From the IMG/VR virus record IMGVR_UViG_3300027823_000001, positions 1 through 64,000 of that record: a DNA stretch of 64,000 nucleotides. The stretch is one strand, 5' to 3'. The position numbers and the translations under genes were made by a program. The DNA is from a virus. The notes beneath the pieces were generated by a model. It searched no databases, was not told the origin of the DNA, and worked only from the letters and a program-made list of their open reading frames with translations. This document shows, in pieces, positions 1-64,000 of this stretch; within the stretch, counting starts at the first letter, position 1; every line of letters begins with the position of its first letter.

Positions 1-6
1 AACAAG

Positions 7-2616
7 ATGCGCATCGTTCGTTGGGCCTCAAGTGAGCGCGTTGATCTTCCCGATCTCACCGCGATGTCGTTTCTCGCTCTTGGTGAGTTCCGCCGTTCGA
101 TACGTGCGCTGGTGACTGGCGAAGCGGCGTACATCATTCAAGGCTTCGAGGTCGAGCCCGAGTCGCCGGCAACGACACGCGTCATGGTGCAGTTCCAGCC
201 TCCCGGCGACGACAGGGGTGAGGTGCTCGGTGCCGAACAGACGACGGCAGGCACGGACTACGGACAGCTGATCGGCGGCCGTGATTCGTCGTTCCTCGAC
301 GAAGGTCTCGCGCAGCAGTTCATCGACCTCACCGCCGAACCTCCTGGCTCGTTCGTGGTCGAGATGCGCTTCGTCTACGCCAATGGCGTGAGCGACAACC
401 GAGCGTTCTGGAACCAAGGCACGCAGACCGAGTACGTAGGCGTCACCGAGACCCGACACGTCAGCGGCTGGCAGATCCAGCACGTTGCGGCGCCGACTGG
501 TGGACAGTGGATCCCGCTCGCCGTCGTAACGTGGGATGGCGTGTCGATCGATGCTGCGGACATCGCCGATGTGCGCACGTTCCTGTTCGAGGGCATCAGC
601 CCGTTCCGACGGGCAACGCAAACCAGCTCGGGTGGGGTCGAAGACTTCGATCGCAGCGTCGATCGCGATGTGGATGGTACCTTCCGCATCCGCGATGTCG
701 TGCGCGCGTTGATGCGCCAGGTGCAGGACTTGAAGGGTCAGCCGAACTTTGAGGGGGACTTCGACTGGTTCTCACGCGTCTTCAGCCCGTTCGATCCAGG
801 GGGTGACCTTTCACCGCAGCAGACCAAGACGCTCCGCTCGGTGGACACCGTGAGCTACACCGTTGGTGATGGCATCACGACATTCGGTGACTTCAACGGT
901 GTCACAGGCGTCGATGAGTGTCTCGATCTCATCGCGGCGATGCCCGCCGCACTGATGGCCGCGCGCATTGAAGTGCGCATCCACGGCGGCACGCTGCCGT
1001 ACACGTTGAGCAGCCAGAAGGTCATCACTCCGAGCCCTGGCTACCGCACCGTGGTCTGCATTCGCGCGGCGACACAGCACGACCAGACGAACGAGCTGGA
1101 GGGTCGTCCGATCATCACCATCGCCGCAGCCGACGTACCTGATGGAGGCTACGTGCTGCAAGGCGGCGCAGGTACCAGCTTCGAGCTGGACGACGTCCAG
1201 CTCGGGCTCTCAGGCTCGGCAGTGAACAAGGGGCTTATCTCCTGCGAGACCGGCTATGTGCGAGCGCGCCGGAGTCAGCTCGTGATCTCCGGCCCTGCGG
1301 TCGTGACTGACTCGTTGTTCTGCGTGATCACAGGTAGGGCGCAGCGTTCGTACCTGGAGAACTGCGCGACGTGGGGGCGCCTGTGCTTCTTCGATGAGAC
1401 CGTCGGCACCACGCGAGCAGAACGCAACTTCGGCGGCTACATCGAGAACTGCTCACTGCTCGCTTCGCAGTTGACGCTGCATCACCCTACTGCGGGTGCG
1501 GACACGAACGTCGCTGTCGGGTTCGAGGTGCGGAACTCGCTGGTTGCTGGTCGCGCGACCGCGCCCTTCGCAGGCTCGAAAGCGATGATCGACGGCGGCT
1601 CAGCGAGCTACATCACGTTCCGAGGGTGCACCCTTCAGTGGGGTCAATCGGAGAACTGCATCGACGCTCGCACCTACGTCTCGAACGCGCCCTACAAGTG
1701 GTCAGTCATCGACTGCGAGTTCGATGGTGATACCGTGTCGAACGGTACTCACACGTTCGGCGCTGGAATCAACAGCGTTGACGGTACGGGCTGGGCGATC
1801 AACGTTGAGGAAGGCACGTCGATCACGGTGCGAGGCTGCACCATGAGGAGCATCACCTCTACCGATGCAGGCGGTATCCGCCTGTTCGACGTGCTGCGCT
1901 ACACGATCGAAAGCACATCCTGGGATTCGTGCGGGCACACCGCTGGAGGCTCGGACCTCTTCCAGGGAGTGTTCCTCTCGGGCACCACGGATGGCTGCTT
2001 CTTCGGCGCGTTGAACGATCTTTCGTTCGATTCGTTCGTCACAGGCACCACGCGCGTTCGCTCAATCGACTTCGACCGCTGCGCGCAAACCTCGATGAAG
2101 GGCTGCAAGCTCTACGGCCGTAACGCAGCCTTCACGGCCATCACTCCGGCTGCGAGCTACTGTGCAGTGCGCATCGACACGACCGACGCGCTTCAGATCG
2201 AAGGCTGCTCGTTCAATGGCTGGGCTGCTGGTAGTGCAAACAGTCGCACCATCCTGTTCGACGGCTCGCCAACCTCGACCCAGATTCGAGGTTGTCAGTT
2301 CTCCGGGTGTGGAGGCTTCCCGATCGTGCGCACCAGCGGTTCGCCGCTCTCTGTGACGATCGACGCGTGCTTGCTCAACAGCTCCCACGCGAGCGAGGAT
2401 GGCTTCGATTGCTCTTCGCTGCTTCAGCTGACGGTCACGAACAGCCGATGGGACTTCTCGGCAGGCTCTCCCCACGTCGCGCTGCGCACGAGCACCAGCG
2501 GTTACGTGGTGATGGGCTGCGCGTCCGCAGCGGGGAACTACAACCGAACGGCAGGCACGGGGCGCGGCTACAGCGAAGCAGGGCAGGACCTGAACCTCTT
2601 CCTCGGATACACCTGA
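7..2616 (+). CDS. Tail spike / receptor-binding protein with C-terminal parallel beta-helix
   Basis: 869 aa. The C-terminal half has repeated I-x-G-C-x-F / I-E-N-C strands typical of right-handed beta-helices. Lies upstream of lysis-like genes. Confidence 0.6.
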   Translation: MRIVRWASSERVDLPDLTAMSFLALGEFRRSIRALVTGEAAYIIQGFEVEPESPATTRVMVQFQPPGDDRGEVLGAEQTTAGTDYGQLIGGRDSSFLDEGLAQQFIDLTAEPPGSFVVEMRFVYANGVSDNRAFWNQGTQTEYVGVTETRHVSGWQIQHVAAPTGGQWIPLAVVTWDGVSIDAADIADVRTFLFEGISPFRRATQTSSGGVEDFDRSVDRDVDGTFRIRDVVRALMRQVQDLKGQPNFEGDFDWFSRVFSPFDPGGDLSPQQTKTLRSVDTVSYTVGDGITTFGDFNGVTGVDECLDLIAAMPAALMAARIEVRIHGGTLPYTLSSQKVITPSPGYRTVVCIRAATQHDQTNELEGRPIITIAAADVPDGGYVLQGGAGTSFELDDVQLGLSGSAVNKGLISCETGYVRARRSQLVISGPAVVTDSLFCVITGRAQRSYLENCATWGRLCFFDETVGTTRAERNFGGYIENCSLLASQLTLHHPTAGADTNVAVGFEVRNSLVAGRATAPFAGSKAMIDGGSASYITFRGCTLQWGQSENCIDARTYVSNAPYKWSVIDCEFDGDTVSNGTHTFGAGINSVDGTGWAINVEEGTSITVRGCTMRSITSTDAGGIRLFDVLRYTIESTSWDSCGHTAGGSDLFQGVFLSGTTDGCFFGALNDLSFDSFVTGTTRVRSIDFDRCAQTSMKGCKLYGRNAAFTAITPAASYCAVRIDTTDALQIEGCSFNGWAAGSANSRTILFDGSPTSTQIRGCQFSGCGGFPIVRTSGSPLSVTIDACLLNSSHASEDGFDCSSLLQLTVTNSRWDFSAGSPHVALRTSTSGYVVMGCASAAGNYNRTAGTGRGYSEAGQDLNLFLGYT

Positions 2617-2671
2617 TGTTTTGGTGATCCTTTGCGAGCGGGCTACGATGTTCGTTCGCAAAGGAGTTGCC

Positions 2672-3118
2672 ATGCCGCCCGTACCCGATCCGCTGATTGC
2701 GCATCTCACGTTCCTCCCCTTCGTCGTCGTCATGTTCGTGCTCGGAGCAGTGGGCGAGATGGCGCAGAAGCTCATCCGCGCCGAGGGAGGCGACACGGGC
2801 TGGCGCGGCATCTACTACATCACCAAGTCCTACCATTCGATCTTCATCGGGATGACGCTGTGGGCGGTGCCCAGCATGCCTCTGCCTGATGGTGACTTGA
2901 ACACGCTGACGACTCGCCTGATCGCAGGCGCAGGCGTCGGCGTCGCGACGATGATCGCGTACGAACTCACCGTGAAGACGATCCGCAAAGTGATCGTCAC
3001 GTTCGGAAAGCGCATGGGAGGAATGTTCGACGCTTGGGCTCAACGGCTCAACGGCTCAAGCAACACGCCCATCAAGTCCGACGATGAAGAGAGCAACGCA
3101 GACAGCCCGGAGGAATAA
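2672..3118 (+). CDS. Holin-like membrane protein
   Basis: AAGGAG RBS before ATG 2672; about 3 hydrophobic segments and a charged C-terminal tail; follows the tail gene. Confidence 0.5.
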   Translation: MPPVPDPLIAHLTFLPFVVVMFVLGAVGEMAQKLIRAEGGDTGWRGIYYITKSYHSIFIGMTLWAVPSMPLPDGDLNTLTTRLIAGAGVGVATMIAYELTVKTIRKVIVTFGKRMGGMFDAWAQRLNGSSNTPIKSDDEESNADSPEE

Positions 3119-3119
3119 G

Positions 3120-3593
3120 ATGCTGAAGCCCTGGTACCGCTACTTCTTGTACGTGTTCACGCTGCCCACCGATCTGATCGGCTGGGCCGTCATGCTGTTC
3201 GTCGGACTGGTGTGGGGCGATGGCACGCCCGCCTGGAACGACGGCGTACTCGTCACCACGATGCGCAGAGACTCTTGGCCGATACGCAGTTGGTACAAAC
3301 GCTGGGGCGGCACGACGATCGGACACGCGGTGATGCTCGCGCCGAACATGGCGAGCAGCGTCTACACGCATGAGCTGGTGCACGTCGAGCAGTGCGAAGC
3401 GAACGCGCTTTGTTCGGCCGCGCTTGCGCTAGTGCTTGTGTGGTGGTCGCCGCTCGCAGCGCTGCTCTTGTGGATCACCCTCCCCTGGTTGATCTACATC
3501 GCAGCAGGCCTGTGCGCGCTCCTGCGCGGCGAGAGCTACTACCGAGGCAACCACCTAGAAGAGGCCGCCTACGATCGCGCGGGCGAGCGGTGA
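3120..3593 (+). CDS. Membrane protein with HExxH zinc-metallopeptidase motif
   Basis: GGTTIGH...HELVHVEQ...YRGNHLEEAAY, flanked by hydrophobic segments. Confidence 0.55.
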   Translation: MLKPWYRYFLYVFTLPTDLIGWAVMLFVGLVWGDGTPAWNDGVLVTTMRRDSWPIRSWYKRWGGTTIGHAVMLAPNMASSVYTHELVHVEQCEANALCSAALALVLVWWSPLAALLLWITLPWLIYIAAGLCALLRGESYYRGNHLEEAAYDRAGER

Positions 3594-3952
3594 ACGTGCC
3601 CAAGCGTGAAGGCTTCGCAGTCGGGCTCGCCGTTGTCGGCGGGCTCGCGCTGCTTTTGCTGTTCGTCGTGCTCGCGTACTACGTCGGGCGCGGGTGCTCG
3701 CCTGCCCCGCTTCCCATCGAGTCGACAGACATCGACGCAGGCCCTGGTGATCGTGAGATCGCCACGAGGCTCGACGCTGCCGTGCACCACGCCGTTGTCG
3801 AGCTGGCGAGGATCGAACGCGAGCACGCAACGTCCATCGCTGAGTTCAACGAACTGCAACGCGAAAAGTACGATGCGATCCGCGAAGACCCCGGAGCTGC
3901 GGATGCGTTCATTCGAGACTTCAACCGAAGTCTGCGAGGCCGCCATGACTGA
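3590..3952 (+). CDS. Membrane-anchored helical protein (i-spanin-like)
   Basis: GTG overlaps the upstream TGA; N-terminal TM segment followed by a helical soluble domain. Confidence 0.4.
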   Translation: MNVPKREGFAVGLAVVGGLALLLLFVVLAYYVGRGCSPAPLPIESTDIDAGPGDREIATRLDAAVHHAVVELARIEREHATSIAEFNELQREKYDAIREDPGAADAFIRDFNRSLRGRHD

Positions 3953-4448
3953 CCGTCGATTGCCGACCCGTGGTGGCACGCTGACGGCGTTTCGAGCGCT
4001 GGTGGTACTTCTGGTCGTTTTGAGCACGTCGGCCCTCCTGACGGCACCAGCGGGCGCGCAAACGGTGGAGCTACCAGAACCGCTGCTTTTGCGGGAGGGC
4101 GCGCGGGCGCCGTTCACCGGGCAGCTGATGCCGCAGGAAGACCTGCTGCGCTGGGCGGGCGAGATCGAAGCGCTGAGGCATCAGCTGGCACTCGACGTGC
4201 GCACCGAGCGCGAACGCTGCGACGTGAGGCTCGACCTGGAGCGCGCCCGGACTACAGCGGCTGCTGAGACGCTCACGTTGCACGAGACGCTCTGGCGCAC
4301 CCGTGTCGAAGAACTCGCCACAGCGCTCACGCAGGCCCGGACCAACGCTGTTCGGGAATGGTGGGAGAGCCCTGTGTTGTGGTTCGCTCTCGGCGCTGTC
4401 GTCACGGCCGGCGCAGCCGTGGCTTTGGCTGTCGCCGTGAGCAACTGA
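3945..4448 (+). CDS. Secreted coiled-coil protein with C-terminal TM (spanin-like)
   Basis: Signal-peptide-like N-terminus (APAGA-Q), coiled coil, C-terminal WFALGAVVTAGAAVALAV anchor. Confidence 0.45.
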   Translation: MTDRRLPTRGGTLTAFRALVVLLVVLSTSALLTAPAGAQTVELPEPLLLREGARAPFTGQLMPQEDLLRWAGEIEALRHQLALDVRTERERCDVRLDLERARTTAAAETLTLHETLWRTRVEELATALTQARTNAVREWWESPVLWFALGAVVTAGAAVALAVAVSN

Positions 4449-4451
4449 CCC

Positions 4452-4570
4452 CGGTTACATTTCCCTACCATACGCAGTTTTTTGCGTAGGGGTACGCAGT
4501 GTAGTGCGTACGGTAAGAGATAGATCCTCTCTCTTCGTTCGAGGATCTCTCTCTCAACAAGAAGTAACCG
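4452..4570. promoter_or_regulatory. Palindrome cluster, candidate replication origin or operator
   Basis: TACGCA-N6-TGCGTA at 4471-4488 and 4493-4510 (22-bp period); AGATCCTC/GAGGATCT at 4522-4548; outer CGGTTAC/GTAACCG pair. Confidence 0.5.
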
Positions 4571-4605
4571 AGATCGGGCTTCGCCGAGCTGAAACCGGAA
4601 GTACA

Positions 4606-4615
4606 CATCGGGTAT
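4606..4615 (+). promoter_or_regulatory. CATCGKGTAK phage promoter-like motif
   Basis: CATCGGGTAT, 11 nt before ATG 4627. Confidence 0.6.
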
Positions 4616-4626
4616 ATGCCAGGCAC

Positions 4627-5277
4627 ATGCAAGGCATCGGCTACTTCGTTCCTCACTTCCACATCGCAATCGACATGGGGGTGATCCAGGTGATCGGCGG
4701 AACAACGCTGCACGCGTACGATGTGCTGCGCCACGCGGTATGGCGCGACGAGACGCAGGGTCCTCACGGGCTTGTGCGCCGACGCAACGAAGGCAAGCTC
4801 TGCTGCTCGCTTTCGCAAGCGAGCATCGCCGCGTACCTAGGCGTGAAGCAACGCGCAGCCAATGGTTACATCGCTACGCTGAAGCGCTACGGGTGGCTAC
4901 AGACTGACGGCATGCTCGCGCACGACTCGTCTCTCGTTGTCTACCATCTCGGCAACTACGTCTCGGCCCGCAAGACTGCGGGCACGATCGGGACACACGA
5001 AGTGTTCTTTGCCGATGACTGGCTGGTGCGCGCGCATCGCAGCATGACGAAGCACTTTCGCAAAGCGAAGCGCCTCGGTGAGGTACCGTTCGCTGAGCGC
5101 GTCAGCTTCCTACGAACGTGGGCCGATGGCCTGAACACGAAAGCGCCCCGTGCGTCCGGGGAGGATGCGAAGCCCAACGACGACGAGACGCTAGGAGACG
5201 AACCGGACGCACGAGGCGACTCGGAGTCTGTCACGCGCAGCGCGCAGGTCACGAGCATCGGGTATGAACGCGAATGA
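4627..5277 (+). CDS. Winged-HTH protein, putative replication initiator
   Basis: Y-x-VL...CSLSQASIAAYLGVKQRAANGYIATLKRYGWL, an HTH typical of phage replisome organisers; upstream of helicase/primase genes. Confidence 0.55.
   Translation: MQGIGYFVPHFHIAIDMGVIQVIGGTTLHAYDVLRHAVWRDETQGPHGLVRRRNEGKLCCSLSQASIAAYLGVKQRAANGYIATLKRYGWLQTDGMLAHDSSLVVYHLGNYVSARKTAGTIGTHEVFFADDWLVRAHRSMTKHFRKAKRLGEVPFAERVSFLRTWADGLNTKAPRASGEDAKPNDDETLGDEPDARGDSESVTRSAQVTSIGYERE
5256..5265 (+). promoter_or_regulatory. CATCGKGTAK motif
   Basis: CATCGGGTAT, 8 nt before ATG 5274. Confidence 0.6.
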
Positions 5278-6191
5278 GTGACGACAACGGAGCAGCAGCT
5301 GCGCGATGGAGCGAGGAGCAGACGATGGAGATCAGTGACCGAGTTGCGAGGTTGGAGGAGTACCACCGCGAGGATCGGATCCTCCGTGGCTCGTGGGACG
5401 ATGGTCATGGCCGCGTGTGCCTGCTCGCGGCGTACAGCCCCGAGGCGCAGCGGGAGCGCGCGTCGAGCGCGTGTCCCGCGGAGGCGATGCCTCGGTGGCT
5501 GGCCCACCTCACCCCGAGCCTCGACGACCACGTGAGCGACGAGGCGTGGCGGGGTGTGATCGATCGGTACGTGGCGGTGATCGGCAGGGTCGTGCTGCTC
5601 TCGCCCGCACGCCTCGACCGGCTGCACTACGAGGCGCGAGCGATCGCGGTGCGAGAGGCGAGGTCGCACTGCACCTCGCCCGAGGCGCTCGCGATCCTCG
5701 ATCGCGCGCTCGCGCAGCTCGACCGACGCGCGCTCGGCGCCACGGTCACCGACGAGGAACTGGCGGCCTGGCGCGTCGCGTCGCGAGAGGCGCGGTCGAA
5801 GCTGTGCGACACCTACCGTGCGAAGTACCACAACGCGAACCTCGCCTGGCAGCGGCGGCGCGAGCCCGAGTTCAGCCGTGCGGAGGCAGTGGCGGCGTCG
5901 GCGGCGGAGGCGTCGGCGGAGGCGGAGGTGGCAGCGGCGGCAGCGGCGGCGGAGGGTGCGGTGGCGTCTACGGCGGATCTGGCGGTAGATGCGGCGAAGT
6001 GGGCAGCGGCTGGGGCGGATCTGCTGGTGGCGGCGACGACGTGGATGTCGGCGTTGACGGGGGTGTCGGCGGAGATGACGGAGGCGAGAGCAGCGGCGAG
6101 AGCCTACCGGCGTGGTGCGTGGGACCGCCTCGCCGATGGCTGGTTGTCGTCGTGGGAGAGGGCTGTTTCGGAGGACTTCTTTTCCCAGTGA
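5274..6191 (+). CDS. Hypothetical Ala-rich helical protein
   Basis: 305-aa ORF with overlapping start/stop coupling on both sides. Confidence 0.7.
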   Translation: MSDDNGAAAARWSEEQTMEISDRVARLEEYHREDRILRGSWDDGHGRVCLLAAYSPEAQRERASSACPAEAMPRWLAHLTPSLDDHVSDEAWRGVIDRYVAVIGRVVLLSPARLDRLHYEARAIAVREARSHCTSPEALAILDRALAQLDRRALGATVTDEELAAWRVASREARSKLCDTYRAKYHNANLAWQRRREPEFSRAEAVAASAAEASAEAEVAAAAAAAEGAVASTADLAVDAAKWAAAGADLLVAATTWMSALTGVSAEMTEARAAARAYRRGAWDRLADGWLSSWERAVSEDFFSQ

Positions 6192-7591
6192 TGCAGATAT
6201 GGCGAGGCAACGCGTTCTCGGAGCTGCACAACGCGCCCCTCTTTTTCATCGCAGCCATCCGACGGCAGCTCGCGATACCACTCGCGCCGACGCGTGACGA
6301 AGCCGAGCGCCGACTGCGCGAGACGCGCTTCGGCGAGGTGTTCGTGCACGAGGGCAACCCGTGGGGATCGCTCGTGCGCATCGACAACCGAGTACCTGCT
6401 GGGCTCACGGCCTACGTGATCGCGCTCGCGGAGCATCACGGCGTTGCCTACGAGCTGCGCGACAACCGGATGCGACCAACGGAGAACGTGCCGTGGTGGT
6501 GCGTGAACGCGGCGTGGCGTCCGTACCAAGACCAAGTGCACCGCGCCATCCTTGACTACGGCTCGGGTGTGATCGACGCGCCTCCGCGTTCAGGCAAGAC
6601 ACTGATGGCAGCGCGCGCGATTGACGCGATCGCGCTCGACACCGTCTACGTCGCGCCAAGCGTCCAGATCGTCCGGCAGACCTACGAGGTGTTCTGCTCG
6701 CTGTGGGGAGAGCACATGGTGTCTCGACTCGACGGCACCGCGAAACCGGACCAGCGCGATGCGACCAAGAGCATCGTGGTGACTACAGCGGCAAGCGCGG
6801 TGCGTCAGTCCGAAGAGTGGTGGAAGACCCGCGACGTGTTGGTGATCGATGAGTTCCATCACGCTGCTGCTGAGACGTACCATCGCATCAGCGAGCTAGC
6901 GTCAGAGGCGTACTACAGGCTTTGCTTCACAGGTACTCACTTCCGCACTGCGGGCGACGACCTGGCGATGGCTGCGGTCTGCTCGCAGGTGTTGCACAAG
7001 ATCGAGATTCGAGAGCTGGTAGCAGGCGGCTACATCGCGGCACCTCGGATCGTGTTCGCGTCTACCGCGCATCTCGGTGATCCTGTGCCTGTAGGTACTT
7101 CGTGGGAGGACGCATACAACCAAGGCATCGTGCATCACCTCGGGCGCAACACGCTCATCGCACAGATCGCCGACGGGATCGGAAACCAGAACGCCATCCC
7201 TACGATCGTGCTGGTGAAGCGCCGCGAGCACGCAGACCTACTCGGGGAGATGATCCCTGACAGCGTGGTCGTGAAAGGCGGAGAGGGTGCGCTCACGAGT
7301 GCCGCAGTGAAGCGCTTCGCAGATGGTGAAGGGTACGTGCTAATCGGGACCTCTGTGATCGGAGAAGGCGTCGATCTACCAAGAGCCTCCGCGCTCATCT
7401 ACGCAGCTGGTGGCGACGCCAGTGTGCAGATGATGCAGTCGTACTTCAGGCCTCTCACCGCACACGCAGGCAAGAGCGTCGGTCTGATCTACGACTTCGA
7501 CGACGCTCACGGCACGACCACGATGCGGCGCCATGCGGCGTCGAGGCGTCGCTTCGTGCAAGCACGCATCGGCGAGCAGGTGGTGGTGTGA
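6191..7591 (+). CDS. Superfamily 2 (DExH) helicase, UvsW/XPB-like
   Basis: RPYQ Q-motif, APPRSGKT Walker A, DEFHH, TGT, EGVDLP. True start is ATG 6191, inside the longer track ORF. Confidence 0.9.
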   Translation: MQIWRGNAFSELHNAPLFFIAAIRRQLAIPLAPTRDEAERRLRETRFGEVFVHEGNPWGSLVRIDNRVPAGLTAYVIALAEHHGVAYELRDNRMRPTENVPWWCVNAAWRPYQDQVHRAILDYGSGVIDAPPRSGKTLMAARAIDAIALDTVYVAPSVQIVRQTYEVFCSLWGEHMVSRLDGTAKPDQRDATKSIVVTTAASAVRQSEEWWKTRDVLVIDEFHHAAAETYHRISELASEAYYRLCFTGTHFRTAGDDLAMAAVCSQVLHKIEIRELVAGGYIAAPRIVFASTAHLGDPVPVGTSWEDAYNQGIVHHLGRNTLIAQIADGIGNQNAIPTIVLVKRREHADLLGEMIPDSVVVKGGEGALTSAAVKRFADGEGYVLIGTSVIGEGVDLPRASALIYAAGGDASVQMMQSYFRPLTAHAGKSVGLIYDFDDAHGTTTMRRHAASRRRFVQARIGEQVVV

Positions 7592-8217
7592 TGGTTCAGC
7601 CTGCCATCACGACCCACGTACATGACGTACTGTCGGAGTACGCCAAGCTCACCAAGAGACACACGGGCTACACGGGCACGCCTGAAGCGACGCGCGCCGC
7701 TGTGTCGTTCCTTCGATGGTGCAGAGACAACGAGGTCGAGCAACCGCTGCTCTTCATGTGGCTGCGCTTCCGCATCCTTCGCTCCGGCCGTCGCAACGCA
7801 CTCGCGCACCCGTCGCTACAGAACATGGCCAGCATGGCCATCCTGCCCAAGTACCGCGACCTGAATGCGAACTCTCAGGGTGAGCAGCAGATGCGGAGTC
7901 ACTTCGTGGGGCAATACGAGCGCACGCTCCTGGCCAACAGCGTGGGAGCTGAAGCGGTGCGACGCGACTACGTGATCAACGGGCGCACGGACATGTGCGA
8001 GGTGCAGCCCCGACTGTCTGAGAGCTACCATCCGTTTTCACAGTGGTGCCCTCAGTGCCCACGTGCGCAGTCGTGCGCAGAACGACTGAACAAGCGCGAG
8101 GGCTTCGATGTGGTGGCGCTGCGCTTGGGCAAGCTCTCGCCTGAACAAGCAGCGCAGGCACGCCGACAGCATCGGGTAGATCACACGAGCGGCGCCGTTG
8201 TACCGCGCAGGGAGTAG
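7588..8217 (+). CDS. Hypothetical replication-cluster protein with Cys motif
   Basis: 209 aa, C...YHP...WCPQCP...C; lies between the two helicases. Confidence 0.65.
   Translation: MMVQPAITTHVHDVLSEYAKLTKRHTGYTGTPEATRAAVSFLRWCRDNEVEQPLLFMWLRFRILRSGRRNALAHPSLQNMASMAILPKYRDLNANSQGEQQMRSHFVGQYERTLLANSVGAEAVRRDYVINGRTDMCEVQPRLSESYHPFSQWCPQCPRAQSCAERLNKREGFDVVALRLGKLSPEQAAQARRQHRVDHTSGAVVPRRE
8170..8179 (+). promoter_or_regulatory. CATCGKGTAK motif
   Basis: CATCGGGTAG upstream of dnaB; GCATCGGGTAGATCACA is identical to 22448-22464. Confidence 0.55.
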
Positions 8218-8219
8218 TC

Positions 8220-9578
8220 ATGTCTTCGGCGTTCCCCTTCGATGTGCAGTTTCAGAGATCGATTGCACGGCTCGCCATGCAAGACGAAGGCTTTGCATCG
8301 CGCGCGTTCAAGCACGTAGATGCGTCGTTCTTCACGACGCGTCCGCTCGGGTGGATCTGGACCACGATGCACGCGTACTGGCAGAAGTACATGGTGCGCA
8401 TGACCGAGGTGCCGTTGCGCGACTCGCTTCGCTACGTCGAGCCCGAGAACGTCACTGGTTACTCGAACGAGATCGACGCGACGTGCTCCATCCTCTCGGT
8501 GACCGAGCACGCCTACGTGCGAGAAGCGCTGACCGACTTCTGCAAGCGCAGCATCTTCGCGCAGACGCACAAGAAGGCGCAGGAGCTTTACAACGCAGGC
8601 CAACCCGTCGAGGCCTACGACGAGACGCAGCGCTCGCTTGATCGCATTCGAGAGATCACGTTCGAGGATGAGAACCGATCGTTCTTCTTCGAGGAGATCG
8701 AAGACCGACACCGCGCGCGCATCATCAAGAACGCGACAGGCTTTCAGCGCGTCTTCAGCACAGGTCTCGAACCCATCGACACCGCCACGGATGGGGGCGC
8801 GGTCGAAGGTGAGGTGTGGCTGGTGCAGGGCGTGGCCAAAGCAGGCAAGAGCACCTGGCTCACGCACAACGGCTTCCGTTGCTGCCGCGTGCATCGCGAG
8901 CCTGTTCTGCACATCCAGCTAGAAGGCAAGCGCGAGCAGGTTGAGGCCCGCTACGACGCGCGCTTCTCGGGAGAGTTCTACTCAGAGGTGCGCAAGGGCT
9001 CCATCACTCCGGCCCTCTACCGGGACATGCTTGATGAGTACCGGAGGCTGCGAGGTCTGTTGGTGATCCGCGCCATGACTGACTGGGACGTGACCGCGCT
9101 CGACATCGAGAGCGAGATCAAGACGCTCAAGGCGCGCGGCTTCGTGCCGAAGATGCTGATCTGTGACTACGTGGATCTGCTGCGCTCGCGCAACAAGCGC
9201 GTGGACAGCGAGATGCAACATCAACTCGACGCGACGCGAGATCTGAAGCGGCTGACGATGAACTGGGGTCTCGTCACGCACACGGTCTCGCAAACGCAGA
9301 GGCCCAAGGATGGTGACGACGAACATGAACACGTCATCCGCGCTTCACAGATCGCAGACGCTTACGCGAAGATCCGAGTGGTGGATTTTGTCGGCTCGCT
9401 GAACACAACGAGGCAAGAACGCGAGCAAGGGATCTCTCGCTTCTACGCCGAGATGCATCGCGACAACGCGATGGGGATCTACCTGCGCTTGCAGAACGAC
9501 ATCGCGCGGATGCAGATCGGCGTGAGCGCCGAAGTGATCGAGTTCAAGGAACGGCAAGCGGAGGGGCGGAGGCGATGA
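8220..9578 (+). CDS. dnaB: Replicative DnaB-like (SF4) helicase
   Basis: STGL-x-x-ID, GVAKAGKS Walker A, QLE, ICDYVDLL, VSQ, IADAYAK motifs. Confidence 0.9.
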   Translation: MSSAFPFDVQFQRSIARLAMQDEGFASRAFKHVDASFFTTRPLGWIWTTMHAYWQKYMVRMTEVPLRDSLRYVEPENVTGYSNEIDATCSILSVTEHAYVREALTDFCKRSIFAQTHKKAQELYNAGQPVEAYDETQRSLDRIREITFEDENRSFFFEEIEDRHRARIIKNATGFQRVFSTGLEPIDTATDGGAVEGEVWLVQGVAKAGKSTWLTHNGFRCCRVHREPVLHIQLEGKREQVEARYDARFSGEFYSEVRKGSITPALYRDMLDEYRRLRGLLVIRAMTDWDVTALDIESEIKTLKARGFVPKMLICDYVDLLRSRNKRVDSEMQHQLDATRDLKRLTMNWGLVTHTVSQTQRPKDGDDEHEHVIRASQIADAYAKIRVVDFVGSLNTTRQEREQGISRFYAEMHRDNAMGIYLRLQNDIARMQIGVSAEVIEFKERQAEGRRR

Positions 9579-10600
9579 CTGACACTCTCGCACGCGCCAT
9601 CACCGCGTTCCAGATGGGCCCGTTCGCGCGAGCGGTCGGAGCGCGCAAAGAGTCGCCGAGCGCCTACTCCCACGAGTGGCTCTTCACCTGCCCGCGCTGC
9701 TCTTCGTCGCGTCTGCGCTTCAACGCCGCGAAGCGCGCGGGCGTCTGCTGGGGCTGCCGCCGGGGCTATGACACTTTCGCGCTCGTGCGTGACGTGCTCA
9801 AGATGGATGAACTCGCTGCGGTGCTGTGGTTCACGAGTCGCTACGTGGGCGGCGACTCATCGGCGGAGGCACTCACCTCGGCGCTCGTAGTCATGGCAGC
9901 GCCCAAGCCTGCCGTGCGCCGCCTACCGCAGGTGCAGTGGCCCGAGGGCGCCGAGATCCTCACCTCGCCATGCCTGCCCCACGAACGGGCGTGGGCGTAC
10001 CTCAGCGGGCGCGGAATCGATCTGCACATGGTGCGAGAGTTCGGGCTCGCCTACGGGCGCAGCGGGCGCGTGCGCGAGCGCATCGTGTTCCCGTGCCGAA
10101 TGGACGGCACGCTCGTCTACTGGCAGGCGCGCGCCATCTACGATCCGCCGCCGCTCCTCCAGGGCCACGACCTGCGCGGATGGAAAGAGAGGAACGCCTA
10201 CATCAAGTCGATCAACCCATCGCTGAGCAGCGCGGACGCTCCGCAAGCGCACGAGGTGATCTACAACTACGAGCGGGCAAGAGACGAGCCTCACGTCGTG
10301 ATTTGCGAGGGGCCCATCGACACGATCAAGATCGGCCTGCACGCAGTCGGCTTGCTGGGCAAGGCTGCCGGACCTGTGAAGCTTGAGCGCCTGAAGCGCA
10401 TGCGCGCGAGCCGCTTCACGATCTACCTGGACCACGGGCCTGAGGAGCTAGAGAGCGCGCGTCGCATCGCGAGCGAGCTATCAGCCATGGCGGAGGTGAG
10501 GATCTGCACGAGCCCTCCTGGCTACGACGCGGGCGCCCTGGACCGCGCGACGAACGCAGCCATCGTCGCAGCGGCGATTCCCTGGGTTCCGTGCCTCTGA
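9575..10600 (+). CDS. DNA primase (zinc-binding domain + TOPRIM)
   Basis: CPRC...CWGC, YLSGRGI, RIVFP, ICEGPID, YLD. Confidence 0.88.
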   Translation: MTDTLARAITAFQMGPFARAVGARKESPSAYSHEWLFTCPRCSSSRLRFNAAKRAGVCWGCRRGYDTFALVRDVLKMDELAAVLWFTSRYVGGDSSAEALTSALVVMAAPKPAVRRLPQVQWPEGAEILTSPCLPHERAWAYLSGRGIDLHMVREFGLAYGRSGRVRERIVFPCRMDGTLVYWQARAIYDPPPLLQGHDLRGWKERNAYIKSINPSLSSADAPQAHEVIYNYERARDEPHVVICEGPIDTIKIGLHAVGLLGKAAGPVKLERLKRMRASRFTIYLDHGPEELESARRIASELSAMAEVRICTSPPGYDAGALDRATNAAIVAAAIPWVPCL

Positions 10601-10630
10601 ACGAAAAAACGCATCCGAAACTGTAAGCAA

Positions 10631-10643
10631 AATCAGCTACTTG
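10631..10643 (+). promoter_or_regulatory. IHF-like binding site in AT-rich intergenic region
   Basis: AATCAGCTACTTG fits the WATCARNNNNTTR consensus, with A/T tracts nearby; upstream of the small-gene array. Confidence 0.35.
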
Positions 10644-10763
10644 TCACTTTTTTCCGCGAACTCTGCATGACGAGCTTCGCTTGCACCTACTAGATGCACA
10701 TGGGCGGCAAGAACGCCGCCTACCACTACCTAGCCGGGCAACCCCGGACGATGGAGAGACCCC

Positions 10764-11075
10764 ATGTACAAAGCGCGCACCAACACCACGACCTCGACGA
10801 CCCTGATCACCGGCAACACCTTCCCGGCCAAGGACGCGCTTCGCGCCCTTGGCGGCAGGTGGGACGCCCAGGCGAAGGGCTGGCGCGTGCCTACCGCGGC
10901 TGCGCCCCGCGCCTGGGCGCTAGTCAAGGCTGCGCCCGCCAAGGCTGCGCCCGGCACTGCTCGGGCCTACCGGAGCCGCGGCGTGTGGACTGGCTGCCCC
11001 TGCGGCGCGAGGGAGCTGCCCGGCGGAGGGCTCTCCAGCAACGCGTGCGCGGACTGCCGATACGACGACGAGTGA
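10764..11075 (+). CDS. Small phage protein with C-terminal Cys motif
   Basis: GGAG RBS; GNTFPAKDALRALGGRWD...W motif; CPC...CADC. Confidence 0.7.
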   Translation: MYKARTNTTTSTTLITGNTFPAKDALRALGGRWDAQAKGWRVPTAAAPRAWALVKAAPAKAAPGTARAYRSRGVWTGCPCGARELPGGGLSSNACADCRYDDE

Positions 11076-11086
11076 TCCTCGGCACC
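11069..11086 (+). repeat. 18-bp boundary repeat, copy 1
   Basis: CGAGTGATCCTCGGCACC, identical at 44209-44226; both copies contain a gene's stop codon. Confidence 0.85.
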
Positions 11087-11161
11087 CTCCGGCGCCCGAC
11101 ACGATCGGGCGCCGCGGGGTGACGATGACCGCCACCGCTACCTACCACCCCAAGGATCACT

Positions 11162-11422
11162 ATGACCACCATGCACGACAAAAACACCACCCAGCCCTTC
11201 GTCGCGTGCCTTGTTTCGCGCGATGGGCCACACGTGCGCGTCCTCTACCGCGGCACCCTCGATCTGGACGCTGCGCTGGCGCTCGTAGGACGACCCGCGC
11301 AGCTGCTGTGCGACGCGCAACACAAGAGCAGTACGCTGCGCGTCGCACGGTTCTTCTCGGTGTCGCCGCCCGATCTGCCCGCCGACGCCATCCGCTCCGC
11401 GCTCGGGCTGGTGGTGTCATGA
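11162..11422 (+). CDS. Hypothetical array gene
   Basis: AAGGA RBS; ends ALGLVVS-stop overlapping the next ATG. Confidence 0.7.
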   Translation: MTTMHDKNTTQPFVACLVSRDGPHVRVLYRGTLDLDAALALVGRPAQLLCDAQHKSSTLRVARFFSVSPPDLPADAIRSALGLVVS

Positions 11423-11610
11423 GCAGCACCCTCAAGGACGACTTCGAGTCCTGCACTAGCGCACTGACCATCCGACACGGCTGGGGTCTCGACGGGCCCG
11501 GCCCAGCTCGCTTCGGCTGGTGGGCTGTGCACCCGTGCCGCGTGCGGTGGCTGGGTCGCACCCGTGCCGATGTCGTCGCTCGGATGATGGACGGGACGGT
11601 GGCGTCATGA
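11419..11610 (+). CDS. Array gene carrying module A (RHGWG...RFGW...LGRTRADV)
   Basis: 63 aa, ATGA-coupled, ends VAS-stop. Confidence 0.65.
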   Translation: MSSTLKDDFESCTSALTIRHGWGLDGPGPARFGWWAVHPCRVRWLGRTRADVVARMMDGTVAS

Positions 11611-11945
11611 GCACCATCGAAGGCCTGCTTGTCCGCCTCCGGGACGAGGACGACCTCGACGGCTGCGCCGAGGCCATCGACTGGCTAGCGGCACGCGAAG
11701 GCACGCTAGAGCAAGTGTGGGATGACTGCCCACGCGGCAACTGGCTGATGCGGCTGGCCGAGAGACTGCGGCGGCCACGCGGGGCCGCAGCGCACGTGCT
11801 GAGTGTCGCCTGGGACGTGGTCGCGCGCGACCAGCCGGGCTGGATGCAAGACTACACCAGGGCCGACGTGGTGCGTCAGCACATCACGGCTGCGATGATC
11901 GTCGCTGTGCTGGACGCTCACGCGGCCGCGGCGGTGAAGCCATGA
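11607..11945 (+). CDS. Array gene, paralog family C copy 1
   Basis: MSTIEGLLVRLRD..DLDGCAEAIDWL...W..CPRGNW. Confidence 0.75.
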   Translation: MSTIEGLLVRLRDEDDLDGCAEAIDWLAAREGTLEQVWDDCPRGNWLMRLAERLRRPRGAAAHVLSVAWDVVARDQPGWMQDYTRADVVRQHITAAMIVAVLDAHAAAAVKP

Positions 11946-12265
11946 GCACCATCGAAGGCCTGCTTGTCCGCCTCCGGGACCCGTACGACCTCGACGGATG
12001 CGCCGAGGCCATCGACTGGCTAGCGGCACGCGAAGGCACGCTTGAACAGGCGTGGGCGGAGTGCGAGCGCGGAGACTGGATGGTATGGCTGGCAGAGGCG
12101 GCCGGTGTCTCCAACGCGATCTACATAGCCGCGGCCGATGCGCTGCCCGAATCCGAGACGCTGCGCGCGCAGCCCGCGGCCGCCATCGCGGTGCGCCAGC
12201 ACATCACAGGCGCGATGATCGTCGCTTTGCTGGACGATCACGCGGCCGAGAGGATCTCGCCTTGA
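11942..12265 (+). CDS. Array gene, paralog family C copy 2
   Basis: First 39 nt identical to the 11607 gene. Confidence 0.75.
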   Translation: MSTIEGLLVRLRDPYDLDGCAEAIDWLAAREGTLEQAWAECERGDWMVWLAEAAGVSNAIYIAAADALPESETLRAQPAAAIAVRQHITGAMIVALLDDHAAERISP

Positions 12266-12399
12266 CGGCGACCGGGCCATCCGGGTCGCCATCACCGCTG
12301 GGCTCACCTCTGACCGGGCTGCGCAGATCTCCGCACGTGCGGCGCTCGATCTGGCGATCAAGAGCGCACATGCCTACCTCATGGCGCTGACGATCGAGC

Positions 12400-12493
12400 G
12401 CGATGCGGTTCTTGCGGCGCGCGCCGACGCGGAGGAGCACGGACAGGGAAGTCGCGAGGCGACCCGCCCTGGGTTCGAGTCCCAGGCATCTCA
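12400..12493 (+). pseudogene. Degenerate tRNA-like element
   Basis: Perfect T-arm CTGGG-TTCGAGT-CCCAG (12469-12485); 6/7-bp acceptor-like pairing GCGATGC/GCATCTC; GTCGC/GCGAC variable-arm-like stem; no recognisable anticodon arm. Confidence 0.3.
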
Positions 12494-12544
12494 GGCATCT
12501 CACATGCGTTCCACTACTACCCCTACCACCCCAAGAGGATCACC

Positions 12545-13057
12545 ATGACCACCCCGAAGACCCACTACGCACCTACGTTCTCTGGCCTCGCCTCGTGCGG
12601 CCCCGTAACGCCCTCTACCACCCCACGACGCGATGCCGTAACCTGTGAGCGTTGCCGCCGCACGGCGGCCTACCAGGCGGCCCCCGCATCGCCCCCGGGG
12701 CCGCTCGCCTTCGTCGTTCAGTCAATCTACGATGGTCGTTGGGCCAACGAGCCGGATGGCGCGTGTTCCTCGATGGAGGAGGCTAAGGACGTGATTGACT
12801 CCCTGGTTGAGACGTACGGCTACGAGCGCAACTCGATGCGCGTCACCATCGTTCGGCTCCCGACTGACTCCGTAGGGCATCTATCGATCACGCGCAAGCT
12901 CCGCGTCTCGGTGGTTGGCGCGCTCTCTCACGAGGCCCACGAGGTTGGCGACCACGCGATGGTCGCGATCTGCTCGCGCGCCCTCGATGGCGAGGCGCGC
13001 GCGGTCGAGGAAGTCGCGCGCGTCCTTGCGGCGGCGGCCAACGAGGTGGCGTCATGA
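12545..13057 (+). CDS. Array gene carrying module B plus N-terminal Cys/His motif
   Basis: GAGGA RBS; VTCERC; FVVQ..DGRWANEPDG.C....EA...IDSLV...GY; ends VAS-stop. Confidence 0.75.
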   Translation: MTTPKTHYAPTFSGLASCGPVTPSTTPRRDAVTCERCRRTAAYQAAPASPPGPLAFVVQSIYDGRWANEPDGACSSMEEAKDVIDSLVETYGYERNSMRVTIVRLPTDSVGHLSITRKLRVSVVGALSHEAHEVGDHAMVAICSRALDGEARAVEEVARVLAAAANEVAS

Positions 13058-13446
13058 GCTGTATGATCACCGAGTGGACCTCCGCGCCCTCGCCCGAAGT
13101 GCTCGAACGCATTGCGGACTACATCGCGATCGAGGCTCTGTCTGAGGGGCTTTCGATCGAAGGGCTCTCCGGCTATGACATCACGCCGGCGGACATCGAT
13201 TACATCACCACGGAGTACAGTGCGCGGGACGAGTTGGAACTGGCCTGGGTCAACCTCGTTGTTGAAGGGCTCGTACGTACGACGTTCGCGAGGCTGACGG
13301 AGGGGCTCGATCTACGCTACGGCTGGGCGTACGATGGGGGCTGTACGCGGTTCGGCTGGCATTCGCGCACGGCCGGCGGCGAGCGGTTCGTGGGTGCGAC
13401 GCGCGTCGATGTGCTGGTGCGTCTCGTCAAGTCGGTGGCGTCATGA
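13054..13446 (+). CDS. Array gene with C-terminal module A
   Basis: DLRYGW...RFGW...VGATRVDV; ends VAS-stop. Confidence 0.75.
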   Translation: MSCMITEWTSAPSPEVLERIADYIAIEALSEGLSIEGLSGYDITPADIDYITTEYSARDELELAWVNLVVEGLVRTTFARLTEGLDLRYGWAYDGGCTRFGWHSRTAGGERFVGATRVDVLVRLVKSVAS

Positions 13447-13880
13447 ACATCCAACTCGCCCGCGCCGCGGAGGCGTTCTCGCAGCTTGAGACGGCCGAAG
13501 AATGGTACGCCGCGCTCGGATGGTGTACCGGGTGGTACGAGGCCGACGGGTCGGAGTCGGAGTGCGAGATCACGCACCCCGTCTGCGCCCCCGGGGACCT
13601 CGGGCTGTCCGACGGTGAGATCGCCCAGAACGTCGCGGGTGACGCCTCGGAGGAGGAGCGCGAGGCGATCGGTGAGGCCGTGACCTACGCGCGCCGAGCC
13701 TGGGCCGCGGCGCAGATCATCCGCGCGACCCTGGTAGAGGCGATAGAGCACTACGGTGCGGGGGACATCGCGGGCGCGCGGGCGTCTATCCTCCGCGCCT
13801 CGGCGCAGGAGTTGGAGTGGGGCGACGACCCTAGCACTGCTGCGGTGCGCACCGCGCTCGGGCTGTCGGTGGCGTCATGA
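13443..13880 (+). CDS. Hypothetical acidic array gene
   Basis: 145 aa; ends ALGLSVAS-stop. Confidence 0.75.
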   Translation: MNIQLARAAEAFSQLETAEEWYAALGWCTGWYEADGSESECEITHPVCAPGDLGLSDGEIAQNVAGDASEEEREAIGEAVTYARRAWAAAQIIRATLVEAIEHYGAGDIAGARASILRASAQELEWGDDPSTAAVRTALGLSVAS

Positions 13881-14221
13881 GCGACATCATCTACGTGATC
13901 CAGTACAGCAGCGACGGCTGCTGGGCGGACGAGCCCGAGGGGCGGTGCGCGACGCACGCCGAGGCGCGGTCCGGCATCGACTCGCTCGTGAGCGTGTGCG
14001 GCTACCGGCGCGACACGCTGCGGATCGTCGAGCGCGCTATCCGCCTGGCGGACGCCTTCAGGGCCTGCACCTCCGGCATGGACCTGCGCCACGGATGGGG
14101 CCTGACCGGCGCCGGTGAGGCTCGCCACGGCTGGTACGCTCTCAGCCCCTGCCGCGAGCGCTACCTCGGTAGGACTCGTGCCGATGTCGTCGCGCGATCG
14201 CCCGTGGTGAAAGAGACCTAG
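13877..14221 (+). CDS. Array gene: module B + module A fusion
   Basis: YVIQ..DGCWADEPEG.C...IDSLV...GY followed by DLRHGWG...RHGW...LGRTRADVVAR. Confidence 0.75.
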   Translation: MSDIIYVIQYSSDGCWADEPEGRCATHAEARSGIDSLVSVCGYRRDTLRIVERAIRLADAFRACTSGMDLRHGWGLTGAGEARHGWYALSPCRERYLGRTRADVVARSPVVKET

Positions 14222-14308
14222 CCCGAAACGCGCGCAAGCGCGTCGCTGCGTATGGCGCAGCCTGACGATGGGCGTCGGTATCACCCCTCACTATCGAATG
14301 GAGACTCA

Positions 14309-14557
14309 ATGAAGACCAAGGATCTGATCGCAGAGCTGCTCAAGCAGAACCAGGACGCGGAGGTGCACTTCGCGTACGACTACGGCGACTATACGCGCAC
14401 TGAAGTTGCGTCGGCCGTGACCAACGTAGTGAACGGCTACGTGGCGCACTCTGCCTACCACGACATGCCAAAGGTTGTTGACGCGACCGAAGGCTCGCAG
14501 TGCGTCGTGGTGCTGCGAGCGACCGAAGGCTCGCAGCGCGTCATGGTGCTGCGATGA
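14309..14557 (+). CDS. Hypothetical phage protein
   Basis: GGAG RBS; MKTKDLIAEL...YDYGDY; 36-bp tandem duplication at 14483-14554. Confidence 0.7.
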   Translation: MKTKDLIAELLKQNQDAEVHFAYDYGDYTRTEVASAVTNVVNGYVAHSAYHDMPKVVDATEGSQCVVVLRATEGSQRVMVLR

Positions 14558-15024
14558 CGCGCTTCAAGATGTACACAGGACCAAACGTGCGGGCAGTTGC
14601 AGATGCGATCGCGCGTATCCCTGCCACGACCAACCTGCTCGCCGGCACTGACCATGTCTACTACGACTCGCCGCACTCGCTGCGCGAACAAGAGCGCTTG
14701 GCGCACCATGACGGTGCGTCGCGTAGTTGCTGGAACTACATCGAGGGCGCACGCGTGATCGAGAGTCGAGTCCGCCGCGTGGCAGATGCGCTCTACAGTG
14801 CTTGGCTGCCTCTCATGAGAAGAGAGGTCGAAGGCTTCAACGCCCCTGCGTCGATCAGCGAGTGCGCCAACAACAGCGTCATCGACAATGACGACTCGGT
14901 GGAGCTGCTTGCCAGCTTCGCCATCACCGCACGCGCACAGGATGGGCGCTGGCCTGCACTGACCGAACAACAGATCGAGCGCTTCGTGGCCGCGGCTGTC
15001 GAAGCAGAAAGAGAGACGCGATGA
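14554..15024 (+). CDS. Hypothetical protein
   Basis: ATGA-coupled at both ends. Confidence 0.65.
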   Translation: MTRFKMYTGPNVRAVADAIARIPATTNLLAGTDHVYYDSPHSLREQERLAHHDGASRSCWNYIEGARVIESRVRRVADALYSAWLPLMRREVEGFNAPASISECANNSVIDNDDSVELLASFAITARAQDGRWPALTEQQIERFVAAAVEAERETR

Positions 15025-15191
15025 AGAGGTCGTACACACCACTCTTTCCGGTGACGAAAGAGATTCCTGACTACGTACCTCCCGACAGGGAGTGCGCGTA
15101 CATCTGCGGCACGGGTGACCGCTGGCGCTTCATGCTGCTCTGGCAGCATGAGCCTCGTACTCAGTACACAGGCATCGAGGTGGTGCCGTGA
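15021..15191 (+). CDS. Small hypothetical protein (56 aa, below track cut-off)
   Basis: Open frame MKRSYTPLFP...GIEVVP fills the gap exactly, with ATGA/GTGA overlaps. Confidence 0.5.
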   Translation: MKRSYTPLFPVTKEIPDYVPPDRECAYICGTGDRWRFMLLWQHEPRTQYTGIEVVP

Positions 15192-15433
15192 GTACGAAGC
15201 TGCGCAACCGAGGGTTGCTCACTGAGGCCATCGCAAAGGGCCTGATGTCTCTTCACATCTCGAAACCAAGCGCGCAACTGCGAACACTGCGCGTCACGCT
15301 GTTCGACGCTCACGGTACGTTCATCGCGGATCTCACGCTGGCCGATGCCATTCACGCGACGACGTTCGATGTCTGTCGCAACGAGCGCGCGTCGTGGGCA
15401 CACGCCGCGAGCGCCGAGGTCTACGCAGACTGA
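15188..15433 (+). CDS. Hypothetical protein
   Basis: GAGG RBS, GTG start. Confidence 0.55.
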   Translation: MSTKLRNRGLLTEAIAKGLMSLHISKPSAQLRTLRVTLFDAHGTFIADLTLADAIHATTFDVCRNERASWAHAASAEVYAD

Positions 15434-15440
15434 TCACCAT

Positions 15441-15491
15441 TCAACCACCAACCCCAAGTACCTAGCTCAGGAGAAGAGACGATGGACATGA
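15441..15491 (+). repeat. Duplicated 5' leader, copy 1
   Basis: TCAACCACCAACCCCAAGTACC...AAGAGACGATGGACATGA, repeated at 16519-16570. Confidence 0.85.
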
Positions 15492-16513
15492 ACGACATCA
15501 ACAAGCACAGCATGATCGACGCGCCGAGCGTGCCCGTGGCCAACCCCGAGATGAAGAAGAAGCGCACGCGCAGCGCGACCAAGACACGTATGGCCGGACA
15601 CGAGGGGCCAGGCCTGCACTACAAACAAGTGCGCACGACCATCGCGCTGCTGAAGCACAGCACGATCTTTTTAGAGTTCTCGGTGGAAGAGCGAGCAGCC
15701 TTCAACGAGATCGCGAGGCTCAACTACGATCTCTCCGCTGCCAAGAGTCTCGCGCTAGAACACGCGTTCGCGAAGCTCGATGACGAGGTGATGGGCCGCG
15801 CGCGCGATGAGTTCGAGTTCGTGCGAGGGCGCACGTCGATCCGCAACCACGGGGCCTGCATCGCCAGCTGCGCGCTCTGCGGCAAGGGTGACTCCAAGGA
15901 CGATGGCACCAACCAGGACAAGCTCCAGTACGACTTCTGCCTGACGAACACCCAGGGAGGTACGGACCTGTGGGTAGGAAGCAACTGCATCCTGAACTTC
16001 GGGTTGAAGGTGCGCGGTGCAGCCACGAGCGAGGAAGCCCGCGCGATCCTCGAACGCAACCTGCGCGAGTGCATGTCGATCTGGAAGAAGGAAGCGTGGC
16101 GGAACGACAACCCCGAGCATGCGCGCATCGCTGAACACTTCGCCGCGCTCGAACGCCTGTGCCACGACTTCCGATGGTACGGGCGCTACGGCTCGATGAA
16201 GGGTGACATCCTCACACTCGGTCAGACGCAAGAGGGCGTGTTCCGGCGCTGCCAAGCCGCAGTCCAGCCCATGCGGAACGCGCTGCGCTTCTACGAGCGC
16301 GCCGACTACCTCACCGATGCAAAGGCGGTGGCGTGGAAAGAGGCACGCCGTCTGTTGCACTCGTTGCAGTGGCTCGTTGCGCAGCTCGACGCTGCGCAGA
16401 ACAAGAACGGCTACGAGCGCGAGCACTTTCTTCACCAGGCGCGCATCGCGCGAGAGAAGCTGCTCGCTGTACGCGTGCAGAAGCGCACGCCTCGCCCGAT
16501 GCCCGCCGCCTGA
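15482..16513 (+). CDS. Hypothetical protein with zinc-binding motif
   Basis: 343 aa; CALCG...VGSNCI. Confidence 0.75.
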   Translation: MDMNDINKHSMIDAPSVPVANPEMKKKRTRSATKTRMAGHEGPGLHYKQVRTTIALLKHSTIFLEFSVEERAAFNEIARLNYDLSAAKSLALEHAFAKLDDEVMGRARDEFEFVRGRTSIRNHGACIASCALCGKGDSKDDGTNQDKLQYDFCLTNTQGGTDLWVGSNCILNFGLKVRGAATSEEARAILERNLRECMSIWKKEAWRNDNPEHARIAEHFAALERLCHDFRWYGRYGSMKGDILTLGQTQEGVFRRCQAAVQPMRNALRFYERADYLTDAKAVAWKEARRLLHSLQWLVAQLDAAQNKNGYEREHFLHQARIAREKLLAVRVQKRTPRPMPAA

Positions 16514-16518
16514 ACCGA

Positions 16519-16570
16519 TCAACCACCAACCCCAAGTACCCAGCTCAAAGAAAAGAGACGATGGACATGA
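16519..16570 (+). repeat. Duplicated 5' leader, copy 2
   Basis: 22-nt and 18-nt blocks identical to 15441-15491. Confidence 0.85.
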
Positions 16571-17538
16571 CTACTATTCGTAAGCCCAGAGGATTCGCAA
16601 ACGTGACGACGACAATCGCAGACGCAGCAGACCCGATCGAGTACGAAGACCGCACCGTAGGAGGCGCGGTCTTCGTCGCTCGGAAGGGCACGCATCCCAA
16701 CGTGCCGCTGCCGCGCCCCTACGTCTTCGATCAGAAGCAGTGCCAGGAGATCGCCGTAGGGGTCCGCCGCGGAATGAACGTGCTCCTCACGGGGCCCACG
16801 GGCTGCGGCAAGACCAGCGTGGTCTCGGCGATCGCGTCGCAGATCAATCAGCCGTTCGTGCGCTTCAACTGTGATGGCGAGACCCGGGTCTCGAACTTGC
16901 GAGGCATGATGAAGCCTACGTCGCAGGACGGCGTGCTGACGCTCACGTTCTCGCCTGGTGACCTGGCTCTCGCGATGGAGCAAGGCTACTGGGTGCTGCT
17001 CGACGAGATCGACGCAGCGCTACCGAGCGTGCTGTTCGTGCTCCAGCCTGTGCTGGAGGAAGACCGCCGCGAGCTGCATGTGCCTGAGATCAAGCGCACC
17101 ATCTCCGCGCATCCCGACTTCCGCATCTTCGCAACGGGTAACACGATCGGCTTCCGCTCGGCGTCCCGCGCGCGGCACGCAGGTACCAACCCCATGAACG
17201 CAGCGTTCGTCGATCGCTTCGGCATGCTGATCGCGTGCGACTACGCGAGCAAGGACGACGAGACCAACCGGATCAAGGTCAACGTGCCTGACCTCGACAA
17301 TGACTTCGCCGAGGGCGTGGCGCGCGTCGCAGACGCACTGCGACGTGATGAGAAGTTCAAGGCGGACTTCTCTACTCGTCGTTGCGTGCAGTGGGCACGC
17401 TTGATCGGCGACTTCGACAACGACGTGCTGCGCGCGGCTGAACTCGCGGTGCTACGCAAGTTGGAGAGCCCGACAGACGCAAAGGTCGCACGCGCGATGA
17501 TCCGTCGGATCTTTGGCTACGATGAGGAGAAGGTCTAA
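16561..17538 (+). CDS. MoxR-family AAA+ ATPase (CobS/CbbQ/NorQ-like)
   Basis: GPTGCGKTS, LLDEID, HPDFRIFATGN, AFVDRF, STR. Confidence 0.9.
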   Translation: MDMTTIRKPRGFANVTTTIADAADPIEYEDRTVGGAVFVARKGTHPNVPLPRPYVFDQKQCQEIAVGVRRGMNVLLTGPTGCGKTSVVSAIASQINQPFVRFNCDGETRVSNLRGMMKPTSQDGVLTLTFSPGDLALAMEQGYWVLLDEIDAALPSVLFVLQPVLEEDRRELHVPEIKRTISAHPDFRIFATGNTIGFRSASRARHAGTNPMNAAFVDRFGMLIACDYASKDDETNRIKVNVPDLDNDFAEGVARVADALRRDEKFKADFSTRRCVQWARLIGDFDNDVLRAAELAVLRKLESPTDAKVARAMIRRIFGYDEEKV

Positions 17539-18413
17539 TGGCCACGCGCATCGTAGGCAAACGTATCAAGGTCGGCGGTGACCCTGCGGAGCTGTACCGT
17601 TTCGAAACGAGTGCTGCCCCACACACGGAGGTTCAGCGTTTCGCGTTCGGCCTCTGGCGCGGCTCGACGGAAACGTCTGTGCGTACCGTCATGAGTGTCA
17701 TCGGCGATGTTCAGCGCGGGCTGCTCGTTGATCTCCCGGTGGAGAGTTTCGACAAGCTCGACGCTGGGATCGCGCAAGTGGAAGCCGCGCTCTTCTCATT
17801 CTCCGATCAGCGCGTCTCCTCATTCTCCGAGTGCGAGCAGTGCGAGCCCTCCGATCCGTGCGCGCCTGAGAGCTGGCAGGTCTCGATTCGCAACCAGCAC
17901 GCGCGCGTGGTCACGAAGACAAAGTTCACCATGGGATGGCTGGGCTCCCACACATGGTGGATGATCGAAGGCGGTTGGCTGACCCCGATCGGAGGGCGCC
18001 CTCTTTCGGAGGGCTACATACAGAAGATGGAAACAGCGACGCTTGTTTCAACCGTTGAGTCCGCTGCAAACAAGGCGTTTGTGAATGAGATCAGGAACGT
18101 CGAGGCGATGCCTAATCGCATCGCCACGAAGATCACCTCGTACCTCGGTCCGAGCATCTCAGACGAAGACATCGCAGCTGGCATCGCCGCCACGTGGAGC
18201 AACCTGCACGCTGAGGAACAGAAGCGCCGCGTGATCGAACAGCGGCGCGCCGAAGAAGTTCGGCTCTTGCTCGCGCAGCAAGAGCATGCGACTCGGCTCA
18301 TCGAAGAAGAACGACAGCGACGGATCGCAGCAGGCGATGTGTCAGCTCTCGACGATCAAGGACTTGCATCAAAGCTTCGTGCTAAGCGCACGAAGGGAAT
18401 GGAACCGTCATGA
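17538..18413 (+). CDS. Hypothetical protein with C-terminal coiled coil
   Basis: 291 aa, coupled between the ATPase and VWA genes. Confidence 0.7.
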   Translation: MATRIVGKRIKVGGDPAELYRFETSAAPHTEVQRFAFGLWRGSTETSVRTVMSVIGDVQRGLLVDLPVESFDKLDAGIAQVEAALFSFSDQRVSSFSECEQCEPSDPCAPESWQVSIRNQHARVVTKTKFTMGWLGSHTWWMIEGGWLTPIGGRPLSEGYIQKMETATLVSTVESAANKAFVNEIRNVEAMPNRIATKITSYLGPSISDEDIAAGIAATWSNLHAEEQKRRVIEQRRAEEVRLLLAQQEHATRLIEEERQRRIAAGDVSALDDQGLASKLRAKRTKGMEPS

Positions 18414-20458
18414 TCCAACACGAGATGGAAAGGCTCGGTCGGCTACTCGCCTACGACCGCGACCTGAAGGTAGATGTGCGAGGCACGCGCGCGTACTCGA
18501 CGCCCGGACGCGTCGTGATCCCCAACGCAGCGAAGTACGAGCACCTTGGCGACAACGCTGAGAGGATGTTGCACGCGCTCCTCGATCACGAGTGCGGTCA
18601 TGCGAAGCACACCGAGCACGCGTTCATGGAGCGCGCGCACAAGCATGGAGGCAGTGCGCTGCACAGCCTGGTGAACGGTCTGGAGGACGGTCGTGTCGAG
18701 CGCTTGATGGGCAACGAGTACATCGGCTGCCGGCAGAACCTGCACGCGAAGAATCGGTGGTTCTGGGAGGATGAGAAGTGGCGGGCAGGCTTTCTCGCGA
18801 AGGACGCGTGGGGCGCGTTTTGCGTCGCCGTGACGTTGCACACGCGGGGCTCGGTGAGCCTCGCAGAGATCGATGCTGCCCGCCCTGAGATCGGGAGCTT
18901 GCTTCGTGTTGCGCTGTCTCTCGGCGTAGATCGTGCGGCAGGGGCAGCATCGACTGCGGAGGTCTACAGGATCGCGCTCGAAGTGTGGGAGCACTTCAAG
19001 CAGCCTCCGCCGCCTCCGCCCGAAGCATCCGATGACGAGTCTGACGAGAACACCGAAGCGGAAGACACCGAAGCGGAAGACACCGAAGCGGAAGACACCG
19101 AAGCGGAAGACACCGAAGCGGAAGACACCGAAGCCGAGGACACCGAAGCCGAGGACACCGAAGGCGACGATACAGATGGTGCTGTTGGCGAAGGCGACGA
19201 CAACGAAGCCGAGGACAGCAACGAAGCCGGCGGTGACGAAGCCGAGGACAGCAACGAAGCCGGCGATGACGACGGCGATGCTGCTGAAGGCGGCGTGAGT
19301 GACGGCGGGCGCATCGACCCGTATGCAGCGCTTCGCGCCCTCGGGCCACTCGACAGTTGGAGCAAGGCGAACAGCGTGGTGGATCCTGAAGAGGCCATCT
19401 GTACGCTCATGGAACAGTCGTACGAAGGGCAGCAGCAGTACCGAGTGTTCTCACACGAGTTCGACATCGAGCGCGACTTCTACGCGCACCCTCTACCCGC
19501 GAGCACCGAGTGCACCGACACGCTGGAAGAGATTGAACACGATGCCATCGAGGCTAGCTCTGCGCTCACGCAAGCGTTCGAGGTCGCGCTGCGTGCGCGT
19601 CGCGAGAAGCGTCCTGTTGGCGGTAACGACGAAGGCGAAGTCGATCTCGACCTGATGGGCGAGTACGCAACAGGGTCTGTGTCGTCCGACACGATCTACC
19701 AGCAGTTCATCTCCGAGGATGATCGCGACGTGACGGTTGCGATCATGCTCGACTGCTCAGGCTCGATGTACTCTCGAAGCCGTCTCGCGAGGCGCACTGC
19801 CTACGCGCTGCATCTTGCGCTGGAAGCCTGCTCGATCCAGCACGAGATCACAGGCTTCACTACCATCTCGTCTGCGGACTTCAGAGAGAAGCTCTGGACG
19901 AGTGATCGGCCTGAACTCGGAGTGCACTTCGCCGCGATGCGCGCTGCCATGATTGAAGCCGAGAAGCACGGGGTGAACCCTATGCTCTTTGCCCGAGAGA
20001 TGTGGCGCGCAGGTGGTAGTAGTAACTCCTTGGCGCTCTCGCCGCTGTTCGTGCCGACGTACGCGGTCTTCAAGCCCTACGGAGTCTCCGACATGCAGGC
20101 ACTGAAGTACGCCCAAGGCATTCACGAAAATCTCGATGGTGAGGCCGTGCTCTGGCAGGCTCGGCGGCTTGCCTCACGACCTGAAAAGCGTCGCGTGATG
20201 TTCGTCCTCTCGGACGGCATGCCCGCAGGCACGCGGGACTCGCGCCTCGGCGTGGAACATCTGAAGGAAAGCGTTCAGCATGTGCTCGACGCAGGGATCG
20301 AGGTGTACGGCATCGGAATCGAAACGACGGCCGTGCAGCACTTCTACCCACGACACTGGGTCGCCAACTCGATCGACGAGCTGATGGCTGTCGCGTTCGC
20401 GAGCTTCGCGCAGGTGCTCACGGAAGGCCGCAGCGAGGTCGAATGCGTGAACTTGTAG
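18410..20458 (+). CDS. CobT-like VWA protein with N-terminal HExxH domain
   Basis: DHECGH...NGLEDGRVE; acidic linker; MIDAS DCSGSM, ENLDGEA, VLSDGMP, GIGI. Confidence 0.88.
   Translation: MIQHEMERLGRLLAYDRDLKVDVRGTRAYSTPGRVVIPNAAKYEHLGDNAERMLHALLDHECGHAKHTEHAFMERAHKHGGSALHSLVNGLEDGRVERLMGNEYIGCRQNLHAKNRWFWEDEKWRAGFLAKDAWGAFCVAVTLHTRGSVSLAEIDAARPEIGSLLRVALSLGVDRAAGAASTAEVYRIALEVWEHFKQPPPPPPEASDDESDENTEAEDTEAEDTEAEDTEAEDTEAEDTEAEDTEAEDTEGDDTDGAVGEGDDNEAEDSNEAGGDEAEDSNEAGDDDGDAAEGGVSDGGRIDPYAALRALGPLDSWSKANSVVDPEEAICTLMEQSYEGQQQYRVFSHEFDIERDFYAHPLPASTECTDTLEEIEHDAIEASSALTQAFEVALRARREKRPVGGNDEGEVDLDLMGEYATGSVSSDTIYQQFISEDDRDVTVAIMLDCSGSMYSRSRLARRTAYALHLALEACSIQHEITGFTTISSADFREKLWTSDRPELGVHFAAMRAAMIEAEKHGVNPMLFAREMWRAGGSSNSLALSPLFVPTYAVFKPYGVSDMQALKYAQGIHENLDGEAVLWQARRLASRPEKRRVMFVLSDGMPAGTRDSRLGVEHLKESVQHVLDAGIEVYGIGIETTAVQHFYPRHWVANSIDELMAVAFASFAQVLTEGRSEVECVNL
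19051..19170 (+). repeat. 15-bp coding tandem repeat (TEAED)
   Basis: 5x CACCGAAGCGGAAGA, 2x CACCGAAGCCGAGGA, 1x CACCGAAGGCGACGA. Confidence 0.95.
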
Positions 20459-22362
20459 CGCCCGTCTCGAACTTCGGATCCTTCGACGACATCGTGTCCA
20501 GGGAAGTGCGCCGCATAGGTCGCGTCCCTGGACACGACACGGAGGACCTGAAGCAAGAGGCGCGCATCGCCGTCGTGAAGGCCCTGTCGCGCTACGATCG
20601 GAAGAGCACAGGGCGCACGTTCATCGCGGTGGCGGTGCGGAACAAGCTGATCAATCTGAAGAGGAACGCGTGCACGAACGGGCGCGTACCTCGCGATGCG
20701 CACGGACGCTTGGCGTCGCTGCACTCGCTCGACACTCCGGTACCTGGCGATGACGGCGAGCAGACCTGGCTCGATCGAATCGCTGATGAAGCATCCGACG
20801 CTGAGGAATCAGCATCTGCGCGCGAACTCGTGCGCGCGTTGGATGAGCGGCTCTCGGCACAGGAGATGTCGCTGCTCGTTACCGCGCTGGTCGAAGGCGC
20901 GAAGATCGGAACGGCTCGCGCCCGAGGCGAGCGAGTGAACGCAGGGGACGTGGATCGCGTGCGAGCAACTGCGCGCGATACGATCGCAAGGCTACTCGGC
21001 CAACGACGGATGTTGACGAGTGATGGACATCGTGTAGATACAAGACCGGAGGAACTGAAGATGACGACGACGAAAGTGACCCTGCCCATAGTGAAGACCG
21101 AAGAACTGCCCGACTGTCACGCGGCTCTGCCCACGGGGCCGGGCTACGACCCTGCCGATCTGCTGTGCCGTGACCAGTGCCGTGATAAGTTCTCGTGCGT
21201 GCGCGACCTTGTGAACGATCGGGCCAAGAACGAGAAGGGCTACACGCTGGCCGTGGACACCGAGGTCCAGGCCGTGCTCTCGGGCACGCTCTCGCACGAC
21301 GACGCCATCGCACGCATGAAGAAGCGCAACGCGATCGTGGAGAGCGGAGGTCAGATCACCGACGCTCTCTCGACGGTGCTGCCGCTCGCGAAGGCGCCTG
21401 CGCCCGCCGTGAAGGCACCTGCGGCGCCCCCGACGCTCGCGCCCGCCGCCGAACCCGCAGCACCCGCTGCGCCTGTTGTGGAGGCTCCTGCGCGCGTCCC
21501 CGAACCCGAACCGACCGACACCAAGACGAGCGACAAGACGAGCGACACCAAGACGAGCGAGGAAGACATGGGCACCAAGACGAGCGAGGAAGACATGGGC
21601 ACCAAGAAGAAGGCCGCCAACAAGCCTGAGAAGGCCGCCAAGAAGAAGGACGCACCGCCGCCTGAGAAGGCCGCCAAGAAGAAGGACGCACCGCCGCCCC
21701 CCAACAAGCCTGAGAAGGCCGCCAAGAAGAAGGACGCACCGCCGCCCCCCAACAAGCCTGAGACGAAGCCCGAGGGCGCCCCGAAGCGCAAGGGCAAGGC
21801 GCCCATCCCCACGGCGAACCGTGTGGCGATCTACGGGGCGGGCAAGGAGCGCTGGCTTCCTCAGCCGCGCGCGCTGACCGAGGATCAGATGGCTGCGGCG
21901 CTCGGGCGCGTGCGCCTCGGGCAGAGCTTCGACCTCGCGATCGGGATGGAGATCGTGCGCAAGAAGCGCGATGGCTCCGAGGTCGTGGTGAAGATCGCGA
22001 AGGATGGCTTCGCGATGGACGGTGTCACCTACCCGTCGCTCTCCGCCGCAGGTCAGTGGGCGTCGCGCCGCGCCGTCTCCGGCAACGACTTCTTCAACGT
22101 CGAGGTTTACTCGTGCACCGAGATCCGGGGCAAGGGCGTGCCACAGGCGGTCTACTCCAAGCAGGGAGAGGGCAAGGCAGCAGTGGTCGGCGCGCACGTC
22201 GAGAAGACGGTGCAGCCGAAGAAGGCCGCCGCACCGAAGGCTGCGAAGAAGGCGACCAAGAAGGATGCGAAGAAGGCGACCAAGAAGGCTGCGAAGAAGG
22301 CGACCAAGAAGGCCGCGCCGCCGCCCCCGAAGGCCGCGAAGAAGGCGACCAAGAAGAAGTGA
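20443..22362 (+). CDS. Sigma-70-like factor fused to Cys-motif / DUF2924-like / histone-H1-like protein
   Basis: Region 2 EDLKQEARIAVVKALSRYD...TFIAVAVRNKLINLKR; SLD; internal GGAGGA + ATG 21061; DGF..DG..Y.SLSA...SG.DFF; KKA/PKK repeats. Confidence 0.75.
   Translation: MRELVAPVSNFGSFDDIVSREVRRIGRVPGHDTEDLKQEARIAVVKALSRYDRKSTGRTFIAVAVRNKLINLKRNACTNGRVPRDAHGRLASLHSLDTPVPGDDGEQTWLDRIADEASDAEESASARELVRALDERLSAQEMSLLVTALVEGAKIGTARARGERVNAGDVDRVRATARDTIARLLGQRRMLTSDGHRVDTRPEELKMTTTKVTLPIVKTEELPDCHAALPTGPGYDPADLLCRDQCRDKFSCVRDLVNDRAKNEKGYTLAVDTEVQAVLSGTLSHDDAIARMKKRNAIVESGGQITDALSTVLPLAKAPAPAVKAPAAPPTLAPAAEPAAPAAPVVEAPARVPEPEPTDTKTSDKTSDTKTSEEDMGTKTSEEDMGTKKKAANKPEKAAKKKDAPPPEKAAKKKDAPPPPNKPEKAAKKKDAPPPPNKPETKPEGAPKRKGKAPIPTANRVAIYGAGKERWLPQPRALTEDQMAAALGRVRLGQSFDLAIGMEIVRKKRDGSEVVVKIAKDGFAMDGVTYPSLSAAGQWASRRAVSGNDFFNVEVYSCTEIRGKGVPQAVYSKQGEGKAAVVGAHVEKTVQPKKAAAPKAAKKATKKDAKKATKKAAKKATKKAAPPPPKAAKKATKKK
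21028..21037 (+). promoter_or_regulatory. CATCGKGTAK motif (intragenic)
   Basis: CATCGTGTAG upstream of GGAGGA and in-frame ATG 21061. Confidence 0.55.
21518..21762 (+). repeat. Coding tandem repeats (TKTSEEDMG x2; PEKAAKKKDAPP x3)
   Basis: 27-bp and 36-48-bp units visible in DNA and protein. Confidence 0.85.
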
Positions 22363-22384
22363 TCAGCTGATCACGCACACGATG

Positions 22385-22420
22385 AAGCCCGCCCAGCAAA
22401 CCAGCTGCGGCGGGCTTTTT
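22385..22420 (+). terminator. Rho-independent terminator
   Basis: AAGCCCGCC...GGCGGGC followed by TTTTT. Confidence 0.8.
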
Positions 22421-22448
22421 CGTTTCTGCTTTTGGGCTTCCCGCACCG

Positions 22449-22458
22449 CATCGGGTAG
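22449..22458 (+). promoter_or_regulatory. CATCGKGTAK motif
   Basis: Just after the terminator, 8 nt before ATG 22467. Confidence 0.65.
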
Positions 22459-22466
22459 ATCACAGT

Positions 22467-22736
22467 ATGTCCCCAGGTTGGATCGTGAACGTTTCACGCG
22501 ACGATGGTACGCACGAGGTCGAGCGCGATCACGCGCCCTGCCTCGTGCTCGACAACGGCGACTTCGTGTTCGAGGTCTGGTTCTGGCATAGCACTCTGCG
22601 CTGCTACTTCTGCCTGACGCGCGGTCCGCACGCAGCCCGCGCGATCGCGCAAGGCGTGATCTACTTCCATCCCGACGACGTACCGCACGCACTGCGCGCT
22701 CGCGTGGAAGCCGCGCAGCTGAAGCTCGCTAGCTGA
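22467..22736 (+). CDS. Hypothetical protein
   Basis: 89 aa; TGATG coupling to the polymerase gene. Confidence 0.65.
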   Translation: MSPGWIVNVSRDDGTHEVERDHAPCLVLDNGDFVFEVWFWHSTLRCYFCLTRGPHAARAIAQGVIYFHPDDVPHALRARVEAAQLKLAS

Positions 22737-24943
22737 TGGGCGAAACACTCACGCTCAACGGAGTCTCTCTGCACTCCGAGACTTGGCGGGACACCGAGCG
22801 CCTCAGCACGAAGCTGGGCATGGTGACCGTGCGCAATACGCTGGTCACCACGTTCGATCAGCTCAACACGATGGCGAGCATTCTGCGAGCTGCGCCACGC
22901 ATCCTCTACGACTCTGAGACGAGTGGCATGAACCCGCATCTCGGAGCACAGATCATCGGTTTCTGTTTCGCAGTGCGCCCGACGGTAGACTACATCGCTT
23001 GTTGGTACGTGCCCGTGCGGCACACGAACGACCTGACGATCCAGCAGCTACCCGTTGAGGCCGTCGTGCGCGTCGTGATCGACATCCTCACTGCGCCGGG
23101 CGAGTGTGGGATGCATAACGACAAGTTCGATCGAGGTCACCTGCGTAAGGAAGGCGTGGTGGTCACGCGCCGCGTGATCGACACAGCGCGCCTCGCCAAC
23201 GCAGCCAACGAGAACGAGCGATCGTTCTCGTTGAAGAACCTCGCCACGCGCTACGTGTTCGATGGCGCCAAGCATGAGGAAGCCGAAGTGTTCGACTTCA
23301 TGCGGCGCGACGCAGCCAAGCTGCGCATCCCGTTCCGCGACCGACGCAAGGACGACGCTGGCGATGAAGAGCCGAGTTACCTAGAGCGCTTCGGGTACGC
23401 GCGCCTGCCCATCGTTCTCTGCGGGCGCTACGGCTGTCGCGACGTGTTCTACACGGCGATGCTGCGCGACTTCTACGCGTGGACGATGGACACGTTTCCG
23501 CGACTCACAGAGCGCGAAGAGCGCGTGAGTGACGCGCTACACGAGATGGAGTGGTACGGGCTACCACTGGACACTGACGAAGTGCGCCGTGCGCAAGGCA
23601 TCGCATCGACGGAGGTGGACTACTACAACGGACAGGTCAGCCGCATGCTCGGCGGCACGTTCGAGATCAACGACAACACGTTGCGTGATCTCTTCTTCAC
23701 GCATCTGAAGATGGAGCCCCCGAAGCTGACCAAGAGCGGAGAGAAAGCGCAGCGCGCGCTGCGCGATGCTGGGGACGACTACGCGCCCGACAAGAAGCAC
23801 TGCGCCGTAGACAAGGAGGTTCGCGAGATCCTTGCCGCGAAGTACCCGCAGCATCGACCACTGATCCTCGCGCTCTCCGGTGAAGCGCGCGCGAAGAAGA
23901 TCGCGACGACGTACACGAGTGCGTTCCTCCGCTACTACTCGCCGACCACGGGCAACATCCATCCGGTCTACAACCAGCTGGAACAGCGCGAAGAGGGCGG
24001 TGTGCCTGTGACGGGGCGCCTGAGTTCAGCGGACCCGAACATTCAGAACATCGCCAAGAAGCCCGTACACCTGCACAGCTGCGGCTGCAAGAAGTGCATC
24101 AAGGCACGCGCCGAAGGGGAGATATGGGATTCGGGTGTAGCAGCTGGTGACGAGGTCTCGCTCTCCGTACGGAGGTACTTCCCAGTGCGTCCGGGCTACG
24201 TGCGCGCGTTCATCGACTTCTCGCAGATCGAGCTGAGGATCCTTGCGTGGCTCTCGCGCGATCCCACGCTGCTGCACTGCTACGCCAACGATCTCGACGT
24301 GCACAAGATCACGAGCGATGAGGTGACGGGCGGTGATCGCGATGTCGCGAAGCAGGTCAACTTCGGCAACAGCTACGGCATGACCGAGCACGGTCTTGCG
24401 AAGCGGATGAATGGCTACGCCAAGAACCCCGATGCGACGAAGGTGCTCGCGAAGGCGTACCTCGAAGCGTTCTTCAGGAAGTACCACGGGATCCCCCGCT
24501 TCAGAGACACGCTTGCTGCGCAGATGCGCAAGCATCCTGAGTGCATGTTCGTCTCTCCGTTTGATCGTCCTCGGCGGATCGTGGAAGTGGGCGCGAAGGA
24601 GCGCTGGATACGCGCGCGCGGCGAACGCATGATGATGAGTTCGATCGTCTCAGGCAGTGCGGCTGACCTGATGAAGGAAGTGCTGGTGATGGTTCATGCG
24701 TGGCTGAAGCAGGCGTGTCCCGAGGTGATCATCAACCAGACGATCCACGACGAGATCATCTACGAGATCCCCGTGCGCTACGCCCACATCCTGCTGCACC
24801 CGATCATGCAGATCACGACGAACTGGCCCATGTTCGAGGTCGGCGGCGTGCCTATTCGCGCGAACTGCGCCGTCACCACAACGACGTGGGAAGACAAGCG
24901 CGAAGTGATCGTGGAGCCTGGCGCGTACCGCTACGCAGCTTGA
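22736..24943 (+). CDS. polA: DNA polymerase family A with 3'-5' exonuclease
   Basis: Exo DSETSG, HNDKFD, YGCRD; TGRLSS..PNIQNI, DFSQIELR, R..AKQVNFG..YG, IHDE. Confidence 0.95.
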   Translation: MGETLTLNGVSLHSETWRDTERLSTKLGMVTVRNTLVTTFDQLNTMASILRAAPRILYDSETSGMNPHLGAQIIGFCFAVRPTVDYIACWYVPVRHTNDLTIQQLPVEAVVRVVIDILTAPGECGMHNDKFDRGHLRKEGVVVTRRVIDTARLANAANENERSFSLKNLATRYVFDGAKHEEAEVFDFMRRDAAKLRIPFRDRRKDDAGDEEPSYLERFGYARLPIVLCGRYGCRDVFYTAMLRDFYAWTMDTFPRLTEREERVSDALHEMEWYGLPLDTDEVRRAQGIASTEVDYYNGQVSRMLGGTFEINDNTLRDLFFTHLKMEPPKLTKSGEKAQRALRDAGDDYAPDKKHCAVDKEVREILAAKYPQHRPLILALSGEARAKKIATTYTSAFLRYYSPTTGNIHPVYNQLEQREEGGVPVTGRLSSADPNIQNIAKKPVHLHSCGCKKCIKARAEGEIWDSGVAAGDEVSLSVRRYFPVRPGYVRAFIDFSQIELRILAWLSRDPTLLHCYANDLDVHKITSDEVTGGDRDVAKQVNFGNSYGMTEHGLAKRMNGYAKNPDATKVLAKAYLEAFFRKYHGIPRFRDTLAAQMRKHPECMFVSPFDRPRRIVEVGAKERWIRARGERMMMSSIVSGSAADLMKEVLVMVHAWLKQACPEVIINQTIHDEIIYEIPVRYAHILLHPIMQITTNWPMFEVGGVPIRANCAVTTTTWEDKREVIVEPGAYRYAA

Positions 24944-24950
24944 TCGATCA

Positions 24951-24960
24951 CATCGGGTAT
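24951..24960 (+). promoter_or_regulatory. CATCGKGTAK motif
   Basis: Intergenic CATCGGGTAT. Confidence 0.65.
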
Positions 24961-24975
24961 AGAGAGAGGAACGGC

Positions 24976-25245
24976 ATGGACAGCTACACCGAACAGATTA
25001 CATCTCTTCTAGGCATGATCGAGAAACACACAGGCGCGCCTGCGTTGCTCACGACCGTACTCGCAGCGTCCGGCACATGCCTCGTGCGCGTGAGCTACTG
25101 CTACCAGTGCGAAGGAAGCCTTGCCTCACGCACGCTGGACACCGACGTGTCAGTCGGGAGTGTTGAGAAACGTCAGGATGCGGTGCTGGTACTGCTCCGA
25201 CGTTCGCTGATGGCTGCCCGAGCCGACGAGAAGGTGACGCGATGA
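24976..25245 (+). CDS. Hypothetical protein
   Basis: GAGGA RBS; ATGA overlap with the next gene. Confidence 0.6.
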   Translation: MDSYTEQITSLLGMIEKHTGAPALLTTVLAASGTCLVRVSYCYQCEGSLASRTLDTDVSVGSVEKRQDAVLVLLRRSLMAARADEKVTR

Positions 25246-25919
25246 GTCTGACTGCTGTTTACGGCACCATGAGCGAGATCGTGAAGAGCTTGAAGCTCCA
25301 CATGCCTGTGAAGGTCACGATCCACGATCCCATCACAGGTCAAGAGGTCCAGCTCGACCGAGAGAACCTGCTGGCGATGCTGGTGATCGACACGCCCAAC
25401 ATCGTCTATGACTCGCAGTGGCTGAGTGCGCTCTACATGGAGATGGCGCGTGCCCGTCGAGCGAGCGAGCGCGCCAGCGCGCACGCTGAACGGCAGTTCG
25501 TGAAGTGGAAGGCGGAGATCGCGTCAATCGCGCGAGCCAAAGCAGACAAGAAGATCACGGGCGCGGAGGCTGAAGAGGCATACCGCACGCACGCCGAGTA
25601 CGAGATGCGCGCGAGCGTGAGTGCCTACTACAAGACGCTCGCGGATCTGTTCGAGGATGCGATGCAGGCGTTCACGCTCAAGGCACGCATGATCGAGGCA
25701 CAGTCTCGCATCCTGAATGGTGACTTCCACGCTCGGCGAGTCGAAGACCACACGAGCGAGAACGAGAAGCCGGGAGGCTACGAGACCACGGCTGAACTCT
25801 CCGAACGCGCAGCGCAGACCATGTTCGCTGCGCAGCCGAAGAATCCCACGCTGCCCGGCTTACCCACGCTGCCTGAACTACCGCCCGCGCCTCCTGCGCG
25901 TGCGCCGCGCAAGATGTGA
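25242..25919 (+). CDS. Helical protein, possible UvsY-like recombination mediator
   Basis: Coiled-coil, K.T..EAE....H.EY pattern; precedes SSB and RecA. Confidence 0.45.
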   Translation: MSLTAVYGTMSEIVKSLKLHMPVKVTIHDPITGQEVQLDRENLLAMLVIDTPNIVYDSQWLSALYMEMARARRASERASAHAERQFVKWKAEIASIARAKADKKITGAEAEEAYRTHAEYEMRASVSAYYKTLADLFEDAMQAFTLKARMIEAQSRILNGDFHARRVEDHTSENEKPGGYETTAELSERAAQTMFAAQPKNPTLPGLPTLPELPPAPPARAPRKM

Positions 25920-25947
25920 TCCTGAGAACGACGAAAGAGAGAATGAG

Positions 25948-27639
25948 ATGAGCTACCCGACGGTACAGACCCCTCCCGCAGGCTGGCAGGCGCATCCCCA
26001 AGCGCCGGGCTACTACTACAACCCGCAGCAGCCCTCGGAGATGGTGCTGGTGAATCCGAGTGCTGCGCCTCCGCCGCCCGCGGCACCTGTCGAGACGTGG
26101 CAGGACCATCCGCAGGCTCCAGGTTGGGAGTGGAACCCTCAGACGAACGCCACAAGGCAGAAGGGTGCGCCTGCCGCACCGCCTACCGTCGCTGCGCAGG
26201 CGGATACGGGCCTGCCCGCGCCGAGCTACGGATCGATCGATCCCGACCTCGCCAAGCGCGAAGCGGAGAAGGCCGCACGCGGTAAGCGCAGCTACGACGA
26301 CGACATCTACCTCGACTTCCCCGAGCTGCCTCGCGAGGTCGGTAGCGAGGTGCGAATGAACGTGCGCCTGCTGCCTCCATGGTCCCCCGACGAGAAGAGC
26401 GCGTGGGTCATCGGCGCGCGTCATCGCCTGTACGCGGAGATGGACCCCAAGTACCAGGACAACTGGAAGTCGAAGCTGTTTTTTCCCGAGTGCTACGGCG
26501 CGCATGATGCCAAGGGCGGTGACTGCGAGATCTGCGATGCGGTGAGCGAGTGCATGACCTCGGACAACGAGGAAGCGAATGCGTTCGGAGACGACGCGAA
26601 GGCTTCGGAGCGCCACTACTGGCAGGCGCTGCATCTCGACGACCTTCAGAAGCACATCAAGCAGTACACGCGCGATGGTCAGCCCGTAGTCAATCCGGCG
26701 ACTGGTGAAGTGCTCTGGATCGTGCAGCCTGGCATTCTCGCGATCCGGCCGACGCTCGGCCGCAAGCTGCTGAACCTCGTAGGCATCGCGCCGCGTCTCG
26801 CGGATCCCGATCGCGGAGTGAACATCACGCTCATCAAGAAGCGCACGAGTCGAGGGTCGTTCCCGATGAACGTGGAGTACGATGCGATCGGCGACATGGG
26901 CGGACCGTCTGCGCTCGATCCGCAGCTACGCTCGGTGCTCGGCAACCTGATCAACCTGCAAGAGAGCTGCGTGCGCCTCCGCCCCCGCGAGGACATGGCG
27001 AAGATCGCGCAGAACATCCGCGATCGCTTCAAGCTCGGCCGCGCCGCGTTTTCTGGCGGTACTCCTCCCGCGCTGCCTCCGACCGATTCGTGGATCAGGC
27101 ATCCCAACAACCCCGCGTACGAGTACAACCCCACGACGCAAGCCGTTCGGCAGGCCAGCGCTCCCGCACTGCCGCCTGTACCGCCTACGGTGCCCAGCGT
27201 GCCCGCCGTCGTCGCGCCGCCGCCCGTCGCACCTCCTGGGCCCGTCGCAGCCCCTGCGGGCTTCTACGGACCGGCTGGGAGCCCGCCCCTGATGCCGGCT
27301 CCGCCGCCCCCGTCCGCAGTCGCACCGCCACCACCTGTCAAGATGCCCCCTGTGCCCGGCTACGCGCCCCCGGCGGGCGGTGCGCTGCCGCCTCCCAGCG
27401 CTCCCGGTCTTGCGAGCGGTGCGGTCGTGCCACCGCCATTCCAGCCTCCGGGCGTCGGGATGGCCCCGCAGCCCGGTCTGCCTGCGTTACCCTCGCTACC
27501 CTCGCTGCCTCCGATGATCGGCGGTCCTGTGGGGGGAGTTGCGCCGCCTCCGCCGCCTGTTGGCGCGCTGGGTGCGGCGATGACTCCCGCGCAGATCGAA
27601 GCGGCGATCAAGGCGAGCCCGACAGGCACTCCTTTCTGA
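25948..27639 (+). CDS. Putative ssDNA-binding protein (gp32-like core) with Pro-rich arms
   Basis: VRLLPP, H, C...CEIC, DPDRG.NI, Y-D core; ends TPF; next to recA. Confidence 0.6.
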   Translation: MSYPTVQTPPAGWQAHPQAPGYYYNPQQPSEMVLVNPSAAPPPPAAPVETWQDHPQAPGWEWNPQTNATRQKGAPAAPPTVAAQADTGLPAPSYGSIDPDLAKREAEKAARGKRSYDDDIYLDFPELPREVGSEVRMNVRLLPPWSPDEKSAWVIGARHRLYAEMDPKYQDNWKSKLFFPECYGAHDAKGGDCEICDAVSECMTSDNEEANAFGDDAKASERHYWQALHLDDLQKHIKQYTRDGQPVVNPATGEVLWIVQPGILAIRPTLGRKLLNLVGIAPRLADPDRGVNITLIKKRTSRGSFPMNVEYDAIGDMGGPSALDPQLRSVLGNLINLQESCVRLRPREDMAKIAQNIRDRFKLGRAAFSGGTPPALPPTDSWIRHPNNPAYEYNPTTQAVRQASAPALPPVPPTVPSVPAVVAPPPVAPPGPVAAPAGFYGPAGSPPLMPAPPPPSAVAPPPPVKMPPVPGYAPPAGGALPPPSAPGLASGAVVPPPFQPPGVGMAPQPGLPALPSLPSLPPMIGGPVGGVAPPPPPVGALGAAMTPAQIEAAIKASPTGTPF

Positions 27640-27765
27640 TCGATCGCCGCGTTTGCATCCCATGCACAGGACTAGTGCACGGCTTGAACTACATCTGCGA
27701 ATGGTGTGGCGAGCCGTGCACGAGCGCGCCTGCTGAACCTTGTTACCCTTGATCGAAAGAGAACG

Positions 27766-28986
27766 ATGCAACGCAAGCCCCGCAGCATGAAGGAAGCGCT
27801 GGCTCCTTCTCCGAAAGAAGAAGAGCCGACGAAACGCAAGAAGAAAGCCGCTGCACCAGTGAACGATGCAGAACGCTTTTTGGAGCTGCTGAAGGGCCTG
27901 AATCCGAAGGACGAGAACGCGTTCGGGTTCTTCGGGCGTGATGGGCTCGACACTCCGATCAACGAGTTCATCTCAACAGGCTCTCTCGCGATCGACAAGC
28001 TGATCGGCGGACCCACCGGAGGATGGCCCATTGGGCGCTTGTCGGAGTGCGCGTCGTGGGAGGGCGTGGGCAAGAGCACCTTGCTCGACCAGTCGATCGC
28101 GCAGGTGCAACGCATGGGAGGCATCGCGGCAGTGATCGACTCGGAACACTCACGCGATGCGAGCTACACGCGCAGGCTCGGCGTGGACACTGACACTCTG
28201 ATCGCGAAGCCCGTCGAGACAGTAGAGGATGTTTTCTCTGCCACAGACACTGTGCTCTCCGTGCAAGAGAGGCTCACCGCGGAGTACGCGAAGCGCAAAC
28301 AGAAGCCACCGCCGCTCTTGCTCGTGTGGGATTCGCTTGGAGCGACACCGACGAAGCGCGAGCTGTTGGGTGAGCCTGATGACAAGCACGTCGCGGAAGC
28401 TGCCAAGGTGATCAAGATGAACTTCCGCCGCATCTGCGCGCGGATTGCTGATCTGCGCATCGCGTTCGTGTTCGTGAATCACTTTTACACAGACATCGGG
28501 CCGTTCGCGACAATGAAGACGAGCGGCGGTAGCGGTGTTCGGTATTTCACATCGCTTCGGCTGTGGCTGACGAACAAGGGCCAGATCAAGATCGGCAACA
28601 CGGTGTTCGGACATGAGGTCGAAGCCAAGACCAAGAAGACACGCGTACGCTCGCCACGACCTCCGGCACAAGCAGGGCTCATCTACGGCGCCGGCTTTGA
28701 CAACGCCTACACGCTCTACAGCTGGGGCAAGACCGCAGGCCTGTCGAGCGATCACAAGTGGATCGTCGAGACACCGCAGTGGCAGTATCTCATGCTGCCG
28801 GATGGCACGCACATCGCCTTTCAGCAGAGGTTCATCGGGCTCGGTAAAGCGTTCGCGGAGCGTCCCGATGCATACGCCATGATGGCTGATCACTTCATGC
28901 GCGATGGTGAAGACATCCTCGGCGAGCCCGAGGAAGACGATGAAGAAGAAGAGAACGAAGACGACGCAGAGGAGAAGACCACATGA
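27766..28986 (+). CDS. recA: RecA/UvsX recombinase
   Basis: ISTGSLAID..IGG, GWPIGR, EGVGKST, IDSEH, VWDS, SGG.G.RY. Confidence 0.92.
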   Translation: MQRKPRSMKEALAPSPKEEEPTKRKKKAAAPVNDAERFLELLKGLNPKDENAFGFFGRDGLDTPINEFISTGSLAIDKLIGGPTGGWPIGRLSECASWEGVGKSTLLDQSIAQVQRMGGIAAVIDSEHSRDASYTRRLGVDTDTLIAKPVETVEDVFSATDTVLSVQERLTAEYAKRKQKPPPLLLVWDSLGATPTKRELLGEPDDKHVAEAAKVIKMNFRRICARIADLRIAFVFVNHFYTDIGPFATMKTSGGSGVRYFTSLRLWLTNKGQIKIGNTVFGHEVEAKTKKTRVRSPRPPAQAGLIYGAGFDNAYTLYSWGKTAGLSSDHKWIVETPQWQYLMLPDGTHIAFQQRFIGLGKAFAERPDAYAMMADHFMRDGEDILGEPEEDDEEEENEDDAEEKTT

Positions 28987-31900
28987 GCAAGCCGAAGAAG
29001 AGCACGAAGAAGACCGCAGCAGTCACCACGACGACTGTGCGCAAGCCGCGAGGTCTCACGACAGCACCTGTGACGCCGACGTTGAAGTTGCCCGAGTTGA
29101 AGCCTGCGGAGTGGCGTTACATCCTGTTCAGCGATCTCCACGTCTGCGGCAAGACGATCGATCGAGCGCTCGTCTTGCTCGACCGCGTGCGCGAGACGGC
29201 GCTGCACTACCAGTGCTCTGTGATCTGCCTCGGAGACTTCTGGGACCAGCGCGCAGCACTCGCAGTGCGCCACCTGGATCTGATCCAGCGCGAGTTCGAG
29301 AAGTGGGGGCAGCAGGGCGTGGAGCTGATCATCGTGCCCGGTAACCATGACCAAGTCTCGCTCGATGGTAGCGTGAACGCCGTTCGGATCTTCGACGGGT
29401 TCGAGCACATCACGGTTGCGACCGAACCGTACGCAGACCCGATCAACAAGCTCGCGTTCATCCCTTGGCGTGAAGAAGCGAACAAGCAGGCTGCGGCGTT
29501 CGAGATGCTGCCGGGTGAAGGCTGGACGGTCTTCGCACACGCGGAGATCGAGGGCGCCATCGCCAACTCCGGCAAGGCTGCGACGGGGCGCGTGAAGACC
29601 GCACTGATCGAGGCTCACGCTCGCGCTTGCTACGTGGGCCACTACCACAAGAGGCAGCAGCTCGGCGACCGCACTTGGTACATCGGCAGTCCGTTCGAAA
29701 TGAACTTCGGTGAGCGCGATGAGCCTCACGGCATCGCGATCGTGGACAGCGAGAACCCCGAGCCCTGCTTTCTCGATCTGGACGATATGCCGAAGCACCA
29801 TCGCTTCGTGTGGCCTGACGATGGTGCGAAGCTGAACACCGCGCGTCCGCAGGACATCGTGGAGCTGTACTTCAAGCCGGATGACCTTGGTGGACCAGGG
29901 CTGAAGCAAGCACTCGGTAGCTTGCTCGCTCGCGACGTGCGCCCACTGCCGCTCGCGCAGTCCGCAGATCAGGAGACGGTGCCTCAGTTTGCGCTCACCA
30001 TCACCGAAGGCTGCAAGCTGTTCGTGGCTGAGTACGCGAGAGCAGAAGCGGCGCTCGGCTCGCCCGTACCTGAAGACAGGATCGAGCGCTTGACGTCGTT
30101 GGGGCGCAAGTACCTGATGCAGGTGCCTGACGCGCGCGTGATCGCACCGATCTCTCCGACGGTGCGCATCCTGAACGTGCGCGCGCAGAACTTCTGCGCC
30201 GTCAGAGGCGCGCACTCATTCAATCTGCGCGAGCTGGGCCCTGCGCTCATCCGCGGACCCATGGGTATCGGCAAGACTTCGATCTGCGACGCGATTACAT
30301 GGGCTCTCTTCGATGAGACCACGCCTCGCAAGCCCGGCGCGCGTACGGGTTCCCTTCGTGCTGACGACGTGATTCATGATGAAGCGGAAGAGACGATGGT
30401 GCGTGTGGAGGTCACCTTTGATCCTCCGGAAGCTGTCGTCGAGAACGTCATCACCATCGAACGCACGAAGCGCCGCGGACAGGGCACCAAGCTCAAGCTG
30501 TATGGCATCGATGCCATACACGACCTGAACGGGATCGCAGACACGCAGGACGCGGTGCATCGGATCATCGGACTCGATCTCGATCTGTGGCGCGCTACCG
30601 TCTACCTCGGTCAGGGTGCTGTTGCGAACTTCGTCACGGACGCCGACAAGAAGCGCAAGGAGCTGCTCTCTCAGGCCTTCGGGCTTGGCGCGTGCGAGCC
30701 CGCGCAGAAGCTCGTGCGAGAGGAGATGAAGAAGCGAGATGCTTCGCTGTCGCTCTTTGCTATGCGTGAGAACGAAGCGCGCACAGGCCTGGAAGCGCTC
30801 ACGCACGCGGACTTCGCAACGCAAGCGGGACAGTGGGATGCAGCGAAGGAAGCATCGCTGGCGGCGCTCGTGAATGAAGGGAAGGATCTGCAAGCGCGCA
30901 TCGAGCAGATCACTCCGCACCTCGCGGTCGAGCAGACCTGGACCGAGCACCGCACTGCGTTCGACGCGCACATCAGCGACCTCACCAAGAGCCTCTCAGC
31001 TGGAGGCAACGAGGTAGCGACGCGCAAGCTGGCCGGCGAACTAGGCGCGTGTGAGGCAGAGCTGGGCTTGGAGCAGCGCACGCTCGCGAAGCTGCAAGCC
31101 GAGTATCAGGCGATGATGGCCGCGCGTGATCAAGGGACAGCGCTGCCGTGCGGCGCGTGCGGTCAGCTCATGCCTGCGGCGAACATGGATGCGCACCTGG
31201 AAGAGTGCGAAGAAAAGCTCGCGACGAAGCAGCGCGAGATCGAGTCGTTGAACATGCGCGCGCTGAACCTACGCGGTCAGCTCGACGCATTCAAGATGGG
31301 TCCTGCGGTCGACAAGACCGGGCTGCTCGCGCAGCTGGAAGATGCCCGCGCGCAACACACCAAGTGCATTGAAGCGCTCGGCGCGATCGCGCAGATGAAG
31401 GCCGCGAAGCAAGACGCAGCGCAGCGCCTGATGCTCGCGCGCACGCAGTGGACTGCGAAGAACGTGGAGCTGAACCCGTTCACGCAGAAGGCGTCTGAAG
31501 TCGCGGCGTCGAGGCAGAGCTACCAGGGCGCGCTCAACGACGCACTGGGCGGCGCAGCAGAGGCACAGCGCGCGCTCGCGGACCTGCGCGTGTGGGAAGA
31601 CGGCTTCGGCCAGAAGGGCGTGCCTGTGCTCGTTCTACGCACCGCGCTCTACGAGCTGGAGCTGCACGCCAACGCCGCGCTTGGCACCATGCTCTCCGGT
31701 CGCCTCTACACGAGGCTCGCGATGGACGGTGATGACTTGGTGATCAAGTACTACGAGTACAAGGCGGAGAAGAGCACGCACATCGAGCGCACGTTCTACC
31801 AGCTCTCGGGCGGGCAACGGCGCTGCATCGAGCTGGCGTTCTCACCCTTCGCACTGTCTGAGATGATCTTCACGCGATGCGGTGTGCGAGTGAAGCTCTT

Positions 31901-32090
31901 GGTGGTCGACGAACTCACCACGCATCTCGATCCCGAGACCAAGCCTCTGCTCTGCAATCTGCTGCGTGGTCTCGATCGAGAGACCGTGCTCGTGATCGAT
32001 CACGACTCGGGTGTGCAAGGAGAGTTCGACTGCGTGCTTGATGCAGGCACGGGCGCCGATGGAAACTTCCAACTGACGAGGGCATTGTGA
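28983..32090 (+). CDS. Fused SbcD (Mre11) nuclease - SbcC (Rad50) ATPase
   Basis: SDLH, LGD, GNHD, GHYH phosphoesterase motifs; then GPMGIGKTS, Q-loop GQG, coiled coil with CGACG hook, LSGGQ, VVDE, IDH, all in one 1035-aa ORF. Confidence 0.92.
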   Translation: MSKPKKSTKKTAAVTTTTVRKPRGLTTAPVTPTLKLPELKPAEWRYILFSDLHVCGKTIDRALVLLDRVRETALHYQCSVICLGDFWDQRAALAVRHLDLIQREFEKWGQQGVELIIVPGNHDQVSLDGSVNAVRIFDGFEHITVATEPYADPINKLAFIPWREEANKQAAAFEMLPGEGWTVFAHAEIEGAIANSGKAATGRVKTALIEAHARACYVGHYHKRQQLGDRTWYIGSPFEMNFGERDEPHGIAIVDSENPEPCFLDLDDMPKHHRFVWPDDGAKLNTARPQDIVELYFKPDDLGGPGLKQALGSLLARDVRPLPLAQSADQETVPQFALTITEGCKLFVAEYARAEAALGSPVPEDRIERLTSLGRKYLMQVPDARVIAPISPTVRILNVRAQNFCAVRGAHSFNLRELGPALIRGPMGIGKTSICDAITWALFDETTPRKPGARTGSLRADDVIHDEAEETMVRVEVTFDPPEAVVENVITIERTKRRGQGTKLKLYGIDAIHDLNGIADTQDAVHRIIGLDLDLWRATVYLGQGAVANFVTDADKKRKELLSQAFGLGACEPAQKLVREEMKKRDASLSLFAMRENEARTGLEALTHADFATQAGQWDAAKEASLAALVNEGKDLQARIEQITPHLAVEQTWTEHRTAFDAHISDLTKSLSAGGNEVATRKLAGELGACEAELGLEQRTLAKLQAEYQAMMAARDQGTALPCGACGQLMPAANMDAHLEECEEKLATKQREIESLNMRALNLRGQLDAFKMGPAVDKTGLLAQLEDARAQHTKCIEALGAIAQMKAAKQDAAQRLMLARTQWTAKNVELNPFTQKASEVAASRQSYQGALNDALGGAAEAQRALADLRVWEDGFGQKGVPVLVLRTALYELELHANAALGTMLSGRLYTRLAMDGDDLVIKYYEYKAEKSTHIERTFYQLSGGQRRCIELAFSPFALSEMIFTRCGVRVKLLVVDELTTHLDPETKPLLCNLLRGLDRETVLVIDHDSGVQGEFDCVLDAGTGADGNFQLTRAL

Positions 32091-32575
32091 GCAAGCACGC
32101 GCGCAAACACAGTAGCCGGCGTGATGATGGCTGGTATGAGGTGATGGATACAGCCGTCGATGCAAAGCTCATCCCTCGCAGTGTGAAAGAGACCGACGGC
32201 CATCGTTGCTTCGTGCGCGGACCTGTCGGTCAGATCGAGATCATAGAGGTGCCTGAGAGCATGCCCGAAGTCGCGAGACAGGCCCTTGGCCAGCGCCTTT
32301 CGTCGATGGGCGCGACGGTGCTGCTCGTCAACGAGCACATCAAGTTCTATCGGCTGCGGCGCGCGAGCGCGGAAGAGAAGAGGTCACTTGATGCCTTCGA
32401 GAAGCAAGATGGTGAGGCGCCCGCGAGCCCTTCCCCCGGCGACGAGGCTGCCGACGGTGCTGTCTCTGGATCTGTCACTCACGGCGACGGGCGTGGGGGT
32501 GATCAACCCGATGGGGGAGCTGGTGCACTGGGAGACGATCAAGAGCGTGCGCAAGGCGGCATCAAGGATCGCTGA
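32087..32575 (+). CDS. Hypothetical protein
   Basis: GTGA coupling; 3' end overlaps the ruvC gene. Confidence 0.55.
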   Translation: MSKHARKHSSRRDDGWYEVMDTAVDAKLIPRSVKETDGHRCFVRGPVGQIEIIEVPESMPEVARQALGQRLSSMGATVLLVNEHIKFYRLRRASAEEKRSLDAFEKQDGEAPASPSPGDEAADGAVSGSVTHGDGRGGDQPDGGAGALGDDQERAQGGIKDR

Positions 32576-33011
32576 GGTCCGCGATCGCGTCGTTGCCATC
32601 GCACGCGAGTACAAGCCTGATGAGATCGGCTGTGAGTATTTCGGTGTGGCAGCGGGCAACAAGCAACGCGCGAGCGCGATCGAGATAGTCTGGCTGCACG
32701 GCAACGTGCACGTAGCGCTTGTCGAGGCAGGCTTCGTCGCGCCGATCTTCATCGCGCCTGCGACGCTGAAGAAGTGGTACACGGGTCGCGGGAACAAGGT
32801 TGAGAAGGCAGAGGTGATCGCGGCTCTTCACGCGCGCTATGGCATCAGCGTGCCTGAGCACAACGCCGCAGACGCGGCGGCCGTCGGCTTCATGCTGCAT
32901 GAGCGCGCGCGGTACTACGCAGGCTTGGTCGCGCTGCGCAAGACTGACTCATCCGACTTCAGCGACTACGAGATCGAGAAGATGGAGAGCTGGCAGCGCG
33001 CGTTCACATGA
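32409..33011 (+). CDS. ruvC: RuvC-like Holliday junction resolvase
   Basis: SLDLSLTATG, CE, PATLKKWYTGRG...K, HNAADA. Confidence 0.85.
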   Translation: MVRRPRALPPATRLPTVLSLDLSLTATGVGVINPMGELVHWETIKSVRKAASRIAEVRDRVVAIAREYKPDEIGCEYFGVAAGNKQRASAIEIVWLHGNVHVALVEAGFVAPIFIAPATLKKWYTGRGNKVEKAEVIAALHARYGISVPEHNAADAAAVGFMLHERARYYAGLVALRKTDSSDFSDYEIEKMESWQRAFT

Positions 33012-33346
33012 CCGGGCAGCGCAAAGAGGCCTTGAAGCTGGTCGTGTGTCACATAGAGATGGTGTTACGCGCGGGCTTCACTCTTGCGGTGAACGAGCTG
33101 TCAATCGATCCACAAGAAGATGGTCGCGGCGACATCACGCTTGCGGTCAGCGTGAGTGGTCTCGGGCGCGCCATTCCAGAACACAAACTCGATGCTGCGT
33201 TGATCGTCGAGCACGACAGACACGCTGATGTGCTCACTGCGGAAGGCTGGGAAGCGCGGCTCGTAGCGGAAGGTGATGTGCAGCCTCTCGCGGAGATGCC
33301 TGCTGATGTCTTCGCAGCTAGGATGCGACGAAAGGTGCGGCCGTAG
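33008..33346 (+). CDS. Hypothetical protein
   Basis: 112 aa, coupled at both ends. Confidence 0.6.
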   Translation: MTGQRKEALKLVVCHIEMVLRAGFTLAVNELSIDPQEDGRGDITLAVSVSGLGRAIPEHKLDAALIVEHDRHADVLTAEGWEARLVAEGDVQPLAEMPADVFAARMRRKVRP

Positions 33347-34089
33347 TGGTACCTCGCAAGCCAAGGCCCATGCCATCACCGACGCTGACAGTCACTGCAA
33401 AGGCGCTGGAGCTGCGCTCACACGCGCTATGGGTTCAGATCCGTACTGACTACGTCACAAGTCCAGAAGCCCCGCAGGCCGCCATGCTCGCGCAGCAGTA
33501 CGAGGGCAAAACGACAGTGCATGCGATCACCAAGAGGATCGCGGTGGAGGGCTGGGTCGCGCTGCGCGAAGCGTACTGGACGCGCGCCGAGACCGTGCTG
33601 CTCGAACGCATCCAAGATGAGTACCTCGCCGAACGGCTCGCAGAGATGCGGGCCATTCGCAAGGCGATGCCTTTTGTGTTCGAGCACCTCTTGCCTGTCA
33701 TGGAGTCTGATCCTGAGCATCCAGGGGAGATACGACCGAAGCGCGATCCTGCGACAGGCATGCCTGTCTTCAGCCAACCGTTCCGGTCCTACGAGGGCGT
33801 CACGAAGTCTTGGCTTCAGCTGCAAGAGAGGCAGATGCTTCTGCGTGGCGAAGCCACCATGCGTACAGAGTCTGCGCTTGCGGATCGCACCGACACGACG
33901 GCGGTGGACGTGCACGATCCTATCGCTCAGATGGCAGCACGCGCCAACTTCTCACCGGACGAGATCCGGGCTCTCGCACGGGAGATGGTAACCAAACGAC
34001 TGCGTGCACAGGGCCAGCTATCGACGACTGAAGACGTGGTGATCGAAGCCGAAAAGGAAGACGATGGCGACGCCGACGAAGAAGTCTGA
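33346..34089 (+). CDS. HTH protein, possible terminase small subunit
   Basis: W..IR.DYV...LA..Y...I.KR...EGW...R pattern, helical body, acidic tail. Confidence 0.4.
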   Translation: MVPRKPRPMPSPTLTVTAKALELRSHALWVQIRTDYVTSPEAPQAAMLAQQYEGKTTVHAITKRIAVEGWVALREAYWTRAETVLLERIQDEYLAERLAEMRAIRKAMPFVFEHLLPVMESDPEHPGEIRPKRDPATGMPVFSQPFRSYEGVTKSWLQLQERQMLLRGEATMRTESALADRTDTTAVDVHDPIAQMAARANFSPDEIRALAREMVTKRLRAQGQLSTTEDVVIEAEKEDDGDADEEV

Positions 34090-34312
34090 AGTTCAGCCCG
34101 ACAGGGTGCGCGGTAACCTAGAGCCTGCGACGCGTGAGGGCTTCACGCGCCTGGTCGATGGCGCGAACACCTTTCTCGCGAAAGAAGAGAATGCAGGCTA
34201 CCGTCTGCTGACCATCGTACGTTTGGAAAAGGCCATCGCCGCGGTGTTCGTACGAGTGAGTGCGAAGCCAACCATCACCGAGTTCTGGGAAGAGGATGAC
34301 CGTGAAGTCTGA
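34064..34312 (+). CDS. Hypothetical protein
   Basis: AAGGA RBS. Confidence 0.55.
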   Translation: MATPTKKSEVQPDRVRGNLEPATREGFTRLVDGANTFLAKEENAGYRLLTIVRLEKAIAAVFVRVSAKPTITEFWEEDDREV

Positions 34313-34862
34313 GATCAAGCTACTGCTCCCCACGCTGCTTTGCATCTTGCTAGCAGGGCACGTCAACGCGCAGCGCCGCGTGAGCGATGAGACCATGCTT
34401 TTCCGCATCTGCGCGCATGAGAGCACGCGGTTCTCGCTGGCAGACTGCGACGGTGTCTACTCCGTGCTCCGCAGCTTTGCCGAGCTGCGGGACCATTCCT
34501 TCGCGCGGTCGGCCATCTTGCACTCTCCGACGTTCTTCGCGGCGGCAGGGGTCGCACCCGATGCGCGCAACGCATGGACGGCCGTGCTCGAAATGGATTG
34601 TGCCCGACCTCCCGGCTTGCATGCGTCGTGGACTAGACCTCTCACCGCGCTGGAGGGGCGTAGTAGGCAGGAGGCTTGCTTGGCGCTGGCTGCGCACGTT
34701 CGCGCCCTTGTACTCGCTCCTGCGCCTTGCGCTGCGACAGTATGGGGATCGGTCGCTGACTGGCGCCGACGCCAACGCGTAGGCTGCCACTGGGAAGTCG
34801 CCGACTGCGGCGCAACGAGCAACATCTTTGCGTCGAGGATGGCCTGTCCACGAAGGCCATGA
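34296..34862 (+). CDS. Secreted Cys-containing protein, weakly SleB/cell-wall-hydrolase-like
   Basis: Signal peptide (VNA-Q); LFRICAHES...V..VL pattern. Confidence 0.35.
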   Translation: MTVKSEIKLLLPTLLCILLAGHVNAQRRVSDETMLFRICAHESTRFSLADCDGVYSVLRSFAELRDHSFARSAILHSPTFFAAAGVAPDARNAWTAVLEMDCARPPGLHASWTRPLTALEGRSRQEACLALAAHVRALVLAPAPCAATVWGSVADWRRRQRVGCHWEVADCGATSNIFASRMACPRRP

Positions 34863-35038
34863 CTCGCGAGGAAGCGTCTGCGGCACTGCTCGAAGTGTTC
34901 CCCGAGCTTCCTGCTACGATCGACAGATTGATCGGTAGCGCCGATGCGCGCATCATGAGTCGCGCAGACCTTCGCAGACTGCTCGCCGAGTTTGCGGTGG
35001 ATGTTCTCTGGATCACTTGGCGAAAGAGGAAGTCATGA
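34859..35038 (+). CDS. Small hypothetical protein (59 aa)
   Basis: Open frame MTREEASAALL...RKRKS with ATGA overlaps at both ends. Confidence 0.5.
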   Translation: MTREEASAALLEVFPELPATIDRLIGSADARIMSRADLRRLLAEFAVDVLWITWRKRKS

Positions 35039-35850
35039 ACACCACCACCTGCAAAACGAACATCGTCGAAGGAACAGCCCTCTACCTGCGCGCCATGCGC
35101 GGGCACAAGGCATCGGACATCGCCATCAACTGCAAGGCGATGGGCTTGTCGTGGGCGGCGATCGGTGCGGTGTGGCAAGACGCTGCCACCAAGACTCGCT
35201 TGCTCAACACCGTCAAGTCGTGTCGCGAGATCGCGAAGGCGCTGCGTGACGTTGGCATCACGCCGTACGTGTGGGGCTACCCGTGGCTCGGCGGTGAGTC
35301 TGAGTTCATCTCGCGCATGATCGACTGCGCGGGTGACGACAGGCTGCATCTGCTCGATCCTGAGCTGGGCATGAACCCGACGCGATCGAAGACTCCTGCA
35401 CGAATGGCGCGCTCGAACTTGTCCGCGGCAACCATCGTCTCAGGCCTTCGTGCGAATGGCGCAAAGGTCATCGGGCTTTCGACCTACGGAGGGCTACCGC
35501 CGTGGTTCCCGCTTGATGCGTTCCTACGCGCAGACGTGGACTTCGCAGGCGGCCAGACGTACACGGACGACGCTACGATCGACACGTCGATCGCGAGCTA
35601 CCTCAAGCGCATGCAGGCCGCAGGTAGCACTGCGCAGCTCGTGCCGAACTTCGGGCTCTACTCACGCACGCTCGGCAAGGTGCGATCGAAGCGCCCGCTC
35701 GAACTGCGCGCGCATCTCGACGAGTTCATCAACGAGAGCGAGCCTGTGAAGGCTGTGATCGGATGGGCCGAGAACTTCTCGAATCCCGCACTCGTCGGCG
35801 AGCTGGCGGTCTTCTCGCGCCGCCTCGCGGAGTACCACGGCGGGCGCTGA
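35035..35850 (+). CDS. Putative TIM-barrel glycoside hydrolase (endolysin candidate)
   Basis: GI.PYVWGY, LLDPE, IGLSTY, FP...F...DF...QTY pattern reminiscent of GH25-like lysins. Confidence 0.45.
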   Translation: MNTTTCKTNIVEGTALYLRAMRGHKASDIAINCKAMGLSWAAIGAVWQDAATKTRLLNTVKSCREIAKALRDVGITPYVWGYPWLGGESEFISRMIDCAGDDRLHLLDPELGMNPTRSKTPARMARSNLSAATIVSGLRANGAKVIGLSTYGGLPPWFPLDAFLRADVDFAGGQTYTDDATIDTSIASYLKRMQAAGSTAQLVPNFGLYSRTLGKVRSKRPLELRAHLDEFINESEPVKAVIGWAENFSNPALVGELAVFSRRLAEYHGGR

Positions 35851-35856
35851 TCAAAG

Positions 35857-35866
35857 CATCGGGTAT
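35857..35866 (+). promoter_or_regulatory. CATCGKGTAK motif
   Basis: Intergenic CATCGGGTAT. Confidence 0.65.
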
Positions 35867-35885
35867 AGAGAGGTTTGGAGGTTAT

Positions 35886-36167
35886 ATGAACGAGTTCGGA
35901 CGACGGTCTTACGTGGTGCAGGAGGAGGGCAAGGACATCGCGAGCGCGAAAGCGCGCGTCACGATCGAGATCGACGGCAAGGTACACACGCGCGTCGAGC
36001 TACGCGCTCCGGGCATGATCGCGATCATCGTGAGCCCAGAGACGCCCGATCGCTTTGCCATCGAGATGGTGGAACAGGGCGGCCGACGTTTCACGGATCT
36101 CAGGCTGCCGCCCGAAGCAGGGGAGCCTCTCGACTGGCAGATCACCGCGCTCGGCTTGAGGAAGTGA
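35886..36167 (+). CDS. Hypothetical protein
   Basis: GGAGG RBS. Confidence 0.65.
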   Translation: MNEFGRRSYVVQEEGKDIASAKARVTIEIDGKVHTRVELRAPGMIAIIVSPETPDRFAIEMVEQGGRRFTDLRLPPEAGEPLDWQITALGLRK

Positions 36168-36346
36168 CCACCACCACGCAGCAGAAGGCGGTGCACAGCA
36201 GGTTCTTTGCGATGCTGCCGCCCGTGGCAGCGCATCTACGCACGAAGCAGCTGCTTCGTGCTGACGTGACCCCGCAAGAGATCCGCGATGCCAGTGATGA
36301 GGCACTCGCCGCGCGCATGCGAGAGAAGCGAGAGAAGCGTGGCTGA
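36164..36346 (+). CDS. Small hypothetical protein
   Basis: GTGA coupling. Confidence 0.5.
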   Translation: MTTTTQQKAVHSRFFAMLPPVAAHLRTKQLLRADVTPQEIRDASDEALAARMREKREKRG

Positions 36347-37244
36347 TCGATGGTGGCCTGAGACAATCAAGCGCGAGCCCGTCTATTCTGACGATGCTGT
36401 CGTCTTGTTCTACTGCGACGCGCGCGAGATCATGCAGGCGATGCCTGACCGATCAGTGGACCACACGATCACCGATCCTCCCTACGAGGAAGCCTCACAC
36501 ACCTACGGCAAGCTGCGGGATGCGAAGGGGCGCATCACTCTGTCGAAGCTCTCCTTCGCGAGGATTGAAGAGACGCTCGGTCGCGAGTTCTCAGCAAAGC
36601 ATCTCGTGCGCACCACGCGCGAGTGGCTGCTTTCGTTCTGTGAGACGGAGGCTGTCGGCGAATGGAAGCGCGCGCTCGAAAAGTGGGGCGCAGGCTGGTC
36701 ACGCGCGCAGTGGTGGGAGAAGCCTGATGGCGCGCCGCAGATCACAGGCCACAAGCCGGGCGTCCCGGGCGAGGCCATTGCTACCGCGTGGTGCAGCCCT
36801 GGTACCATGAGCACCTGGAACGGTGGCGGAATGCGAGGCTTTCACTCAGTGCCTGTGCGCGAGAGCGAGGGCCGCCTGCACGAAACGCAGAAGCCCATCG
36901 CGCTCTACGTGAAGCTGCTCGAACTCTTCACTCGCCGAGGTCAGATCATCTTCGATCCGTTCGCAGGTGCGGCGACGATGGGCAAGGCCTGCAAGCTGAG
37001 GGGCCGACGTGCGATCCTGGTCGAGCGCGGACCTCACTCAGGCATTGGTGCCGAAGCCAAGAACGACGAGTTCATACACAGGGTGATCAACCGACTCTCG
37101 GTCACGAACGAGCAGCCATCGCTCTTCTCTGAGGCGACACTGATCTCGTCTCCGACCGAGCGCACTCCACGCGTCAAGACGGATGCCTTCGTTGTCGACG
37201 GCGTCCGTCTCACTCGCAAGCGCAAGCCTAGAGCGATGGTCTAA
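36339..37244 (+). CDS. DNA N6-adenine/N4-cytosine methyltransferase (beta class)
   Basis: ITDPPY, W.KP, HETQKP, DPFAG in beta-class order. Confidence 0.88.
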   Translation: MADRWWPETIKREPVYSDDAVVLFYCDAREIMQAMPDRSVDHTITDPPYEEASHTYGKLRDAKGRITLSKLSFARIEETLGREFSAKHLVRTTREWLLSFCETEAVGEWKRALEKWGAGWSRAQWWEKPDGAPQITGHKPGVPGEAIATAWCSPGTMSTWNGGGMRGFHSVPVRESEGRLHETQKPIALYVKLLELFTRRGQIIFDPFAGAATMGKACKLRGRRAILVERGPHSGIGAEAKNDEFIHRVINRLSVTNEQPSLFSEATLISSPTERTPRVKTDAFVVDGVRLTRKRKPRAMV

Positions 37245-37254
37245 TCTGCGCGCC

Positions 37255-37725
37255 ATGCCTGACGACACCACACGCCGCTACGACTCCCGCACCATGCCCT
37301 TCTCGCTCGGAGGCGCCGGAGATCACACCGCAGGCGCGCTCAAGCCTGAAGGCCCTGACGCGCTCTACCTCGTGCCGATCGAGGCGCCGGACATCAAGGG
37401 ACTGCCATGGGATCGGCGCACCTACGACGCGTGGACCACGGTAGCGTTTCGGGTGCTCGCGCGCGCATGGATCGTGGATATGTTCATCGCGAACCCTTGG
37501 ATGTACCTGTGGCGCATCCGCGAGCGCTCGACGCAAGCGCGTCTCTCGACGCTGCGACTCACCGAACCGATCCTGCTAGTCGTGGTGACTCGCCGCTCTG
37601 ATGGTCGGGAGTTCGAGACCTCGATCTCTTGGACAGCGCGAGAGCGCGATGACGCTGCGCTCGCGCAGCGCAAGCTAGATGACGCGCGCACCGTGCTCGA
37701 AACGTTGCACGCCCAGAACCCATGA
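37255..37725 (+). CDS. Hypothetical protein
   Basis: Fills the gap in a + strand gene run. Confidence 0.55.
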   Translation: MPDDTTRRYDSRTMPFSLGGAGDHTAGALKPEGPDALYLVPIEAPDIKGLPWDRRTYDAWTTVAFRVLARAWIVDMFIANPWMYLWRIRERSTQARLSTLRLTEPILLVVVTRRSDGREFETSISWTARERDDAALAQRKLDDARTVLETLHAQNP

Positions 37726-37735
37726 GAGGCTCCAC

Positions 37736-38239
37736 ATGAACATCTACATTGCAGGCCGTGGTGATACCCTAGGCATCAAGCGCTACCGCGCGCTGCAAGC
37801 ACTCGTGCTTCAAGCTGGTCACTTCATCACACACGACTGGACCGTGGCCATCGAGCGTGCGGGCGAGAGCGACAGGGACCTCACGCTGGAGCAGCGACGC
37901 CCGTATGCGGACACAGATGCGGAGGGGGTGCTGCACGCCGACGTGCTCGTCTACCAAGCTCCGCACGAGAAGAGCGAAGGCGCTGCGTACGAGATGGGAG
38001 CGCACCACATGAAGCGCGACTTGATCCTCTCGCTGGTTCCGAGCTTTCCCATTCTGCGCGCCTTGCTGCCTATCGCGTCCATCTGCGTGGGCGCTGCGGA
38101 CTGTCTATTCGCCTCGCGCTGTGATCATCATGTCGAGACGAACGACGAAGTGATCGCGCTGCTCGTAGAGATCGCAAAGCAGGATCAGGCTGGCGCCGTG
38201 CTGACTGCACACGCGCTCGGCATGGTCTCGAAGCACTGA
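37736..38239 (+). CDS. Nucleoside 2-deoxyribosyltransferase-like protein
   Basis: IYIAG, ITHDWT, D.EGV..ADVL, SEGAAYEMG. Confidence 0.7.
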   Translation: MNIYIAGRGDTLGIKRYRALQALVLQAGHFITHDWTVAIERAGESDRDLTLEQRRPYADTDAEGVLHADVLVYQAPHEKSEGAAYEMGAHHMKRDLILSLVPSFPILRALLPIASICVGAADCLFASRCDHHVETNDEVIALLVEIAKQDQAGAVLTAHALGMVSKH

Positions 38240-38242
38240 GGA

Positions 38243-38252
38243 CATCGGGTAT
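38243..38252 (+). promoter_or_regulatory. CATCGKGTAK motif
   Basis: Intergenic, 8 nt before GTG 38261. Confidence 0.65.
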
Positions 38253-38260
38253 AGGGAAGG

Positions 38261-38497
38261 GTGACTGACTATCAATGCGTGCTCGCCGATGACGTGTGGC
38301 ATGCGACTCAAGAGCAAGCCGTGGCGCCGCCTCTCAACAGGGGCGGTGCCTACACCATCTGCGCTGTGTGGACGCCGTTCAAGGCAGGCTACGAGCGACG
38401 CAGGCCTACGTGCCCCGAGTGCTTGCACGCCGTCGAGAAGGACGAGGCGCGGCGCGCCAAGCCGACCGCCGTACGCCGTCCCAGGGTGATGCCGTGA
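38261..38497 (+). CDS. Small zinc-finger protein
   Basis: WH...IC...TCPEC. Confidence 0.6.
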   Translation: MTDYQCVLADDVWHATQEQAVAPPLNRGGAYTICAVWTPFKAGYERRRPTCPECLHAVEKDEARRAKPTAVRRPRVMP

Positions 38498-38796
38498 AAC
38501 GACCTCCTGTCATAGGCGAGAGCGGCTACTCGAACGAGCACTACTGGTACGAGGAGGCACCGCGCTGCGGCCTCGGCGCTGTCAACGAACTCACAGGTCA
38601 GGGCGTAGGCTTGTGCAGGCATCCGAAAGAGCCCGGACTGCCGTGGTGCAACAGACACACCTTTCTCTTTGAGAAGCAGATGCGAGCATCGGGGTACACA
38701 AGCGACAACGCGCGAGCGGCCCTTCCTGCGATGGGCTTCAACGCGAAAGCCATAGAGACGTTCGTGGCGCGCTACGAGCGCGAGGAGAAGACATGA
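38494..38796 (+). CDS. Small Cys/His hypothetical protein
   Basis: GTGA coupling; C...C...C..H. Confidence 0.55.
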   Translation: MKRPPVIGESGYSNEHYWYEEAPRCGLGAVNELTGQGVGLCRHPKEPGLPWCNRHTFLFEKQMRASGYTSDNARAALPAMGFNAKAIETFVARYEREEKT

Positions 38797-39095
38797 AAAG
38801 CGGATCACCGAAGAAGCGCAAAGCCAACATGAAGCCCGGTGCAACGAAACCTCGGCGCGAGACGCAAGCGTACGCGCAGCGGATGCAGGCCAACGCTGCG
38901 CTGCTCTTGCGTGTGGTCGCGTACCTCGTGCAGCACTCTGCGGAAGTCGCAGAGCAGTTCGCTCGCAACGGCGATGCTCGCATCCCACTCGCCGCGTTCG
39001 ACTCCGACGTGGACGTGGGTATGGTGGTCGAGAACGACGAGCTGATCATCGCGCCCGCGCCGTTGCCTCCTTCAACTGCGGAGACGACGCCATGA
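38793..39095 (+). CDS. Hypothetical protein
   Basis: GAGGA RBS, ATGA coupling. Confidence 0.6.
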   Translation: MKSGSPKKRKANMKPGATKPRRETQAYAQRMQANAALLLRVVAYLVQHSAEVAEQFARNGDARIPLAAFDSDVDVGMVVENDELIIAPAPLPPSTAETTP

Positions 39096-39892
39096 TGACC
39101 GACGGCGAGATCGTGAGGGCACTCGAATCAGGCGAGATCAGCATCTCACCACTCGGCTCGCGCGCCGAGCAGATCCAGCCTTGCAGCGTGGACCTGCGCC
39201 TCTCGCGTGAGGTGATGCGCTACAGAGACGCATCGACCTATCTCACGAGCGTACCCAACATTCGACTTGGGAATGCGCAGCAGAATGAGATGGAAGAAGT
39301 GAACGTGGGGGCGCGCCCGTACTTCACGTTGGAGCCTGGTAGCTTCGCACTGGGTGTGACGATGGAAAGGGTCAAGCTACCGCCTCACATCCTCGGGCGC
39401 GTAGAAGGGCGCAGCTCGATCGGGCGCGTAGGTTTGTTCGTGCACATCACTGCCGGCTTCATCGATCCCGGCTTCGACGGGCGGATCACGCTGGAGTTCT
39501 ACAACGGCGCTCGTAGGCCGATCGAGATCCCCTTCGGTTTCCGTGTGTGCCAGCTGGCGCTCCAGCGCCTCTCAGAGCCCTGCGAGCGCCCGTACGGGCA
39601 GGAACGTGGGTCGAAGTACGTGGGGGCCTCCAGCGACGGCGTACAGCCCGCGCGCCGCGAAGCGCCGACGCCCGAGCCCCGCACGGTAGGCGAGGTCGCA
39701 CGCGCGACGACGAATCCTCCCGAGCGGATTCCTGTGCAGTGCCACGCGTGCCCGTACATAGGCGCGACGTACCGCTACGACTTCAGTAGCGGCAAGGCTG
39801 GTTACGCCTGCGCGAGCTGCGATGCAGTCATCCCACCTGAGACCGAGTACATCCCCAAGCAAGTAGTGAAGAGGACACGATGGATACGATGA
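39092..39892 (+). CDS. dcd: dCTP deaminase with C-terminal zinc-ribbon extension
   Basis: QIQP.SVDLRL, GRSSIGR.GL, TAGFIDPGF.G.ITLE, QL, PY...SKY; tail CHAC...CASC. Confidence 0.92.
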   Translation: MMTDGEIVRALESGEISISPLGSRAEQIQPCSVDLRLSREVMRYRDASTYLTSVPNIRLGNAQQNEMEEVNVGARPYFTLEPGSFALGVTMERVKLPPHILGRVEGRSSIGRVGLFVHITAGFIDPGFDGRITLEFYNGARRPIEIPFGFRVCQLALQRLSEPCERPYGQERGSKYVGASSDGVQPARREAPTPEPRTVGEVARATTNPPERIPVQCHACPYIGATYRYDFSSGKAGYACASCDAVIPPETEYIPKQVVKRTRWIR

Positions 39893-40197
39893 ACGACGAG
39901 CAGTTGACCATGCGCCAGGTGAAAGCGGAGGCGGACAAGCGCATCCGCGACGCCTTTCAAGAGAAGCACCCTCACTACACACCGCCTCCCGATGCGAAGC
40001 CGTTGCAGTGGGCGCGCTGGGCGATCGCGAACTACAGGATGCACACCGAGATCGGCTTCAAGGCGCGCTTCCCTGCACAGGAGGCGGTGCTGACTGAAGA
40101 GCTGACCGTAGCAGAGCTGGCGCACAACGAGCGCAGGGTCTACGCGAAACTGCATCACATGACCTACCCGCACATTCCACGCGCGTGGGCAGCGTGA
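39880..40197 (+). CDS. Hypothetical protein
   Basis: GAGGA RBS. Confidence 0.6.
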   Translation: MDTMNDEQLTMRQVKAEADKRIRDAFQEKHPHYTPPPDAKPLQWARWAIANYRMHTEIGFKARFPAQEAVLTEELTVAELAHNERRVYAKLHHMTYPHIPRAWAA

Positions 40198-40419
40198 AGT
40201 TGCCGTCGTACGCCTCGCTCTCGTTCTCAGCGAGCGCAGCGGAGCTTCCACACGTCACGCGAGATCCAGGGCTACGCACGCCGCGTGGAACGATGGTGCA
40301 ACCCTCAAGCACTCAGTTCCGCATCGGACCTCTCGCGCTCACGCTCGTATGGGGGAACGATCACGCCGCACATCCGCTTCAGCACGAAACCGTCGCGGGC
40401 TACGACGAAGAAGTCTGAA

Positions 40420-40845
40420 GTGATCGTCGGGTTCACAGGCACACGCGTAGGCATGACCGACGCGCAGAAGGGAGCGATCGAGAGCTTCCTTCGCGCGTGG
40501 TACGTCTTGGCGTTCGTCCACGGCGACTGCATCGGTAGTGACGATCAAGCAGACGAGATCGCTGTGAAGCTAGGTCTCGCTCGTGTGCTCCGGCCATGCA
40601 CGATCGAAGCGCTACGAGCACACGGCGAACGCCGAGGTGGGCACGTCCTGAAGGTTTACGCACCCGAGGCGCCGTTGCTGCGCAACGATCGAATCGTTCG
40701 AGACACGCACATCCTGATCGCCGCACCGAACGGACCCGAACAGCAGCGATCTGGGACGTGGTACACGATCCGCCGCGCACGCGATGCGAAGCGCCACCTT
40801 GTGATCATCTTCCCGAGCGGGCAGGTGAGGCACGAGGGCAACTGA
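40420..40845 (+). CDS. SLOG-superfamily (DprA/YspA-like) Rossmann protein
   Basis: VGFTGTR, HGDCIGSD, RN..IV, LIA.P, SGTW.TIR.A. Confidence 0.7.
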   Translation: MIVGFTGTRVGMTDAQKGAIESFLRAWYVLAFVHGDCIGSDDQADEIAVKLGLARVLRPCTIEALRAHGERRGGHVLKVYAPEAPLLRNDRIVRDTHILIAAPNGPEQQRSGTWYTIRRARDAKRHLVIIFPSGQVRHEGN

Positions 40846-40856
40846 GGAGGACTGAG

Positions 40857-41750
40857 ATGGAAGTCGTACTGCTAACTTTTGGGATGTACTACGCACGCGT
40901 GCTCGCCGACTCGATCGCGCACGGCGTGCGACTCACGACGCTGGAGGTGTGCTTCCCGCGCTTCATTCTCGCTGAGTTCAACACGCATCGCGTGTTCTCT
41001 CGCAACAGCGCGTCGAGCCGAGCCATCCCGGTTGCCACACGCATCGCGCAGGTGCGGAACAACCCCTTCGTGCCCGAAGCGTTCGGCGTGAACAAGAGTG
41101 GGATGCAAGCGAGCACAACGCACGGCGGTTGTGTAGGCACCGTGACGCGCTGGCTATGGATCCTCGCCGCTCGCATCTGCTGCGTGATCGCGTGGTGCCT
41201 GATGAAGCTCGACATTCACAAGCAGCATGCCAACCGGGTGATCGAGCTGTGGGCTTGGCACACCGTGGTGGTGAGCGCGACCGAATGGGAGAACTTCCTC
41301 AACCTCCGCACGCACAAGGCCGCGCAGCCTGAGATCCAGATCGTCGCGAAGCTCATTCGCGATGCACTCGCAGCCTCGACGCCTCGCAAGCTGCACGACG
41401 GCGACTGGCATCTGCCATACGCGACAAACGATGACCACGACGGCCGCTTGATAGCGGACAACATCCTCACGTCGGTCGTGCGCAGTGCTGCGGTCTCGTT
41501 CGAGAGGCAGAACGCACCGCGTAGCTCCGAGGCGGTCAAGAAGCGCCACGACGACATGATGCGTCTCGCGCACTGGTCACCGTTCGAGCACGCGGCATGC
41601 GTCGCGACCGATGCAGAGCTGCGCAAGTACGCACTCTACACGTACACGGGCGAGCCTGCGTTCATCGGCAACTTCCGCGCGCCATGGCTCCAGTACCGCA
41701 AGACGTTCGAGAACGAGAGCGTTTGGCAGGGAGGAAAAGAAGATGTCTAA
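40857..41750 (+). CDS. thyX: Flavin-dependent thymidylate synthase, phage type
   Basis: GAGGAGG RBS; AEFNTHRVFSRNSASSRAIP, KQ.ANR, NF.NLR...AQPEI, H.SPFEH. Confidence 0.85.
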   Translation: MEVVLLTFGMYYARVLADSIAHGVRLTTLEVCFPRFILAEFNTHRVFSRNSASSRAIPVATRIAQVRNNPFVPEAFGVNKSGMQASTTHGGCVGTVTRWLWILAARICCVIAWCLMKLDIHKQHANRVIELWAWHTVVVSATEWENFLNLRTHKAAQPEIQIVAKLIRDALAASTPRKLHDGDWHLPYATNDDHDGRLIADNILTSVVRSAAVSFERQNAPRSSEAVKKRHDDMMRLAHWSPFEHAACVATDAELRKYALYTYTGEPAFIGNFRAPWLQYRKTFENESVWQGGKEDV

Positions 41751-41985
41751 CAAGGTCGATCACCCCTCGCACTACGGCGGCGCCGCGAACCCCTACGAGG
41801 CGATCAAGGTCATCCGCGTATGGCTCGGACCCACCGCCGCTCAAGGCTTCACGCTCGGCAACGCGATCAAGTACATCTCCCGCGCCGGCAAGAAGAGGGG
41901 GGAGAGCACGCTCGACGATCTCAAGAAGGCACGCTGGTACCTGGACAACGAGATCGCAGCCATCGAAGCACAGGAGAAGCCGTGA
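41743..41985 (+). CDS. DUF3310-like protein (T7 gp1.7/SaV-related)
   Basis: VDHPSHY, GNAIKYI.RAGKK, DLKKARWYL. Confidence 0.85.
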   Translation: MSNKVDHPSHYGGAANPYEAIKVIRVWLGPTAAQGFTLGNAIKYISRAGKKRGESTLDDLKKARWYLDNEIAAIEAQEKP

Positions 41986-42030
41986 TGCTGTGGTGGACAT
42001 TCTTCGCAGGCTTGAAGCTCGCCTAACACA

Positions 42031-42040
42031 CATCGTGTAG
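42031..42040 (+). promoter_or_regulatory. CATCGKGTAK motif
   Basis: CATCGTGTAG, 9 nt before ATG 42050. Confidence 0.6.
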
Positions 42041-42049
42041 AGAACGAGC

Positions 42050-43279
42050 ATGGTCAAAAACAAGCGCGGCTCGATGGCGTTCAGTGCCGAGTTCCTCAAG
42101 AGCACCGCCATCTCCGGCACCAGCGTCATGCACATAGTCACAGACGATCCCTACCAAGAGAAGCCCATGACCAACCCCAACACCACGAAGATCAAGAACT
42201 TGGTGGTGAAGACGATCATGAGGGATGACCTCCTACGACTCCTGAGAGGGCACAGCATCGAGCAGACCACGAGAGAAGGCATGGTGGACACAGAGGTACG
42301 CTTGGGCCTAGTGCCGCTGAGCGCGATGGAGCGCCGCACAATATGTGATGCACTTACTAGAGATGTACTAGGGGAGTACCAACACGGCTACTGCATCTCA
42401 GGATGGAAGCCGAGCGAAGTCGTACCAGGCACGAGCGAGTGGTTGTCGCAGATCGCAGCCAACGCAGACCGCATCAGGATCCAGGTGACCGACGTAGGAG
42501 GGACCACGCGAACCGTGATGCTCGCGGACGCCAGCCCCGAGGACGCGCAAGCGAGTGTGTCGCACTGGCTCAAGGAAGGCATCACGCCTGCATGGGAGGC
42601 GTACCAGGACGCTGCGGCGATCATCGCGGACTACGAGCGCAGCCGCTCTCTACCAGGCGTGTCCGCGCGAGTGAGGCCGCCGAGCTACAGGACGGTCGAC
42701 GTCGATCAGTGCTCGCCGTGTGAGCTGGACGAGGTGGGCGCCCACTTCGGCCTCCCGCGCCGCAACGTCGCGCTTGGCGGCTTGTTCGATCAACTCTCGT
42801 TGGAGAGCGACGATGCGTACCGTCGGCGGCTATCCGCATCACACCAGCGAGTGGACGACCACTTCGACCTCCCGTGTCGCACCGTCGCGCTGCCGGTCAA
42901 CGACCCGCAAGCGGATGCAAAGCTCCACAGCAGCTCCGGCGTCGAGACTGAGATCGACGTGCGCGACTGCATAGGCTCCGACCTGGACCAGCCCGCTAAG
43001 ATGGCGCCTGTGAGCGCGGCGATCCCCCTGAAGGTCAACACCACCACACCAGCGAAGAAGCTCGACTTCATCTTGTGGGTGATGCAGTGGTCGGAAAAGG
43101 CTGGCTCGGCTTGGTACGCAGGCCGCGATATCACGGCGATGGTGACGCGCTACCGAGAGGGCAAGCTCGGCGACTACGGGCGGACACCTGGTGAAAGCAC
43201 AGCGTTGGACAAGATGGTCTCGTCTGCAAAGCAGAAGGCGAGTACGATCGCGCACCTGCTTCCGCCATACCCCGGATGA
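42050..43279 (+). CDS. Multi-module hypothetical protein
   Basis: 409-aa ORF containing an ELDEVG..FGL.R...ESDDAYRRRL motif. Confidence 0.65.
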   Translation: MVKNKRGSMAFSAEFLKSTAISGTSVMHIVTDDPYQEKPMTNPNTTKIKNLVVKTIMRDDLLRLLRGHSIEQTTREGMVDTEVRLGLVPLSAMERRTICDALTRDVLGEYQHGYCISGWKPSEVVPGTSEWLSQIAANADRIRIQVTDVGGTTRTVMLADASPEDAQASVSHWLKEGITPAWEAYQDAAAIIADYERSRSLPGVSARVRPPSYRTVDVDQCSPCELDEVGAHFGLPRRNVALGGLFDQLSLESDDAYRRRLSASHQRVDDHFDLPCRTVALPVNDPQADAKLHSSSGVETEIDVRDCIGSDLDQPAKMAPVSAAIPLKVNTTTPAKKLDFILWVMQWSEKAGSAWYAGRDITAMVTRYREGKLGDYGRTPGESTALDKMVSSAKQKASTIAHLLPPYPG

Positions 43280-43282
43280 ACA

Positions 43283-43657
43283 ATGCCCACGCACACGATC
43301 GACCTCCTTCGCTGCGCCTCGCACATCTCCCGCACGACGTGGCTCACGCTCACGCACGGTGGTCGCGTGACCGAGGGTACGTGCACCATCGTCTCGACTG
43401 ACGCCGCTCACGGGTCACTGCTCGTGCAAGTGGACCACGACGGCCAGCTATTCGTGTTCACGGCGCCGGCAGTTGCAGTCGAGCTGATCGACCCTCCGAC
43501 GAGGCCGATCCCCAAGCCTGCGACCACGCGTCCCGCGCCTCCCGCGTGTGACACCTGCGGCGCTGCCCTCCCCGCATCGGGTAGCTGCATCAATGCGTCG
43601 TGCTCCACAGCCCCCGGGACGCCCGCAGCGCCCTCGGACGGGTACGACAACGACTGA
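43283..43657 (+). CDS. Hypothetical protein with C-terminal zinc ribbon
   Basis: CDTCG...C...C. Confidence 0.55.
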   Translation: MPTHTIDLLRCASHISRTTWLTLTHGGRVTEGTCTIVSTDAAHGSLLVQVDHDGQLFVFTAPAVAVELIDPPTRPIPKPATTRPAPPACDTCGAALPASGSCINASCSTAPGTPAAPSDGYDND

Positions 43658-43696
43658 GACCCCCACGGCGCCACAGGGCGCGACTGAGAGCCCGCC

Positions 43697-44215
43697 ATGG
43701 ACGACGACAGCAAGCCCGCGACCGAAGGCGCCAGCCCCGCGCACGGACCCGTACCGAACACGGTCTGCCACACCTGCGAGTTCTACGCAGGCGCGATGGA
43801 CGCGCTGGCCTACGACCCGCGCACGCAGTTCCGCAACGGCACCTGTCTCTGCATCGACGCGGAGGTCCTGGGCCCGCACTACGGCTTCTCGATCTGCGCG
43901 GACAAGCACGTCCACCTGAAGCTCGGGATGGAGGTAGAGATCGGCACCGTCTCTGCCATCACCGTCGCGGCGTACGCACTCGCGCTCTCCTACGACCGCG
44001 AAGGATGGGTCGCAGGCTTCGTGCCTGGCACCGAGCAAGCCAAGAGCGCGCTGCGCGATTGCATCGCTGTGCTCCGCACACGCACGCCCAACACCGACTT
44101 TGCAGACTGGCTGGCGAAGCACTCGGCTCGCGACCTCTCGCGATGGATCAAAGAGATCTGCAAGGCCGTCGCACGCGTCGAGGATGGTAAGTTCGAGCTG
44201 TCCACCATCGAGTGA
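43697..44215 (+). CDS. Hypothetical protein
   Basis: 172 aa, CHTC..C motif; stop lies within the 18-bp boundary repeat. Confidence 0.65.
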   Translation: MDDDSKPATEGASPAHGPVPNTVCHTCEFYAGAMDALAYDPRTQFRNGTCLCIDAEVLGPHYGFSICADKHVHLKLGMEVEIGTVSAITVAAYALALSYDREGWVAGFVPGTEQAKSALRDCIAVLRTRTPNTDFADWLAKHSARDLSRWIKEICKAVARVEDGKFELSTIE

Positions 44216-44264
44216 TCCTCGGCACCACCGCGACTCCAGACCATAGAGGATCACCATGACCACC
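44209..44264 (+). repeat. Boundary repeats shared with the 11-12.5 kb array
   Basis: 44209-44226 = 11069-11086; AGAGGATCACCATGACCACC at 44245-44264 = 12534-12553. Confidence 0.85.
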
Positions 44265-44705
44265 ACCATCACCGATCTGCTAGTCCGACTCCGGGACGAG
44301 GACGACCTCGACGGGTGTAGTGACGCCATCGACTATCTGGTCGCGTACGACGGCACGCTCGGGCAGGCGTGGGAGGACTGCCCCCGCGGCGACTGGCTGC
44401 TCTGGCTCGCACTCCGGGTCGGTGTCCCCGACGCGGCCTACACAGCAGCGTCCGAGGTCTTCGCGCGCGTGGCCTACGCGGCCACCTACGAGGCCGAGGC
44501 CGAGGTCGAGGCTGAGGAGGAGATACTGGGCGCGACCGAATCCGAGACGCTGCGCGCGTTTCTGCGTGCGAGCGCCATCGCAGTGCGCCGGCACATCACA
44601 GCCGAGATGGTCGTCGATGCGCTGGACGCTCACGCCGACACTGTGGCGGCCTTCGATGCCGTGGTGGGGTCGGTCGTCGCAGGGTGCAAGCGGTCTACTA
44701 CCTGA
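44256..44705 (+). CDS. Paralog family C copy 3 (displaced)
   Basis: LLVRLRDEDDLDGC..AID.L....GTL.QAW..CPRGDW...ESETLRA...AIAVRRHIT. Confidence 0.8.
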   Translation: MTTTITDLLVRLRDEDDLDGCSDAIDYLVAYDGTLGQAWEDCPRGDWLLWLALRVGVPDAAYTAASEVFARVAYAATYEAEAEVEAEEEILGATESETLRAFLRASAIAVRRHITAEMVVDALDAHADTVAAFDAVVGSVVAGCKRSTT

Positions 44706-44768
44706 GCCTGTACAATCCTCCTTCGGCACAATGCCGCCTCGCCAACCATCACAAACAAACGGAGTCCA

Positions 44769-45818
44769 ATGCTAATGCGTCTCACGATCCTTTCTCTGCT
44801 GATCCTCGGCCTTCCTGCCTGCTCTCCTGCCGATGATCCTACTGCCAGTGCGGAGGGTGCTCTGAGCATCTCCAACGGCCTTGTCCGCCAAAGCATCGAC
44901 ATGTGGACGACCGAGGGAGTGATCCACACTTCGGCTGTCTATGCTGTCGGCGCGCGCCTTCGCCCTACCCGGCGAGTGATCCTGTTGGTGCCCGGCACGC
45001 TGGCCAATGGCGGCGGATACTACGATATTGATCGCGGTGGTGGATTCAACGCCGCCGAGATCTTGGCGCGAAACGGGTTCATCGTGGGCATCGTGGATCT
45101 GCCCGGCAGTGGGCTGAGCTACCGCCCCGCCAACGGTGCGGACGCAACCGCTGAGCGCGGCGGCCGTGCCGTTGCTCGCGCGGCCCTGGCCTACCGGATT
45201 CGCTTCCGCGTGCCGACCGTGGACGTCTACGGCGAGACCGGCGTGGGGGGCAACATCGCGCTGCTGATGGCGCGAGAGGACTACGTGCGCGCGGTGGTGA
45301 TCACCGCGCCGGCCTACGTGCAGTTCGGCCCGGCGACGGCGCCTACTCTGTTCGATCCAGGCTTCTACGGGTTCCTCGACTCCATCCCCGACGGCTATCT
45401 GCCGCAAGACCCAGCCTTCGTTGGGTTCTTCTTGAGCACAGCAGACCCGTCCATTGTCGCCGAGGCAGTCCCTGCCATCGTCGGCCCTGCGCCCATGACC
45501 CTGGGTGTGGGGCCCTACTTCGATCTTCGTGACCATGGGGCCCTGGGCCCATCAGGAGCCATGCTGCGCCTGGAGACCCCCGTCGTCGACGCCGCACCTG
45601 CGCGGGCTGACGCACTCATCATCGGGAGTGATCCCGATGTTGTGGGTGACCCCGCGGGCACCATCGAGATGGTAGACGCCTACGGCACTACCGGAGGCGG
45701 AGACGCGGATGCGCTGGTCATCCCCGGAGCATCACACATCATGCGCTTCGACACCCTGGCGGACGGGCCCACTAGCCTGTTCTGGTCAGCGGTGCTGAGC
45801 TACCTCGCCGCGCACTGA
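44769..45818 (+). CDS. Lipoprotein, alpha/beta-hydrolase fold (moron-like)
   Basis: Lipobox LPAC; LLVPG, LAR.GF.V..VDLPG.G.S, D and GASH; TACAAT at 44711 upstream; terminator downstream. Confidence 0.75.
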   Translation: MLMRLTILSLLILGLPACSPADDPTASAEGALSISNGLVRQSIDMWTTEGVIHTSAVYAVGARLRPTRRVILLVPGTLANGGGYYDIDRGGGFNAAEILARNGFIVGIVDLPGSGLSYRPANGADATAERGGRAVARAALAYRIRFRVPTVDVYGETGVGGNIALLMAREDYVRAVVITAPAYVQFGPATAPTLFDPGFYGFLDSIPDGYLPQDPAFVGFFLSTADPSIVAEAVPAIVGPAPMTLGVGPYFDLRDHGALGPSGAMLRLETPVVDAAPARADALIIGSDPDVVGDPAGTIEMVDAYGTTGGGDADALVIPGASHIMRFDTLADGPTSLFWSAVLSYLAAH

Positions 45819-45838
45819 TCAGATTCACCACTGGCCGA

Positions 45839-45872
45839 GAAAGACCGTTTCGCAAGAGACGGTCTTTCTTTT
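45839..45872 (+). terminator. Rho-independent terminator
   Basis: GAAAGACCGT...GCAA loop...ACGGTCTTTC followed by TTTT. Confidence 0.85.
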
Positions 45873-45895
45873 GCCCTCAAGTCACGCGAAGCACA

Positions 45896-45905
45896 CATCG
45901 GGTAT
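45896..45905 (+). promoter_or_regulatory. CATCGKGTAK motif
   Basis: Just after the terminator. Confidence 0.65.
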
Positions 45906-45957
45906 GGCTTCAGCTGGAACCGTGAGACAAACAACAACCGACGACAGGAGATGCACA

Positions 45958-46266
45958 ATGGGTGACAAGAAAGCCGCGCACGCGCTTTTCATGCCGCGCG
46001 CCATGAAGGCTGGAGCGGTTCACCCGCTCGTAGCTACCAACGAGCTGCTCGTAGCTACCAACGAGCAGCTACGGAAGGACCTGTACGAGGCGCTCAACCA
46101 GCGCGACGTGTGGATGACGAAGGCCGTCGATGCGCAGAAGCAAAAGACCGTGCTGAACGACGCGCTGATACTCAAGGCACACACGTTGGAAATGCAGCGC
46201 GACGAAGCACGCGATGTGATCGTCAAGTTCGCAGCGGCGTCGCTCAACAAGGACTCGGTGCTCTGA
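45958..46266 (+). CDS. Coiled-coil hypothetical protein
   Basis: AGGAG RBS; 21-bp tandem duplication (LVATNE x2). Confidence 0.6.
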   Translation: MGDKKAAHALFMPRAMKAGAVHPLVATNELLVATNEQLRKDLYEALNQRDVWMTKAVDAQKQKTVLNDALILKAHTLEMQRDEARDVIVKFAAASLNKDSVL

Positions 46267-46694
46267 TGGTCCGCAAGCCCAGAGGTCACTCATCCACTGC
46301 ATCGAACTCTTTCAACGAAGCCGAGATCGGCGCGCTGAACTCACTCCTCAACGTGCTCACGCGCGGAGGCGATGGAAAGCTGATCCTACGCTCACCGCCC
46401 ATGGCTTCGCTACACCGCAAGTTCCGCCGCATGCATCACAACCTTCTCGTTACCAAGGCGATCGACGACAAGACCAGCAAGGAGCGGGCAGCGGGCAGCG
46501 CGTGCACTTGCCAAGACCAGATGGCAGCGCGCTTCGATTTTAACCCGACAGGGCACTACGTCTCGTGCTCGCACTGGGGCACGACGCTACCCAATACCGC
46601 ATCGTTCCCTTTGGGCAGCGCCGAGCCGACGTGCATCACAGCTGGAGGCGAAGACCCCTCAGCAGCTCCGGCGCAAGAGAGCGGTGATGAATGA
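46266..46694 (+). CDS. Hypothetical protein
   Basis: TGATG coupling. Confidence 0.55.
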   Translation: MVRKPRGHSSTASNSFNEAEIGALNSLLNVLTRGGDGKLILRSPPMASLHRKFRRMHHNLLVTKAIDDKTSKERAAGSACTCQDQMAARFDFNPTGHYVSCSHWGTTLPNTASFPLGSAEPTCITAGGEDPSAAPAQESGDE

Positions 46695-47065
46695 CCGAGC
46701 GAAAGCCTGGACCGGGCCAGCTAGGTCTGTTCGGACATCCGGCACCTCCCGATCCTGTCGAGCGTCGCAAGGTCGAGCACAAGAAGCGCGATGAGGTGCT
46801 CGATGCGTTGGGGCAGACTCGCGCGGCCCTCATACGCAAGGCGGGCGAGATCGCGCTTCGCATCGCACACAGGAAGGGCAACGTGACTAGCGTCGAGGTG
46901 TTCGACGAGCTGAAGCGCGAAGGCCTAGGCCCCATGCTCACGCTGTACGACCCTCGCTGGATCGGTGCGGTCTTCCGATCGGGTAACGGCTGGCGCAAGC
47001 AGGGCTACAGTACCGATGGCTCGCACGGGCGCCCTGTGTCCGTGTGGGAGCGAGGACAACGATGA
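46691..47065 (+). CDS. Hypothetical phage protein
   Basis: W.GAVF...W...GY....SHGRPVSVW motif. Confidence 0.65.
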   Translation: MTERKPGPGQLGLFGHPAPPDPVERRKVEHKKRDEVLDALGQTRAALIRKAGEIALRIAHRKGNVTSVEVFDELKREGLGPMLTLYDPRWIGAVFRSGNGWRKQGYSTDGSHGRPVSVWERGQR

Positions 47066-47140
47066 GACCGAAGGGCCCCACACCGCAGCCGTGCTGCCCG
47101 CGTTGCGAGGAGATCGCACGGGCGCACGGTTGGACACCTG

Positions 47141-47150
47141 CATCGGGTAT
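47141..47150 (+). promoter_or_regulatory. CATCGKGTAK motif
   Basis: CATCGGGTAT upstream of ATG 47167/47197. Confidence 0.55.
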
Positions 47151-47166
47151 TACTGTCGAAGCGTAC

Positions 47167-47817
47167 ATGCGTGCGCACGACTTGGAGGATCACGAGATGG
47201 ACGACACGACAGACGAAGCGAAGGTCGCGCGAGCACAGCTGGTAGCGAAGCTCAACGAGCAGCGGCTGATGACCAGAGAGCAAGCGATGGACAAGGCGCT
47301 CGAACTCTTGGGCGGCGGTGATGGCGCACTCATGGTGGCCGTCCTCGACGCAGACGAAGGACACAGCGGCGAAGGTTGGTACGGCTGGCGCGAAGGCGGC
47401 GAGGGCGCCGTGCTGCTGGAGGAGATGACTGCCGAGGACAGACGGGCACTGATGGCGAAGCAAGCTCTCGACTCGATGGGGCTGACCTCTGAAGAAGTCG
47501 AGCTGAACGCCGAGTTCACCAGCGCGTCCGATCCGTCGGACGCGCGCTGGCAGATCATCACCATCCGCACGCCGCGCGTACACAACCTCAAGGATCGTAA
47601 GCTGCACGGCGCCGATGCCCAGTGGATGGCGATGAGCTTCTTCGTCTCGTCTACGATCGGCGTGCTGGAGATGCTTCAGCTGTCACTGCCTCTTGCGGTG
47701 ACCAGTGCGCTTCACACCGAGGCCGTGATCAGCGGCCTGAGCATGACCCAGATCACCGTGGCTGCGATCGACGAACGCCGTCGGGAGCAGGCCGCGAAGA
47801 AGAAAGAGCAGCACTGA
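47167..47817 (+). CDS. Hypothetical protein
   Basis: Start uncertain (47167 or 47197 with GGAGG). Confidence 0.6.
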   Translation: MRAHDLEDHEMDDTTDEAKVARAQLVAKLNEQRLMTREQAMDKALELLGGGDGALMVAVLDADEGHSGEGWYGWREGGEGAVLLEEMTAEDRRALMAKQALDSMGLTSEEVELNAEFTSASDPSDARWQIITIRTPRVHNLKDRKLHGADAQWMAMSFFVSSTIGVLEMLQLSLPLAVTSALHTEAVISGLSMTQITVAAIDERRREQAAKKKEQH

Positions 47818-48161
47818 TGGGACACGCGAGAATCAACAACGAGTCGAAGGTCAAGCCTCTGGGGCGCAACGTCCTGCTGCGTGTCCACGCGCGCCCCGAC
47901 AAGACCGCCAGCGGGATCATCCTCGCCGAGCGTCGTGGGCGCGCGGAGATGGGTGAAGTGCTCGCGGTGGGTGCGGAGGTGCAGTCAGTCACTCCGGGCG
48001 AGTTGGCGAACTTCGATCCCTACACCCTCAAGCTCGTCATCACGCCCGCAGGTCCTGATACGACGAATAGCGTGAGCGCGAGCGCAGGTGACCTCGCCAT
48101 CGTGCACGAGGATTCGCTGCGCTACGTGATGACGACGTCCGTGGATCGGGGGTCGCGATGA
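47817..48161 (+). CDS. groES: GroES-like co-chaperonin
   Basis: VKPLG.NVL, KTASGIIL mobile loop, GEVLAVG, V.PG, IV.E. Confidence 0.8.
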   Translation: MGHARINNESKVKPLGRNVLLRVHARPDKTASGIILAERRGRAEMGEVLAVGAEVQSVTPGELANFDPYTLKLVITPAGPDTTNSVSASAGDLAIVHEDSLRYVMTTSVDRGSR

Positions 48162-48275
48162 CGTTCTTCGACTTCGCCTGGCGCATGCTCGTGATGGGCT
48201 CCGCCTTCCTGATCGCCGGTGTCGCGTTACTGTGGATCTGGCTCTCGTGAAGAAGCCCGCGTGAGTGCCAGACAG

Positions 48276-48319
48276 GAAGCCCCCGAGGGTTCACGCTCTC
48301 GGGGGCTTTCATCTCTTTT
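48276..48319 (+). terminator. Rho-independent terminator
   Basis: AAGCCCCCGAG...CTCGGGGGCTTT followed by a T-rich tail. Confidence 0.7.
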
Positions 48320-48324
48320 GGGTC

Positions 48325-48375
48325 TTGACGGATGCAAAGCACCAACACATCCTCTCCGCTGTAAAAGGAGGATGT
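48325..48375 (+). promoter_or_regulatory. Sigma70-like promoter with overlapping inverted repeat
   Basis: TTGACG-N17-CATCCT; ACATCCTC (48347-54) and GAGGATGT (48368-75) cover the -10 and RBS. Confidence 0.4.
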
Positions 48376-48379
48376 CATC

Positions 48380-48565
48380 ATGTCCACGACTCACGAACTC
48401 TCTGTGCTTGGTGCCGCTGTCCTGGTGACGGTGAGCGAACGCGACGAACTCTTCACCGCGAAGGTGAACGGCATGCCTGAGGTGCAGGCCGTCGCGACAA
48501 CGCGAGAGGGCGTGCTGCGCAAGATCGCGCATCAGCTCACCTACGCGGTCGATCAAGCCGCCTGA
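48380..48565 (+). CDS. HicB-like small protein
   Basis: AAGGAGG RBS; F.A.V..MP...A...T.E..L..I pattern of the HicB N-terminal domain. Confidence 0.5.
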   Translation: MSTTHELSVLGAAVLVTVSERDELFTAKVNGMPEVQAVATTREGVLRKIAHQLTYAVDQAA

Positions 48566-48667
48566 AGAACCTGCACCGTGACGCCGTGGAGGCTTGCGAC
48601 CCCCACAGCACGTGATGCACTAGAGAGCCCCGTCGCCGCGTTGTTACCGCGAGCTGACGGGCTCTCG

Positions 48668-48677
48668 CATCGGGTAT
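48668..48677 (+). promoter_or_regulatory. CATCGKGTAK motif
   Basis: 9 nt before ATG 48687 (23-codon ORF), directly after a hairpin. Confidence 0.6.
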
Positions 48678-48750
48678 GTACAGGGCATGAAACTCAGCAG
48701 CGCGATCCAGGCCTTCGTGATCGAAGTGCACAACGTGAACGAGGTGCCTC

Positions 48751-48957
48751 GTGGCTGATGACTGGCACAGACTCTCGCCCGCAGACACGCGCACGATGCT
48801 AGCGAACAAAGGCGTGCGTCGTATCCGCGACCACGACATGACTCGCCAGATCCTGAACTGGAGATGTTGCCGACACTGCGGACTGCTGGGTTTGAAGAAC
48901 GAAGCAACGCGACAAGCGCTGCGCGCCAAGTGCATCACCTACGAGGATGCGAAATGA
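48751..48957 (+). CDS. Small zinc-finger protein
   Basis: GAGG RBS; H...CRHCGL..LKN......C. Confidence 0.6.
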   Translation: MADDWHRLSPADTRTMLANKGVRRIRDHDMTRQILNWRCCRHCGLLGLKNEATRQALRAKCITYEDAK

Positions 48958-49496
48958 AACGAGCCGAACGACTGCGCCTCGACACCGCGCGCCACGCAAA
49001 CATCACAGGTTGGTTCGCGCGCCACGCCCTCGTGCGCAAACTGGAAGTGGACGGCGTGGTGACGAGCGCGCGCTTCCAACGCATCCGAACGCAGCCGCCC
49101 GACTTCTTCGGACGGTGGGATAGCGCCTACTGGTTCGAGGTCGTGATGCTCCAGAATGGCAGGCTGCTCGTGCATGGGGACTTTGAGATGGTGATGTTCG
49201 CGCAGCACCATTGCTCCAACCTCAACGGCGCCGTCAACTGGCTCGGGCAGTCCGGGCTCGGCGATCCCTACGTCTACGAGAAGGCGAACATGGGCATGCA
49301 CATGAGGATGCTCGCTCACGATCGCGTGGACGTGGCGCATGCGGCACTGCGCACTGCGCGCGCTCTCTTGTTCGCCAACCAGTGCCCAGTGCTGAACCCT
49401 CTGCACATGGAGCCGTGCTGCTTCATGGCAGGGCACCCGGCCGATTGCGTCGTGCGCACAGACGATAGGCTCGGGACGCCTGGTCAGGGCGCCTGA
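48954..49496 (+). CDS. Hypothetical phage protein
   Basis: ATGA coupling; Y.F.V....G.L.V.GD, Y.YEK. Confidence 0.65.
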   Translation: MKRAERLRLDTARHANITGWFARHALVRKLEVDGVVTSARFQRIRTQPPDFFGRWDSAYWFEVVMLQNGRLLVHGDFEMVMFAQHHCSNLNGAVNWLGQSGLGDPYVYEKANMGMHMRMLAHDRVDVAHAALRTARALLFANQCPVLNPLHMEPCCFMAGHPADCVVRTDDRLGTPGQGA

Positions 49497-49501
49497 CCAC
49501 G

Positions 49502-49511
49502 CATCGTGTAT
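49502..49511 (+). promoter_or_regulatory. CATCGKGTAK motif
   Basis: Intergenic CATCGTGTAT. Confidence 0.6.
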
Positions 49512-49532
49512 AGTATGGTGGAGGTTCCGACC

Positions 49533-50069
49533 ATGACTCGCATCGCACTCACCCTCGCACTTCTCACGCTGGCCTGCTGCGGCGAGCGCATCGTCTACGT
49601 CTACCCTGACACCAGCGCAGAGGACGCAGGCCCAACGGCGGACGCAGGCGCCCCTCAGCGCGACGCGGAGGTCGCGCCCGACGCCGAGGGTGTGGATGCC
49701 CCTCGTGGCACCTGTGAGCCCGACAGGACGCCCGGCACGGTGAGCCACAGTGACTGCCGCTCGGTGAGCGGTCGCACGATCTGCGACGCGGTCAGCGAAC
49801 AGTGCGTGTCAGAGCCCGTGGACTTCTGCGGCGCATGCGCGAGCAACGCGGACTGCGCCAACTTCGACTTGACCGCGCGCTGCACGTTCATCGAAGGCGG
49901 TGGGCGCTCCAACAACGACTCGGCGTGCCTCTCACCGTGCACCGTCGCAGCGGACTGCGACTTCTTGCGCCGCGACTGGATCAACGTCGCATGCATGCCG
50001 CTCGGCGCAGGGTCGTTCTGCTTGCCGGACTTTGGCCACTGCCGCGACCATTCAGGCTCGCGCCGCTGA
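49533..50069 (+). CDS. Cys-rich lipoprotein of myxobacterial style
   Basis: GGAGG RBS; LACC lipobox; DAG/PDA linker; C-x3-DC repeats. Confidence 0.75.
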   Translation: MTRIALTLALLTLACCGERIVYVYPDTSAEDAGPTADAGAPQRDAEVAPDAEGVDAPRGTCEPDRTPGTVSHSDCRSVSGRTICDAVSEQCVSEPVDFCGACASNADCANFDLTARCTFIEGGGRSNNDSACLSPCTVAADCDFLRRDWINVACMPLGAGSFCLPDFGHCRDHSGSRR

Positions 50070-50908
50070 TGCTGAGTGATGAGGAGTTCGCCGTGCGCAT
50101 GAGGGTGCTGCGCGGCGATGCACCACTCAAGCGCACGGCACCGTGGCAGCAGCTGATGGACATCTCGATCGCGAACGTGCGCGACATGATCTACACGCCT
50201 GGCATCGCAGACAACGAAGGTAACGTCGAGCCCTTGCAATGCGTGAGCTTCGGCGAAGCAACGGCGGACACTGGTGCCGGCGCGCTGATCAGGCCTTTCG
50301 TGGTCAGCTCGACGCGCGCGGATTACGGTGCGAAGCGCTCGATGGTCGAGAAGACGGTGCGCTCTGATGGTGAAGAGCTGACGAGCTGGCTTGTGCAACA
50401 GCCAGGCGCCGATCAGTTCCTCTCGGTCGAGTTCTGCACATCACTCTACGAGAACACGGTGAGGCTGCTGCTCAAGAGCGTCTTGACACCACATCGTGCA
50501 ATCCAATACTGGCAAGACGCCTTCGATGCAGGACTGCTGCGCCAAGGCATGCACCCGCGGTGGCGTCACCTGGCAGAGCCTCGCGCTTACGGCTGGCAGG
50601 TGACAACCATCGAGTGTCCAAAGGGTGAAGACCGCGCGGTCTTCACGCTGCGCAAAGAAGCCGTTTGGATCGATCACGATGGCAAGCTCGCAACACCGTG
50701 GGGCGCGGTCGACAGTGCCTACACCGATCCGATGGTGATCTCAGGTAGCAGTCTCGAACGCCTGATCGAGAAGTACAGTGACGCCATGGAGATGGTGGAC
50801 AGCAGGACGTGCATTGAAGGATTGCAGATGCCCTCTTACGATCGGGCCCGTGTTGCGAGTATCCTCGCGGCGCAGACCGTGCTCGTGGAGGTACCGCTTG
50901 CCCCGTGA
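50069..50908 (+). CDS. Hypothetical protein
   Basis: TGATG coupling; 279 aa. Confidence 0.7.
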   Translation: MLSDEEFAVRMRVLRGDAPLKRTAPWQQLMDISIANVRDMIYTPGIADNEGNVEPLQCVSFGEATADTGAGALIRPFVVSSTRADYGAKRSMVEKTVRSDGEELTSWLVQQPGADQFLSVEFCTSLYENTVRLLLKSVLTPHRAIQYWQDAFDAGLLRQGMHPRWRHLAEPRAYGWQVTTIECPKGEDRAVFTLRKEAVWIDHDGKLATPWGAVDSAYTDPMVISGSSLERLIEKYSDAMEMVDSRTCIEGLQMPSYDRARVASILAAQTVLVEVPLAP

Positions 50909-51455
50909 ACGACCGAAGACCTACGGAGAGGAGCTACGCCGCTGGCCTCCTGAGATGCTCTCCAGCGGAGAGCTGAAGCAGCTCGCCGATGAACGTGCGT
51001 GGGAGCGCACGCACCCGCAAGAGGTCGCCGCGCTCGACGCGCTACTCGGCGAGCGCGTGGTGCTCGTTGCAAAGCAGGAGGGCCTCTATGCGACGTGGGC
51101 AGAGGAACTACCGCCACGCGAGCGCCGCATCCCCGGAGTGACTGGGATCCTCATCCCGACGCACCTACGCGCAGGGCTCGCGTTCGTGGTCCAGGCAAGG
51201 CTCGGCTCACGGCTGCTGGGAGTCGATGCAGTTGGAGAGCCGTGGCTCTTGCGTCGCGAGTGGCTGCGAGTCTCACATCGTGTAGAGAGTGCGCATGGTA
51301 CTGAAGAAGGGCCGAACAGTACGAGTAGGACCGCCGATCAGCAACGCGACGCGAGAGGCGCTAGCGCGAGCGACAGCTGCACAGCCCGAGCCCCCGAAGC
51401 AGCGCCGCGACATCCTGGTTTCGTCGAACGTCACCCCCGACCAATGCTCCGATGA
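50898..51455 (+). CDS. Hypothetical protein
   Basis: GGAGG RBS + TTG; 3' part overlaps the next gene. Confidence 0.4.
   Translation: MPRERPKTYGEELRRWPPEMLSSGELKQLADERAWERTHPQEVAALDALLGERVVLVAKQEGLYATWAEELPPRERRIPGVTGILIPTHLRAGLAFVVQARLGSRLLGVDAVGEPWLLRREWLRVSHRVESAHGTEEGPNSTSRTADQQRDARGASASDSCTARAPEAAPRHPGFVERHPRPMLR
51276..51285 (+). promoter_or_regulatory. CATCGKGTAK motif
   Basis: CATCGTGTAG, 9 nt before ATG 51295. Confidence 0.6.
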
Positions 51456-52113
51456 CCAGCTCGCGCGCCGCCTACGCCTGAAGCGCGGTGAGCTGGTCGC
51501 AGCGGAAGGCAACGAGCACGACATCGCGTCGATCACTGCGACGATGCGCGAGATCAACGGGTTCCTGTGCGGACGCATGCGCACCGATCACCCGTGGCAC
51601 AGGACTCCGAACGCATTACTGAACGCACTACACGGCATCACGCGTGGCGCAGGGCGCAGCGTGCAGGGCTTCTTTGGATCGCTCGCAAAGCCTCAGCAAA
51701 TAGTGTCATCGGGGTGTATCCGGGTCGACGAGATCGGCTACACGACAGGCCCGATGGCGCTCTCGGAGCACGAGGTCGGTTGGTTCAACGGAGGCACGTT
51801 GATCCTCGCGTGGGATGTGTTTGAGCACCGCAACGCGATCCGCCAACTGCGCGCGGTGGACGTTGATGGCTACGGCGTGCAAGGCCTCATACTCGATCGA
51901 GTGCTTCGCGTCCCCATCACCTCGGACTACCGCTTTCAGACTGAGTACCCTACACGATCAGCAGTGGATGCAGAGCGCCATGCGCTGCGCATCTTCTCGC
52001 GAGTCAGCAACGCACCTCAAGATCAACACACCGTGTGGGGCCCTGCGGGCGGTGCAGCGATCGATCTGATCGCCGAGCTGAACGCAGTGCACGGCTTCAC
52101 CGCGTACGTCTGA
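51295..52113 (+). CDS. Hypothetical protein
   Basis: 272 aa, upstream of terminase. Confidence 0.65.
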   Translation: MVLKKGRTVRVGPPISNATREALARATAAQPEPPKQRRDILVSSNVTPDQCSDDQLARRLRLKRGELVAAEGNEHDIASITATMREINGFLCGRMRTDHPWHRTPNALLNALHGITRGAGRSVQGFFGSLAKPQQIVSSGCIRVDEIGYTTGPMALSEHEVGWFNGGTLILAWDVFEHRNAIRQLRAVDVDGYGVQGLILDRVLRVPITSDYRFQTEYPTRSAVDAERHALRIFSRVSNAPQDQHTVWGPAGGAAIDLIAELNAVHGFTAYV

Positions 52114-52163
52114 AAGCAGAGCGCTGTTGCGCGTTCCGGCAAGTGCGCGCACTCTGATGGTGA

Positions 52164-53885
52164 ATGCACTCCTTCCCTGCGACGGCTTCTCGCAAGGGTA
52201 CGACGCGATCGGTACCAGCTGCGAAAGCCACCGTCACCGCGTCGCACCTTGGTCATGATCCAACGTGGGGACCGCTGTACGCGAACATGCTCGCGCAGTC
52301 GCTGTGTCTGTTCGCGAGAGACATACTCGGACTGACCATCGCCGAGTTCATGCTGGAGTGGGAGGACATGGTCCACTCTCACGATCGGATCGCGACGCTC
52401 GCTGCTCGTGACCACGGCAAGAGCACTTGGTGGACCTACGCCTACCCGATCTGGCGCGCCGTGTTCGAGCCAGGCGCTGAGGTTTACATCTTCGGCAAGA
52501 CGCAGGAGAGCGCGCAGGAGTACATTGACATCATCCTCTATGGGAAGGGCAACCTCCGAGGCATGGTGGACATCGCGTCGCTCTCGGACTTGGTGCCGAC
52601 GCGCGAGCAGACGATGCGAGACCCGCGTCTGCGCCTGAACAAGAGCGACGTGCGCTTTCACAATGGCTCGCGCATCCGCGCCGTGTCGTGGGGCAAGAGC
52701 ACGCGTGGTCGCCACCCGAAGTACGTAGTGTGCGACGACGTACTCTCCGATGAGGACATGTGGTCGGAGACGACGCGCAAAAAGAACATCGAGTACTTCA
52801 AGGGCGCGATCACGAACATGCCGCCGCCCAACGGTCAGCTGATCGTGGTGGGCACGCCCTTCCATGCAGCGGACCTATACAACTGGCTGCGTATCAACAA
52901 GCGCTACACGTTCAAGAAGTTCCCGGGCATCGTGCGAGAGGGGGGCACTGAGCGCGCTCTCTTCCCAGGGCGATGGTCTCTGAAGCTGCTCTACATGAAG
53001 CGGGAGGAGATCGGCTCTGTCGCGTTCGCGCGAGAGATCCTGTGCGAGCCCATCACAGACGACCTCTCGATCTTCCCCTCGCACCTGTTCCCGCCGCTGC
53101 ACGATGCAGGCATGCGACTGCGCCCCAAGCGCAGCGTGATCAAGCAACTGGGCTGGCAGGTCTACATGGGCGTGGACCTCGCGCTCTCTGCGAGCGTCGG
53201 CGCCGACTTCACCGTGATCTTCGTGATCGCCAAAGATCACGATGGTCAGCGCTACATTCTGGACATCGTACGCACCAAGGGGCTCGCGTTTCGCAAGCAG
53301 CTCGAACTGATCGAACGCGTCGCCAAGCGATACGACCCGAACCTGATCTTCATTGAGGCCAACCTCTTCCAACGCATCTACAGCGACGAGATGCGCCGCA
53401 CGACCGACCTCCCGGTCAAGCCGTTCATCACGCACGCGCACAACAAGAACCCACTCGACAAGGGCATTCCCTCGCTGCGCATCCTGCTGGAGAACGAGAA
53501 GTACACGATCCCGTACGACACCAAGGATGCTTACACCGTCGAGAACATCGTAACGTGGGAGAGCGAGGCGAGCCAGTTCGGCTTCGTCGATGGGAAGCTA
53601 CAGGGGATCGGCGAACACGACGATACGGTGATGGCGTGGTGGCTCGCTGAAGAAGCCTGCAAGGCCGGCGGCTTCACGTTCGCGATGGGTGACGACGAGG
53701 AGACGGGCGAGGGAGGCGACATCGTTGGTGACGACTCTCCTGGCGGCGCTGAGGAAGATGCACACTGGAAGCGCGAGATGGGGCTCACTGATGAGGGTGA
53801 CGAGAAGGAGGACGCGGCTGAAGACGATCGCTTCGAGGACTACGACGATCCGTTCGGCATCGGACCACCGAAGCGCCCTTCGTGA
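52164..53885 (+). CDS. terL: Terminase large subunit
   Basis: AARDHGKS Walker A, RGRHP..VVCDD Walker B, VGTP, MGVDLA, EAN.FQ, HDDTVMA; acidic tail. Exact start uncertain. Confidence 0.93.
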   Translation: MHSFPATASRKGTTRSVPAAKATVTASHLGHDPTWGPLYANMLAQSLCLFARDILGLTIAEFMLEWEDMVHSHDRIATLAARDHGKSTWWTYAYPIWRAVFEPGAEVYIFGKTQESAQEYIDIILYGKGNLRGMVDIASLSDLVPTREQTMRDPRLRLNKSDVRFHNGSRIRAVSWGKSTRGRHPKYVVCDDVLSDEDMWSETTRKKNIEYFKGAITNMPPPNGQLIVVGTPFHAADLYNWLRINKRYTFKKFPGIVREGGTERALFPGRWSLKLLYMKREEIGSVAFAREILCEPITDDLSIFPSHLFPPLHDAGMRLRPKRSVIKQLGWQVYMGVDLALSASVGADFTVIFVIAKDHDGQRYILDIVRTKGLAFRKQLELIERVAKRYDPNLIFIEANLFQRIYSDEMRRTTDLPVKPFITHAHNKNPLDKGIPSLRILLENEKYTIPYDTKDAYTVENIVTWESEASQFGFVDGKLQGIGEHDDTVMAWWLAEEACKAGGFTFAMGDDEETGEGGDIVGDDSPGGAEEDAHWKREMGLTDEGDEKEDAAEDDRFEDYDDPFGIGPPKRPS

Positions 53886-53963
53886 CGATGCCACACGCGC
53901 ACGCTACGCTGCGCGCACTACGCAGGTGGGGTCCACCTGCGCAACTGAAAGGAACGGACCATC

Positions 53964-54389
53964 ATGGGTATTCGCACTCTCTACTCGGACATCTATCTCA
54001 ACACGCAGAACGGCAAGACCGACGTACCGTACGCGAGCAAGCTCGAACTCGTGCGCGCGATCATGCTGCACGCGGCCGAGGCGTACTCGGGACGCTTCAC
54101 CGGAACGGGCGCAGCGCTGGAGGTCGTGACCCCCTTCGCTCCGGGCTTCGTGATCCTCTTCAATCGCACGGCGCCATGCTTGGTGGTGAAGATGCCTGGC
54201 ATGGCTGCGGCTGCGTCGATGAAGCTCAACGGCACGCCCGCGCTGACGTACACGGGCACCAACATGGTCACACTCGGCGTGGTGGCTGGTCCGCTGGGCT
54301 TCACGGTCGGCACGGATGCCGACCTCAACACGGCCGCCGAAGTGGTCGAGTGGGTGGCGCTCGGCTTCCGTGATCAGGCCTCTCTCTGA
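53964..54389 (+). CDS. Putative virion protein
   Basis: AAGGA RBS; Gly/Thr/Ala-rich beta-type sequence in the head cluster. Confidence 0.6.
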   Translation: MGIRTLYSDIYLNTQNGKTDVPYASKLELVRAIMLHAAEAYSGRFTGTGAALEVVTPFAPGFVILFNRTAPCLVVKMPGMAAAASMKLNGTPALTYTGTNMVTLGVVAGPLGFTVGTDADLNTAAEVVEWVALGFRDQASL

Positions 54390-54517
54390 TCGCGTGAACA
54401 GGCTCTGACGCGCGACACCATCGCGTAGAGGAGCGGGATACCCTGGCAGGTGGAGCCCCTGCCAGGGTCGCATCCTCGTGTGGGCGGGACGCGGATGCAC
54501 TACTCTTGAGGTGAACG

Positions 54518-57274
54518 ATGCCTGAACGCGCGAACCCGTCTCTGCAACTCCCTGGCTACAGTGCTGGGGGCGACATCCCTGGCCAGGCGAAGCACGCAGC
54601 TACGCGAGCCGCACAGGGACGCGGCGAGATGGGCGCCGAGCAAGCCGAGGCGAACCGTCTCTTTCGCACGCACGAAGCAGACGAGTACACCGCGCCGCTC
54701 GCGCGCCGAGCACGCACCCCGGAAGATGTGACCGCAGGGCTTGGACTCGATCTAGTGACCGAGCGACGCGTTCAGCAGATCGTGACCGAGCAGCGCGCCG
54801 ACTTCAGCAAGAAGGGCGCGACTCAGCGATCGTTCCTCGCAGCGAATGGGCTGGTCGAGACGCTACGCCGCATTGACGTGCCTGCTGATACGCGGATGGA
54901 GATCACCAAGCGAGCGCGCGCGTTCTGGCAGAACACGCAGCCCACGGACTACTCGAAGGAGCCGACAGTGCGCGCACGACAAGGGACGCAGATGCGAAGT
55001 AACGCGAAGGTACACAAGAGCGGTGTGCGCTACGTGCGCCCGTTGTCGAAGGCCCTGCCCAACAAGAAGCCCGCCTTCGCGCCACCCGCCCCCGTGCCAG
55101 GCGGCGGTGCTGCGAAGCCTCCGCCGTTGCCCTCACCCGCTCCTGCGATGGCCGCACCCGCCTCCGCTGCGAACGTGCGACAGCCTCCCTCTGGCTATGC
55201 GCCGATCCCGAACAGCAAGATCGGCGGCTACAGGATGAAGGCCGCGAAGGGCTGGACGTACTGGTACCCAGGGGCAGGCCTCACGAGCACGCCGCATCCG
55301 GCCGACGCCGGCAAGGCTCGCGCACAGCGTGCCGCAGGTGAGTCAGCTGCCCCTGTGAAGGCAGGCAAGGGCGCCAAGCCGCCGAAGCCAGCCGCTGGGC
55401 CTCCTGGCGCGCCCGCTGCACCTACGCAGGCTGGTGCCGGGCCTCCGGCCCCCGCAGGACCTCCCGCAGCTCCTGGGGGCGCCCCGAAGCCTCCTGCTGC
55501 ACCGCCACACCCCGCAGGCGCCGCACCTCCGCAGGCTGGTGCAGCTCCTCCGCAGGCTGGTGCAGCTCCTGGACCTTCGGGCGGAGCGCCGCAGGCAGCA
55601 GGGGCGCCGCAGGCAACAGGTCCGTCGAAGGCGAACGCGCAAGCGCAGGTCACCAAGGATCACACGGGCGAGAAGCGGCAGTTCCATCCGGAGGTGCAGG
55701 CGCACACGCCTGCTGGCAAAGAGAACGATCAACAGCATCACGCTGACGAGTTCCAGCGCCATCGCGCCGAGAGGGCGGCGGCGATGCGCGGCGGCGATCA
55801 AGAGAAGGCGAAGGCGCACACGTTTGCGATGAACTTCCACGCGGACAAGCACAACCGCTTGCGAGCTGCATCGCAAGGCAAAGACTACAAGCCGAAGGGC
55901 ACCTACCCAGGGGCGGACGCTGGCGAGGACGGCATGGGTGGTGGTGCCGATACCGTCGCTGCGTCGTACGACCGCGCAGGCAAGCCGGGCAAGGACGGCA
56001 AGTCGAGCAGCGCAGCCGATCCTCGTGAGCGCTTCGTGCCCGAGAGCAAGAGCGTCAGTCAGATGCGCGAGACGTTGGGCAAGGCAGTCAACATCATGGC
56101 GGACCTCTCGCAGGCACACGATCACCTGTCGGCACTCAAGGCGAAGCGCTTGGAGGCGAAGCGCAGCGGGCATCCGCTCGCGCGACGCATGATCTCGCAG
56201 ATCGATGCAGAGGTGGCTGCGACCAAACACGACATCGTGCAGCTAGAAGACGCACACGGGCACGCCATGAAGGAAGTGCTCGCGCATCAGTCGCTGCTGC
56301 GCAACGAGCGCATCCGTGCAAACCCGATCTTCCGGGCGTTCATGAATGCGATGCAGTCGCTCTCAGGACTCTCGGACAAGATCGGCGCGAAGCTCGGCGA
56401 GAAGGCAGGGCAAGCGCTGGAAGGCGCAAAGGGTGCCGTCGAAGACTTCAAGAACCGAGGCGCCAAGGCAGAGCAAGACGCAGCGCGCGGTCAGCTCGAT
56501 TCGTCGCTCGCGGCTGCCGGCGAAGGGGACGATCCCGAGAACGGTGAGGTGAAGCCGCTCGGCGTGACCAAGGACGACATCGCGGCGCAGTACGGCGACC
56601 CCGAAGCAGAAGAGCAAGGGCAGGCACGCACCGCGGAAGCGATGGACGTGCTGAAGAAGCTCGGACAGGCGCAGGGCGATGAGCCGCAAGATGCAAGCGC
56701 AGATGACGTGGAATCGATACCCGACGACGAAGCTGCCGCGGCTGGTGGAGACGACGCAGGCGGCGAGAGCGAAGCCGACGGTGCGATCAAAGACATCTTC
56801 GGCATGCGGGACCAGCGCGAGCAGCAAGGCGCCGCGAACAAGCAGCGCGCCGAGGAGAGTGCGGGCTTCGATCGCGAACTCGCATCGGCGCGCAACAAGC
56901 GTGACGCGATCGAGCAGAAGGCCGCGGCGCAGGCTGACCATTTCGAGCAGCGCAACAAGGGTCGCAGCGAGAAGAGCGTGATGCGTGAGTCGCTCGGCGG
57001 CGGCGACGAAGACACGCAGGTCGCATCGGGCGTGCGCAAGAAGCAGGCGCCTTCAACGCGAGAGCAGAGCACCGTCTCCGTCACAGGTGCGAAGCGCAAG
57101 CAAGCCGTCGCCGTCGAGAAGAGCATGCGACTCGTGAAGAGCGCGCAGTGGCAAGCGGTGATGCGTCTCGCGCCCAAGCTTGATAACACGCTGCGCAAGA
57201 GCACGCGCTACGTCGCACCGCTCGCCCACGTCGCGCGTGCACCCATGACGTTCCTCGATCTCTACGGAGGCTGA
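54518..57274 (+). CDS. Large low-complexity head-associated protein
   Basis: 918 aa, Pro/Ala-rich and coiled-coil segments; between terL and portal. Confidence 0.75.
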   Translation: MPERANPSLQLPGYSAGGDIPGQAKHAATRAAQGRGEMGAEQAEANRLFRTHEADEYTAPLARRARTPEDVTAGLGLDLVTERRVQQIVTEQRADFSKKGATQRSFLAANGLVETLRRIDVPADTRMEITKRARAFWQNTQPTDYSKEPTVRARQGTQMRSNAKVHKSGVRYVRPLSKALPNKKPAFAPPAPVPGGGAAKPPPLPSPAPAMAAPASAANVRQPPSGYAPIPNSKIGGYRMKAAKGWTYWYPGAGLTSTPHPADAGKARAQRAAGESAAPVKAGKGAKPPKPAAGPPGAPAAPTQAGAGPPAPAGPPAAPGGAPKPPAAPPHPAGAAPPQAGAAPPQAGAAPGPSGGAPQAAGAPQATGPSKANAQAQVTKDHTGEKRQFHPEVQAHTPAGKENDQQHHADEFQRHRAERAAAMRGGDQEKAKAHTFAMNFHADKHNRLRAASQGKDYKPKGTYPGADAGEDGMGGGADTVAASYDRAGKPGKDGKSSSAADPRERFVPESKSVSQMRETLGKAVNIMADLSQAHDHLSALKAKRLEAKRSGHPLARRMISQIDAEVAATKHDIVQLEDAHGHAMKEVLAHQSLLRNERIRANPIFRAFMNAMQSLSGLSDKIGAKLGEKAGQALEGAKGAVEDFKNRGAKAEQDAARGQLDSSLAAAGEGDDPENGEVKPLGVTKDDIAAQYGDPEAEEQGQARTAEAMDVLKKLGQAQGDEPQDASADDVESIPDDEAAAAGGDDAGGESEADGAIKDIFGMRDQREQQGAANKQRAEESAGFDRELASARNKRDAIEQKAAAQADHFEQRNKGRSEKSVMRESLGGGDEDTQVASGVRKKQAPSTREQSTVSVTGAKRKQAVAVEKSMRLVKSAQWQAVMRLAPKLDNTLRKSTRYVAPLAHVARAPMTFLDLYGG

Positions 57275-57279
57275 TCGCG

Positions 57280-57714
57280 ATGGCTCGCAAGCACACGCTC
57301 AAGCTCGCAGCTCACGTCGAGATCGAACGTGGGCTTCGCAGCATCTACGGCAAGAGCAAAGCCTTCGGCGGCAGCGGTGCAGGTGCTACTCCGGCACCCT
57401 ACGATCCGATCCCCGACTACCAGGACATCTGGTATCAGCCCGACGGCGATCCTCGCAAAGAAGATGAGACAGCGGCGCGCCTGAATCGGCGCAAGGCAGT
57501 GAGCGTCGCGAACAAGGGCAAGTACGGCTTCCATGGCACTGCCGACGCGAACGACACTCCCATCCTCCGCTACGATGCAGAGGACTATCCGCAGAACGAG
57601 ATCCAGCGCGCGCCGAGCCCCAACCGACGGCGTGAAGTCATCGTGACGCCGAACAAGTACCCTCAGACGCTCAAGACAGGCCCGATCAAGCACTCGATCC
57701 CCAAGGGGAAGTGA
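57280..57714 (+). CDS. Hypothetical head-cluster protein
   Basis: GGAGG RBS. Confidence 0.7.
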   Translation: MARKHTLKLAAHVEIERGLRSIYGKSKAFGGSGAGATPAPYDPIPDYQDIWYQPDGDPRKEDETAARLNRRKAVSVANKGKYGFHGTADANDTPILRYDAEDYPQNEIQRAPSPNRRREVIVTPNKYPQTLKTGPIKHSIPKGK

Positions 57715-57740
57715 CATGCCCGTGGTAGGATGGTGACCGC

Positions 57741-59828
57741 ATGGATCTCAACGACATCCCGACGCTCGAACTCGACGTAGAAGAGCCCCTCGACAAGGGC
57801 GATGCGCGTGGTGGGAAATACTACCGTCGCATCCCCAAGGCAGGGGGAGGCTACCGCTACTTCTACACGAAGGCAGCGTACGAGAAAGAGCACGGGCCCA
57901 GCGCACATCTGCATGGGCCCGAGGTGCAACAGCACCGCTTCGATGCTCACGTCGCCACGCCGCACTGGCCCGAGGGCGGAACAAGTCAGCTCGACGGCGC
58001 TCGGTTCCTCTCCGAGGCCACGCACGCGATGAAAATCAAGGACTACAAGAAGACGAACGAACTCGCCGCGCGCGTGACGCAGCTGCTCGCGCACGGGGCG
58101 CCTGATGGTGTGGTGGACGACGAGAAGTCGTTGCGCAGTGCGTGGCGCAAGCTCAATCCCGGTAGCACGAAGGACGATCTGAACGAGGCCATCGATCTCG
58201 CCCGCGGCATCCACAAGGGGCAGCGCTTCGTCGTCAGCTCCGATCTGTTCTTCAAGGCCGCAGGTCACAAGTACATCTCGCGCAAGCCGGACGGCAAGGG
58301 CGGCTGGGTCTACAGCTACGCGGACGATGGCGAGCAGATCAAGATCGCAAGCAAGAGGGCGCCATTCGACATCAAGACCCGCGACGGCACCGAGAGCCGC
58401 GAGGGCGTGCACGCTGGCGACTACGCACTGCATCGCGAGAAGGGCTACGGTGGGATGCGGTATCACGTGACTCACAAGCCTTCTGGGATGTCCGTGGACA
58501 GCTCGTTCCATCGCGGTGAGGGTGAAGCCCTACTGCACCATTTCGCGGACCACGGTGGGGGGATCGGCGCAGACATCTCGAACGAAGACCAGCGCAAGAT
58601 CACTGCGGCGAAGGTCAGCTTCAAGCACGACTTCGACCACAGGGATGCAAGCAAGCATCGGCGCGCGCCCAAGCTGGAAGCGGGCGAGGCTGTGAAGTCG
58701 ATGAGAGGAGAGCGCATGACGAACCTGTCGAAGGGCGCAGGCCACAAGTACACGTCGAAGAAGGCCGATGGACGCGGAGGCTACACGTACATCTACGCGC
58801 ACCCCGAGAGCGGTGAGCAAGTACGGGTGAACACCCACGACGCGCGCGTCAGCAACGACGGGCCTACCACCTTCGCGCATCACCACGTCGATCAGAAGAT
58901 CGGGACTGCCGGCGCGCAGATCACCGGGTCAGAGGCGGAGCCTCGACTCCGCGTGGGAGGTGCCGCCGGCACGAGCGATCCACACATTCACTCGATGCTC
59001 ATCGACGCTGCGAAGGACCATCACAAGAGGGCCCTCGCGCAGAGCGCGAAGCGAGCAGCCAAGCAGGGCATGTTCACAACGAAGAAGTCGATGCAACACG
59101 AAGGAGAGACTGAGATGATGGAGAGCACCCCCCACCTGCGAGCGCAGGTGAAGATGGTCATCGAGCAGATGGATCCGCTGGCGAAGGGCATCTACGCCTT
59201 CGAGGGCGGCATGAACCAAGCGCCCAAGATCCCCGACGAGTATCTGCTCGCCTACCTCGATGCGTTCATCGAGGAGGCGTTTGAGCACGAGCGCCGCGAG
59301 AAGGGTCACGACGAGAACGCTGTAGTGGTCGGCATCTCGCAGCCTGAGGTCGGCAGTGCAAACGGTGGCATCGGCGGAGACTCCGCCGACTACTGGGCGC
59401 AGTGGGTGTTAAACGAACTCATCACGTACTGCGGCAAGAACGCGAACCTCATGCGCGCCGTCGAGAAGGCGCACGCGAACAAGGACTTCGTGGCGTCACG
59501 GCTGCGCGCGATGGGCCTCGTGAAGCCGTCGATGAACGGTGGCGAGGTCAACGGCGACTTCATGGAGGGCTACCAGTACAGCGAGCAGCAGACCGCCGCG
59601 GGGATCGGCAAGTCGGTCGGCTACGATCGCGGTGCGTTCTCGACCAGCGATGAGTTGCACAAGGCGCTCGAACGCACGCAGAGCATCCGCGCCGAGGAAG
59701 AGGCGACGGTCAAGCTGGAAGACGACGGGATCAACCCGATCGAGATGCTAGCCAACGTCCACCGCGCGCGCTTCAACCTCATGGAGGATGTCTTCGGGAT
59801 CGATCTCGGCATGAAGGCGAAGCGCTGA
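57741..59828 (+). CDS. Modular head-associated protein with three G-[GH]-K-Y...GG-[YW]-x-Y-x-Y repeats
   Basis: 695 aa; repeats read from the translation. Confidence 0.75.
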   Translation: MDLNDIPTLELDVEEPLDKGDARGGKYYRRIPKAGGGYRYFYTKAAYEKEHGPSAHLHGPEVQQHRFDAHVATPHWPEGGTSQLDGARFLSEATHAMKIKDYKKTNELAARVTQLLAHGAPDGVVDDEKSLRSAWRKLNPGSTKDDLNEAIDLARGIHKGQRFVVSSDLFFKAAGHKYISRKPDGKGGWVYSYADDGEQIKIASKRAPFDIKTRDGTESREGVHAGDYALHREKGYGGMRYHVTHKPSGMSVDSSFHRGEGEALLHHFADHGGGIGADISNEDQRKITAAKVSFKHDFDHRDASKHRRAPKLEAGEAVKSMRGERMTNLSKGAGHKYTSKKADGRGGYTYIYAHPESGEQVRVNTHDARVSNDGPTTFAHHHVDQKIGTAGAQITGSEAEPRLRVGGAAGTSDPHIHSMLIDAAKDHHKRALAQSAKRAAKQGMFTTKKSMQHEGETEMMESTPHLRAQVKMVIEQMDPLAKGIYAFEGGMNQAPKIPDEYLLAYLDAFIEEAFEHERREKGHDENAVVVGISQPEVGSANGGIGGDSADYWAQWVLNELITYCGKNANLMRAVEKAHANKDFVASRLRAMGLVKPSMNGGEVNGDFMEGYQYSEQQTAAGIGKSVGYDRGAFSTSDELHKALERTQSIRAEEEATVKLEDDGINPIEMLANVHRARFNLMEDVFGIDLGMKAKR

Positions 59829-59854
59829 AGCGCGAGAGGCTGTAGGCTCCGCAC

Positions 59855-61642
59855 ATGGGATTCTTCGACGACATCCGTTCCGGCATCGGTGGCGCCTTCC
59901 GCAACCTCGGCGACTCGCTGGGAGGCGGAGGCTCTGACGTGTCTGCCGAGGACATGCAGAAGGCCATGGCAGGCGCAGGGCTCGCCGCAGACGGATCTGG
60001 CGGCATGCCCGAGCCGACTGACGAGAAGCCACGCGCTCTCTTCCACGACCCTTACAGCGTCGTCGACTGGGGCGGATGGCGCGAGCGTCCATCGTCTCTG
60101 ACGTACGAGACGCTGCGTCAGATGACGCTGAAGAACACCGTGATCGCTGCGCTGATCACGCTGCGCTGCAATCAGGTCGCGCAGTTCGCACGCCCGCAGC
60201 AAGGGAAGTACGATCGCGGCTATCGCGTGATCAAGCGAGACAGGCGCGACCGCTGGAAGAGCATGACGCCCGTCGAGCAGAAGCGGGCGAACGCGATCGA
60301 GCGGATGATCGAGACCACTGGCATTCTCGGCGACGACGAGCGCGCAGCGGACCGCGACAGCTTCGCGCTTTTCTGCAAGAAGGCCGTGCGCGACATCCTC
60401 ACTTACGACCAGTGGTGCTTCGAGAAGCAGCGCGACCGTCGTGGGATGGTCTCACGCTTCATCGCACTGCCGAGTGAGACGCTGCGCCCCGCAGTGGCGG
60501 ATACCGAGCACCTCAGCGCGGAAGACCTGCACTCACGCGTGGCCTACGTGCAGGTCTACGAAGACTCTGTGATCGCCGAGTTCTCTCCCGAGGATCTTGC
60601 GTGGTGCATCATGAACCCGCGCAGCGATCTGCGCGTGAACGGCTTCGGCTTCTCGCCTGTCGAACAGCTAATGCATCTGGTGACCGCGTGGTTGTTCGGG
60701 TTCGAATACAACCAGCGCTTCTTCTCGCAGGGCTCGGCGATCAAAGGCATCCTGAACATCAAGGGCGCCATTCCCGATCGGCAGCTCCGCGCGTTCCGAC
60801 GCATGTGGTACTCCCAGGTGACCGGCGTCACGAACGCGTGGCGCACTCCCATCTTGAACTCCGAAGACATCCAGTGGCAGTCGCTGCATTCGACGAACCG
60901 TGAGATGGAGTTCAGCTCGTGGATGGACTGGCTGACCAAGCTCACATGCGCGGTGTACGGAGCCGATCCCGTCGAGATCAACTTCCAGTTCGGCAACACG
61001 GGGCAGTCGCATTCCATGAACGAGGGTAAGCAGGAATCGAAGCTCACCGAGTCGAAGGACAAGGGACTGCGCCCGCTGATGGACCACATCACGGAGAACC
61101 TGAATCGTCATCTCGTGTGGGAGATCGAGGAAGACTTCGAGTTCGCGTACGTGGGCCTCGACTCCGGCGATGAGGAGAAGGAGCGTGAAGCGCGTATCAA
61201 GGAAGTGGGCGCCTACCGCATGGTCGATGAGGTGCGCGCGGATGACGAGCTACCTCCGCTCGCGGACGGCATGGGCCAGTGCGTGAACAATCCGACGTGG
61301 CTCCAGTTCTCGCAGGCGAAGCAGCAAGAGAAGCAGGCGGCTGATCAGCAGGCCGCTGCCGCCGCAGGTATGGATCCTGGGGCAGCCGCGCCACCTGGAG
61401 GGTCTGCCGGCGGACCGGACGGGTTCGAGGGCACAGACGACGACGATGGCGCGCCAGAGCCGCCTGATGAGGAAGAGCTGCAAGCGGGTGACGTGGACGA
61501 CGAGATGCCCCCTGAGGCACAGCTCGAACGTGCCATGCGCAACGTGCGCGATGTGGATCGCCTGCTGAAGAGCGTGTCTCGCCGCAAGTCGCGAGGTAGG
61601 ATGCTGATCGAAGTCGATCTGGACGAAGGAGACCTGCGATGA
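59855..61642 (+). CDS. Portal protein
   Basis: LRQM....VI.A.I..R..QV, NPRSD....G.G.SP.E, N.RFFSQG...KGIL, DP.EI.F, SKDKGL.PL. Confidence 0.92.
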   Translation: MGFFDDIRSGIGGAFRNLGDSLGGGGSDVSAEDMQKAMAGAGLAADGSGGMPEPTDEKPRALFHDPYSVVDWGGWRERPSSLTYETLRQMTLKNTVIAALITLRCNQVAQFARPQQGKYDRGYRVIKRDRRDRWKSMTPVEQKRANAIERMIETTGILGDDERAADRDSFALFCKKAVRDILTYDQWCFEKQRDRRGMVSRFIALPSETLRPAVADTEHLSAEDLHSRVAYVQVYEDSVIAEFSPEDLAWCIMNPRSDLRVNGFGFSPVEQLMHLVTAWLFGFEYNQRFFSQGSAIKGILNIKGAIPDRQLRAFRRMWYSQVTGVTNAWRTPILNSEDIQWQSLHSTNREMEFSSWMDWLTKLTCAVYGADPVEINFQFGNTGQSHSMNEGKQESKLTESKDKGLRPLMDHITENLNRHLVWEIEEDFEFAYVGLDSGDEEKEREARIKEVGAYRMVDEVRADDELPPLADGMGQCVNNPTWLQFSQAKQQEKQAADQQAAAAAGMDPGAAAPPGGSAGGPDGFEGTDDDDGAPEPPDEEELQAGDVDDEMPPEAQLERAMRNVRDVDRLLKSVSRRKSRGRMLIEVDLDEGDLR

Positions 61643-62052
61643 GCTTGCGTACGAAGGTAGACATTCAGGTCGCCGTCGGGTTCGACAACGACCTGGACGA
61701 CACGGGGTTCGAGCGCGCACTCACCGAACTGCTCGACACCACCGAGCGCTTGGTGACGCAGACGATCTCGCTGGCCGCAGCCGAGACCGACTACGAGGTC
61801 AGCTTCGCCGACGTGGCCGAAGCGCGACTGATCTACATCGAGGCCGACGGTGCGTTGACGTACCGCATCGGCTTCAACGGATCGGAGCGCGCACTGGTGC
61901 CGATGGCCCCTACCGCGAGTACGCAGCTCTCGACGCTCAAGGCGTACTCGCTTGCGACCGAGGTCGCCGCGCCGCCCCTCTACCTCACCAACCCGAGCAG
62001 TACCGACGCCCGCAAGGTGAAGGTATGTATCGTCGGCGACCTCACGACGTGA
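61639..62052 (+). CDS. Putative virion protein
   Basis: AAGGAG RBS; follows portal. Confidence 0.65.
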   Translation: MSLRTKVDIQVAVGFDNDLDDTGFERALTELLDTTERLVTQTISLAAAETDYEVSFADVAEARLIYIEADGALTYRIGFNGSERALVPMAPTASTQLSTLKAYSLATEVAAPPLYLTNPSSTDARKVKVCIVGDLTT

Positions 62053-62055
62053 TCG

Positions 62056-63870
62056 GTGAACGAACCCAACGAGCACAAGCCTGGATGTGAGCCAGGGTGC
62101 GAGCACGATCACTCAGCGGGTCGTGCGCGGGTACGCATCGACGCGCCTGAAGGCACTGACCCGCTGTTGCTCGCGCAGGTCGTGCTTGGTCGGCAGTGGT
62201 TGGTGAAGGCGGAGCGCCGAGAGAGCGACAACCCGTTCGAGGTGCACAAGCCGCTTGGTGAGATGTACGATCTCGCCGTTGGTGAGTACCGCGCGCAGTA
62301 CACGCGCATGCTCGCGCGCATCGATCGTTACGTCGCGCGGCACACGACGTTGACCAAGGCGACGCGCCAGCGCGCGCTGTTCACGGTGACACAGCTTCAG
62401 GAGCTGGCGCAGATCATCCGCGACCACCACACGGCGATCGCAATCGGCTTCTTCGGTGAGACGAGCGTGCCTCCCGCTGAAGTGCAGCGACTCGTTGCGA
62501 TGAACATTCTCCCCAAGGCTGCGCTTGGGATCATCGACGACGCGTTCGCGTACGGGCAGCTGCTCGCAGCTATCAACGCGCAAGTGGAGCGCGGCGTCAC
62601 GCGCATCCCCGAGATGACTCTGACCAACATCAAGAAACGCTTGAAGTCACGCCCGCTGCCACTCACCACAGGTGAGGAGATGGCGCGTGAGTGGGCACGT
62701 CAGAGCGCAGCCACGCACGTTCGCGGGCTCGGCAACCGCGTCGCTCACGACTTCGAGACAACGGCGATCGAAGCAGACCGCGCGTTGCAGCAACGGATGC
62801 AGAACGCAATACGAGAGACGCTCGACGCGAACATCGAGCGCGCCGAGACGTGGCGCAAGCTCAAGAGCGACCTCGGACACAAGACCGACGACTGGGCTCG
62901 CGACTTCGGGCGGATCGCCGCGACTGAGAAGACGCGAGCGATGCAGGAGGGGCAGGTGCAAGCGCTGGTCAAGCGCGAAGGCGACCCGAAGCACGTGCTC
63001 GTCGCGAAGATCCCGACGCCCGCTGCGTGTGACCACTGCGTGCGCCTGCATCTCACATCAGGCGTAGGCTCACGCCCCCGCGTCTTCCGGCTCGCTGACT
63101 TGCAGTCGAACGGCTCGAACGTAGGGCGCAAAGCGCGTGAGTGGAAAGCCGTTGTCGGGCCCACGCATCCGTGGTGCGAGTGCGCGTTGGTGCATGTACC
63201 GGAGGGCTGGGGCTTCGACTCGACAGGCAACCTCGTACCCAAGCGCGCGCGCAAGTCGTGGACGCTGGACCACGATCTGAGCAAGGCGCTCTCCTACGGT
63301 GACTCGGTGCCCGAAGCGCTCACGGTGCGCGTCGGCGATCCTGAACGCCTCGCGGTGATCGATGATGTGATCGCGCGGACACCGAAGACACTGTTCACGC
63401 GCAAGACGGGCGTCACGCTCATCACCACCGATCACCCGACGCAGAACTCACACCTCGACGATCACGACTTCGCGTACTGGACAGGTAACGAGATCCGCTT
63501 GATGCAAAACCTCCCGCTGGAGAAGCTGAGGGCAGTGCTCGAACACGAGATCGGGCACACGCCGAACGTCTATCTGTTCCACAGGTTCGGCAGCATCGCG
63601 AAGGTGCGCGCGTGGCACGAGCATCTCTTCAAGATCGGCAACGAAGAGGGTCACGTCAGCGACTATGCATCGAAGCTCGCGATCGAGTGCGCTGCTGAGG
63701 TCACGAGGATGTACCTCTACGACCGCGCAAACCTCATGTTGAACTTCCCGCGGCAGTTCACGTGGGTCCATCGCTACTACAAGCCGCTCATCCGACGCGT
63801 CTCGCAGCGCACGATGCCGAACCCCGCAGCGACGCAGCTACTACCCAAGCAAGCGAGGCTCGACCAATGA
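62056..63870 (+). CDS. MuF-like head morphogenesis protein with C-terminal zincin peptidase
   Basis: RDFGRIAATE, ACDHC, HPWCEC (MuF); HEIGH...VSDYA....E..AE. Confidence 0.8.
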   Translation: MNEPNEHKPGCEPGCEHDHSAGRARVRIDAPEGTDPLLLAQVVLGRQWLVKAERRESDNPFEVHKPLGEMYDLAVGEYRAQYTRMLARIDRYVARHTTLTKATRQRALFTVTQLQELAQIIRDHHTAIAIGFFGETSVPPAEVQRLVAMNILPKAALGIIDDAFAYGQLLAAINAQVERGVTRIPEMTLTNIKKRLKSRPLPLTTGEEMAREWARQSAATHVRGLGNRVAHDFETTAIEADRALQQRMQNAIRETLDANIERAETWRKLKSDLGHKTDDWARDFGRIAATEKTRAMQEGQVQALVKREGDPKHVLVAKIPTPAACDHCVRLHLTSGVGSRPRVFRLADLQSNGSNVGRKAREWKAVVGPTHPWCECALVHVPEGWGFDSTGNLVPKRARKSWTLDHDLSKALSYGDSVPEALTVRVGDPERLAVIDDVIARTPKTLFTRKTGVTLITTDHPTQNSHLDDHDFAYWTGNEIRLMQNLPLEKLRAVLEHEIGHTPNVYLFHRFGSIAKVRAWHEHLFKIGNEEGHVSDYASKLAIECAAEVTRMYLYDRANLMLNFPRQFTWVHRYYKPLIRRVSQRTMPNPAATQLLPKQARLDQ

Positions 63871-64000
63871 GGTACATCATTCCTGAGCTGGCCAAAGCAG
63901 CTCGCAAGCTGCACGGGCGCTGCGAAGTGCACGGCATGCAGATCAGCATCGAGAACGCGAAGGGCTCGACGCGACACTGGTACGACGAGCACGACAACGA
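63867..64000 (+). CDS. Partial protein with inorganic-pyrophosphatase-like domain start
   Basis: MRYIIPELAKAARKLHGR..VHGMQISIENAKGSTRHW; runs off the window. Confidence 0.55.
   Translation, partial: MRYIIPELAKAARKLHGRCEVHGMQISIENAKGSTRHWYDEHDN

Follow-up and report, generated by a model that had tools for sequence, protein, structure and literature searches.

Organization of the gene array

The window analysed here is a 64,000-nucleotide stretch of a 100,095-bp viral genome. On its + strand it carries an array of small genes, A to I, whose neighbors repeatedly meet in the same short stop/start joint (Table 1). Ahead of gene A lies a connector, leader-2, in which the upstream stop falls within GTGATCC. 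At the ribosome-binding site of gene A stands GGATCAC, with which this heptamer pairs, enclosing a strong hairpin. Related leaders sit before gene F and before a third Z copy outside the array. The stretch labeled E is an open frame, yet it has no ATG, GTG or TTG ahead of 12381; a +1 frameshift at CCT-TGA-C (12260-12266) is an unproven account of its missing start. The element that closes the array also separates the cassette genes of a relative of the phage backbone (L005).

Table 1. Coordinates of the array, its joints and related features in the window
Feature	Position	Strand	Remarks
Small gene just upstream of array	10764..11075	+	Weak DUF5710-like N-terminus
Leader-2 connector	11066..11161	+	Fold z-score -5.7
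Gene A	11162..11422	+	86 aa; tail ...ALGLVVS
Joint A/B	11410..11422	+	GGTGGTGTCATGA, 1 mismatch
Gene B	11419..11610	+	63 aa; X domain alone
Joint B/C	11598..11610	+	Exact 13-mer
Gene C	11607..11945	+	Z family
Joint C/D	11933..11945	+	Z-type variant GGTGAAGCCATGA
Gene D	11942..12265	+	Z family, tandem paralogue of C
Stretch E, candidate frame	12266..12544	+	Ends in second leader-2 copy, about 12515-12547
Gene F	12545..13057	+	170 aa; Y module mid-protein, weakly X-like C-terminus
Joint F/G	13045..13057	+	Exact 13-mer
Gene G	13054..13446	+	130 aa; C-terminal X domain
Joint G/H	13434..13446	+	Exact 13-mer
Gene H	13443..13880	+	145 aa; tail ...ALGLSVAS
Joint H/I	13868..13880	+	Exact 13-mer
Gene I	13877..14221	+	114 aa; Y-X fusion
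Composite intergenic element closing array	14221..14309	+	GCCCGAAACG, hairpin, then CCTGACGATGGGCGTC
Phage recombination genes	27706..33011	+	RecA, SbcC/Rad50-like ATPase, RuvC
RecA	27706-28986	+	Phage recombination gene
SbcC/Rad50-like ATPase	28983-32090	+	Phage recombination gene
RuvC	32286-33011	+	Phage recombination gene
Third Z paralogue, outside array	44256..44705	+	Leader-2 connector at start, not 13-mer

The initial annotation had taken the genes that end in the joint to be largely unrelated, which their comparison contradicts. One common domain (X) makes up gene B and the C-termini of G and I (E 1e-10 to 1e-25), a second (Y) is found in the middle of F and at the N-terminus of I (E 7e-13), and C and D are paralogues with 57% identity (Z family). 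Gene A could represent a Y module that has diverged. Alignment of the fusion gene I runs through the A/B joint, so that the same modules are seen in split and fused form; the Y/X boundary of gene I coincides with that joint, with ATC replacing the ATG of the X genes. Judged by these alignments, a few modules, duplicated, split and fused, make up the array genes.

Neither Pfam nor PHROGs offered a family for any array protein, and a word-index protein search with protein I returned the query itself only. With a profile of the X domain, viral contigs gave no additional arrays and prokaryote genomes no matches. Two other X proteins (P0011 and P0012) also end in VAS or VVS. Leads from the Atlas were set aside as weak (among them, for Z, Imm5_like in 31% of one cluster, score 0.87), and an AlphaFold model from the Z alignment was too poor for a fold search (pLDDT 54). 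No match to tyrosine (PF00589) or serine (PF00239) recombinase domains was found in the 100-kb genome.

Sequence and placement of the joint

A scan of the whole genome finds the 13-mer GGTGGCGTCATGA four times and nowhere else, each time on the + strand, and the four exact copies form consecutive gene junctions spanning 11598-13880. Its sequence gave no match in 100 dinucleotide-preserving shuffles. In every copy of the joint, TGA ends the upstream frame and ATG opens the downstream frame, with the two sharing ATGA in a 4-base overlap; the motif is read as GTG GCG TCA TGA, the Val-Ala-Ser-stop of the upstream gene. A longer common stretch, GCGCTCGGGCTG, precedes the A/B and H/I joints, and longer versions of the joint extend to 18-21 bases, or to about 33 bases with the ALGL tail. 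The initial annotation had read the joint correctly in these respects: the four shared Val-Ala-Ser-stop ends, the fifth copy with one mismatch, the sixth variant, the stop and ATG inside each copy and the additional sharing before two of them are all present.

With a strict junction filter, five of the six array junctions lie within one mismatch of the 13-mer, compared with none of 18 junctions within three mismatches in the genome outside the array. In ordinary ATGA coupling, the last part of the upstream gene contains the ribosome-binding site, and stop and start overlap by four bases. The joint has this same anatomy; the ordinary overlaps elsewhere in the genome each have their own sequence, while the array reuses one. 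Both the remark that other ATGA overlaps avoid the motif and the proposed genome-wide count of the 13-mer thereby come out in favor of restriction to the array.

An alignment of 22 junctions from six loci carries information at positions -9 to +5 only, with background levels beyond. GGTG or GGAG occupies -9 to -6, inside the upstream gene, in 21 of the 22, and conservation goes beyond this ribosome-binding core to the spacer, the base preceding the ATG and position +5. Spacer variants among relatives are GCGT, ACGC, AAGC, GCCC and GCAT. The motif is asymmetric, has a single orientation and stands at the starts of non-structural genes from several families, between neighbors as diverse as W/X, X/Z, Y/Z, Z/N, H/I, H/M9, F/G and G/H, among others. 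RNA folding around the joints is no better than that of shuffles (z-scores -0.1 to +1.3) and yields no hairpin. Scanning the runs of genes revealed neither a sigma-70-like promoter on the + strand nor a terminator inside them.

Sharing between phages and breaks in homology

Searches of isolated phages with the array DNA, in both near and distant modes, gave no matches. Identity of the primase to that of any isolate does not exceed 27%, so that the phage has no cultured relative. In its backbone relatives (primase 72% identical), another insert of 2.3 kb replaces window positions 10597-15188, and they have no joint. The same modules, arranged in other orders and linked by the same joint, occur in an otherwise unrelated 46.5-kb phage (G001) and in several metagenome contigs. 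Invariance of the array among relatives, which the initial annotation had set against its own proposal, is not what we observe: the backbone relatives have a different insert, and the unrelated phage and the contigs have reordered modules.

The shared modules of the window and of G001 and the contigs have 78-89% nucleotide identity, and the array modules are all that tblastx finds in common between the window and G001. Exact joint copies in G001 are likewise limited to its array. Gene H is 88.7% identical to its G001 counterpart at the nucleotide level, the third Z is 89% identical to Z2 of G001, and the G001 homologue of the small upstream gene (L008 12380-12646; 81.8%) lies just upstream of an X-Z pair. 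Besides the phage of the window, the array is carried by a single complete phage and a few short contigs, which makes for a small sample of events. Conservation of the seam can be checked in one orthologous pair only, at the H end, where 3 of the 13 seam positions have changed and the gene differs by about 11%; purifying selection on the exact seam is hence not strong. One orthologous joint (L008 11782) has no GGTG core.

Comparison of breakpoints, as the initial annotation had suggested, gives a divided answer, with several breaks on the joint and others within genes. Homology of H ends at the joint (window 13882, L008 11796), as does that of X (window 11610, L008 9710), and in many pairs Z homology begins one base ahead of the motif. 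Away from the joint, the 97% identity of L011 and L012 breaks off 160 bases into Z, P0005 is the N-terminus of X fused to Z, and L011 has X fused to a Y tail. The tail common to A and W begins 36-42 bases ahead of the start codon, and homology of H sets in 14-47 bases inside the gene. For exchange between Z genes, 40-170 bases of nearly identical gene sequence are available. Breaks present in short metagenome contigs alone may have been produced by chimeric assembly at repeated Z segments.

The joint as a probable coupling seam and the alternatives

These observations are probably best explained if the joint is a seam of ribosome binding and stop/start coupling that is inherited with mobile modules, rather than a dedicated recombination site. 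The seam would consist of GGTG as ribosome-binding core, a spacer fixed at five bases and the ATGA overlap, and would tie the small genes together in two runs with coupled translation (A-D and F-I), each with its own hairpin leader at the head. Modules (X, Y, Z, H and others) would have been duplicated, split, fused and reordered, and the module pool would have moved, together with the seam, between phages of unrelated backbones. Uniformity of the seam could then be attributed to inheritance with the modules and to selection for coupled translation. Part of its recurrence is simple descent, because homologous X ends and tandem Z duplicates carry the joint. The seam probably also acts as a short homology patch for RecA-type recombination by the phage, since it is the only sequence common to otherwise unlike neighbors; it would then be one of several crossover places.

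The initial annotation went further and proposed a plug-in connector: a 13-mer selected mainly as a recombination site, at which crossovers add, remove and reorder cassettes, similar to an integron without an integrase. The outcome it describes, reordered modules around the same joint, agrees with what we find, and the joint is indeed common to non-homologous neighbors in two unrelated phages, with several homology breaks exactly on it. Gene A looks inserted between the leader and the X gene, with the joint as the right edge, and G001 has two joints 34 bases apart that resemble a deletion scar. The presence of RecA, SbcC-like and RuvC genes with no integrase found, and the longer joint forms, point the same way. 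A dedicated recombination function nevertheless seems unlikely to us, as many endpoints lie off the joint (L011/L012, P0005, the X-Y tail of L011, the A/W tail and the start of H) and Z-Z exchanges have much longer stretches available. Moreover, 13 bases are a very short substrate for RecA-type exchange, the joint has no structure or flanking signal, and at least 120 unrelated GC-rich viral contigs have the motif, as a 15-mer, at an ordinary coupled junction. We hold it equally doubtful that the seam (a core of 13-15 bases, 18-33 in some copies) is a real recombination linker through which RecA-equipped phages of unrelated backbones swap coupled modules from a common pool, and which also sets whether these are separate coupled or fused proteins.

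A regulatory role, in which a protein or RNA factor of the phage or the host binds the motif and jointly controls translation of the gene set, as has been suggested for the start-associated sequences of Cluster K mycobacteriophages, would agree with a discrete, asymmetric motif of 13-15 bases in one orientation at the starts of different non-structural families. Conservation of the spacer, the base before the ATG and position +5 beyond the needs of ribosome binding, as well as its limitation to one gene set, would also be accounted for. We regard this as improbable, given that the factor has no candidate, the spacer varies among relatives, the GGTG core is lost at an orthologous joint, and the same 15-mer serves junctions in many unrelated phages that have no array genes.

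The frequency of the motif in other viruses raises the question of whether GGTGGCGTCATGA is simply a favored GC-rich spelling of a ribosome-binding site with ATGA overlap, arrived at by convergence or chance with no shared history. Half of the 15-mer occurrences pass the strict gene-junction test, which only 6% of all ATGA sites do. No contig shows a clear relationship to the array proteins, the one tblastn match being marginal (E 3.5e-4), and an exact 15-mer scan of IMG/VR gave single matches in unrelated phages and no new arrays. Convergence is nonetheless strongly disfavored, and in our estimate highly improbable, by the restriction to the array, where five of six junctions compare with none of 18 elsewhere in the genome and with a background of about 3% (13 of 380 junctions, or 3.4%, within one mismatch in unrelated GC-rich viral loci), and by the sharing of modules with G001, since the motif travels with homologous modules between phages. 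Of the motif at ordinary coupled genes, which the initial annotation had set against its own proposal, there are examples in those other viruses and none in the phage's own genome outside the array.

On this reading the joint belongs with the known linker and start-associated motifs, as a further form of them. For lambdoid mosaics, the modular theory proposes short conserved boundary or linker sequences as crossover points. The joint likewise is a short conserved sequence at gene boundaries that has been proposed for module exchange, whereas the lambdoid linkers are intergenic and do not form a repeated stop/start overlap in one array. Whether phage mosaic boundaries at gene edges arise by linker recombination or by random joining followed by selection is an old question, and the array is a compact natural setting in which to test it: a single short seam is reused between unlike genes and is common to two phages that share nothing else, and the phage carries RecA, SbcC-like and RuvC genes. 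The modules are also found in two states, as separate coupled genes and as fused proteins, and the seam lies where the domains meet. Integron cassettes resemble the array in being small, promoterless genes on one strand, in arrays that vary between relatives; here, in contrast, no IntI-type tyrosine recombinase was found, there are no attC-like folded sites and the units are joined by translation signals.

A close likeness to the motif itself is the start-associated sequence (SAS) of Cluster K mycobacteriophages, with consensus GGGATAGGAGCCC at 3-7 bases upstream of the start (PMC3203893). Both are asymmetric 13-base motifs of one orientation with the ribosome-binding core inside (PMC3203893), stand at the starts of different non-structural families, are rare outside their phage group, overlap an upstream stop (the SAS sometimes) and have a putative translational function. 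They differ in sequence, GGGATAGGAGCCC as against GGTGGCGTCATGA, and the array motif includes start and stop, occurs in contiguous coupled runs and is common to an unrelated phage along with the genes. Should only the ordinary reading hold, the array would still clearly illustrate that start-associated motifs occur beyond the mycobacteriophages.

The PeSLs of T4-type phages are connectors of about 100 bases with a promoter and a terminator hairpin, whose copies recombine by the general recombination machinery of the phage, with no integrase, leading to deletion, insertion and swapping of genes; excised circles were shown experimentally (PMC2839356, PMC4122927). As repeated regulatory connectors beside genes with no assigned function in hyperplastic regions, they are comparable to the joint. 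Unlike them, the joint has 13-15 bases with no promoter or hairpin, and what it would couple is translation, not transcription. More similar to PeSLs are the element at 14221-14309 and the repeats in L005.

A repeated stop/start joint in the gene array

The viral record spans 100,095 bp with direct terminal repeats and a GC content of ~ 63%, the window being its first 64 kb. No isolated phage matches it at the DNA level, and none has a primase more than 27% identical to its own. Among the phage's genes are those for RecA, an SbcC/Rad50-like ATPase, RuvC and a family A polymerase; tyrosine and serine recombinases are both absent from its genome.

Small genes A-D and F-I are linked by a 13-base joint, or seam, GGTGGCGTCATGA, every copy of which contains the TGA of the upstream frame and the ATG of the downstream frame. 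The initial annotation had placed it at four sites, with a one-mismatch copy and a further variant, and all of these were found as claimed. The exact sequence occurs four times in the window, and a genome-wide count returned just these four array copies, with no match in 100 dinucleotide-preserving shuffles. When all ATGAs between two long open frames of the genome were catalogued, no motif-like one appeared beyond the array. Under a strict filter (each frame ≥ 50 codons, GC3 > 0.7), five of the six array junctions lie within one mismatch of GGTGGCGTC, compared with none of 18 elsewhere in the genome within three mismatches, in keeping with the earlier remark that other ATGA overlaps do not use the motif. 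Copy counts, shuffles and junction comparison together indicate that the joint is real and far above chance.

Alignment of 22 junctions from six loci gives the consensus GGTG[GA][CA]G[TC]CATGA[GCA]C, with high information content only from -9 to +5 and flanks at background. The motif is found between numerous distinct family pairs and adopts two main forms, GGTGGCGTCATGA with a Val-Ala-Ser tail and GGTGACGCCATGA with a Val-Thr-Pro tail, the latter chiefly after genes of module family Z. Identity extends to 18-21 bases in several copies, and ~ 33 bases (...IR.ALGL tail) are common to the copies after A, H and W, a gene of the relatives. At the orthologous H end, the seam has changed at 3 of 13 positions with loss of GGTG, indicating no strong constraint on the exact sequence. 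Folding around the joints is no better than in shuffles.

Features of the array and related loci (window coordinates unless a contig is named)
Feature	Position	Remark
Primase gene	9575-10600	PHROG 47; array stretch comes after
Exact GGTGGCGTCATGA	11598, 13045, 13434, 13868	all + strand
Near copy of GGTGGCGTCATGA	11410	1 mismatch
Variant joint GGTGAAGCCATGA	11933	
Coupled run A-B-C-D	11162-12265	predicted
Coupled run F-G-H-I	12545-14221	predicted
D-F stretch	12266-12544	no ATG, GTG or TTG before 12381
Leader-2	11066-11176	fold z-score -5.7
Leader-2, other sites	about 12515-12547, 44206-44258; L008 12637-12700; L009 1225-1310	
~ 140-base leader	L008 9110-9253, 11184-11336, 12245-12387; L009 96-266, 901-1069; L010 603-802	
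End of X homology	11610; L008 9710	at ATGA
Double joint	L008 9698-9744	two exact joints, 34 bases apart
Composite element	14221-14309	array's end
Composite element in L005	11493-11571, 11872-11950, 12494-12512	separates each cassette gene
Tandem 36-base copies	14483-14554	94% identical
Third Z paralogue	44256-44705	far from array; 89% nt identical to G001 Z gene adjoining terminase genes

Recurring modules and leaders

The genes had been described as largely unrelated, which does not hold: BLASTP among the array products, with alignment, resolved three recurring module families, X, Y and Z. The X module (RHGWGL..FGW..GRTRADVVAR) makes up the whole of B and the C-termini of G and I, and Y occupies the central part of F and opens I at its N-terminus; gene A bears a weak resemblance that may mark it as a diverged Y module. 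C and D are tandem Z paralogues, 57% identical. None of the array products matched Pfam or PHROGs. Gene I is a Y-X fusion whose boundary, aligned to A-B and to the W-X pairs of relatives, coincides with the joint, with ATC at the position of the X genes' ATG; the modules therefore exist both in a split form, as a coupled gene pair, and in a fused form, as a single protein. Distant X relatives are present in numerous small proteins elsewhere. The X domain (GW.LDGPGPARFGW...GRTLAEV) is also repeated within large proteins, such as P0014 (3454 aa) and the Lys-rich P0015 (437 aa), and turns up in many small proteins of other origin, with no family name.

Both runs and the third Z copy are headed by leader-2, a connector unlike the joint. 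Here GTGATCC(TC) contains the stop of the gene before it and pairs with (GA)GGATCAC at the ribosome-binding site of the gene after it; ATGACCACC comes after this pairing element, and leader-2 also holds GGATCACC, similar to the usual 16S rRNA 3' end. Leader-2 may provide coupling via hairpin melting. Within the runs, neither a + strand sigma-70-like promoter nor an intrinsic terminator was found. The D-F stretch, starting immediately past gene D's CCT-TGA-C, has one open, coding-like frame and could be explained by gene decay, an atypical start or a frameshift. The composite intergenic element comprises GCCCGAAACG, a hairpin whose stem sequence is not the same between phages, and the palindrome CTGACG-N5-CGTCAG, and is PeSL-like in appearance. 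The tandem copies lie in a small gene past the array and encode the repeated peptide VVLRATEGSQ.

Rearrangement among relatives

In two backbone relatives, the IMG/VR contigs L005 and L006, the primase is 72% identical and both flanks are collinear; an unrelated 2.3-kb insert replaces window 10597-15188, and neither contig has a joint copy. Homologues of Z were traced to G001 (L007/L008), a complete phage of 46.5 kb, as well as to several short metagenome contigs (L009-L014). By tblastx, the array modules are the sole part common to G001 and the window genome, with DNA identities of 78-89% (H 88.7%, Z 88.9%, X 78.6%, gene at 10764 81.8%). In G001, they lie directly upstream of terminase genes, with additional families and in the altered order W-X-(double joint)-Y-Z-N-M5 ... 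H-M9 ... (10764 homologue)-X'-Z; its three exact 13-mers are all within the array. Short contigs display other arrangements, including W-X-Z-N, Z-Z-Z and a C-like Z ahead of three different Z genes. The module-sharing phages also have a connector of a third kind, a repeated ~ 140-base leader (79-92% identical) that extends into three distinct downstream genes to take in their first codons (MTNEN / MTNT).

The array thus varies among relatives, by the L005/L006 insert and the G001 order, as the initial annotation had anticipated; breakpoints fall at the 13-mer only in some cases, and others fall inside genes. Homology of H between the window and G001 stops 2 bases past the ATGA in both, the genes thereafter differing, that of X stops at the ATGA, and in many Z pairs homology begins 1 base ahead of the motif regardless of the upstream sequence. 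From its sequence context, gene A looks inserted between leader-2 and the X gene, with the joint as right edge. At the G001 double joint, the X gene runs past the first copy in a different frame and ends at the second, resembling the scar of a lost gene. Away from the joint, the 97% identity of L011 and L012 stops 160 bases inside Z, P0005 (in L009) joins the first 13 residues of an X gene to Z, L011 has X fused to the terminal 36-39 bases of a Y gene, the common A/W tail starts 36-42 bases ahead of the start codon, and H homology begins 14-47 bases into the gene, some of these breaks coming from short contigs in which assembly chimeras are possible.

Origin of the seam

Recombination clearly takes place in the array region and clearly draws on homology of various types, with conserved gene ends, leaders and longer tails all serving, and the seam probably doing so too. 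The best-supported account, which we consider reasonably likely, is a translation seam carried along by small modules that form a mobile pool. Two sources would account for its uniformity: descent and copying (at X-domain ends, in Z duplicates and in the common ALGL tail), together with selection retaining the ribosome-binding core, spacing, stop and start. A dedicated recombination linker, as first proposed, would fit the breaks at the joint but not those inside genes, and appears unlikely. A regulatory role for the 13-mer, comparable to that proposed for the start-associated sequences (SAS; PMC3203893) in Cluster K mycobacteriophages, is quite improbable. Judged from sequence, the seam would be nearest in function to SAS motifs and to ordinary ATGA coupling, and in its behaviour the array resembles the hyperplastic regions that PeSLs flank in T4-type phages (PMC2839356, PMC4122927); the seam falls outside SAS motifs, PeSL cassettes and integrons alike, since tests found features that define each of these to be missing. 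It is a variant of known motif kinds, itself new.

An exact 15-mer scan of IMG/VR with GGTGGCGTCATGAGC matched at least 120 contigs, and half of the matches listed pass the strict gene-junction test, compared with 6% for any ATGA at the same loci; the 15-mer is therefore one that GC-rich phages commonly use to combine a ribosome-binding site with an overlap. Among the matches listed, one contig has array-protein similarity, which is marginal (F, E 3.5e-4). Only about 3% of other junctions in those phages lie within one mismatch, so a common history or special selection is still required to explain its near-uniform use in the array, and convergence alone is barely credible. Reuse of a GAGGTGGCGTCATGA-type joint in runs of small genes may be more widespread. 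Unrelated GC-rich viral contigs have two or three (G)GAGGTGGCGTCATGA-type junctions ~ 200-500 bases apart (L036 2342/2539; L131 3860/4060/4542).
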